Below are positions 1 through 40,337 of a stretch of DNA of 40,337 nucleotides, one piece after another. The stretch is taken from assembly GCA_016208875.1 (NCBI GenBank), contig JACQXD010000159.1, forward strand, positions 1 to 40,337, read 5' to 3'. This DNA is from Nitrospirota bacterium. Lineage in GTDB: Bacteria > Nitrospirota > Thermodesulfovibrionia > Thermodesulfovibrionales > UBA1546. Position numbers and translations under genes: made by a program. Position 1 is the first letter of the stretch. Every line of letters starts with the position of its first letter. The notes under the pieces are model-generated. The model was not told the origin of the DNA and did not search any database. It saw only the letters and a program-made list of their open reading frames with translations.

Positions 1-76
1 AAATTGCAGCAGCACCATCTTGTGTTAAGCCAAATTCAGTTCTTTTTTGTTTTAAGTATCTACCATCAATGCCCAT
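1..76 (-). CDS. 5' part of an XRE/Cro-like helix-turn-helix protein (runs off the window); candidate first gene cassette
   Basis: Manual translation from ATG at 76: MGIDGRYLKQKRTEFGLTQDGAAAI..., matching the LKxxRxxxGLTQ start of XRE HTH domains; GGAGG Shine-Dalgarno just upstream. Not in the ORF track. Confidence 0.65.
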   Translation of the reverse strand, partial: MGIDGRYLKQKRTEFGLTQDGAAAI

Positions 77-153
77 ATTCTTACCTCCAAAAAATAAAAA
101 TGGGGCGGTTCACTTTTCTATTGTTTAATCTTTTCCGTCTCTTGCCTGCAATG

Positions 154-232
154 AACGGCTAACTTGTTTATAATTGCACTCAGGTGCAACTTTTGTCCCG
201 AATCCGGGGGGATAGTTGCACCGAGGTACGTT
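154..232 (-). promoter_or_regulatory. attI-like recombination site with two imperfect palindromic repeats
   Basis: Minus strand reads ...TATAAACAA-GTTAGCC-GTT (GTTRRRY core at 163..157). Related motifs TAATTGCACTCAGGTGCAAC (171-190) and TAGTTGCACCGAGGTACGTT (213-232) lie 42 bp apart, directly 3' of the integrase. Confidence 0.5.
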
Positions 233-275
233 TATTCCTTTTCTGGCTGAATCGCAACCTCAGCCTAATTGTACA

Positions 276-1223
276 CTATTCTTCTACATCACCTCCTTCA
301 ATATCCAGATTGTCCAACGGGCTTTTTATTCTGCCCAGACTTCTTGTGCTTACATGAGTATATATTTCCGTAGTCTTGCTGCTCGCATGCCCTAATAATT
401 CCTGAATATAACGTAGATCGGTGCCACCTTCAAGGAGATGCGTAGCGAAGCTGTGACGAAGGTTGTGAACGGAAACATCCTTTATTACACCTGCCCTATC
501 GCGTGCTTGTTCGAACACCTTCTCGATTGATCTTCTGGAAAGGTATCTGCCAGCTTTTGCTCCTTCAAAGAGCCATTTCTTTGGCTCATACTTCTGGATA
601 TACCTGTCAATCAGTTCCAGTGCCTTTTCGGAAAGCAGGGTATACCTATCTTTACGCCCCTTTGCTCCCTTAACGAAAATAAGCATCCTATCCCGATCGA
701 GGTGCGCCAACTCCAGCCGTGCAGCCTCGCCGAGCCTAAGACCGCCTGAATATATGATCATAAGAAGCGATTTGTGTTTTATGTTATCAGTTAGTTTGAT
801 GATTCTGGACACTTCTTCCCTGCTGAGCACATCCGGCAACAGTTTGTCTTTCCTTGGTCTTTTGACCTCGTACATAAATTTCTTCTTGAGCATCGAGCCG
901 TAATAGAATTTCAAGGCGTTTATAGCCTGATTGAGGGTTGATGTTGCAGACTCTTTTTCTTCGGAAAGATAAACAAGATAATCTTTGATGTCGTTGTCGG
1001 TTATGTCTGATGGACTTTTGCCGATGAAATTCAGAAAATCTCTGTTGTAATAAACATAGCCTTTGACGGTTTTGTAGCTATATTTTCTTGAGAGGAGTTC
1101 ACGGCGGAGGTCTTCGAAATCGTGATGCGTAATGCGTGATACGTGATGGGTTTGAGATTGCTTTGTCGCTTCGCTCCTCGCAATGACAGGAGTGGAAAGT
1201 TTAGCTTGAAGCTCAGGAGCCAA
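276..1223 (-). CDS. Tyrosine recombinase (integron-like/XerD family) with N-terminal SAM-like domain; true start uncertain, possibly 5'-truncated
   Basis: Catalytic motifs YSGGLRLGE, KGRKDR, HNLRHSFATHLLE, IQELLGH, TTEIYTH; N-domain STLNQAINALKFYY; no IntI-specific insertion after KDR. Confidence 0.9.
   Translation of the reverse strand: MAPELQAKLSTPVIARSEATKQSQTHHVSRITHHDFEDLRRELLSRKYSYKTVKGYVYYNRDFLNFIGKSPSDITDNDIKDYLVYLSEEKESATSTLNQAINALKFYYGSMLKKKFMYEVKRPRKDKLLPDVLSREEVSRIIKLTDNIKHKSLLMIIYSGGLRLGEAARLELAHLDRDRMLIFVKGAKGRKDRYTLLSEKALELIDRYIQKYEPKKWLFEGAKAGRYLSRRSIEKVFEQARDRAGVIKDVSVHNLRHSFATHLLEGGTDLRYIQELLGHASSKTTEIYTHVSTRSLGRIKSPLDNLDIEGGDVEE
1121..1187. repeat. Four CGTGATG-type heptamers plus a GTCATTGCGAGGAGCGAAGCGAC...GCAATCTC palindromic element, in frame in the integrase 5' region
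   Basis: cgtgatg-cgtaatg-cgtgata-cgtgatg at 1121-1148 and gagattgc...gcaatgac at 1154-1187; together they encode VIARSEATKQS...HHVSRITHH. Confidence 0.75.
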
Positions 1224-1491
1224 AAGGATTTCTTCATCTTTAAAGACATCTAAAATCTTTTCCTGTGCTGTCTTTTTCCAACACTATCGAATTAGTGTCC
1301 GGTTTGCTGACTGTTACTACCCCAAACTCCTCTTTACCCCTTCTCCCCATAAGGGAATATAAGTTGACCCCATTGGAAATATCTTTTCTAACGGGATTAA
1401 GACATCGTGCCAGTTAATTATTGATTAAAAAACCATTTATTGTCAACAGAAAAAAGAATCAAAATTAAGGAAGGAGTAGGGGTATAAGCGG

Positions 1492-2475
1492 CTACATGTC
1501 CATTATTTTTTTCCTGAGTATTAATATCTCAAATGCTATCGATGCTGCGGCAACAAGCGTATTCAGATAATTGAGATTTGCATCGAGTACCGAACTGTTC
1601 CCATTATCGGCATACATGATAGATATCGCCCTATCCCTTATATTTATCGGTATCGTCAGACTGTCCTGCGGGGTACCGGATAGGATTCTTATAAATTCTT
1701 CATTGCCCGGTATATTTAGAACCGGTCCCCTGTAATACGCCTTCCTGGTAAGCACTTCATTAAAAATCGATGGGACTGTCGCAGCAATATTTACCCCTTC
1801 GATATTTATGCCCTTCGATTTCCAGCCGGAGACGCTATTGCCTTTTACTACGAATATTGCAACCCTCTTTGCAGCCTTCTGTGCCTCGTTTATGATCAAT
1901 TCCGCAATCTCTTCTTTGTCCTTTATATTTGCAAACGCCTCTTTTACCTTTTTAAGTGCCTCCATATCGGCAGCTATAGCAGGCAGAGCCTGTTTTTCCT
2001 CTTTCTCCTCTTCCTCGATGCGGTCGAAGATACTTATGTACCTGAGGTCTCTTTTGATCCCGTAGTATTTCTCGAGGGCATAAAGGACCCTTAGTTCCGA
2101 TGCAGCATAGGGAATGATATCGTATCCGCTCGAAAATCTGAATTCATCCACCTGATGTACTGCCTTGGGATCGAGCATTGCCACATGCAGCCTATTTTTC
2201 TCTTTTTTGAAAGGGATGGCCTTATATTTCTCGGCCATCTCCTTGCTTAAACATGCAATGACTTCCTCGTCTATATTGACCAACAGCGATGCCTCGACCA
2301 CCGGGATCTTAAGATAACGGCTCAAAAATTTTGTGAATTCTTCTTCCTTAAGGATTCCGAGTTCGACTATATTCGTTCCTATTCGGCCCCCGAATATGAC
2401 CTGTCTTTCAAGGGCAAGCTTTAGGTGTTCCTTTGTAATAAGACCCTCTTTAACCAATACCTCGCCGAGTTTCAT
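1492..2475 (-). CDS. MshEN/GspE-N domain protein with C-terminal GAF-like domain, no ATPase domain
   Basis: KLGEVLVKEGLITKEHLKLALERQ...RIGTNIVELG tandem MshEN motif; C-terminal TIPINIRDRAISIMYADN is GAF-like; no Walker A. Confidence 0.75.
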   Translation of the reverse strand: MKLGEVLVKEGLITKEHLKLALERQVIFGGRIGTNIVELGILKEEEFTKFLSRYLKIPVVEASLLVNIDEEVIACLSKEMAEKYKAIPFKKEKNRLHVAMLDPKAVHQVDEFRFSSGYDIIPYAASELRVLYALEKYYGIKRDLRYISIFDRIEEEEKEEKQALPAIAADMEALKKVKEAFANIKDKEEIAELIINEAQKAAKRVAIFVVKGNSVSGWKSKGINIEGVNIAATVPSIFNEVLTRKAYYRGPVLNIPGNEEFIRILSGTPQDSLTIPINIRDRAISIMYADNGNSSVLDANLNYLNTLVAAASIAFEILILRKKIMDM

Positions 2476-2478
2476 AGA

Positions 2479-3846
2479 TTATTTTATACCATATTTCGAT
2501 AATCTGTGTCTGAATGAGCGAAAGGAAAGGTTCAATAATTTTGCCGCCTCGGTTTTATTTCCATTTGCCGCTTGAAGTGCATCAAGGAGATAAGTTTTCT
2601 CGATATTCTCGACTATATTGTCCAGATATATGCCGTCTTTTGTCAGGGCAGGTATATGATCGGTATCCTTTGAAAACATCAACATCTCTTGAGGTACATC
2701 TCCAATGGTTATCTCGTCCTTATCCGTTAATAACAGTATTCGCTCTATGACATTTTCAAGCTCTCTGACATTGCCTCTCCACGGGTATTCCATAAAAAAC
2801 TCGATTACTTCGGAAGACATCTGCCTTTTAGCAGACGAGAATTTTGTCAGGAAATGCTCTACGAATAACGGTATATCCTCCTTTCTTTCCCGCAGGGGGG
2901 GGATGTGCAGAGGAACCACGTTCAGTCTGTAATATAAATCTTCCCTGAAATTGCCCGATCCGATTTCTTCCTTAATGTCTTTATTTGTAGCGGATATTAT
3001 TCTCACATCAACCTTGATATCCGATATCCCGCCGACCCTCCTGAACGTACTGTTTTCAAGCACTCTCAGCAGTTTAGCCTGGAGGTTAACGGACATCTCG
3101 CATATTTCGTCTAAAAAAATGCTTCCGCTGTCTGCTACTTCAAAGAGTCCCTGTTTGTTGTAGGCAGCACCTGTGAATGAACCTTTCATATGTCCGAAAA
3201 GTTCGCTTTCCAGAAGGCCCTCGGGAAATGCCGCACAGTTTATTGCAACAAGATTTTTTCCCTTCCTCTGACTGAGATTATGGATTGCGGTTGCAACCAG
3301 TTCCTTTCCAGTACCGCTTTCACCTGTTATAAGGACATTGGAATTGCTTTGGGCTATTTTAGGTACGATATTCAGGAGTTCCTGCATCTTGGGACTTTTC
3401 CAGAAAATATTACCGAGTTCGTAGGCTGTTTTAATCTTTTCACGGAGTATCGAAACCTCTTCTTTAAGCCGTCGTTTTTCAATGGCCTTTTTAACTATCA
3501 CACGTATCTCATCGATCTTAAACGGTTTGTGAATGTAATCATAAGCACCGAGCTGCATTGCCTCTATCGCGGATTCCGTCGTACCGAATGCCGTTATCAT
3601 GATCGTAATAGTGTCGGGAGATATCTCCTTGATCTTCTTGAGTATGTCGAAACCATCTATCTTGGGCATTTTGATGTCTGTAATTACCATATCGAAGATA
3701 TCCCTGCTAAGCAGTCCCATGCCGTCGGTGCTGTCGGCAGCAGCCGTAACATCGTATCCCTCCCCTTCGAGAAGAATCCTCAGGACTTCTCGCATGCTCT
3801 TCTCATCTTCAACAATAAGAATTTTCCCTTTATTTAGATTTTCCAT
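2479..3846 (-). CDS. pilR: Sigma-54-dependent response regulator PilR
   Basis: Receiver domain, GESGTGKE Walker A, ESELFGH-GSFTGA, WRGNVREL, C-terminal Fis HTH; lies in a pil cluster next to a sensor kinase. Confidence 0.85.
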   Translation of the reverse strand: MENLNKGKILIVEDEKSMREVLRILLEGEGYDVTAAADSTDGMGLLSRDIFDMVITDIKMPKIDGFDILKKIKEISPDTITIMITAFGTTESAIEAMQLGAYDYIHKPFKIDEIRVIVKKAIEKRRLKEEVSILREKIKTAYELGNIFWKSPKMQELLNIVPKIAQSNSNVLITGESGTGKELVATAIHNLSQRKGKNLVAINCAAFPEGLLESELFGHMKGSFTGAAYNKQGLFEVADSGSIFLDEICEMSVNLQAKLLRVLENSTFRRVGGISDIKVDVRIISATNKDIKEEIGSGNFREDLYYRLNVVPLHIPPLRERKEDIPLFVEHFLTKFSSAKRQMSSEVIEFFMEYPWRGNVRELENVIERILLLTDKDEITIGDVPQEMLMFSKDTDHIPALTKDGIYLDNIVENIEKTYLLDALQAANGNKTEAAKLLNLSFRSFRHRLSKYGIK

Positions 3847-5425
3847 TGTCCTGAGGTATTAAAACCTTAACAGTAGTGCTCTCACCCTGCTTGCTGATAA
3901 CGCTTATCTTTCCTTTATGTTCTTCGATAATCTTGTATGCCAGAGCCAGACCAAGCCCCGTACCCTCAATCTTTGTAGTAAAAAATGGATAAAATATCTT
4001 GCCCATATCCTCCTTTGCAATGCCTACGCCGGTATCCTGGAAAACTACCTCGATAAAATTATTTTCCCTCCTTGTACTTACCTTCAGCTCTCCTCCCGAG
4101 GACATTGCCTCTATAGCATTCATCCCGAGATTCCAGAAGACCTGCTGTAATTTCTGAGGATCTGCAGTTACCTTAAGATTGCCGTAAAAATCTTTTCTTA
4201 TACTAATGTTTTCTCTTTGAGCGGTTGTATTTTTGAGTAGTTCGAGCGTATCGTCGAGCAGAAGATCGAGATCAAACATAGTGAACTCGGCAGCAGTTGG
4301 ACGTGAATACGTCAGAAAATCCGTAATAATCTTATTCAGCCTCTCCATCTCCTTTAAGGCTATCTCCATCAATTTTTCTTTATATTCTTCAGCGACCCTA
4401 TTTTCCAGCAGCATCTCTACCGATCCCTTCAATGATGCAAGCGGATTCCTGATCTCATGGGCTATGCTTGCCGAAAGTTCGCCGATAGCCGCCAGTTTTT
4501 CTTTATTCTTTATCTCTGCCTCCATTTTTTTAAACTGAGTAAGATCCTGAAATATACCGATAAATCCTATCCTCTCTCCTCTGATATCCTTAAGCGATGA
4601 TATGGACAGACTGATAATCCTGTCTCCTTTATTATGCCTTATTACACCCTCTGCCCGCTCTATATCCGTAATGTGCTCTATAAAAGGGAATACGGTATCT
4701 ATCTTTTTGCCCTGTGCAATCTTTCTCTCAATATCTGTTATATCCTCGGCAGCCTTGTTAAATACCAATATATAGCCATCGGTATCTGTAGTAAATATGC
4801 CGCTTGGAATATTTTCGATCAGCTCCTCGCTGAAGAGTGTCAGTTCTTTAAGATCAGAGTCCGTTTGTTCGAGGACCTCGGTAGTCTTTTCAAGTCTCGA
4901 TGAAAGATAACCGCTCAGAAAGGCTACAAGATAAAAGGCGGATATATGTACGAAAATGTTATAAAGAAAATCTCTTTCTATAAGTGTTGTATCGAACTCT
5001 ACGGGCAAAAGTTTGTAGTACTGAAGGTCAATGATGGCCCCATATAGGATGCTATTGAAAGTTGCGATTATATAACCCGCCCTTTTATTCAGGACCGTGC
5101 TTGCCGACATCACGGTCAGGAGCATAATGAATGAGAACCAACTCTCTATTCCGCCTGTGAGATATATAAGTATATTTGTGGCTAAGGCATCTACGAAAAG
5201 TTGAATGTAGGCAAAGATAACATATATTTTTATCCTGTTTAATAAAACAGAATAAATTATGGTTAGGACATAAAGTGCCACTATCAGATTTGATATAGCG
5301 CGCGGATGAGGAAAGTTGCTGTATCTAACCTGGAGCAGGAAAAATGAACCCAGCAGGAGTGAGATAAAGATAACCCTTATCGAGGTAAGGGCCTTTAATT
5401 TTTTAATCAGAACAGTATCGATCAT
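3830..5425 (-). CDS. pilS: Sensor histidine kinase PilS (multi-TM, PAS, HisKA, HATPase)
   Basis: About six TM segments, AHEIRNPL H-box, GTGLGL G-box; pilC-pilS-pilR order. Confidence 0.85.
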   Translation of the reverse strand: MIDTVLIKKLKALTSIRVIFISLLLGSFFLLQVRYSNFPHPRAISNLIVALYVLTIIYSVLLNRIKIYVIFAYIQLFVDALATNILIYLTGGIESWFSFIMLLTVMSASTVLNKRAGYIIATFNSILYGAIIDLQYYKLLPVEFDTTLIERDFLYNIFVHISAFYLVAFLSGYLSSRLEKTTEVLEQTDSDLKELTLFSEELIENIPSGIFTTDTDGYILVFNKAAEDITDIERKIAQGKKIDTVFPFIEHITDIERAEGVIRHNKGDRIISLSISSLKDIRGERIGFIGIFQDLTQFKKMEAEIKNKEKLAAIGELSASIAHEIRNPLASLKGSVEMLLENRVAEEYKEKLMEIALKEMERLNKIITDFLTYSRPTAAEFTMFDLDLLLDDTLELLKNTTAQRENISIRKDFYGNLKVTADPQKLQQVFWNLGMNAIEAMSSGGELKVSTRRENNFIEVVFQDTGVGIAKEDMGKIFYPFFTTKIEGTGLGLALAYKIIEEHKGKISVISKQGESTTVKVLIPQDNGKSK

Positions 5426-5431
5426 TCGACA

Positions 5432-5473
5432 TTCAGCTATCAGCCTTCAGCTTATAGCTGATAGCTGACAGCT
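5432..5473. repeat. Inverted pair of 7-bp arrays (WTCAGCY / AGCTGAY)
   Basis: ttcagct-atcagcc-ttcagct, tat, agctgat-agctgac-agct between pilC and pilS. Confidence 0.75.
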
Positions 5474-5480
5474 TCCTTTT

Positions 5481-6692
5481 CTATTTTATCAGTGTGATGA
5501 GTTTGAATATCGGAAGATACATTGCTATTACAATAAAACCGACCGACCCGCCAAGAAATACCATCAGGAGCGGTTCCATCATAGCCGTAAGATTTCCAAC
5601 TGCCGCGTCGACCTCGTCGTCATAGAAATCGGCAATCTTTGAGAGCATCGAGTCGAGTGCGCCCGTTGATTCTCCGACCGATATCATATGCGTTACCATT
5701 GGAGGGAAAACCTTTGCCTTTGATAAAGGCTCGGCCAGGGTCTTTCCTCCCGTTACCGACTTTCTCACCTCCATAATCGCAAATTCTATTACCTTATTCC
5801 CTGATGTCTTTGCCGTTATCTCCAGTCCATCCAGTATCGGCACGCCGCTGCTGACAAGCGTCCCGAGTGTCCGTGTAAATTTAGCAACAGACATCTTATT
5901 GAGCAGCATCCCGAATATCGGCAGCCTTAAGAGTATTTTATCCGTTATATGCATACCTTTTTCGGTTTGCCTGAATTGTTTTATACCGAAGATTGTACCG
6001 GCTATTGCACCAGCCGACATTATTCCACCTATGCCGGCGAGAAAATTACTCAAATCAATAATCATTTTGGTAGGGAGTGGAAGCGTTCCGCCGAGTGAGG
6101 CAAACATCTTCGAAAAAATAGGAACGACAAAGACCATTATAACGGTAATCGCTCCAATTGCTACGGTAGAAACAACTATCGGGTATGTCATGGCACCCTT
6201 AACTTTTTTCTTTAATTTCATCGATTTTTCTATGTACGCCGCGAGTCTATTAAGGATGGTATCGAGGATACCGCCTGCCTCGCCTGCTGCAACCATATTT
6301 GCATATAGCTCGGAGAATACCTTTGGATGTTTCTTGAGTGAGTCGGCATAGGTCGAACCTGCCTCAACATCCTCCTTGATTTGTGCCAGCACCTTGGCAA
6401 GGCCTTTATTTTCAACCTGTGTTGAAAGGATATCCAGTGCCTGCACAAGTGGAAGACCTGCATCGATCATAGTGGAAAACTGTCTTGTGAATATAACGAT
6501 ATCCTTGTCCTTAACTTTAGGTGCTCCGCCGAATAGTTTCCTTACCGCTTCCTTTTTCTCGGTAATCAACGTCGGCGTTATATTTCTCTTTTTAAGCTGT
6601 GCTATTACCTCGTCTTTTGTAGATGCGGTAATCTCTCCCGACTCTAACGCACCTCTCGTTGTTTTACCCGACCATTGAAAAACTGTTGCCAT
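5481..6692 (-). CDS. pilC: Type IV pilus platform protein PilC (GspF family)
   Basis: FTRQFSTMIDAGLPL, GEAGGILD, AMTYP and GESTGALD motifs. Confidence 0.95.
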   Translation of the reverse strand: MATVFQWSGKTTRGALESGEITASTKDEVIAQLKKRNITPTLITEKKEAVRKLFGGAPKVKDKDIVIFTRQFSTMIDAGLPLVQALDILSTQVENKGLAKVLAQIKEDVEAGSTYADSLKKHPKVFSELYANMVAAGEAGGILDTILNRLAAYIEKSMKLKKKVKGAMTYPIVVSTVAIGAITVIMVFVVPIFSKMFASLGGTLPLPTKMIIDLSNFLAGIGGIMSAGAIAGTIFGIKQFRQTEKGMHITDKILLRLPIFGMLLNKMSVAKFTRTLGTLVSSGVPILDGLEITAKTSGNKVIEFAIMEVRKSVTGGKTLAEPLSKAKVFPPMVTHMISVGESTGALDSMLSKIADFYDDEVDAAVGNLTAMMEPLLMVFLGGSVGFIVIAMYLPIFKLITLIK

Positions 6693-6694
6693 TT

Positions 6695-7786
6695 TTACCC
6701 CCTTCCTCTACCAGCCGATGCTGATATTCTTTGGAGCATTGTTATTAATTCTTCTGGCACGGAAGAACGACCTATCGCATCCTCGTAACTAATGAATCCT
6801 TTTGTATAAAGCTCGGTCAAAGACTGATTCATTGTTTGCATCCCGAATTTTGCCTGTCCTGTCTGCATCATGGAATATATCTGATGTATCTTGTCTTCCC
6901 TTATCAGGTTCCTTATAGCGGGATTGGGTACCAGCAATTCAACCCCGAGAACCCTTCCCTGCCCTGATTTTTTGGCAATGAGCTGCTGGGCAAGTACTCC
7001 CTCAAGGACAAAAGATAACTGTACCCTGATCTGCTCCTGTTGATATGGAGGGAATACATCTATTACACGATTTATAGTCTGAACAGCAGAATTTGTGTGT
7101 AATGTGGCAAGGGTTAAATGCCCCGTCTCCGAGACTGTAAGGGCTGCCTCTATTGTCTCGAGATCCCGCATCTCACCAATCAGGACCACATCGGGGTCCT
7201 GTCTGAGGACGTACCTTAAGGCGGTTTTAAACGATGCAGTATCGGCATTTACCTCTCTCTGATTAATCAATGACTTTTTATGTGTGTGAAGATACTCTAT
7301 CGGATCCTCTACCGTTATTATGTGGTCATGCCTCTCCATGTTTATCCTGTCGACCATGGCTGCGAGCGTTGTGGATTTACCGCTTCCGGTCGGCCCTGTG
7401 ACGAGGATTAAGCCCCTCGGTTTTTTTACCAGATCATTCATAATCTCGGGCAGCCCCAATTCCTGAAAGGTCTTGATCCCGAACGGTATGGTTCTGAATG
7501 CTGCTGCCACTGCTCCCCTCTGCATGAAGACATTGGCCCTGAACCTGCTTAACCCCTTAACACCAAATGATAGGTCGAGCTCATTGCTCTCTTCGAATTT
7601 ATGTTTCTGGGCGTCCGTCAGGATACTGTAGCAGAGGGCCTTAGTATCGGCAGGCATCAATTGCGGATGGTCAAGGGGAACAAGTCTGCCATCGATCCTG
7701 ATGCGCGGAGGACTCCCCGTGGTTATATGAAGATCGGTTGCCCCCTTTTCCGTCATTATCTTAAGCAAATCATACAGTGTCGCCAT
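6695..7786 (-). CDS. pilT: Type IV pilus retraction ATPase PilT
   Basis: GPTGSGKST, EDPIE, LRQDPDVVLIGEMRD and the AIRNLIRE signature. Confidence 0.95.
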   Translation of the reverse strand: MATLYDLLKIMTEKGATDLHITTGSPPRIRIDGRLVPLDHPQLMPADTKALCYSILTDAQKHKFEESNELDLSFGVKGLSRFRANVFMQRGAVAAAFRTIPFGIKTFQELGLPEIMNDLVKKPRGLILVTGPTGSGKSTTLAAMVDRINMERHDHIITVEDPIEYLHTHKKSLINQREVNADTASFKTALRYVLRQDPDVVLIGEMRDLETIEAALTVSETGHLTLATLHTNSAVQTINRVIDVFPPYQQEQIRVQLSFVLEGVLAQQLIAKKSGQGRVLGVELLVPNPAIRNLIREDKIHQIYSMMQTGQAKFGMQTMNQSLTELYTKGFISYEDAIGRSSVPEELITMLQRISASAGRGRG

Positions 7787-7799
7787 TCAGCCTCCCTGT

Positions 7800-7853
7800 T
7801 CGTAGCTCATGGCTCATAGTTTATATTTTGCTATAAGCTATAAGCTACGAGCT
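7800..7853. repeat. Inverted pair of 7-bp arrays (CATAGCT / GCTATAA type)
   Basis: cgtagct-catggct-catagtt ... gctataa-gctataa-gctacga-gct between pilB and pilT. Confidence 0.75.
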
Positions 7854-7856
7854 TAT

Positions 7857-9683
7857 TTAGTCTCCAACGGTAACTCTCAAAACCTCTTCTATTGTAGTAG
7901 TACCTTCTCTCACCTTTGTCAGACCGCTCATCCTCAACGATTTCATGCCGCCCCGTATAGCAGCCTTTTTTAGATCATCTGTAGATGCGCCTTCGAGCAC
8001 GAGCTTTCTGACCTCATCGTTAATAATCATAACCTCATAAAGGGCTATCCTCCCTTTATACCCGGAATTATTGCAGATCGAACACCCTTTCCCTTTGTAA
8101 CATTTAATAGTCTGTGCTTCTTCTTCCGGGAGACCCAAGTTTATAAGGGTCGGCACCGGGATCTTTTCGACTTCCTTCTCGCACTGCTGGCATATTTTTC
8201 TTGCGAGCCTTTGGGCCATTATCATTATAACAGATGATGACACTAAAAATGGTTCTATACCCATATTTAACAGTCTGCTTATACTGCTGGGGGCGTCGTT
8301 AGTATGCAAAGTGCTGAGGACAAGATGGCCAGTTAAGGCCGCCTTTACCGCGATCTCTGCCGTCTCAAAGTCGCGTATCTCGCCGACAAGGATAATATCG
8401 GGGCTCTGTCGCAAAAATGCCCTCAGCGCAGATGCAAATGTCAGTCCTATCTCCTCTTTCATCTGTACCTGATTTATACCAAGGAAGTTATATTCGATGG
8501 GGTCTTCGGCAGTCATTATATTTATATTGGGCTTGTTGAGATAATTCAATGCAGAGTAAAGGGTCGTTGTCTTCCCGCTTCCGGTAGGTCCTGTTACGAG
8601 TATCATTCCATAGGGTTTATTCAGAGCCTCCATAAATTTCTGGAGCGCCCCTTCTTCAAACCCGAGTTTTGTAAGGTCTACCTGCAATGAAGCTTTATCG
8701 AGAATCCTGAGAACAGTCTTTTCACCGAAAAGCGTGGGTAGAACAGACACACGGAAATCCACCTCTTTTTTCTTGCCGAGTCTCAGCTTTATCCTTCCGT
8801 CCTGCGGGAGCCTTCTCTCTGCGATGTCGAGTTTTGACATAATCTTAAGCCTTGAGGTTATGGAACCTTTGACTTTTAACGGCAGATTCATGGCCAGGGC
8901 AAGGACACCGTCAACCCTGTATCTGACCCTGAGGGATGTCTCATAAGGTTCTATGTGAATATCGCTTGCACCGAGCTTTATTGCGTTTATAAGGATGCCG
9001 CTTACAAGCTTAACAATCGGTTCCTCGACCTCGGTTTTTCCGGTCAGTACATCTTCTTCGGTTATATGTTCGATATCATCGAGTGCGTCTCCGACGACCT
9101 TATCAAATTCATCAACATCAACCGTAGGTCCCTCTTCAAATGACACATCCTCTTCCCCTGCAAGCTCGGTATCCGAAAGGGTATAGTCCTTTGCCTCCAG
9201 TTTGATTCCCTTTGCCGCTGCCTGCGACTGCAGCCTTGCCGCTATAAGTCCCTCGCCCTTACCGCCATAATATGTAGTTATCGTATCTATAAGTGCAGAT
9301 TCTGTTGCGATTACAACCTCAACATTGTATCCTGTCATAAACTTAACATCGTCTATCGCAAAAACGTTGGATGGATCTGCCATAGCAATTGTCAGTGTAG
9401 CTCCCACCCTTGCTACGGGCATTATCATGTATTTCTTTGCCATGTCTGCAGGGATAAGCTTTAATACGGATGGGTCAATCTTATAATCGGAAAGATTCAT
9501 TGCCGATACGCCATATTGCTTACTGAGAAAGGCAGCAAGTTTATCCTCGGTAATATGACCTAATTTAACAAGGTTGGTACCGAGTCTACCGCCGCCCTTT
9601 TTCTGAAGTGCAAGGGCCTCTTTCAATTGTGCCTCGGTAATAACCCCCGAGGCTGTGAGTATCTCGCCTAATTTTACCGCCAC
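7857..9683 (-). CDS. pilB: Type IV pilus assembly ATPase PilB (copy next to pilT)
   Basis: MshEN N-terminus, ERRLPQDG, GPTGSGKTT, GEIRD, CxxC/CxxC zinc motif; GTG start. Confidence 0.95.
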   Translation of the reverse strand: MAVKLGEILTASGVITEAQLKEALALQKKGGGRLGTNLVKLGHITEDKLAAFLSKQYGVSAMNLSDYKIDPSVLKLIPADMAKKYMIMPVARVGATLTIAMADPSNVFAIDDVKFMTGYNVEVVIATESALIDTITTYYGGKGEGLIAARLQSQAAAKGIKLEAKDYTLSDTELAGEEDVSFEEGPTVDVDEFDKVVGDALDDIEHITEEDVLTGKTEVEEPIVKLVSGILINAIKLGASDIHIEPYETSLRVRYRVDGVLALAMNLPLKVKGSITSRLKIMSKLDIAERRLPQDGRIKLRLGKKKEVDFRVSVLPTLFGEKTVLRILDKASLQVDLTKLGFEEGALQKFMEALNKPYGMILVTGPTGSGKTTTLYSALNYLNKPNINIMTAEDPIEYNFLGINQVQMKEEIGLTFASALRAFLRQSPDIILVGEIRDFETAEIAVKAALTGHLVLSTLHTNDAPSSISRLLNMGIEPFLVSSSVIMIMAQRLARKICQQCEKEVEKIPVPTLINLGLPEEEAQTIKCYKGKGCSICNNSGYKGRIALYEVMIINDEVRKLVLEGASTDDLKKAAIRGGMKSLRMSGLTKVREGTTTIEEVLRVTVGD

Positions 9684-9702
9684 TGCTTGCTCCGCGAAAA
9701 TT

Positions 9703-9824
9703 CATGATGCACGATGCATGATGCATGATGCATAACACCCCCCTTTAATTCCCCTCTTACTAAGGGGGGACATAGGGGGGTGTATCGTGCATCGTGTATC
9801 GTGTATCGTGTATCCTGCATCACG
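9703..9824. repeat. Composite palindrome: CAYGATG array, C-run/G-run hairpin, inverted ATCGTGY array
   Basis: catgatg-cacgatg-catgatg-catgatg, then acacccccctttaattcccctcttactaaggggggacataggggggtgt (9735-9783), then atcgtgc-atcgtgt x3-atcctgc. Confidence 0.9.
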
Positions 9825-9825
9825 G

Positions 9826-11664
9826 TCAGTCCCCGAATGTCGCCCTTACTATCTCTTCCACGGATGTAATGCCATCTTTTATTTTCGTTAAACCGCTTAT
9901 CCGCAGCGTCCTCATACCGAGTTTGATGGCATTTCTCTTTATCTCATCGGCAGATGCACCTTCGAGCGTCAGTTCCTTGATCTCTTCTTTCAGCGGCATA
10001 ACCTCATAAATTCCTATTCTTCCTTTGTACCCTGAATTATTACATACAGGGCACCCCTTCCCCTTGTAGCATTTTATGGCTGCTGCCTCATCTTCCGGAA
10101 AGCCCAGCTTTATCAGGGCCGGTACAGGGATCTTTTCCTCTTCCTTACACTGGGGACATATCTTCCTTATAAGTCTCTGGGAAGCAATAAGGATAACCGA
10201 TGCTGCTACAAGAAACGGCTCAATGCCCATATTTAACAACCTGCTTATAGTGCTGGGGGCATCGTTTGTATGAAGGGTACTGAGGACGAGGTGACCTGTT
10301 AAGGCGGCCTTAACCGCGATCTCTGCCGTCTCAAAGTCGCGTATCTCACCGACCATGATAATATCCGGATCTTGCCTAAGAAATGACCTGAGGGCTGCGG
10401 CAAATGTAAGCCCTATATCATCTTTTACAGCAACCTGATTTATACCCGGGAAGTTATATTCGACCGGGTCTTCGGCCGTAGATACATTTACACCGATCTT
10501 ATTCAGATAATTTAATGCAGAATAAAGGGTTGTTGTTTTTCCGCAGCCGGTGGGACCGGTAACCAATATCATTCCATTGGGTCTTTCGAGTGCAATCATA
10601 AAATCTTTTAAAGGTTCCTCATCTATACCCAATTGGGCAAGGTCCACTTTAAGATTACCCTTATCGAGTATCCTCATGTTGGTCCTTTCACCGAAGAGAC
10701 ACGGTACGGTCGAAACCCGGAAGTCTACCTCTTTCTTCTTCCCGAGTTTTAACTTAATTCTTCCATCCTGTGGAAGTCTCCTCTCCGAAATATCGAGACG
10801 TGCCATTATCTTGAGCCTTGACGTTAGGGCACTCTTTATCTTTGCAGGTAGATTCATAATAACGCGGCACTCGCCGTCAATCCTGTATCTTACTCTGACC
10901 GAATTCTCATAGGGCTCGATCTGAACATCACTCGCGCCTGCCTTTATTGCATTTAAAAGAATACCATTGGTGAGTTTTATTATCGGAGCCGCAACCTCTT
11001 TTATCTCCTCTGCATCTTCTCTCTCGTCTACAACCTCAACGTCGCCGAGTGCCTTGCCGACAACCTCATCGAATTCTTCGACGTCAACCGTAGTCCCCTC
11101 TTCACTACCACCTAACATATCTTCTACATTCATATCGTCCGACAAAGTATAGTCCTTTGCCTGCAATATTTCCGTTGCAGCGGACACACTTGTAGCCTGT
11201 GATTGTGCCTGTTGCTTTGCCGCTATAAGTCCCTCGCCCTTACCGCCATAATAAGTAGTTATTGTATTTATGAGTGCCGATTCCGTTGCTATTACAACAT
11301 CAACGTTGTATCCGGTCATAAATTTAACATCATCTACTGCAAAAACATTGGAGGGATCTGCCATAGCGATCGTTAGTGTGGCCCCGACTCTTGCCACGGG
11401 CATTATCATATACTTCTTTGCCATATCGGCGGGAATAAGCTTTGATACGGATGGGTCGATCTTATAATCGGAGAGATTTATCGCCGACATTCCATATTGT
11501 TTGCTGAGAAAAGTGGCAAGTTTATCTTCGGTTATATGTCCTAATTTGACAAGGTTAGTACCGAGCCGGCCGCCCTTCTTTTTCTGGAGATTAAGGGCCT
11601 CTTTTAACTGATCTTCAGTTATTACGCCTGCTGTAATGAGTATCTGGCCTAATTTTACTGCCAT
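9826..11664 (-). CDS. pilB: Second PilB paralog (upstream copy)
   Basis: Same architecture as 7857-9683; Walker A GPTGCGKTT, LRQDPDIIMVGEIRD, zinc motif. Confidence 0.93.
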   Translation of the reverse strand: MAVKLGQILITAGVITEDQLKEALNLQKKKGGRLGTNLVKLGHITEDKLATFLSKQYGMSAINLSDYKIDPSVSKLIPADMAKKYMIMPVARVGATLTIAMADPSNVFAVDDVKFMTGYNVDVVIATESALINTITTYYGGKGEGLIAAKQQAQSQATSVSAATEILQAKDYTLSDDMNVEDMLGGSEEGTTVDVEEFDEVVGKALGDVEVVDEREDAEEIKEVAAPIIKLTNGILLNAIKAGASDVQIEPYENSVRVRYRIDGECRVIMNLPAKIKSALTSRLKIMARLDISERRLPQDGRIKLKLGKKKEVDFRVSTVPCLFGERTNMRILDKGNLKVDLAQLGIDEEPLKDFMIALERPNGMILVTGPTGCGKTTTLYSALNYLNKIGVNVSTAEDPVEYNFPGINQVAVKDDIGLTFAAALRSFLRQDPDIIMVGEIRDFETAEIAVKAALTGHLVLSTLHTNDAPSTISRLLNMGIEPFLVAASVILIASQRLIRKICPQCKEEEKIPVPALIKLGFPEDEAAAIKCYKGKGCPVCNNSGYKGRIGIYEVMPLKEEIKELTLEGASADEIKRNAIKLGMRTLRISGLTKIKDGITSVEEIVRATFGD

Positions 11665-11749
11665 AAATTTAATTTTACACTATATATAAGCATAATGTGA
11701 AGTCAAACACAGGTTTTTTATATCGACAGTATTTAGACTAAAAAGAAAG

Positions 11750-11822
11750 TGGACGGTAGGGGATTCGAACCCCCGACTTCCACGTTGCGAACGTGGCGCT
11801 CTCCCAACTGAGCTAACCGCCC
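11750..11822 (-). tRNA. tRNA-Ala (anticodon CGC), CCA not encoded
   Basis: GGGCGGTTAGCTCAGTTGGGAGAGCGCCACGTTCGCAACGTGGAAGTCGGGGGTTCGAATCCCCTACCGTCCA: cloverleaf, GTTCGAATC T-loop, G3:U70 alanine identity pair. Confidence 0.95.
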
Positions 11823-11828
11823 ATTGTT

Positions 11829-11890
11829 AAATTCCAATAACCAACTCTCAATAACCAAGTTTGGAATTTGGGATTTGGTAATTGGTTATT
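11829..11890. repeat. Inverted pair of 7-bp arrays (CCAATAA / TTGGWAW type)
   Basis: ccaataa-ccaactc-tcaataa-ccaa ... ttggaat-ttgggat-ttggtaa-ttggtta. Confidence 0.7.
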
Positions 11891-12322
11891 CTATTCCTTA
11901 TGGCATTTTATACAAAACGCAGAATTATTAGGAAACCTTAACAGCATTTCATATCCCTTTGTACCATGAGGATCATGACATGTTATACAAGTTATCCTCC
12001 CATCAGGGTCTAAAGGGAACCCTTCCACAGTCACAGAAACTTTTATCCCTACCGCGTGTTCTCCCTTGCCGATCCTTTCTTGATGGCAGGATACACAAAT
12101 ATCTGCTGCCGGTTTACCGAGCAAAGGCTTTTCTTCTCCTTTGTGTGATAAGTGACACATACTACAATTTTTTGCTTCATGTGCCGTAACCTCAGGCGGT
12201 TTGATTTCCGGAACCTCGATCTTTGGAGCTGCACAGGCTATAAAAAGCACCAGTAAAGCTAACCCCCAAAATGCGTTTAGAAAAGTGTAGATGTCTGCAA
12301 TTTTGAATTTTGATTTTTGCAT
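11891..12322 (-). CDS. Small tetraheme c-type cytochrome, probable lipoprotein (doubled-CXXCH type)
   Basis: Four CxxCH motifs (CSMCH, CVSCH, CITCHDPH, CIKCH) and hydrophobic signal ending FIAC. Start moved from 12388 to ATG 12322 because the upstream part overlaps the selenoprotein gene; a TTTTGAA heptamer array spans 12301-12331. Confidence 0.85.
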   Translation of the reverse strand: MQKSKFKIADIYTFLNAFWGLALLVLFIACAAPKIEVPEIKPPEVTAHEAKNCSMCHLSHKGEEKPLLGKPAADICVSCHQERIGKGEHAVGIKVSVTVEGFPLDPDGRITCITCHDPHGTKGYEMLLRFPNNSAFCIKCHKE

Positions 12323-12338
12323 TTTGAATTTTATTAGG

Positions 12339-12506
12339 TTATGCCCTGTTGCACGGACGGAGTGAGATGTCCCTCCATGTATCCTCATCTATCTCGTCGA
12401 TATACTCTTTCAACGGATATATTCTGCCGCATTCCATGCAGCGAAAGGTAACTGCCCTTCAACCGAAATGGAGTTTTAAGTTGCCTTTACACTCTCTACA
12501 TTTCAT
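12339..12506 (-). CDS. Dual-CXXC small selenoprotein (55 aa, Sec at codon 16)
   Basis: Manual translation MKCRECKGNLKLHFG-U-RAVTFRCMECGRIYPLKEYIDEIDEDTWRDISLRPCNRA*; in-frame TGA at 12461..12459 between two CxxC motifs, hairpin just downstream, AAGGA upstream. Resembles the 'dual CXXC motif small (seleno)protein' family. Confidence 0.85.
12426..12442 (-). promoter_or_regulatory. Putative bacterial SECIS hairpin
   Basis: GCUGCAU-GGA-AUGCGGC stem-loop with G-containing apical loop, starting after a 16-nt spacer 3' of the UGA. Confidence 0.65.
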
Positions 12507-12630
12507 CTTGAAATTTTATTCCTTCAAATTTGTACTTAGTTCTGCAATGTATTTAATAATTATACCAATTACAATATATAAAGAGGAACTGCTTGAAATA
12601 AAATTTTCCCCAAAAGAGAATTATTGTTAT

Positions 12631-13557
12631 ATGGTCAAGGATATTGATCCAAAAAATTACCGCCCTGTTCCCTCTCTTCCTTTAGCAATAGTAGCCTCAT
12701 ATCGAGGCATGACTCAAGAGGAGATAGAAAAAGCCCTCTTTAATTATCATGACAATAACATCACCCTGCATGGAAAGAATAACTATGTCCAGAATGACAT
12801 TCATATACACATGGCAAAAGGCGGCAGGATAACCCCTATTTTCATCGGGAACTATGAAAGGTTTGACAGGGAAGTAAACCTCGATCAATTGCTTAAAGAG
12901 TACGGCAGAGAGCAACCGGCGAACGACACAATATTCAAGAATAAGATAGTTTTTGTCGGCGGCAGTTATGATAAAAGAGATTTTTATTATACTCCTCTCG
13001 GCAGGATGTCCGGACTGGAAGTTGTGGCCAATATAACTCAGAGTATCCTGAGCGGTACTCTGATCACCCACATGAGTTTTTTAAAGGCATTCATAATTGA
13101 GCTTATCCTCGGAAGTATAGTTGCGGTTATATTTGTTTTAACCTCGCCCTGCCGGGCATCCATCATCTGTTTTATTGCCCTCATTCCTGCAATAGTATTA
13201 GCCAGTTATCTTGCCTTCTCTACTTCGTACTACTGGTTTGACTTTGTCCCGACTATTGCAGGAGTTATGGTTCATGGTTATATAAGCAAAAAAGAAAAAG
13301 GCAGGGGAAAGGTAATGGAAGGCGAAGGGGTAGCGAACTTTGCAAGGGCATTTCAACATGCTGGTGCAAGGAGTGTTGTTGTGAGCCTCTGGTCAGTGGC
13401 ATCAAATGAGACAGTGGAATTCATGAAGGTCTTTTATGGTTATCTTAAAGCCGGTAAAGGAAAAGCAGAAGCCCTGAGACTTGCCAGAAACGAGATTAAA
13501 GCAAAATACCCCAACCCCTACTTCTGGTCGCCTTTTATATTGCATGGAGAGGGGTAA
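12631..13557 (+). pseudogene. Chimeric remnant: C-terminal CHASE2 part plus TM helices fused to the C-terminal part of a CHAT domain
   Basis: FKNKIVFVGGS...DFYYTPLGRMSGLEVVAN (CHASE2 C-terminus), three TM segments, then GEGVANFARAFQHAGARSVVVSLWSV...PYFWSPFILHG (CHAT C-terminus). CHAT catalytic His and LSAC Cys segments are absent; start uncertain. Confidence 0.65.
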
Positions 13558-13695
13558 GACTGTAAAATATAAGCAGGAGACAGAACAGGGTCAAAACCTA
13601 AAATATACATTTTATAATTCTAATAAGGATAGAATATCTTTAAAAAGGTGAGAGGTTATAATATTTAATGAGTAAAGGAATCGGGAGGTGCAACT

Positions 13696-13893
13696 ATGAA
13701 AGTTGCTGACTTAAGTACCGATGAGCTTAAAGAATTGATAAGCAAGATAATTGAAGAAAAATTCAGAGAACTTATTGACCCTGATTTCGGACTTGAATTA
13801 AGAGAAGATTTTGTTCAAGCCCTTGAAGCTTCAATTGCTTCCAAAGAAAGAATTCCCTTTGATGAAATTAAAAAGCGTCTCGGATTGAGCTGA
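13696..13893 (+). CDS. Putative antitoxin (65 aa, acidic)
   Basis: Small acidic ORF with GGAGGT RBS, ends IPFDEIKKRLGLS, 1 nt upstream of a RelE-like gene. Confidence 0.7.
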   Translation: MKVADLSTDELKELISKIIEEKFRELIDPDFGLELREDFVQALEASIASKERIPFDEIKKRLGLS

Positions 13894-13894
13894 C

Positions 13895-14158
13895 ATGATA
13901 TTTGCGATTAAGTCTACGCCTCAGGCGGAAGAAGACTTATCTCGTCTTGATAAGACAATTGCCCAAAATATCTCGAATAAAATAGAGTGGCTTTCCCAAA
14001 ATATAGAAAATATCATTCCATCTCCACTCAAAGGAAAATTTAAAGGCAAATACAAGCTTAGAGTTGGTGACTGGAGAGTTGTATATTCCTTTGAACACTC
14101 ATCTCAGATTATTACGGTATATGCAGTCAGACATCGCAGTGAAGTATACAAAATATGA
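13895..14158 (+). CDS. RelE/ParE-family toxin
   Basis: LKGKFKGKYKLRVGDWRVVY...VRHRSEVYK motifs. Confidence 0.9.
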   Translation: MIFAIKSTPQAEEDLSRLDKTIAQNISNKIEWLSQNIENIIPSPLKGKFKGKYKLRVGDWRVVYSFEHSSQIITVYAVRHRSEVYKI

Positions 14159-14244
14159 ACCAGCAGTCTTCATTATCCTCAGTTGACCAAAGCCACGCTG
14201 CTTCAAAAAGCATTTTATAGGCATTAACAAATTGAAGGTATCCT

Positions 14245-14919
14245 TCATGGACTAAACCTCACGTAATTCTCCCAGTAATAAAGAAGCTCCTTTGTTGCCC
14301 TGACATCTCCCATACAGTATCTCGCAATATCAACGTATCTCTTATCGGTGAAAATGGCTTTAATATCGTATCCCGTAATGCCGTCCTCTTTAGGACTCTT
14401 TATGCCGAATGTCTTGCACCACATATCGAGACTGAACCTGCGCCGTGAGGCCCCATAAAAAGTCAACTGGTCAAACAGGTCTATATGCGGTCCATTATAT
14501 CTGTTCGGCATAATTTCCCTTGAGGGTTTTATCTTATGCACTGCGGAACGGATGAGTATGAAAGGGCAATCGAACCCTCTGCCGTTGAACGTAATAATTT
14601 GCGTATAAGTTTTTACTGTATTCCAGAATTTTTCGAGTATCTCTTTTTCGGTTCCCGTCTCAAATTTTATTCCGTTCTCCTCGAAAGGAAGACACTCGGT
14701 CCCCGGCGACTGGAAATATACTGCGCCTTTATCGGTGTCGGGATTCAGAAGACCGATAGTTATTATCTCGCCTGTCAGAGGATAAAACGACAGGCTTTCT
14801 TTAACATCCTTAACATCTTCATCCGTCTCTGCCCATTTAAGAAGATAGTCCTGCGTCCCTTTATCGAGGGAATCGAAGTCCTTGCCGAGAGTCTCTATAT
14901 CAAAAATTATTCGGGACAT
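14245..14919 (-). CDS. 3'-5' exonuclease, PolB/DnaQ-like (RNase H fold)
   Basis: FDIET (Exo I), FNGRGFD (Exo II), YCMGDV (Exo III). Confidence 0.85.
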   Translation of the reverse strand: MSRIIFDIETLGKDFDSLDKGTQDYLLKWAETDEDVKDVKESLSFYPLTGEIITIGLLNPDTDKGAVYFQSPGTECLPFEENGIKFETGTEKEILEKFWNTVKTYTQIITFNGRGFDCPFILIRSAVHKIKPSREIMPNRYNGPHIDLFDQLTFYGASRRRFSLDMWCKTFGIKSPKEDGITGYDIKAIFTDKRYVDIARYCMGDVRATKELLYYWENYVRFSP

Positions 14920-14926
14920 AATCTAA

Positions 14927-15010
14927 ACGATACACGATGCACGATGCATGATACATGATACGCAATGCAAGACGAGTTTGTTAATCGTGTATCGTGAATC
15001 ATGCATCGTG
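14927..15010. repeat. Inverted pair of 7-bp arrays (CAYGATR / ATCGTG type)
   Basis: acgatac-acgatgc-acgatgc-atgatac-atgatac ... atcgtgt-atcgtga-atcatgc-atcgtg. Confidence 0.85.
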
Positions 15011-15013
15011 GTT

Positions 15014-16348
15014 TTACGATGCCTTAGGCAGTTCCTTAAATACCTTCCATGATTTCAGGAGATCTATTGCCCTTTGAAGTTGAGAATCGTCTTTTTCACC
15101 GACATCTAAAGGTATCGCATCTTCAGACTCTTTGGGTTTTTCTTCCAATTGTTCGTTATCGTTCTTCAGATGTCTCTCAAGGTCCTTCTCCCTGACAACA
15201 GGGTGTTCTTTCGCACCGTTTTTTGGCTCCACTTTTACGACGATATCCGGTGTTATCCCGGTGGTCTGAATTGATATGCCCTTCGGCGTATAATAACGTG
15301 CAGTTGTTAGTCTCAGTCCGGAGCCGTCGCTAAGAGGAATTACGCTCTGGACAGACCCTTTGCCGAAGGTCTGCACACCGAGTACAACAGCCCTGCCCCA
15401 ATCCTTTAGTGCACCGGCAACGATCTCCGAGGCACTTGCGCTGCCTTGATTCACAAGCACGATCATCGGTATAGTGACAAAGGGATTTGTTTCTTCTCTC
15501 CGGGGTTCATCGGCCTTTCCCCCTTCCGTACGATACTCTGTTTTTTCTCCCGACCTACCTTTTATTGCTACTACTACCTTGCCCTGCGGCAAGAATTTGC
15601 CCGAAACATCAACCGCGCTGCTCAAAAGACCGCCGGGATTATTCCTGAGGTCAAGGATTAACGAGGCAACTCCGTCCTGTGAGAGGTTGGACAGTGCCTC
15701 TTCAAGATCGGATGCAGTCCGTTCCTGAAACTGGTTAATCTTCACATAACCGATGTTGTTTTCCATAACTTTGGACTTTACGCTCTTCACCTTTATTATG
15801 TCCCTTATGATCGTGAAGTCCTTATGCTCTTTCCACCCTTCACGCATAATTGTAATTGTTACGGATGTCCCTTTTTGTCCCCGCATCTTATTGACCGCAT
15901 CCTGTACGCTAATGTCTTTTGTCGGCTCGCCGTTAATCTTCACTATTTTATCGCCTGCTATGATTCCCGCCTTGAAGGCCGGTGTATCTTCGATGGGAGC
16001 TATTACGGTCAGAACTCCGTCTTTAATGCCGATCTGTATTCCGATACCGCCGAACTCGCCTTTTGTCTCAACCTGCATCTCCTTGTATGTCTCAGGGGGC
16101 ATAAATGCCGAATGAGGATCAAGCGTATTGAGCATCCCCCTTATTGCACTGTAGACAACATCTTTTATCTTTACATCTTCAACGTAGTTCCGCCTTATGA
16201 TGGAAATCACCTCTGTAAATACCTTCAGGTCTTCATAAGCTTCCCCCTCTGCGCTTACACTAACGACGGATAACCTGCCTATAAGGATACCGCTTATCAT
16301 AGTAGTCAGTACGAGAACCCATATAAGCACCAAACTTCTTTTCTTCAT
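15014..16348 (-). CDS. ctpA: S41 carboxyl-terminal processing protease
   Basis: LDPHS, PDZ GIGI, DLRNNPGGLL, SASASEIVAG, TFGKGSVQ; start set to the ATG behind GGAGG. Confidence 0.93.
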   Translation of the reverse strand: MKKRSLVLIWVLVLTTMISGILIGRLSVVSVSAEGEAYEDLKVFTEVISIIRRNYVEDVKIKDVVYSAIRGMLNTLDPHSAFMPPETYKEMQVETKGEFGGIGIQIGIKDGVLTVIAPIEDTPAFKAGIIAGDKIVKINGEPTKDISVQDAVNKMRGQKGTSVTITIMREGWKEHKDFTIIRDIIKVKSVKSKVMENNIGYVKINQFQERTASDLEEALSNLSQDGVASLILDLRNNPGGLLSSAVDVSGKFLPQGKVVVAIKGRSGEKTEYRTEGGKADEPRREETNPFVTIPMIVLVNQGSASASEIVAGALKDWGRAVVLGVQTFGKGSVQSVIPLSDGSGLRLTTARYYTPKGISIQTTGITPDIVVKVEPKNGAKEHPVVREKDLERHLKNDNEQLEEKPKESEDAIPLDVGEKDDSQLQRAIDLLKSWKVFKELPKAS

Positions 16349-16410
16349 CTTCCGTATAACCTCCAATTTAATCTCCGCTCTAAAATAATAACTTTCACTG
16401 TATTGCTTAA

Positions 16411-16446
16411 AGCTAACAGCTAATAGCTAATAGCTATTAGCTATTA
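16411..16446. repeat. AGCTAAT heptamer array with inverted tail
   Basis: agctaac-agctaat-agctaat-agctatt-agctatt. Confidence 0.75.
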
Positions 16447-16450
16447 AGGA

Positions 16451-17614
16451 TCATCTTCTTTTTAACCACTGTATCGGATCGAGCGGTTTACCCTTATATC
16501 TTATCTCAAAATAAAGACCCGGGGCATTCACCATTCCCGACTCCCCGATCTTTCCGACAATCTGTTGTCCCTTTATTATATCTCCAACGCTATAAAAAAT
16601 CTCTGCCAGATTTGCATAAAGGGTATGATACCCATCCCCGTGGTTTATTATAATAAGCTTACCATATCCCTTAAACCATTCCGCAAAAACTACCTTGCCG
16701 CTGTGAACCGCCTTAGCATCGGAATCGTCTTCCGCCTTTATCTGAATACCGTTCCTGAACATAGGAGTATTGAACCTGGGGTCTTTCTGGGTACCATACG
16801 GAATTACGACCCTGCCGTTAACAGGCCACGGCAGCCTTCCCTTCAGGTTATGGAACCCCTTGGCAGCGTATGTCTCCGTCTCCTCCGAGCGTCTTATTAT
16901 TTCGAGGAGTCTGTTGGACGACTCCTTTAATTCCTTCACTATTTTTTCATAAGAAGATTTCTCTTTCCTGATCGAGGACAGGAGGATTTCCTTATTCTTC
17001 TTCTTTTCCGAGATTGCTGCCGCGGTTACCTTGGTATCTTCTTCGTTTGTCTTTAGTTCTGCGCGAAGCGATTTAAGACGATCTTCTTGCCCGGCAAGTT
17101 TATTTATGGTCTCCTTATAACTTTCCAGCATATTACGATCGTGGAGCGTAATCTCCTTAATATACCTCCACCTTCTCATTAATTGGGACATGTCGTTTGA
17201 GGTTGAAAGCAAAAGTATTATATCGCCGGAGTATCCATATCTCTGCATAATACGGAGTTTTCTTTTCAGCCACCCGGCCTGTTTTTCCAGCTTGGCTTTA
17301 TTTGCTGCGATCTCCACCTCGACCTTGCGCATCTCATTCTCGAGTCGCCGGAGCCTTTCCCTGTATTTTTTCAGATCTGCCTGTACCTGACTTATATCTT
17401 TATTTGTCCTGTCGATTTCGTCGAGGGTCGAATGCTCGAGCCTTTTTGTCTTTTCAATCTTTTCCTTATGAACATCGATCTCTTTCTGAAGCTTATTGTA
17501 TTCTTCCTTCGGATCCCCGGCATAAGCAGTAAGAAAAGTAGCAAGTAGTAAGCAGCAAGCAGCAAGCGAGAAAACAAAATAAAATAAGGATCTTCGCATA
17601 AGAGTATAGGTCAT
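16451..17614 (-). CDS. envC: Murein hydrolase activator EnvC (coiled coil plus degenerate M23 domain)
   Basis: Signal peptide, long coiled coil, LPWPVNG...GYGKLIIINHG...LYFEIR; follows ftsEX. Start is 17614 or 17599; the track's 17665 start lies inside a repeat. Confidence 0.88.
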   Translation of the reverse strand: MTYTLMRRSLFYFVFSLAACCLLLATFLTAYAGDPKEEYNKLQKEIDVHKEKIEKTKRLEHSTLDEIDRTNKDISQVQADLKKYRERLRRLENEMRKVEVEIAANKAKLEKQAGWLKRKLRIMQRYGYSGDIILLLSTSNDMSQLMRRWRYIKEITLHDRNMLESYKETINKLAGQEDRLKSLRAELKTNEEDTKVTAAAISEKKKNKEILLSSIRKEKSSYEKIVKELKESSNRLLEIIRRSEETETYAAKGFHNLKGRLPWPVNGRVVIPYGTQKDPRFNTPMFRNGIQIKAEDDSDAKAVHSGKVVFAEWFKGYGKLIIINHGDGYHTLYANLAEIFYSVGDIIKGQQIVGKIGESGMVNAPGLYFEIRYKGKPLDPIQWLKRR

Positions 17615-17651
17615 TTCATACCCGCAATCTTTTGAGCATAAACCCAAAATA

Positions 17652-17738
17652 CCCCTCTTTGGCAAAGAGGGGCGAGGGGAGATTTTATGAATCCATTTAT
17701 CTATAAAATCCCCCTTTATCCCCCTTTTCCAAAGGGGG
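17652..17738. repeat. Inverted doublet of C-run/G-run hairpin elements (REPIN-like, no cargo gene)
   Basis: CCCCTCTTTGGCAAAGAGGGGCGAGGGGAGATTTT ... AAAATCCCCCTTTATCCCCCTTTTCCAAAGGGGG between ftsX and envC. Confidence 0.85.
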
Positions 17739-17769
17739 AATATGATTCTTTTCCATTTGCATTTTACAA

Positions 17770-18648
17770 TTAACTAAACCGTATTCTCCCCAGTGCTACA
17801 ACGGCACCGCATATGCCGAGTAACAGACCGGTAAAAGGGAGAGCGATAAATATCTCGGATGGAAATACGATGACCTTCAGTATGGGCATTGTGAGGACGA
17901 GCTTATAAAAAAAGGCGTAATAAAATGCAATCGCACCGAACATACCGACTACACCTCCTCCGGCGCCGAGCATCCCTCCTTCTATAACAAAAGGCGCCCT
18001 TATAAAACCCTTTGTTGCACCAAGCAGCTTAAAAGTCTCTATCTCTTCTTTTCTCCGGTAAAACATAATCTTTACCGTGCTGTAACAAACAAAGATAATT
18101 CCGGTAGACATTAAAACAACCATTAACATACTGATGGTCTGCGCACCGGTTCTTATAGAATGCATCGAGTTTAGGAATTGTTCGCCGTATTCCACCTCGT
18201 CGATGCCCTTTATCTTTCCGATATCCGCTGCAAGTTTTTTTACGCCAGAAATGCTGACCGATTCATGTTTAAGTCTCAGTTCTATCGAAGCGGGGAGGGG
18301 ATTTTCATCTATGCCTTCAAGGACATAGTCTGCATTTTTTAGAACCCCTCTAAGTTCTTCCATTGCCCTATCCTTGGAGATGAACTTTACATGCTCGACC
18401 ATGCTATTTTTTTTTAATACTGCTATTATATTTCCCCTGTCCTGCTCCGATACCCTATCGTTCAGGTATAGTGTCATCGAGAATTTCTCGGGGAGTTTTT
18501 TTGTTGCAAGGTCTATGTTATAAACGGAAAAAAATGTAAGCGTAATCATAAAAAGTCCTGCCGCTATTGTCAATATTGAGAGGAGGTTTATCCACTTTTC
18601 ACGCCATACGCTCTGAACGGCAAGCCTCAACGAATATAACATATACAT
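17770..18648 (-). CDS. ftsX: Cell division permease FtsX
   Basis: NPLPAS and RRKEEIETFKLLGATKGFIRAPFVIEG motifs; coupled to ftsE. Confidence 0.92.
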   Translation of the reverse strand: MYMLYSLRLAVQSVWREKWINLLSILTIAAGLFMITLTFFSVYNIDLATKKLPEKFSMTLYLNDRVSEQDRGNIIAVLKKNSMVEHVKFISKDRAMEELRGVLKNADYVLEGIDENPLPASIELRLKHESVSISGVKKLAADIGKIKGIDEVEYGEQFLNSMHSIRTGAQTISMLMVVLMSTGIIFVCYSTVKIMFYRRKEEIETFKLLGATKGFIRAPFVIEGGMLGAGGGVVGMFGAIAFYYAFFYKLVLTMPILKVIVFPSEIFIALPFTGLLLGICGAVVALGRIRFS

Positions 18649-19310
18649 CAGCCTATCTCCTCGCCGACGAGGTTTCCGTTATCGAGCCTGAATACCTTTC
18701 TCCCTGTATTCCTGAAGGATTCCCTGTTATGTGTGGCGATAATGACCGTTGTCCCTTTTGCATTTATATCCTTGAACATCCGCGTAATCCCTGCAGCAGT
18801 GTCTGAGTCAAGATTTCCGGTAGGTTCATCGGCCAACAGGATTGTCGGCTCTCCTACAATTGCACGTGCAATAACAACTCTCTGCTGTTCTCCGCCTGAA
18901 AGTGTCTTCGGGAAACCATCGGTCTTATGTCTGAGATTCACTGTCTTTAATATCTCCATGACCCTTTCCTTTACTTCGTATTCCCCTATCCCTCGTATTC
19001 TCAGTGCCATGGCGACATTGTCAAACACATTTCTGTTGTCGAGGAGCCTGAAGTCCTGAAATACCACACCGATATTTCTTCTCAAAAACGGAATGCTCGA
19101 TTCTTTAATCTTGCCGAGTTCCCAATCCGCTATAGTTATACTGCCCTCATCAGGTTTTTCAGAAAGGTAGATAATTTTAAGGAGTGTTGATTTCCCTGCA
19201 CCGCTGGGCCCGGTAATAAAGGCCATATCCCCCTTTTCGACAGAGAAGGTTATATTTCTCAGCGCGGTCTGGTGATCATAAAACTTTGATACGTTCTCAA
19301 AATGTATCAT
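18648..19310 (-). CDS. ftsE: Cell division ATP-binding protein FtsE
   Basis: GPSGAGKST, VVFQDFRLL, LSGGEQQR, ADEPTGNLD. Confidence 0.95.
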   Translation of the reverse strand: MIHFENVSKFYDHQTALRNITFSVEKGDMAFITGPSGAGKSTLLKIIYLSEKPDEGSITIADWELGKIKESSIPFLRRNIGVVFQDFRLLDNRNVFDNVAMALRIRGIGEYEVKERVMEILKTVNLRHKTDGFPKTLSGGEQQRVVIARAIVGEPTILLADEPTGNLDSDTAAGITRMFKDINAKGTTVIIATHNRESFRNTGRKVFRLDNGNLVGEEIG

Positions 19311-19321
19311 CTAATAAATTT

Positions 19322-19384
19322 GTGTCTGTGTCAGTGATTAGTGTCAGTAAAAAAATACTGTCACCGGTTACTGTCACTGACACT
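19322..19384. repeat. Inverted pair of 6-bp arrays (CAGTGW / WCACTG)
   Basis: gtgtctgtgtcagtgattagtgtcagta ... tactgtcaccggttactgtcactgacact. Confidence 0.65.
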
Positions 19385-20420
19385 ATTTTATTGCCTCTTT
19401 TACAGTCCGTACAATATCGTCGGCTGTCAATCCGTATAATTTCATCAACCCCTCCGCAGGTCCGGAGCATCCGAAGGTATCTTTGATTCCGATCCTTTTC
19501 ACAGGAACCGGATAATTTTCAGTTAGTATCTCGCACACCGCTCCTCCAAGCCCTCCTATAATCGAATGTTCCTCTGCCGTAACGATAAGCCTCGATGCCT
19601 TTGCAGCCTTGATTACCGCATCATTGTCCAGTGGTTTAACCGTTGACATGTTGATTACCCCGGCATCTATCCCGTTTTCCTTGAGAATTTCCATCGCCTT
19701 TATCGCAACGGATACCATTATGCCGCAAGCAATAATATTTGCATCTTTACCAAGACTGAACGTATATGCCTTGCCTATACTGAATTTATAGTCTTCGGGC
19801 ATTATAACGGGGACCTTTACCCTTCCGAGCCTGACGTATACAGGGTAGTTGTAGTCTGCTATCGTCTCGATGACCTGTTTTGTCTCTATGCCGTCTGCAG
19901 GCACGATTACGGTCATATTGGGAAGCACCCTCATAAGGGCTATATCTTCGATCGCCTGATGTGAGGCACCGTCTTCTGCAACAGTGATCCCGCTGTGGGT
20001 GGCAACGAGCTTTACATTCAGATTCGAGTAGGAGACAGTCTGTCTTATCTGTTCCCATGCCCTTCCGGTTTCGAAAACGGCAAATGTAGAGGCAAAGGCC
20101 AGTTTTCCCGTGAGGGAAAGGCCGCTTGCAGTACCGATTAAATCCTGTTCCGAAATGCCCATATTATAAAACCTCTCCGGGAATACCTTTGCAAATGTGC
20201 CTGTCTTTGTAGATGCCGAAAGATCTGCATCGAGAACAACTACGTTATTTCTTTTTTTGCCGAGTTCGAGGAGTGCCTCTCCATAAGCATCCCTCGTTGC
20301 TACCAGTTGTGACGAGTCATAACTCCCCCTTCCCCCTCTTATCTTAAGAGGGGGATTAGAGGGGGCGTTATCCTTACTTGTCTCTTGTCTCTTGTCTCTT
20401 GTCTCTTCTTTCTCACCCAT
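19383..20420 (-). CDS. Transketolase C-terminal subunit with repeat-derived N-terminal extension
   Basis: ATRDAYG, DADLSAST, GISEQ, DGASHQ, EEHSIIGGLG; start ATG 20420 (or 20429) overlaps the end of the N-subunit gene. Confidence 0.92.
   Translation of the reverse strand: MGEKEETRDKRQETSKDNAPSNPPLKIRGGRGSYDSSQLVATRDAYGEALLELGKKRNNVVVLDADLSASTKTGTFAKVFPERFYNMGISEQDLIGTASGLSLTGKLAFASTFAVFETGRAWEQIRQTVSYSNLNVKLVATHSGITVAEDGASHQAIEDIALMRVLPNMTVIVPADGIETKQVIETIADYNYPVYVRLGRVKVPVIMPEDYKFSIGKAYTFSLGKDANIIACGIMVSVAIKAMEILKENGIDAGVINMSTVKPLDNDAVIKAAKASRLIVTAEEHSIIGGLGGAVCEILTENYPVPVKRIGIKDTFGCSGPAEGLMKLYGLTADDIVRTVKEAIK
20319..20407. repeat. C-run/G-run hairpin plus CTTGTCT x4 array, in frame in transketolase
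   Basis: ataactcccccttccccctcttatcttaagagggggattagagggggcgttat (20319-20371); cttgtct tandem at 20377-20407. Confidence 0.88.
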
Positions 20421-21252
20421 TATCTTCAAGCTCCCTTAGTGCCTTTTTAAGTTCTTCATGCGTAGGCGCCACGCCGTGATACTGGACCTTCCCTTCAAAG
20501 AAAGAGACGCCTTTACCTTTTACCGTGCGCGCAACTATGACCGTCGGTTTTCCCTTTATCGTTTCAGCCTCATCGAGGGCGTCGAGTATAGCTCCAATAT
20601 CATGCCCGTTTATATCTATCACATTCCAACCGAAGGCGATCCACTTATTTACAATAGGCTCTATCGTCATTACATCATGACAACATCCATCTATCTGAAG
20701 ACCGTTGTTATCTATAATTGCACACAGATTATCGAGACTATAATGTGACGCACTCATTGCAGCCTCCCATATTTGTCCTTCCTGGATCTCGCCGTCTCCG
20801 AGAAGGCAATAGACGCGTGAGTTTAAGCCATCCATCCTGAGCCCCAGCGCAATCCCGTTTGCAATAGAGAGTCCCTGTCCGAGAGAGCCTGTTGATATCT
20901 CGACTCCGGGAAGCAGTTTTGAGCACGGGTGTCCCTGCAGCGGGCTTCCGATCTTTCGCAATGTCCCGAGCAGCGATTTATCAAAATATCCCGAGAGTGA
21001 AAGTGCAGCGTACAACAATGGCGCCGCATGCCCTTTAGAGAGTATAAACCTATCTCTCTCTTTCCACAAAGGGTCTTTCGGGTTATGCCTCATTTTGTAA
21101 AAATATAGTGCCGTCACGACATCTGCTGCAGACAGCGAACCGCCTGTATGTCCTGAACCGGCTTCGGTAAGCATCTCCAATATCTCGATCCTTACCGTCT
21201 TTGCCTGCCTTCTCAGGAAGTTAATATCTCTTGAGACTGAAATAGGATTCAT
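20413..21252 (-). CDS. Transketolase N-terminal (TPP-binding) subunit
   Basis: SGHTGGSLS, DRFILSKGH, TGSLGQG, GDGE...N TPP motif. Confidence 0.95.
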   Translation of the reverse strand: MNPISVSRDINFLRRQAKTVRIEILEMLTEAGSGHTGGSLSAADVVTALYFYKMRHNPKDPLWKERDRFILSKGHAAPLLYAALSLSGYFDKSLLGTLRKIGSPLQGHPCSKLLPGVEISTGSLGQGLSIANGIALGLRMDGLNSRVYCLLGDGEIQEGQIWEAAMSASHYSLDNLCAIIDNNGLQIDGCCHDVMTIEPIVNKWIAFGWNVIDINGHDIGAILDALDEAETIKGKPTVIVARTVKGKGVSFFEGKVQYHGVAPTHEELKKALRELEDNG

Positions 21253-21647
21253 TTGCCTTTCCCCTTTTGCATTATATAATCCAGAAGAATATCGTCCAGT
21301 GTTTTATCTGCATCGGATTTTACGGCAGTTCCGGAAGCCTCTACGCCGGCAGCTATTTCTATTGCAGCCTTACCTTCATCCGTCTCCTCTTTTACCTCAC
21401 CGGTATGTTTCCCCGCTATCAATTCCTTCATCATTGCCTTTTGCTGCTCCTTCATCAGTTCTCTGACCTGTTTATTGATGTCGGGACTTCCGATAAGGCG
21501 GGAATAATCAGTCTTCTTGGAGGCGAGGATCGTACCTTTGAAATATAAGAGCGTAACTATAACAGGGTTTTTCAATCCGCTGTCCTCTGTCTGGACATGA
21601 TAAACCTTTCCCTTGTAGGTTATGTTATTGTTATAACCGACAAGCAT
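21249..21647 (-). CDS. Conserved hypothetical protein (GYNxNIxYKGKVYHVQTEDSG type)
   Basis: 132-aa ORF overlapping the transketolase start by 4 nt; N-terminal motif resembles uncharacterised deltaproteobacterial proteins. Confidence 0.75.
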   Translation of the reverse strand: MLVGYNNNITYKGKVYHVQTEDSGLKNPVIVTLLYFKGTILASKKTDYSRLIGSPDINKQVRELMKEQQKAMMKELIAGKHTGEVKEETDEGKAAIEIAAGVEASGTAVKSDADKTLDDILLDYIMQKGKGK

Positions 21648-21770
21648 AGCCCTGAAATATTTTCATAGAGTCTTGAATGCAGCAAATCCAGAGTTATTAT
21701 ATTACAGCAGTAACAAAAAAGGGAAGGGGCATCTGTGCCGGCAGCGATTTCATAACAAAAGCGGGTTTTG

Positions 21771-22580
21771 CTACTCCTTATATCCGACAATCGAGATACC
21801 GGCTTCATTCGCCTCTTTAATAATTTTTTCACGCTGGAGGAGGATGCTCTTATTTGCCTCAACAGCAAGTACCCGGGCATTGACCTCTATCATCGCCTTC
21901 ATAGTATTCACCCCAACTACAGGGACGTCGAATCGCATATCCTGCTTGGGTTTGCTCACCTTAACAATAACAGCACCTTCGCATGCAAGCCTTCCGCCTC
22001 TGAGAATTGCCTCGTCCGTTCCTTCTATTGCCTCGATTGCCATGACAGCCTGATCTTTGATTACAACAGTCTGCCCTATGTCCAGACGGCCGATCTCTTT
22101 TGCAATCTTCCATCCGAATGCCACGTCCTTCCATTCGTTTTCCGACAGGCTGTCTTCTGTGAGGAGACCTTCCGGTGTGAGAAGACCTGAACTGAAGTCG
22201 GTTGTATTAAGGAGTATTATGCCGTCCTTTTCGAGTTCTTTTGCTATTGCAAGCATTATGGAATCGTCACTGTGGTCTTTCAGGGTGAACAGGAGCTTAA
22301 CCGCCCTCAAATCGGGTATGATCTTGCTCTTGTAAAGAAGTGACTTTGGTACCTTCCCTGCCATTACAGCCTCTTTTACACCGCTCTTTTTGAGAGAGTC
22401 TATGATCTCGCCGAGCTTGCCGACGCTTATCCTCTTTATCCCGTCAACGTATTTATCGAGGTTCTTGTCTGCCAACGGCTCAAGGGCTACGGCTATTACT
22501 TTATATCCCTTATCCCTCGCTTCCGTTGCCACGACCTTCGGCAACTCGCCCATGCCTGCTATAAGACCAAGAGTCTTCAT
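21771..22580 (-). CDS. lpxI: UDP-2,3-diacylglucosamine pyrophosphatase LpxI
   Basis: GLIAGMGELP, DIGQTVV, EAIEGTD, KPKQDMRFDVP; follows lpxA. Confidence 0.93.
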   Translation of the reverse strand: MKTLGLIAGMGELPKVVATEARDKGYKVIAVALEPLADKNLDKYVDGIKRISVGKLGEIIDSLKKSGVKEAVMAGKVPKSLLYKSKIIPDLRAVKLLFTLKDHSDDSIMLAIAKELEKDGIILLNTTDFSSGLLTPEGLLTEDSLSENEWKDVAFGWKIAKEIGRLDIGQTVVIKDQAVMAIEAIEGTDEAILRGGRLACEGAVIVKVSKPKQDMRFDVPVVGVNTMKAMIEVNARVLAVEANKSILLQREKIIKEANEAGISIVGYKE

Positions 22581-22583
22581 AAA

Positions 22584-22610
22584 ATAGCTGATAGCTAATA
22601 GCTTATAGCT
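22584..22610. repeat. ATAGCTN heptamer array
   Basis: atagctg-atagcta-atagctt-atagct fills the lpxA-lpxI gap. Confidence 0.8.
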
Positions 22611-23388
22611 ACCGGCATATCCCTCTCTTATTCTTCTCTATGAATTCTACGAGATGCCTTATCTCTTTCGAATCAGGGAATTCCTTCTGCACCTTCTTAA
22701 GTGCTTCCTTTAAGGTATGTTTCTCCCTGAAAATTATCTTGTATGCCTTTTTAAGGTTATTTATTGTCGAATCGGGAAATCCCTGCCTCTTAAGACCAAT
22801 GGAATTAAGCCCGAAAAGTTTTGCCCTCGGTCCAGACGCCATTGTATAAGGTGGTATATCCTGACCCACGCCGCTGAACCCGCCTACCATGGAATATCCG
22901 CCTATCCTCGTAAACTGGTGCACTGCGACAATGCCTCCGATATATGCATAATCCTCAACCACCACGTGTCCTGCGAGGGTCGCAAGATTGGTCATGATTA
23001 CATTGTTCCCTATTTTGCAGTCATGGGCTATATGGACATAAGCCATAAGGAAGTTATTATTCCCGATCCCGGTTATACCGTCGCCGCCGACCGATCCCCT
23101 GTGGATAGTGACATATTCTCTTATAATGTTGTTGCTGCCGATCCTTACCCCGGTTTTTTCTCCTTTATACTTGAGGTCCTGTGGAGGAAGCCCGATGCCT
23201 GCAAAGGGATATATCTGGCAGTTCTCTCCGATTTCGGTATTCCCCTCTATAATAACGTTAGATGATAGTCTCACCCCTTTTTTTAATTTAACTCCTTCCC
23301 CCACGATGCAGAAAGGACCTATAAACACTCCTTCGTCAATGGACGCCTTGGGGTCTATAATAGCTGTTTTATGTATTTCTGTCTTCAT
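22609..23388 (-). CDS. lpxA: UDP-N-acetylglucosamine acyltransferase LpxA
   Basis: Hexapeptide repeats, PQDLKY, HIAHDC, VHQF. Confidence 0.96.
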   Translation of the reverse strand: MKTEIHKTAIIDPKASIDEGVFIGPFCIVGEGVKLKKGVRLSSNVIIEGNTEIGENCQIYPFAGIGLPPQDLKYKGEKTGVRIGSNNIIREYVTIHRGSVGGDGITGIGNNNFLMAYVHIAHDCKIGNNVIMTNLATLAGHVVVEDYAYIGGIVAVHQFTRIGGYSMVGGFSGVGQDIPPYTMASGPRAKLFGLNSIGLKRQGFPDSTINNLKKAYKIIFREKHTLKEALKKVQKEFPDSKEIRHLVEFIEKNKRGICR

Positions 23389-23825
23389 CTTTGCTCCTTC
23401 GCATCTGTGACAACCATTGCAGTGAATTCGGATTCCGTTGCAACTTTATCATCTACCGTACCGATACCCGAAAATCTCCATACATTACCTCGCTGTTGAA
23501 GCACCTTCACCTCAAGCCTCAATTGATCTCCGGGCACAACAGGTTTCCTGAACTTTGACTTTTCTATACTCATAAAATAGACGGCGCTACCCTTGACCCC
23601 CGAACCGAATGCAAGCACGCCTGCAACCTGTGCCAATGCCTCTACCACTAAAACCCCGGGCATTATCGGGTTACCGGGGAAATGTCCCTGAAAGAAAGGT
23701 TCGTTTATCGTAACATTTTTGATCCCTACCGCCTCTATATTCGGCTCCAGTTTGATGATCCTGTCAACCATAAGAAAAGGGTATCTGTGCGGGATTAAAT
23801 TCTGTATACCTTTAACGTCTATCAT
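23385..23825 (-). CDS. fabZ: 3-hydroxyacyl-ACP dehydratase FabZ
   Basis: [26 protein letters not shown]. Confidence 0.96.
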
Positions 23826-24843
23826 TTTTTTCTCTCCTTTCGAAAGTTTCTATCTTTTCTTCAAGTTCCTTTATCTTTTTATTGAGTTCCGGCAGTTTTG
23901 CAAATATCGCGACCGCCTTGAGCCAGTCCCTATGAGGAATGACAGGAGAGCCTGAATAAACTCCTTTTTTAAGATGTCCCATTATTCCGGATTGAGCTCC
24001 TATCATACAGCCGTCATCTAACCTTGCATGGTCGGCAATACCTACCTGACCTCCTATTAGAACATAACTTCCTATTTTAGTGCTCCCTCCGACTCCAACC
24101 TGTGAAACGATGATAGAATTCTCCCCTATCTTCACATTGTGGGCGATCTGGACAAGATTGTCTATTTTTGTGCCTTTACCGATAACTGTGTTGTCTGTAG
24201 TCGCCCTATCAACCGTAACATTTGCGCCAATCTCAACGTCATCCCCGATTATAACGCCGCCTATCTGAGGGATCTTATAATGGATTCCTTTCTCCAATAC
24301 ATAACCGAATCCGTCCGAACCTATCACCGAGCCGGAATGTATTATAACCCTGCTGCCGATCTTTATATCTTCCCGGATCGTTACATTCGGATATATTATG
24401 CACCCGTTTCCAATCACCGAGTTCTCTCCTATAAATACACCGGGATGGATCACGGTATTATCCCCGATAGAGACATTGTCTGCGACAAAGGCAAGGGGAT
24501 GAATCGAGACATCTTTTCCCGGTCTTGCCTTATCGGATACATATGCCTTATCGCTTATACCGGACGGCACGAGAGGCTTAACATAAAAATGCTCCAGAAG
24601 TTTTGCAAAGGCGTATTGCGGATTCGGGACCTTGACCTGCGGCTTTTTTATATCCGATATAAAGTCTTTTACTATTACGCAAGCAGCCCTGCTTTCCGAA
24701 CATTCCCTTACAAGCTTTATACCCGACAGGAATGTTATATCGCCCTCCGACACCTCGGATATACCTGCAACCCCTCTTATCTCCGTCTCCGGGTCACCGG
24801 CTATCTCTCCATGAATCAGCTCCGCAATCTCTTTTAATTTCAT
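23812..24843 (-). CDS. lpxD: UDP-3-O-acylglucosamine N-acyltransferase LpxD
   Basis: [26 protein letters not shown]. Confidence 0.96.
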
Positions 24844-24919
24844 CTATTCCCCTGATTCAAATCTCCTTGAGCTTTTTCTGCTGAGATATTATACTATAAA
24901 TCTTTAATCCATTTTGGAG

Positions 24920-25960
24920 ATGAAATTGGCAAAAAAGATTGTTATAGGCACGCGAGGAAGCAAACTTGCGTTATGGCAGGCCGAATGGGTCAAGGCAGAA
25001 CTTTTAAAACTCGATCCGGATTTAAGTATCGAATTAAATAAGATAAAGACAACCGGTGACAAAATTCTTGATGTCCCGCTTGCAAAGGTCGGTGGTAAGG
25101 GGCTTTTCGTTAAGGAGTTAGAAGAGGCAATGCTCAGAGGTGAGGCAGACCTTGCCGTTCACAGCATGAAGGATGTGCCAACCGACTTTCCCGTGGGACT
25201 TCATCTGGCAGTAATATGTAAGAGGGAAGATCCGAGGGATGCATTCATTTCACAAATTCAAAATTCAAAGTTCAAAGTTCAAAATTTTAGAAGCCTTCCC
25301 CAATATGCGACCGTTGGGACAAGCAGCTTAAGGCGTTCCTGTCAGCTTTTAAATATTAGGCCGGATTTAAAGATTGAGCAGCTCAGAGGTAATCTTGACA
25401 CGAGATTGAGAAAACTCGACGAAGGACAGTTCGATGCGATAATACTCGCTGCTGCCGGCGTCAAGAGACTCGGATGGGAGAAAAGGATTACCGAGATCAT
25501 AGAACCTGGAATAAGCCTTCCGGCAATAGGTCAGGGTGCTATCGGAATAGAATGCAGGGTTGATGATAAATTTGTTAATAACCTTATTGCACCATTGAAT
25601 CATATAGAGACGTCTATATGCGTCAGGGCGGAAAGGGCATGCCTTAAAAAACTCGAGGGAGGCTGTCAGGTCCCGATCGCCGCACATGCACGATTAATCA
25701 GCTATCAGCAGTCAGCCATTAGCAGTCAGAAAAATTCCGCAATCCGCAATCCGCAATCCGAATTATTAGTTATGGATGGCCTTGTCGGAAGTGTCTTGGG
25801 TGATAAGATTATTAAGGCTCATATCGAGGGGAATCCGGAAGACGCGGAATCCATTGGACTTAAACTCGCCGAAGACCTTCTTTCCAAGGGCGCAAAAGAA
25901 ATACTCGATGAAGTTTATGGCAAAGGCATACGGCCCGTTAACGGTGAGATAGCGAGTTAG
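24920..25960 (+). CDS. hemC: Hydroxymethylbilane synthase HemC with two repeat-derived insertions
   Basis: [42 protein letters not shown]; start ATG 24920 or TTG 24926. Confidence 0.96.
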
Positions 25961-25971
25961 CCGGTTGGTTC

Positions 25972-26877
25972 TCAGTGAGAATGGCCTGCATGTCTATCGT
26001 CACTACGAATCCGGCAATAAAGTTCGTTGCCCCCGCATTCTGCACATTCTATCTGTATCACCGAGTGTTTAATGCCGAGATGTAAGAGTCTGTGTTCGAT
26101 CTCTTTTCTAATCGAATCGGCCTCACTTATCTTCCGGTCGGGAATCTGCACGTGTGCAGAGAAGGCAGGGATCCCGTGTCCTATCGACCAAACATGAACA
26201 TCATGTACGCACGTTATTCCCGGAATTTCAGAGATTAATGTTGAAATTTCTTCCGGATGAAATCCTATCGGACTTAACTCAAGAAATATCCAGAACGCCT
26301 CCTTTATAACACGGGTTCCACCTACTATTACAATAATACCCACAAATCCACTCGCTATCGGATCAACAAGTACCCAGCCTGTAAATTTTATTGTTATCCC
26401 GGCGATAATTACTCCAGCCGACGAAATAGTATCGCCCAGCACATGAAGCCATGCACTTTTTATATTTAAATCCTTATGCCCTCTGCTGAGAATCGAGGTC
26501 ATAATAAGATTGCCTGCAAGACCCGCGGAGGCTACGATCAACATTAATGAAGAGTTAATCTCAGGAGGTGCAAGAAAACGCTTATATGCCTCTATGAAGA
26601 TAAAAACGGCAATGACTACAAGACTGACTCCGTTTATAAGGGCAGCAAGTAAACCTATTCTCTGGTATCCGTAGGTTGCCCTGTAGTCGGAGGGTCTTCT
26701 CATTATCAAAGCCGCAGTAAGGCTCAATCCCAATGCAAAGGCATCGGTCAGCACATGGCCTGCATCGCTTAGAAGGGCAAGACTATTGCTTATTATCCCG
26801 CCGATTACCTCTCCGATAAGAATCAGCAGCGTTACAGTCAAACTCCATAACAGTCTTTTTATCGAAGATGCTTCCAT
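25972..26877 (-). CDS. Cation diffusion facilitator (CzcD/ZitB-like)
   Basis: SLALLSDAGHVLTD, TYGYQR, AWLHVLGD, HDVHVW. Confidence 0.92.
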   Translation of the reverse strand: MEASSIKRLLWSLTVTLLILIGEVIGGIISNSLALLSDAGHVLTDAFALGLSLTAALIMRRPSDYRATYGYQRIGLLAALINGVSLVVIAVFIFIEAYKRFLAPPEINSSLMLIVASAGLAGNLIMTSILSRGHKDLNIKSAWLHVLGDTISSAGVIIAGITIKFTGWVLVDPIASGFVGIIVIVGGTRVIKEAFWIFLELSPIGFHPEEISTLISEIPGITCVHDVHVWSIGHGIPAFSAHVQIPDRKISEADSIRKEIEHRLLHLGIKHSVIQIECAECGGNELYCRIRSDDRHAGHSH

Positions 26878-27105
26878 ATTATCTGCTCCTTCTTTTACTT
26901 TAACCTAAATCGGGCGATTTTACTAAAATCCCCTACCAATCCATTTAAAAAGGTAACTTTGTAGAGCCCTTCCCCTTGTGTTATTATATTTTCTATAAAT
27001 GATGCACATCTGTCCAAAATAAAATTTAGCTTCTTCAGGGTTTAGTGTGGGTATAATAGTGTGCAGATATAATAAAGTCTCCCTCTGGCAAAGATATACT
27101 CTTGT

Positions 27106-27344
27106 CCCCCCTTTGGCAAAGGGGGGTGAGGGGGGATTTTAAGAACAGATGCTTTCTTATGATAAAGAAGAAGAGGGAAGAACAAAAGATGGGCGGAGAG
27201 ATGAGTTTATGAGAAGCATTGGATTACGGGTTTTGAGATTTTCTGACAGAGAAGTTTTTGAAAACATAGAAGGCGTAATTAAAAGATAGGGGGAAATTTA
27301 TGATTTATAAAATCTCCCCTAACCCCTCTTTTCCAAAGAGGCGG
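27106..27344 (+). mobile_element. Inverted hairpin doublet enclosing a DUF559-like remnant
   Basis: Left unit CCCCCCTTTGGCAAAGGGGGGTGAGGGGGGATTTT (27106-27140) and right unit ATAAAATCTCCCCTAACCCCTCTTTTCCAAAGAGG (27307-27341); same unit family as 17652-17738. Confidence 0.65.
27149..27289 (+). pseudogene. Internally deleted DUF559 (Vsr-like) endonuclease
   Basis: MLSYDK joined to EEEGRTKDGRRDEFMRSIGLRVLRFSDREVFENIEGVIKR*; DxxRDxxxxxxGLRVLRF is the DUF559 C-terminus, while the catalytic middle (IVDF/IELDG) is missing. Confidence 0.75.
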
Positions 27345-27375
27345 ATCCACAGGAAAGCCAGTAGAACCAAAATTT

Positions 27376-28356
27376 ATGAAATTCTTTGATTCATATATGG
27401 GCATGTTCATTGCCCAGTCAGTTCTTCATTCCCTCATAGCTGCAATAATCGTCGACAGGGCAATTCAGATATGGGGGATCGGCGATCCTCTGGTAAAACA
27501 GAGGTTTTGCCTAATTGTCATCCTGTTTCCCATCTTTTCTTTCCATGGGTATCAGATGATAAATCCAGAGAGGGGGGCGATATCTTTCAGATTAAATGCG
27601 ATCTTTGATATCAACAGATGGCTTAAGCTGGAGTTTTGGAATATCCCTCTGGGTCTGCTGTTCATTTTGATTTTATCCGGTACCACCCTTATCTTTTTTT
27701 TTCAAGAGATGATCCCCATACTCAGGCATACCTTTGAATCAAAGGAACACGCATTCCATGAAAAAAAGGCCGATGACTATCCTCCTATAAGCGATGCACT
27801 AAGAGGCCTGTCCGTAGAGAAGCCGGAAACCTTTATTATAGAGGATAGGGATCGTATATTATTTTCCATAATGGGAGAAAGACCTGCAATATTTTTATCC
27901 ACCGGACTTGTAGAAATATTGAACAGCGAGGAAATAGTGACGGCAATTGCCCATGAGATTGCACATATCAGGAGGAACAAGCGACCGATACTCGTTATTG
28001 TTTTTATACTGAGGGTGCTGATGTTTTTTAATCCTGTAGTTCTTTTGGAGTTCAGACGGGCAGTTCAGGAGGAAGAAAAAATATGCGATGATATGGCTGT
28101 CTCTTTAACGCAGAAACCCCATGTACTGGCCGAAACCCTGAGAAAACTTTATTATGAAGTGAAAGATTTTAACCCCCTAAAGAATGGTAATCTTTCTAAT
28201 TTAAAGGATTCTCTTGAGGAATACAGCCACAATATCCATATAATGAACAGGATTATAAGACTTGAACAGGGATCGGTATCCGGGAATGGCGGTGAATGGA
28301 TGAAATTTATACTTACGCTTGCGGTCATCGTAGTAATAAACTATTTTGTCGTATAA
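27376..28356 (+). CDS. Membrane zinc metallopeptidase (M56/M48, BlaR1-like)
   Basis: N-terminal TM helices, IAHEIAH, FFNP, EEKICDD. Confidence 0.8.
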   Translation: MKFFDSYMGMFIAQSVLHSLIAAIIVDRAIQIWGIGDPLVKQRFCLIVILFPIFSFHGYQMINPERGAISFRLNAIFDINRWLKLEFWNIPLGLLFILILSGTTLIFFFQEMIPILRHTFESKEHAFHEKKADDYPPISDALRGLSVEKPETFIIEDRDRILFSIMGERPAIFLSTGLVEILNSEEIVTAIAHEIAHIRRNKRPILVIVFILRVLMFFNPVVLLEFRRAVQEEEKICDDMAVSLTQKPHVLAETLRKLYYEVKDFNPLKNGNLSNLKDSLEEYSHNIHIMNRIIRLEQGSVSGNGGEWMKFILTLAVIVVINYFVV

Positions 28357-28368
28357 TGAGGAAAAAGA

Positions 28369-28899
28369 ATGCGTAAAAATTTTCTAAATTTTATTTTTTT
28401 CGGGATAACCATTACAATCTTGATTACAACGTTAAAGGTTCTTAATTGGTTGCCTACGGTATTTCATGAAGGCGCTATGAGAAAATACGATAATATCGAA
28501 GAAGTAAGGGTAAAGTTAAGGATTAAAGAAGTATATATCCCGTCTTATTTTCCTCAAAGCATAAAATGGCCTCCATCCGATATATTCGCACAAGCTAAAC
28601 CTTTTACCGCTATCGTAATGGAATTTAAAAATGCGGCAAAGGGAGATACCACACTCATAATATCCCAGGTTACCGCCGGTTCTAATTTTATTTACGATAG
28701 AAAAATAAAGATGCTGCAGACGAGGGAAAGGATAAACTATCCGTTAAAAGGCAGAAATGCATCTTTAGAGGTTGGGGTATGCGTGAATGATGAGCCGTGC
28801 AGCCGGATTTCATGGGATGAAGGGGAATACAGGATAAATGCCGTAATGAAATCAACCCCTATCGACTTGCTGAAGATCGCAGAAAGTATGCTTCATTAA
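28369..28899 (+). CDS. Hypothetical membrane-anchored protein
   Basis: 176-aa ORF with GAGGA RBS and N-terminal hydrophobic segment. Confidence 0.7.
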   Translation: MRKNFLNFIFFGITITILITTLKVLNWLPTVFHEGAMRKYDNIEEVRVKLRIKEVYIPSYFPQSIKWPPSDIFAQAKPFTAIVMEFKNAAKGDTTLIISQVTAGSNFIYDRKIKMLQTRERINYPLKGRNASLEVGVCVNDEPCSRISWDEGEYRINAVMKSTPIDLLKIAESMLH

Positions 28900-28926
28900 C
28901 CTGCTTTTTTCAAAACAATTACTGAG

Positions 28927-29066
28927 ATAGACAGGATATAGTACCTTCGCTCATTCTCAGTCGCCTGAAGCGACCTCCGAGGCTTTTGCCTCTTGATTTT
29001 ATATTATAAAAACACCCTGTCGGACTATCGGCAAAAAAATCCGCTCTGATACTATATCCTGTCTAT
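28927..29066. mobile_element. MITE-like 140-bp segment bounded by a perfect 17-bp inverted repeat
   Basis: ATAGACAGGATATAGTA (28927-28943) and TACTATATCCTGTCTAT (29050-29066); internal hairpins GTCGC-ctgaa-GCGAC and GAGGC-tttt-GCCTC. Confidence 0.5.
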
Positions 29067-29253
29067 GGATTTATGAATTAAGTGGGTTACAATTCCACTC
29101 ACCTCGGATAATCTTCGATTTTAAACAAAATTCCTGCACGTATTAGGAAAGAATTCCATGGGAAATAGGAATTTCTTCCAATTACATTCGATTGAATCAT
29201 CTGTTATTGTGTAATCGAGAGAACGGGAAAAGAGAAAATTTATAGGAAAGGAG

Positions 29254-29511
29254 GTGAAGAAAATGATGGCATACTATGAAGAAAAACACGAGATAGGGAA
29301 AGGCGTGGTCATGTTGCTGCTGGGGCCGGTCATAGGTCTCCTCTATGTGATATTTCTGCCGTTCATAGCAATCGCAACAATAACCACACTGGTAGCGAGA
29401 AAGGTTCTGGGCGGCGTATTGAGTTTGGTAAGAAATATCGTATCGTTCGGATGGAAACCCTCGGAGGCGTATCTGTCAGGCAGGAAGAGAAAGAAAAAAG
29501 ACGGAAGCTGA
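29254..29511 (+). CDS. Small membrane protein
   Basis: AGGAGG RBS; GPVIGLLYVIFLPF...SFGWKPSEAYLSG, paralogous to the next gene. Confidence 0.75.
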   Translation: MKKMMAYYEEKHEIGKGVVMLLLGPVIGLLYVIFLPFIAIATITTLVARKVLGGVLSLVRNIVSFGWKPSEAYLSGRKRKKKDGS

Positions 29512-29609
29512 CTTTGGCTGCAAAAGGGTCGGCTGACGGGAATTCGGAAAAAAGACAAAAGAATGGATTCCCGCTTAATGACGGCGGGAATTAGAAAAAG
29601 GAGGAAAAG

Positions 29610-29999
29610 ATGCATACACTGTTCGATTTTTTAACTTATGTTAAAGGGATAGAGTATATAATAGCCGTCCTGTTTATTGTAGGATATATCCTCTACTGGG
29701 AGCTATTAAAGCCAAGGCCTTTCAAGTCGCTGGTGCATACTGCCAAGGATGATCTGGCTCATATTAAAAGGACAGGAACAATGCAGACCGTCAGAAAGAT
29801 AGCAACTGCACCGTTTATCGGTCTGGCTTATATCGTTGCACTACCGTTTGTCTTTATGTTCACGCTCGGCACAACCGTGATTAACGGTATATTGGGTCTG
29901 GCAGGAAGAGAGGCATCGTTCGGGTGGAGACCCACAGAGGCTTATCTGGCGGGCAAGAAAAAGGAAAAGGGAGAAGATAAACAGGATGAAGAGAAGTAA
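29610..29999 (+). CDS. Small membrane protein, HmcD-like N-terminus plus the paralogous domain
   Basis: AGGAGG RBS; MHTLFDFLTYVKGIEY TM segment; PFIGLAYIVALPF...SFGWRPTEAYLAG. Confidence 0.75.
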   Translation: MHTLFDFLTYVKGIEYIIAVLFIVGYILYWELLKPRPFKSLVHTAKDDLAHIKRTGTMQTVRKIATAPFIGLAYIVALPFVFMFTLGTTVINGILGLAGREASFGWRPTEAYLAGKKKEKGEDKQDEEK

Positions 30000-30077
30000 A
30001 TTCCGAGTTAATATCCGGCAATCCCGTGTGAATGTGATATTCTTCTCATGGAATTGCCGAGTAAGGATGGGAAATAA

Positions 30078-30533
30078 ATGAAAAGAACAGTAATAGCAGC
30101 GATCGTTATGAGTATTTTTTTTGCAACAGCCATCTATGCGGAAATGTCGGCAAAGATTCCTGTGATCGTTAAGCTCGACAGCCTGTCCGTAAAATACGAA
30201 CCGGTTCGGTTTGATCATTCGAAACATGTCTCTATTGCAGCAAACTGTGGAATGTGCCATCACCAGCACGGTGACAGCGGAAAACTGCCGTGTAAAGAGT
30301 GCCATTCCGTTACCCCTGCGACTTTCAAGAACTCGGTCTGTAATAATTTTATGGCTTGTAAGGATTGTCATAGTTCTTACGACCCTGCAAATCCGGCTAT
30401 GCCGGGCCTTAAGACCGCATACCATCAAACGTGTTTTCAATGCCACAAGGGTATGGGTAATGTAGGGGTAGATCCTAAGGGTTGTGCAGAGATGTGTCAT
30501 GCAGTAAAAGAACAAAAAACGAGTCTTAAATAA
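30078..30533 (+). CDS. Cytochrome c3-family periplasmic multiheme protein
   Basis: Signal peptide, PVRFDHSKH, four CxxCH plus a C-terminal CAEMCH, LKTAYHQTC. Confidence 0.9.
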   Translation: MKRTVIAAIVMSIFFATAIYAEMSAKIPVIVKLDSLSVKYEPVRFDHSKHVSIAANCGMCHHQHGDSGKLPCKECHSVTPATFKNSVCNNFMACKDCHSSYDPANPAMPGLKTAYHQTCFQCHKGMGNVGVDPKGCAEMCHAVKEQKTSLK

Positions 30534-30554
30534 TGAGTTTATAAGGAGGAGTTT

Positions 30555-31556
30555 ATGGCTAAAATACCCAAAAGATTAGCCCCTAAAAAATATATCGAAA
30601 ACAAAGATTCCGAAACACCGGAGAGAGAGGGTACAAAGGGATTTAACAGGAGGGACTTTCTGAAGACCGCAGCAGTAGTCGGTGGTTCTGCCCTCATTGG
30701 TAGTTATGCGACTGCGTCCGCCTCCAAAGACCTTTCAGGGTGGCCCGATCGCTATGGCTGTCTTACGGATTTAACCAAATGCGTGGGCTGCCGAAGCTGT
30801 GAAAAGGCATGCAATGAGGTAAATAATCTTCCAAAACCGGAGACCTCATTTGACGATGGGTCTGTCTTTAAGGAAAAAAGGAGGCCCACTGCAAAGGCAT
30901 ATACGGTGGTCAACCGGTACAAAAACCCAAAAGATGAAGGTACGCCTATATACCGCAAGGTGCAATGTAACCACTGCAATGAGCCGGCATGTGCCTCTGC
31001 ATGTCCGATACATGCCTATACAAAGACTAAAGAAGGTGCTGTTCTTTATGATCCGGAGAAATGCTTCGGATGCCGGTACTGTATGATAGCCTGTCCGTTT
31101 TATGTGCCGGCCTATGATTATGAAAGCGCCCTTGAACCCAAAATCGTAAAGTGCGTAATGTGTTATGACAGGATAAAGACCGGAGGCATCCCTGCATGTG
31201 CAGAGGCATGCCCGGCAGGTACCATAACCTTCGGCAAAAGGAAGGATTTAATCAAGTTAGCAAGGAAAAAAATAGCTGAAACCCCGGACAGGTATATCGA
31301 CCATATTTACGGGGAACACGAGGCCGGAGGCACGAGCTGGATGTATATCTCAGGTGTTCCTTTTGAGCAGCTTGACTTTCCGACAAATATCCCCAACAGA
31401 CCGATCATCGAGGAGACCAAGGGATTTCTCGGTGCTGTTCCTGTGGTATTTACCGTCTGGCCGGCCCTTTTCGGGATGTGTTATGCGGCCCTGCGCCACA
31501 GGGAGACAATGGAAGAAGATAAGGATCAAAATTCGAAGAAAGGAGTGGAAAAATGA
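30555..31556 (+). CDS. Tat-exported 4Fe-4S dicluster protein (HmcB/HybA-like)
   Basis: NRRDFLK Tat motif; CVGCRSC, CNHCNEPACASACP, CFGCRYCMIACP, KCVMC...PACAEACP; C-terminal TM. Confidence 0.92.
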   Translation: MAKIPKRLAPKKYIENKDSETPEREGTKGFNRRDFLKTAAVVGGSALIGSYATASASKDLSGWPDRYGCLTDLTKCVGCRSCEKACNEVNNLPKPETSFDDGSVFKEKRRPTAKAYTVVNRYKNPKDEGTPIYRKVQCNHCNEPACASACPIHAYTKTKEGAVLYDPEKCFGCRYCMIACPFYVPAYDYESALEPKIVKCVMCYDRIKTGGIPACAEACPAGTITFGKRKDLIKLARKKIAETPDRYIDHIYGEHEAGGTSWMYISGVPFEQLDFPTNIPNRPIIEETKGFLGAVPVVFTVWPALFGMCYAALRHRETMEEDKDQNSKKGVEK

Positions 31557-32788
31557 ATCATAACGGAACATTATCAAAAGACGACTTTAGATCCTGGTTC
31601 ATGGATAAACTGCTCATGGGGATGTCCTGGCCCGAATATGCAGGCAAACTCTTAACGCCGTTTAACATTGTTGCAGCGATTATCCTGAGCATCGGTATCC
31701 CTGTTATAGCGGTGCGTTTTATATACGGACTTGCCACGGCTACCCATGCATCCAACGAATACCCATGGGGAATCACACTCGGTTGGGGACTGTTCGCTGG
31801 TGTTCCCCTCTCTGCCACCGGATTTATAATGGGTACTGCCTACTACATTTTTGGTTTTAAAAAATTCAAGCCATTGGTGAGACTCGGCATACTGACGGGT
31901 TTTTTGGGTTACTTATTTGCCGTTATTTACCTCTTAACCGATATTGGAAGACCATGGCGTATATATTACCCCATGATAATCGGATTCGGTACAGCCTCGG
32001 TTCTCTTCCTTGTGGCATGGCATGTTGCCACTTACCTTACAGTCCAGTTTCTTGAGTTCAGCGAGGCTATACTGGAATGGATCAAGTCGAGGAGGGTTTA
32101 TAAATGGGCAACGATGATGGTTATCGGCATGACCATTGCCGGTATAATCCTGTCAACGCTTCATCAGTCGGCACTCGGCGCGATGTTCCTGCTCACCCCC
32201 GGCAAACTCCATCCCCTATGGTTTTCATCGTATATACCGCACCTCTTTCTCAGTTCGAGCATCTATGCAGCCCTCGCAATGGTAATCGTCGTCAGCACCC
32301 TCGCAGCTCGATTCCTTAGAAGTGCTGCGGGCCATACTTTTCTCGAAAGTCTTGACAGCCTTACAGTCGGACTCGGGAAAGGCGCCTGTGTCGGTATCTA
32401 TGTCTATTTTGCATTGAAATTGGTAGCTCTAGCCCATGATAACAACTGGTACCTGCTGAACACCCCTTATGGAAAATGGTTTCTCCTCGAAATGCTGGGA
32501 TTTGTTCTCCTTCCTGCCCTTGTTCTTACATACGGAGTAAAGAAATACAGCGCAGGTATTGTCAGGTTCGGGGCATTCTATGCCGTTGCCGGCATCATAG
32601 TAAACAGGATAAATGTCTCGGTAATAGCATTCAACTGGAATTTGCCGGATCACCTGCACCACATAATTCCACCGTGGCAGGAGGTTTCTATAGTTATGAC
32701 CCTCGCCACCATTCACATCCTCATTTTCAGATGGATATTGAACAGGATGCCTGTTATCAGGGAAGAACCCGGGTATGAGGGACATTAA
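31553..32788 (+). CDS. NrfD/PsrC-family membrane subunit (HmcC/HybB-like)
   Basis: YPWGI, DIGRPWR, LSTLHQSALG, KLHPLW; about ten TM segments. Confidence 0.92.
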   Translation: MNHNGTLSKDDFRSWFMDKLLMGMSWPEYAGKLLTPFNIVAAIILSIGIPVIAVRFIYGLATATHASNEYPWGITLGWGLFAGVPLSATGFIMGTAYYIFGFKKFKPLVRLGILTGFLGYLFAVIYLLTDIGRPWRIYYPMIIGFGTASVLFLVAWHVATYLTVQFLEFSEAILEWIKSRRVYKWATMMVIGMTIAGIILSTLHQSALGAMFLLTPGKLHPLWFSSYIPHLFLSSSIYAALAMVIVVSTLAARFLRSAAGHTFLESLDSLTVGLGKGACVGIYVYFALKLVALAHDNNWYLLNTPYGKWFLLEMLGFVLLPALVLTYGVKKYSAGIVRFGAFYAVAGIIVNRINVSVIAFNWNLPDHLHHIIPPWQEVSIVMTLATIHILIFRWILNRMPVIREEPGYEGH

Positions 32789-32951
32789 ATTTTTATTGAA
32801 AAAATCTGCCGGGAGGGATACTATTGTGAGACGGTATTCCTCCCGATATCGGAGAGATAGTTCGGAAATGCAGACATTGCTCAAAAATTTATTAAACGCA
32901 TGGATAGCTAAAAGCTGTCAGCTATCAGCTATTACTAATGCAGTCATAAGT

Positions 32952-34457
32952 ATGAAGACTCTAATTATAAAATCCCTCCTAACCTCCCTTTGCCAAAGGG
33001 AGGAAAGATTCCCCTCTATTAAGAGGGGATTAAGGGGTGTGTTCCTCTTGCTGCCTCTGTTCTTTGTTCTTTTAGTTAATAGCGGTATTGCAAAAGAGAC
33101 AGGTCTTTCGGAGGAATCGCAGGGATGTCTGGGATGCCACGGTAAAAAAGGTATAACCGCGAGTTTTGAGAATAACGAATTCGTAGAGGCATATGTGGAT
33201 GCGGAGAAATTTAAGGCCTCCATCCATAATTCCTTAACATGTTCAGACTGTCATATTGATTTTTCCGCAGATAAACATCCGGAAAGAAGGTTCAGAAGCA
33301 AAGAGCAGTATACGATACAATTGTCCCGGGTGTGCAGGCGATGCCATACCCAAGAGCAGATCAAGGCAAAATCCATCCATGCCAGATTGTTCAGCGAGGA
33401 AGAAGAAGGCAGATCGCATCCCTGCACTAACTGTCACGGTTCTCATTCGATAATACGCGTGGGCAAGAGGATGTTTAAGAATGAGGAGCAGTACTGCCTG
33501 AAATGCCACGGCAATGGGGTGGAGATGGAATTTAAAAACGGGGAGATATTATCGCTCGGAATAGATATTTCGTTATTAAACGACTCCGTTCATAACAAGC
33601 TTAGCTGCTCGGACTGCCATTTTGGTTTTTCTTCTGAAGAACATCCCCAGAGAAACTTCAGGTCAAGGCGCGAATATACCCTTGCCTCCTCGGAGAATTG
33701 CAGGAGATGTCATTTCGATAAATATACCAAGACCCTTGAAAGCATACATTTTTCCGTGCTCAGTCAGGGCAATTTGCGTGCGCCGGTATGTATCGACTGC
33801 CACGGTTCCCACTCCATATCCCATTTTGGTAAGGAAAGGATATCGATAGCACGGAGATGCCAGAGATGTCATTCGGAGGTATATAATGTATATACCAAGA
33901 GTGTTCACGGCAATGCCCTTATCAACGAATCCAACCAGGATGTCCCCATATGCATAGACTGTCACAGGGTACATGACATCCAGAATCCCCTTACATTGGA
34001 GTATCACGAGAGGATACCCGAGATGTGCGGTAATTGCCATGCCGACAAAGCCATCATGGGGAAATACGGTCTTTCAACCGATGTTGTAAAGACCTACCTG
34101 ACGGATTTTCACGGTGTTACCTTAAGTTTCTACAAAATGCAGAGAGAGACGCTTACAAAGCCTGCGAGACCGATAGCTGTCTGCACCGACTGTCACGGGA
34201 CCCATAATATAACCAGTACGAGAGGCACATCCGCAGCAATCCTAAAGGCCAACATGGTGAAAAGATGTCGGCAGTGTCATAAGGATGCAACAAAGAATTT
34301 TCCGGATGCGTGGCTATCTCATTACGAACCGAGCCTAAAGAAGGCACAGTTGGTTTTTGTTATTAACCGGGCATATGACATTTTAATGCCTGTTATGGTG
34401 ATCGGTCTTCTGCTTCAAATTATATTGCATATCTGGCGATACGCGATAAACAGATGA
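32952..34457 (+). CDS. Membrane-anchored multiheme cytochrome c (13 CxxCH)
   Basis: 13 CxxCH motifs counted, signal peptide, C-terminal TM helix; start set to ATG 32952 because the track's 32775 start runs through repeat-containing intergenic DNA. Confidence 0.88.
   Translation: MKTLIIKSLLTSLCQREERFPSIKRGLRGVFLLLPLFFVLLVNSGIAKETGLSEESQGCLGCHGKKGITASFENNEFVEAYVDAEKFKASIHNSLTCSDCHIDFSADKHPERRFRSKEQYTIQLSRVCRRCHTQEQIKAKSIHARLFSEEEEGRSHPCTNCHGSHSIIRVGKRMFKNEEQYCLKCHGNGVEMEFKNGEILSLGIDISLLNDSVHNKLSCSDCHFGFSSEEHPQRNFRSRREYTLASSENCRRCHFDKYTKTLESIHFSVLSQGNLRAPVCIDCHGSHSISHFGKERISIARRCQRCHSEVYNVYTKSVHGNALINESNQDVPICIDCHRVHDIQNPLTLEYHERIPEMCGNCHADKAIMGKYGLSTDVVKTYLTDFHGVTLSFYKMQRETLTKPARPIAVCTDCHGTHNITSTRGTSAAILKANMVKRCRQCHKDATKNFPDAWLSHYEPSLKKAQLVFVINRAYDILMPVMVIGLLLQIILHIWRYAINR
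32967..33043. repeat. Two back-to-back C-run/G-run hairpin units in frame in the cytochrome signal peptide
   Basis: ATAAAATCCCTCCTAACCTCCCTTTGCCAAAGGGAGG then TTCCCCTCTATTAAGAGGGGATTAAGGGGTGTGTT; a heptamer array lies just upstream (32904-32933). Confidence 0.85.
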
Positions 34458-34470
34458 GGGGTGGGAAAAG

Positions 34471-35193
34471 ATGAAAGATAACGGAATAAAAAAAGATATT
34501 AAAAGATTCGATGTCCTGCGGATAATCGAGCACTGGATTATCGCTGCAACCTTTATGGTATTGGTAGCGACCGGGTTGTCACAAAAATTTTATATCTTCG
34601 AGGCGTCGCAGTGGCTCGTCATCAAACTGGGCGGCATAGATGCGGTCAGGCTTATCCATCGCATCTCCGGCCTGTTCCTAACATTTTTGACCCTTCAGCA
34701 TATCGTAGTTGCATCTTACGGTATCCTTTTCAAAAGATGGAGACCCGTTATGATTATCAACAAAAAGGATTTCACGGACTCTATAGACAATATGAAATAC
34801 TATCTTGGTCTGACAGACCGGCCGGCCTGCTGCGATAGATACAATTATAAGCAAAAATTCGAATATTGGGGAATCCTTACAGGCGTGCTTTTAATGATTA
34901 TGACGGGATTTATACTCTGGTTCCCTATGCCGGTAACCGGATTTCTATCAGGAGAGATCATCCCTGCTGCAAAGGCACTGCACACAAATGAGGCATTGCT
35001 CATTTTTCTTGTTATTGCCATATGGCATATATACAATTCCATATTCAGCCCCGATGTTTTCCCTCTCGATACGGGAATTTTAACTGGTTATGTCTCGAGG
35101 GAAAGGATGCTGCGGGAACACCCTGTAGAATTGGCACGTATGGAAGGTCTACGTTCGGAAGATATCTGCGGACAACATGACAGTGAGCGGTGA
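34471..35193 (+). CDS. Cytochrome b subunit (FdnI/CbcB-like)
   Basis: IEHW, LVATGL, IHR, RYNYKQKFEYW, LHTNEA, IWHIY; four TM helices with heme-ligand histidines. Confidence 0.9.
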   Translation: MKDNGIKKDIKRFDVLRIIEHWIIAATFMVLVATGLSQKFYIFEASQWLVIKLGGIDAVRLIHRISGLFLTFLTLQHIVVASYGILFKRWRPVMIINKKDFTDSIDNMKYYLGLTDRPACCDRYNYKQKFEYWGILTGVLLMIMTGFILWFPMPVTGFLSGEIIPAAKALHTNEALLIFLVIAIWHIYNSIFSPDVFPLDTGILTGYVSRERMLREHPVELARMEGLRSEDICGQHDSER

Positions 35194-35240
35194 CGATCAT
35201 GAGGGTAGACAAAAAAATAAGTATAGCTTAAGTTATAACC

Positions 35241-37031
35241 ATGCAAAGAAGGATAATACTTTCGGTTATATTGAGCATGCTCATTATTCTCGTCAGCCTC
35301 GGTATCATCAGCCATCTAAGCATCAATGACAGTATAAGAAGATCATTGGAAAAGAGGCTTACACTATCGCGTATTATAGGCCAATATATCGAACATCTGA
35401 TCGAGGAGAATCTTACGCGATTATACGACATCTCGCTTTCCGGCAAGATAGACATTGATGATGGCGATTGGGAACCCGAAAAAAAGGCACTCAAGACCGC
35501 CTACGAATACTCTATCTTTACGGACAGGATTTTTCTGATAGACATGGGCGGTAATGTCCTTATGACTTATCCGTACAAAGAAGGTGAGAAAATAAACCTG
35601 TTAAGCATCCCTTTTGTCAGTAAGAACATCGCGGAGGGAAAACCTATAGTCTCCGACGTATACACAATAGAGACCACAAAGAGAAAGGTTATCTTTGCAC
35701 TTGTACCGTTGAAGAACAAAGACGGAAAGGTCATCGGCATGGCAGGCGGCGAGGTCAATCCTACAAATTACGCATTTACCAGGATAATAAAATCCATTCC
35801 GGCAGAGGCAAATACTTCCATAGAACTCGTTGACAGCCACGGTATCATAATTGCATCAAACGCCCCCAGGCGAATTCTCACCTGCAGCGACCATAACCGG
35901 TTCATCGGAAATCTGATAGCCGGTAAGAAAAGCTTTGTGGGAACATGTCATAGATGCCACACAGAAGACGGCCATAAGAGTAAAACGGAAGACATGCTTG
36001 CCTTTGTCCCGCTCTCTATGGCCCCGTGGGGCGTAGCTATAAGGGAACCCCAGAGGATAGTCTTTTCCCCATCGACAAAATTAAGAGAGGGCTTCCTAAT
36101 TCTAAGCATTATCTCTATCGTAACTGCCTTATTGCTCGGAATAGGAATGAGCAGAAGTATAGTAAAGCCCGTACATAGACTGATCGGCGCAACTCATAAA
36201 ATTGCATCCGGAGATATGTCGAGGTCGATCGAATTCGGGGGGACGGACGAGATCGGGATGTTAAGTAGCAGCTTTGAGGTCATGAGAATTAAGCTGGCAG
36301 ATTCGTTAGAAGAGCTTCGCAGGTATAATATAACCCTCGAAGATCGGGTAATCGAAAGGACAAGACAGATAAAGGCCGGCCGGGAAAAGCTGGAGAACCT
36401 GCTTAAGAAAGTAATATCCGCACAGGAAGACGAGAGAAAGAGGATAGCCCGCGGTCTTCACGATCAAACAATGCAGTCGCTTTCGGCCCTTTTGATGAAG
36501 ATCGATATGTGTAAGGTGTATCCCGAACCTTCTCCGGAAAAGGTAGAGGAGATGAGAAACATTGTGCTTACGACTCTCGACGGGATACACAATACGATTC
36601 AGAACCTAAGACCATCTGTTCTCGATGATTTCGGGCTTGAATCGGCTGTCATGTGGCTCCTCGACAGGCACCTGTCGGAAAAGGGCATTAAATATTATTT
36701 AGATATCATAGAGGCAGGGGGAGCAAAACTCAAACCGAGGATCGAGATAACACTTTTCAGGATCATGCAGGAAGCGATAATGAATATCTCCAGGCATTCG
36801 GCAGCAGAAAATGTTTTTATCCGTTTAAACTATAATAAAAATTCTTTAAATGTCGATATAGTGGACGATGGACAGGGATTTGATGCCTGTTCTATATTAA
36901 GGCATACCGAAGATGAGAGGTCTCTCGGCATATTAGGCATGAGGGAAAGGGCTTATCTTATCGATGCTAAATTTGAAATATGTTCTATGCCGCGTTGTGG
37001 AACAGGGATCAGCTTAAAGATTCCTCTGTAG
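35241..37031 (+). CDS. Sensor histidine kinase (Cache-like, HAMP, HisKA_3, HATPase) with periplasmic CxxCH
   Basis: QEDERKRIARGLHD, QEAIMNISRHS, DDGQGF, LGILGMRER; CHRCH lies between the two TM helices. Confidence 0.92.
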   Translation: MQRRIILSVILSMLIILVSLGIISHLSINDSIRRSLEKRLTLSRIIGQYIEHLIEENLTRLYDISLSGKIDIDDGDWEPEKKALKTAYEYSIFTDRIFLIDMGGNVLMTYPYKEGEKINLLSIPFVSKNIAEGKPIVSDVYTIETTKRKVIFALVPLKNKDGKVIGMAGGEVNPTNYAFTRIIKSIPAEANTSIELVDSHGIIIASNAPRRILTCSDHNRFIGNLIAGKKSFVGTCHRCHTEDGHKSKTEDMLAFVPLSMAPWGVAIREPQRIVFSPSTKLREGFLILSIISIVTALLLGIGMSRSIVKPVHRLIGATHKIASGDMSRSIEFGGTDEIGMLSSSFEVMRIKLADSLEELRRYNITLEDRVIERTRQIKAGREKLENLLKKVISAQEDERKRIARGLHDQTMQSLSALLMKIDMCKVYPEPSPEKVEEMRNIVLTTLDGIHNTIQNLRPSVLDDFGLESAVMWLLDRHLSEKGIKYYLDIIEAGGAKLKPRIEITLFRIMQEAIMNISRHSAAENVFIRLNYNKNSLNVDIVDDGQGFDACSILRHTEDERSLGILGMRERAYLIDAKFEICSMPRCGTGISLKIPL

Positions 37032-37054
37032 CCTTGTGCAGAGAGGGAGGGTCT

Positions 37055-37708
37055 ATGTCTAAGATAAGAGTTCTAATTGCAGATGATCACGCACTGGTAA
37101 GGGAAGGCATTGCGGCATTCCTTAAAATGTCATCTAACATAGAGGTGGTAGGAGAGGCAGCGGATGGGCTGGAGGCCATAGATGGCGTCAAGAAGCTCAA
37201 TCCGGATATCGTACTTATGGATATATCCATGCCTAAACTCGGCGGGTTGGAGGCGGTGACCGAGATTAAAAAAATCCGGCCGGACGTTAAAATCCTTGTC
37301 CTTACCCAATATGATGACAAGGAGTATATAAAGCGATTTCTAAGGGCAGGGGCCTCGGGATATATGCTGAAGAAGGCCGTAGGCAAAGACCTTATTACAG
37401 CTATAAACGCCATTGCCGGAGGTGAGGCATACCTGCATCCATCCATCGCCGCCAGTGTTATCGATGAATACGTGGGGACTAAAAAGGCTGAAAAGATAGA
37501 CGACCCTTACGATATTTTAACGGACAGGGAAAAACAAATCTTAAAACTCATAGCAGAGGGTTATACACATAAAGAAATGGCCGATACCCTCGGTATAAGC
37601 GTTAAGACAGCCATTGCCCACCAGACAAACATCTCTGAAAAACTCGATATACACACACGCACCGGTCTTATAAAATTCGCGATTGTCAAGGGTATAATAA
37701 AATTGTGA
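37055..37708 (+). CDS. NarL/LuxR-family response regulator
   Basis: [28 protein letters not shown]; start set to the ATG behind GGGAGG. Confidence 0.93.
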
Positions 37709-37820
37709 AGTTCGATCCCCATCTTTTTTCCATTTTGCATTTTTTGTTTTTTGTCATATAATATATCGTACCTTTCCTCAGGGAGAGCGAAAAATCAGGG
37801 AAAAGAGAGGAATCTTGAGT

Positions 37821-39521
37821 ATGAGAATATCTCCGGTCTTATATCTCGTTCTATGGTTTTTATGTACTCTGGCGCCTTCCGTATATGCTGCGGACTGTAC
37901 AACGACAGTCGCTTTGGATGAAAGTATACAGACGGCCATAGATAGTTCATCTTCGGGCAGCACGATCTGTATAGAGCAGGGGACATACTATGAGCAGATA
38001 ACCTTGAAGGAAGGGATCACTGTAAAGGGGCTTGAAACGGCGAGGACGGTAATTGACGGAAGTGGAAGCGGAACAGTAGTGACCGGGGCCAAATCGGCAA
38101 GCATTGTCAATATAACCATAACGGATGGTTCTACAGGGATAAGCCTGACAAATATAACCGGTTTTACTATAAAAAATGTGGTTGTCAACGGCAACAGCAC
38201 AGGAATCAACTGTGATGCCTCGTCAGGTACGATCGAAAACTCGGTTATAAACGGAAATAGTACCACAGCAATAAGCCTGAGTAATCAACCCACTATAACC
38301 ATATCCAACACGATCCTTTCTGATAATGAAACCGATATAACCACCGGGGCATCGTCCGACATGGATGGGTTAACGTTGGAGACAAACCTTTTATACAATA
38401 ATACTACCTCCAATTATCCTTCAAGCGACACTACGAGTATTACAGGAGATCCGAAATTCGTTGATACATCTTCTAACGATTTTCATCTCCAAAGCGGATC
38501 CCCGGCCATTGACTCAGGAACCGGTTCAGACCCTGATGGTACGACTGCGGATATAGGCGTATACGGAGGGTCCGATATGGATCAGACCATCTTCCGCATC
38601 GGGAGTATTACCGTCGAAAAAGTTGATACTACATCAATGAACGTAACATGGTCGACGAATGCTGCATACAACATCACGGGATATAAAATATATTTTGATT
38701 ATGACGGCTCCGGCGAATCGTATAACGGGACCTCGGCCGAGGGAGCATCGCCTATAGACGTAGGGAATGTAACAAGCATTACACTTACAAATTTATCCGG
38801 ATATGCAATCGTAGCCCCGGATGGTCTCTCTGTCGGATTTGGAGACAGGAGATTATATATTTCATGGAATGCGGTCTCAGGGGCATCCGGATATTATCTC
38901 TATTACGGAACTTCTTCCGGCAGCTATGGAACCCCCATCGATGTAGGGAATCAGACGTCTCATACCCTTGAAAACCTCACCAATAATACTACTTATTATA
39001 TCGCTGTATCGGCATACTTTACGTCCACTTATTATGCATCGGTATCCGCTTATGATAATTACGGCCACGAGAGTGAATTGCTTAATGAGGCAATCGCGGA
39101 ACTATCCTCAAAGGCGGAGGGGCCGAAATCGGGCGAGAAGAGCGACTACCCCGAAGAAAGTAGCTTTTTCCCGCATCTCAAGGATACAAACATGTGTTTC
39201 ATAGCTACGGCAGCATATGGTTCGGGCATGGAACCGGAGGTTATGCTGCTGCGAAAATTCAGAGACCGGTTTCTTCTTACCAATACGGTTGGAAGGGTAT
39301 TTGTATCCGGCTATTATACCCTAAGTCCGCCTATCGCCTCTTTCATCAGAGACCATGAAGCGATCAAACCGGTTATCAGGTGTGCACTGATCCCTTTCAT
39401 CTGGACTGCAAAGATATACCTCGGTACGTCATCCGGATGGATGATAACTATCTTATTGTTGATCCTGCTTTCCTCAGCGTATCTCGGTTTGTATCGGTGG
39501 AAACGGAGGAAGACAAATTGA
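37821..39521 (+). CDS. Secreted beta-helix plus fibronectin III protein with CFI-box-CTERM
   Basis: Signal peptide, SIQTAID beta-helix cap, [14 protein letters not shown]3-like [25 protein letters not shown]...LRKFRD...YYTLSP, TM and basic tail. Confidence 0.88.
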
Positions 39522-40156
39522 AACATAAATATTTCATATTCATAATAGCTATTACCATCTTCTTTGCTGCCGGATATCCTGTTTCTGCCGAATCTCCCCG
39601 ATGGTCATTAGGTCTAAGGGGAGGATCTTTAAAATCAGAAATCGTAGGATGGGAAGATCATTATCACCATAAAGGTAGCGGGCTTTTCGGGATAGAGGCA
39701 GGGTGGAAACCGTTCAGACAGGCAGAACTGAATATTGACGTCTCATATTCCTCTGCAAAGGGCAGCGCAATAACCCAGAGCGGGAGGACAAGCAGCGACA
39801 CCGTGACATTCACACAAATACCGGTACACCTTTCTCTTCTCTTCAGGCTTGCGTTTTTAGAAAACCAGATTGTGGTCCCGTATGCCGGTGGAGGATATTC
39901 TTGCGTTGCTTACAGGGAGAGGCTGAACGGAGAAACCGTATCGGGCGGTATGTCGGGTTACCATGTTAAAGGAGGTCTGCAGTTCCTCCTCGACATACTT
40001 GAGCCCGAAGTGGCAAAGGATTTCTACGATAGCTGGCACGTTTCCAATACCTACCTTTTTATCGAGATCATGTCATCGAAAGTGGATAATTTCGGGAAGG
40101 AAAATATTGACCTGGGCGGGCGCTCTATTATGGGCGGGTTGTTGTTCGAGTTTTAA
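39518..40156 (+). CDS. Outer-membrane beta-barrel protein (resembles MXAN_2562 family)
   Basis: TTG start behind GGAGG overlapping the upstream stop; signal peptide; [23 protein letters not shown]; C-terminal GLLFEF barrel signal. Confidence 0.75.
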
Positions 40157-40236
40157 GCCATTAATATCAGAAGAAACATTTCGAATCTATACATTAAAAA
40201 AATGGTTCTTTTTCATATTGAGTGGGTAGTCTTAAG

Positions 40237-40270
40237 TTCCCCTCTAAAAAGAGGGGTGCAGGGGTGTGTT
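40237..40270 (+). repeat. C-run/G-run hairpin unit directly upstream of a DUF559-like start
   Basis: TTCCCCTCTAAAAAGAGGGGTGCAGGGGTGTGTT, near-identical to 33009-33043. Confidence 0.85.
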
Positions 40271-40274
40271 TATA

Positions 40275-40337
40275 ATGAAAAGAATACAATATAATCCAAA
40301 GCTGAAAGAAGCAGCCAGGCGTTTATGAAACAATAGT
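40275..40337 (+). pseudogene. 5' end of a DUF559-like endonuclease gene with premature TGA (runs off the window)
   Basis: MKRIQYNPKLKEAARRL*NNS resembles the YNPKLKxxARxLRxNxT start of DUF559 proteins; TGA at 40326 falls at the conserved Arg. Confidence 0.65.

Follow-up and report, generated by a model that had tools for sequence, protein, structure and literature searches.

The window analysed here is a stretch of 40,337 nucleotides from a Nitrospirota genome (assembly GCA_016208875.1, contig JACQXD010000159.1, positions 1 to 40,337 of the forward strand). Its minus strand carries a short frame interrupted by an in-frame TGA, followed on the same strand by a gene for a tetrahaem c-type cytochrome (Table 1). 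From 12506 to 12339 the minus strand reads MKCRECKGNLKLHFG-TGA-RAVTFRCMECGRIYPLKEYIDEIDEDTWRDISLRPCNRA-TAA, and translation with the TGA taken as selenocysteine (Sec, U) gives MKCRECKGNLKLHFG-U-RAVTFRCMECGR...RPCNRA. The 55-residue product has the layout M-K-C3-xx-C6-x9-U16-x6-C23-xx-C26, followed by an acidic segment (EYIDEIDEDTW) and a further Cys at position 52. Its TAA stop (12341-12339) is separated by 16 nt from the cytochrome ATG at 12322. The ORF list compiled with translation table 11 has no entry for this frame, and shows a plus-strand ORF at 12349-13557 that starts at a TTG. No Pfam match to this ORF starts before residue 102, and the first ATG of its frame lies at 12631; the stretch that runs antisense over the small gene is therefore most likely spurious. 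An earlier note on this DNA had described the hidden CxxC-x9-UGA-x6-CxxC frame with its acidic tail and C-terminal Cys, the 16-nt distance to the cytochrome ATG and the spurious plus-strand extension, and all of these observations hold.

Table 1 Features at the selenoprotein locus, given as positions in the window.
Feature	Position	Strand	Evidence and remarks
Tetrahaem c-type cytochrome, 143 residues	11891..12322	(-)	4 CxxCH; Paired_CXXCH_1 6.7e-16; TIGR01905
Selenoprotein gene	12339..12506	(-)	55 codons + TAA; NF041197 match, translated with TGA=U
In-frame UGA, codon 16, read as selenocysteine	12459..12461	(-)	TGA in the same column in 35/35 aligned homologues
SECIS upper stem-loop GCUGCAU-GGA-AUGCGGC	12426..12442	(-)	7 bp; conserved pairing, frozen stem codons
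Candidate lower SECIS stem GAAGGG (12460-12455)/CCUUUC (12448-12443)	12443..12460	(-)	Minimum-free-energy fold; includes GA of UGA
Dispersed AT-rich repeat copy, (TCAAAAT)-like units	12300..12331		Overlaps the larger part of the 16-nt gap and cytochrome codons 1-10
Inverted repeat, 26-nt arms	11836..11890		Immediately follows the cytochrome stop; arms 73% complementary and 3 nt apart
tRNA-Ala (CGC)	11749..11822	(-)	ARAGORN; next gene downstream
AT-rich divergent intergenic region	12507..12630		Between the selenoprotein gene (-) and the likely plus-strand start
Plus-strand gene, likely true extent	12631..13557	(+)	C-terminal half of CHASE2, followed by the end of a CHAT domain

The assembled sequence was compared with other sequencing runs. 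An 816-nt contig from another sample of the same study (DNA run X2) spans 11777-12592 with a single difference at 12200 and leaves the TGA unchanged; X2 is the sole DNA run that reaches the TGA, with X3 and X4 stopping short of it. Approximately 5% of sampled words were present in six RNA runs, none of which provided high-identity cover of the small gene or of its junction with the cytochrome gene. Contigs of RNA run X18 matched nothing beyond the tRNA gene, the AT-rich repeat and 68 nt of the small gene; this last match, with 12 differences, probably derives from a relative. The AT-rich region upstream of the small gene is presumed to contain its promoter; a scan of the minus strand of this region with the sigma-70 consensus gave no strong match and no convincing promoter for the small gene. 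The inverted repeat behind the cytochrome gene could possibly mark the end of the transcription unit. A terminator consensus scan did not call this repeat, and called no terminator between the small gene and the cytochrome.

The small protein matches NCBIfam family NF041197, "dual CXXC motif small (seleno)protein", with 60.6 bits (E 1.2e-16, profile positions 1-52 of 53) compared to a curated cut-off of 40 bits, while a six-frame search of the genome with this profile gave 51.2 bits with one TGA. A 2026 review (PMC13188914) lists the family as hypothetical protein OS_HP3, predicted in 2007 (Zhang and Gladyshev, PMC1976440), and again as hypothetical protein DW, named in the deep-Sep paper of 2025 (PMC12013277). 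In a full-text literature search, the NF041197/OS_HP3 family was found in catalogue entries only, with no functional or experimental study. The gene described here is thus an added member of an already catalogued family, which itself has been known since 2007. It shares with NF041197/OS_HP3 the size, the C-x2-C...U/C...C-x2-C spacing, the Sec/Cys column, a SECIS element right after the UGA and the occurrence in anaerobes that use Sec.

To describe its conservation we used 61 genomes, consisting of the genome of the window (G000) and 60 others of the same family and order, the order (Thermodesulfovibrionales, Nitrospirota) being assigned by record titles. An NF041197 match is present in 51 of these, 44 scoring above the cut-off, and each of the 51 contains exactly one in-frame TGA. 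Several complete genomes of the order are among the carriers, including the single-contig genomes G025, G026, G034 and G041. The CxxC-x9-TGA-x6-CxxC pattern was seen in all 30 loci returned. Among 35 aligned homologues C3, C6, U16, C23, C26, Y35, D40 and W44 are invariant, Sec is followed by Arg (25) or Lys (10), a Gly precedes it in 25/35, and the C-terminal Cys is kept in 29 and missing in 6. Left out of the alignments were L052 (identical in protein to L031), L057 and L059 (misfits to the motif pattern, with L057 cut by a contig end), as well as L060 and L061, which are weak Burkholderiales matches (E 3e-4). The recurrence of the same frame with a TGA in the same column in 51/61 related genomes indicates a real gene rather than a chance frame.

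Further homologues were collected by searching 1.84 billion representatives with a profile of the 35 sequences (E<=1e-3). This returned 128 matches, 69 of which were considered full length (<=120 residues and fitting the motif spacing). The Sec column in these 69 is occupied by Cys in 63, Trp in five and Arg in one; the Trp and Arg residues may reflect a TGA read under another table or may be real substitutions. Of the remaining 59 matches, 21 are fragments of 32-38 residues that cover only the part after the TGA (3 of the 21 were read), the rest being longer multi-zinc-finger proteins or proteins with another spacing. In the wide alignment the four Cys and the Sec/Cys are all invariant. One Cys-form match, from Maridesulfovibrio, bears the NCBI name of the NF041197 family. 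This genus provides a direct comparison of both forms, with the flanks of the Cys copy L070 and the TGA copy L071, which come from two genomes, matching (...LYTHRE, then RGVFLRCGSCG). In a sample of 301 genomes from the phylum of Maridesulfovibrio (the phylum of G061), 76 contain a match and 56 a match above the cut-off; the frame is uninterrupted in 18 of the 56 and contains a single TGA in the other 38. A word-index protein search with the U-to-C protein as query found no candidate, presumably because gene callers stop at the TGA; further loci were gathered with a single protein (P0011) and by family searches over genomes.

The genome was found to encode the components of Sec decoding. Matches to selB (377.7 bits), selA (614.7 bits) and selD (352.5 bits) all score above their curated cut-offs, as does a tRNA with a UCA anticodon against the tRNA-Sec model (69.1 bits). 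The selD frame itself contains one in-frame TGA within an N-terminal ...SCAGUAAK... motif, which we take to be the site of the known Sec/Cys residue of SelD. As the selA (453 positions) and selB (580 positions) frames are free of in-frame stops, TGA is not a general sense codon in this organism. The selA gene is present in 58 of the 61 related genomes, the three without it being 66-89% complete. Membership of the dual-CXXC family, Cys or Sec rather than Trp or Arg at column 16 and an organism that decodes Sec had all been put forward in the earlier note, and all three are borne out, the last by the joint presence of selA, selB, a Sec-containing selD and tRNA-Sec(UCA). The small gene indicates that UGA is read as selenocysteine in this Thermodesulfovibrionales genome from groundwater, and its product is a further selenoprotein, one overlooked by standard ORF calling.

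A hairpin with a GGA loop lies directly 3' of the UGA, as noted before, with a spacer of 16 nt (12458-12443) and 23 nt from the UGA to the loop. The stem-loop overlaps codons R22-C23-M-E-C26-G27. Folding from the UGA gives -15.6 kcal/mol, and the window copy passes the bSECIS constraints as coded here from the published model described in PMC13188914. The same holds for 31/35 homologues, with 4/35 failing on a strict reading. On the same source, the element resembles bacterial SECIS elements of the E. coli fdhF type in being a stem-loop within the coding region immediately 3' of the UGA, and shares with the bSECIS model a 7-bp upper stem, a 3-nt loop starting with GG, a distance of 23 nt to the loop and an energy below -7.5 kcal/mol. 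Unlike in these, nearly the whole stem is supplied by the Cys23 and Cys26 codons and those next to them, so that protein and RNA constraints coincide.

Because the 66-nt fold is by itself unremarkable (z = -1.33), the case for a SECIS element rests on comparison with relatives. Across the 35 sequences 93.9% of the upper-stem cells are paired; sliding the 3' arm by 1-3 columns lowers this to 18.4-51.0%, and neither the pairing nor the covariation score observed was attained in any of 500 shuffles. Covariation is seen at the closing pair (UA 17, GC 4, CG 3, AU 1, UG 1, unpaired 9). Five of the seven upper-stem pairs are nearly invariant, the C-x-x-C-G coding in part dictating this stem, and classical covariation within the order is confined to the closing pair. 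The putative lower stem is paired in 64.3% of cells across homologues, lending it weak support.

Given that the stem consists of R-C-x-x-C-G codons, two controls were used, based on synonymous codons and on the Cys forms of the family. In the first, Cys23 and Cys26 are encoded by TGC in 35/35 sequences, as opposed to 19/35 at Cys6 and 20/34 at other Cys. Arg22 is CGC in 28/29 compared to 13/181 Arg codons elsewhere in the same genes, and Gly27 is GGC in 31/32 compared to 35/71 elsewhere. The second control used a separate set of Sec-form and Cys-form loci, in which L072 and L055 are the same locus. Sec-form loci (n = 15) have on average 6.4 of 7 pairs in register and a hairpin energy of -5.4 kcal/mol, compared to 3.7 of 7 pairs and -1.8 kcal/mol for Cys-form loci (n = 17). 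The sole Cys form with 7/7 pairs is the Maridesulfovibrio copy whose twin retains the TGA. Furthermore, the outer pairs vary on both arms among the Sec forms of this set (GCUGCAG/CUGCAGC, UUUGCAG/CUGCAAA and CCUGCAA/UUGCGGG). These comparisons indicate that the hairpin tracks the TGA rather than the coding of CxxC, and that it is lost in the Cys forms. The SECIS element expected directly 3' of the UGA is therefore present, with a stem that is conserved. The family in this order could serve as a clean experimental case: the gene occurs in 51 of 61 genomes and always as the Sec form, with a SECIS formed from the codons of the second CxxC that decays in Cys forms.

We thus consider it very likely that the locus contains a functional NF041197 selenoprotein gene, in which the UGA is recoded and the product would be a zinc-ribbon-like cytoplasmic protein that stands alone, with the cytochrome beside it as a matter of lineage-local gene order. 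Codon 16 would be recoded to Sec by the standard bacterial route, the SECIS element 16 nt downstream recruiting SelB carrying Sec-tRNA(Sec), and the 55-residue product would remain in the cytoplasm, as suggested by a sequence that lacks a signal peptide.

The AlphaFold2 model of the product (pLDDT 75.5) consists of strands 9-14, 19-23 and 29-31 and a helix at 41-48, with residue 16 located in a turn. The best PDB neighbours found by Foldseek are zinc ribbons of RNA polymerase subunits, with an rmsd of 1.1-1.5 Å over 31-33 columns at non-significant E-values of at least 0.26. Atlas neighbours of a Cys-form homologue comprise only the family itself and generic zinc ribbons, and weak Pfam/NCBIfam matches are to Zn_ribbon_6, Trm112p, the HypA zinc domain and S27e. 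Two CxxC knuckles flanking a beta-hairpin, as modelled here, would be shared with the zinc ribbons of Rpb9/C11, Trm112, topoisomerase I and ZifS of Thermus thermophilus (PDB 8yoz). The latter have neither a Sec nor a conserved Cys at the hairpin turn and lack an acidic C-terminal helix, and the structural match to zinc ribbons stays at the E-values given above.

On this model, a single metal ion, most likely zinc, may be held by the two CxxC knuckles in a fold of the zinc-ribbon type. The Sec, located in the beta-hairpin turn that separates the knuckles but far from both of them and beside the conserved Arg/Lys, would then be an exposed reactive selenol. The acidic helix (EYxDEIDExxW), together with the conserved ...NR[AV] tail, could provide a docking surface, and the single exposed Sec may act as a redox-active or ligand-transfer residue on a partner docked at this helix. 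A fixed internal selenenyl-sulfide pair between Sec and Cys52 was also considered; it is unlikely because Cys52 is missing in 6/35 homologues.

Two CxxC pairs are also the ligand set of rubredoxin, a protein of similarly small size. The product could accordingly be read as an electron or metal/chalcogen carrier, with a rubredoxin-like iron centre or with the Sec as a fifth ligand to a metal or cluster. The invariance of all four Cys and of the Sec/Cys in the wide alignment would fit such a centre, as would the organisms, which are anaerobes rich in iron-sulfur and haem proteins. The modelled Sec is however distal to the knuckles in the hairpin turn and would be unlikely to reach the same metal. 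Rubredoxin also differs in its spacing and lacks the extra invariant Sec/Cys, the product has no match to the Pfam rubredoxin family, its weak matches are to zinc ribbons, and so are its nearest structures. We therefore regard an iron centre or fifth-ligand role as unlikely, and retain the zinc-ribbon-like model.

The cytochrome was assessed as a possible partner, since the earlier note had placed the small gene at the head of an operon with a tetrahaem cytochrome lipoprotein and had suggested a functional link, which could for example take the form of a redox partner or a maturation factor. Read from the sequence, the cytochrome N-terminus resembles a lipoprotein signal peptide (...LLVLFIAC). 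The two genes are co-directional across the 16-nt gap, and genus g5 shows the same order in each of its four genomes (G004, G008, G010 and G012), with orthologues of 51-61% identity. In G006 (genus g7) a CcsA-like and then a ResB-like gene, both for cytochrome c biogenesis, separate the small gene from a cytochrome copy of 52% identity that lies 2.5 kb downstream, all four genes being co-directional. A co-directional tetrahaem cytochrome immediately downstream was identified at the locus of the window (L022) and at L035, L049 and L051; at L031 the gene is partly masked.

These points are outweighed by the wider distribution of the two genes. Of the 51 genomes that bear the small gene, five have the cytochrome next to it, or six counting G006, all six belonging to one taxonomic family, and 25 are without a cytochrome homologue at E<=1e-8. 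Elsewhere, the best cytochrome homologue (38-48% identity) is located on another contig or far off. Within this family, genus g2 carries the selenoprotein gene with no cytochrome beside it, and three genomes have the cytochrome without the small gene. Other downstream genes are equally common, with CxxCxxCC-like genes at 6/30 loci, NYN_YacP within two genes at five and ribosomal protein S20 at three; the CxxCxxCC-like matches have Pfam E-values of 1.9e-5 to 0.019, only one of them above the gathering score. A signal peptide of lipoprotein type is present on the cytochrome and absent from the selenoprotein, suggesting different compartments and making direct contact between the two proteins unlikely.

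The 16-nt gap also has to be read with care. Most of it, together with the cytochrome start codon and the first ten cytochrome codons, lies in a dispersed AT-rich repeat, which may thus itself account for how close the two genes are. Ten copies of this repeat were found in the genome at <=3 mismatches, as opposed to none for a control pattern. In the seven other copies inspected, the frame opened by the ATG of the repeat runs into a stop within 3-52 codons, and these copies look intergenic.

Co-transcription of the small gene and the cytochrome is possible at this locus. As a general claim, the operon and functional link do not stand: gene order across the related genomes indicates that the cytochrome adjacency is lineage-local rather than a conserved partnership, and we judge it improbable that the selenoprotein works with the cytochrome lipoprotein. 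Since the neighbouring cytochrome is a local arrangement, the function of the selenoprotein should not be read from the 16-nt gap.

A further proposal is that in one family-level lineage (the genus of the window, g5 and g7) the small selenoprotein has been drawn into a cytochrome c module, with the fullest form of the arrangement in G006. The Sec protein would here supply reductant from the cytoplasm to the thiol-reduction branch of System II haem attachment or, alternatively, control this branch as a redox sensor. If true, the near-universal and obligately Sec copy in this order would represent a new type of housekeeping redox relay built on a zinc ribbon. We consider this proposal distinctly improbable.

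Returning to the stand-alone selenoprotein favoured above, its gene neighbourhoods were compared across 62 loci. No family-wide partner was found among these, and the patterns seen belong to subgroups: the cytochrome, CxxCxxCC-like together with NYN_YacP, and S20. A Cys subgroup ending in '...IIYD' has a ComF-like phosphoribosyltransferase upstream, and a subgroup ending in '...CNRI' has an adjoining HI0933-like flavoprotein. Contexts vary again among the 32 loci collected beyond the 30 described above, from Desulfobacterota and two others. Type IV pilus genes, which are nearby in 8/62 loci, were considered as a link and are taken as retained synteny.

It is exceedingly improbable that the TGA is a real stop, with the frame arising by chance, representing a pseudogene or falling into two tiny ORFs, or that it encodes another residue, as in an organism whose code reads TGA as Trp or Gly: table 11 ORF calling does split the frame, the 21 post-TGA fragments reflect gene-caller behaviour and Trp occupies the Sec column in five homologues, but conservation runs on both sides of the TGA in 35/35 homologues, all 51 genome matches have the TGA in the same column, Cys predominates in the wider homologues, the SECIS tracks the TGA, and the Sec machinery is complete, with selA present in 58/61 genomes and no in-frame TGA in selA or selB.

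The copies in this order also differ from the family at large. The family motif is given as RxU or GxU in PMC13188914, and most Cys forms collected here have R-x-C, whereas the Thermodesulfovibrionales clade instead has a hydrophobic residue followed by Gly-U-Arg/Lys. This clade is without the N-terminal extension of ~15 residues seen in the family, and its tail reads NR[AV] as opposed to DR[ILV]. The family contains both Sec and Cys forms, but a search of the 61 related genomes yielded the Sec form alone, in all 51 copies.

In the window, a copy of a dispersed AT-rich repeat of ~32 nt, built from (TCAAAAT)-like units and including ATGCAAAA, provides the cytochrome ORF with its start codon and its first ten codons. 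A search of the window's own genome (G000), allowing ≤3 mismatches, returned 10 copies of this repeat versus 0 for a control pattern. Seven copies besides that of the window were checked (extracted loci L103-L109), and in each of these the frame opened by the repeat's ATG reaches a stop after 3-52 codons. These seven copies look intergenic, and one of them sits a short distance upstream of a gene that would encode an EF-Tu-like protein. A spike in depth at 12278-12345 corresponds to metagenome contigs heaped on the repeat.

Features of the window and of its genome G000 (C, contig of G000; L, extracted locus)
Feature	Location	Strand	Basis or detail
PilB/MshE-type secretion ATPase, 608 residues	window 7860-9683	-	MshEN plus T2SSE
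PilB/MshE-type secretion ATPase, 612 residues	window 9829-11664	-	MshEN plus T2SSE
tRNA-Ala (CGC)	window 11749-11822	-	
Inverted repeat, 26-nt arms	window 11836-11861 and 11865-11890		
AT-rich dispersed repeat, window copy	window 12300-12331		(TCAAAAT)-like units
CHASE2-CHAT gene, 308-residue product	window 12631-13557	+	Pfam domain matches
AT-rich dispersed repeat, other copies	C85, C134, C230, C11, C24, C35, C41, C147, C192		
tRNA, Cys anticodon (GCA), 95 nt	C244:4743-4835 (L015 1501-1595)	-	tRNA-Sec model match
selD, itself a selenoprotein gene	C91:2188-3114 (L010)	-	in-frame TGA

Immediately 3' of the cytochrome stop codon, and ahead of the tRNA-Ala gene, lies an inverted repeat (11836-11890). 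The tRNA gene is followed downstream by the two PilB/MshE-type secretion ATPase genes in tandem. Genes for type IV pili (T2SSE/T2SSF, PilM, secretin) occur close to the small selenoprotein gene in 8 of the 62 loci surveyed, spanning two phyla.

The plus-strand CHASE2-CHAT gene encodes two partial domains: the C-terminal half of CHASE2 (profile positions 128-255 of 257), followed by the final part of CHAT (200-288 of 289). CHAT followed by CHASE2 is the more usual order, the reverse of that seen here, and the gene may be a rearranged or remnant one.

Elsewhere in the genome, the tRNA with a GCA anticodon on C244 scores 58.5 bits against the tRNA-Sec model (gathering score 47). One of its neighbours scores 295.9 bits against NF040786, 'selenium metabolism-associated LysR family transcriptional regulator' (cut-off 250), and the gene on its opposite side distantly resembles split-Soret cytochrome c (145.9 bits, far under the 400-bit cut-off of that model). 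A selC* tRNA-Cys class is reported from Thermodesulfovibrio and Nitrospirae by Mukai et al. (PMC5389517), and the C244 tRNA agrees with the class as described there. The in-frame TGA of the SelD gene falls within the N-terminal motif ...SCAGUAAK....

Within the same order as the window, the gene that comes next after the small selenoprotein gene encodes, in 6 of 30 loci (L024, L027, L037, L044, L047 and L048, from four taxonomic families), a Cys-rich product 180-207 residues long that matches CxxCxxCC (PF03692) weakly. This pairing is taxonomically wider than that with the cytochrome, and in three of the six loci (L024, L027 and L037) a YacP-like NYN gene follows the Cys-rich gene. In Desulfobacterota, a subgroup of homologues with Cys at the Sec column, ending in ...IIYD, is encoded directly downstream of a phosphoribosyltransferase-domain gene (~185 residues) in eight loci (L080-L083, L085, L086, L090 and L091). 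One cluster member carries the source label 'predicted amidophosphoribosyltransferase', and hflX is often close by.
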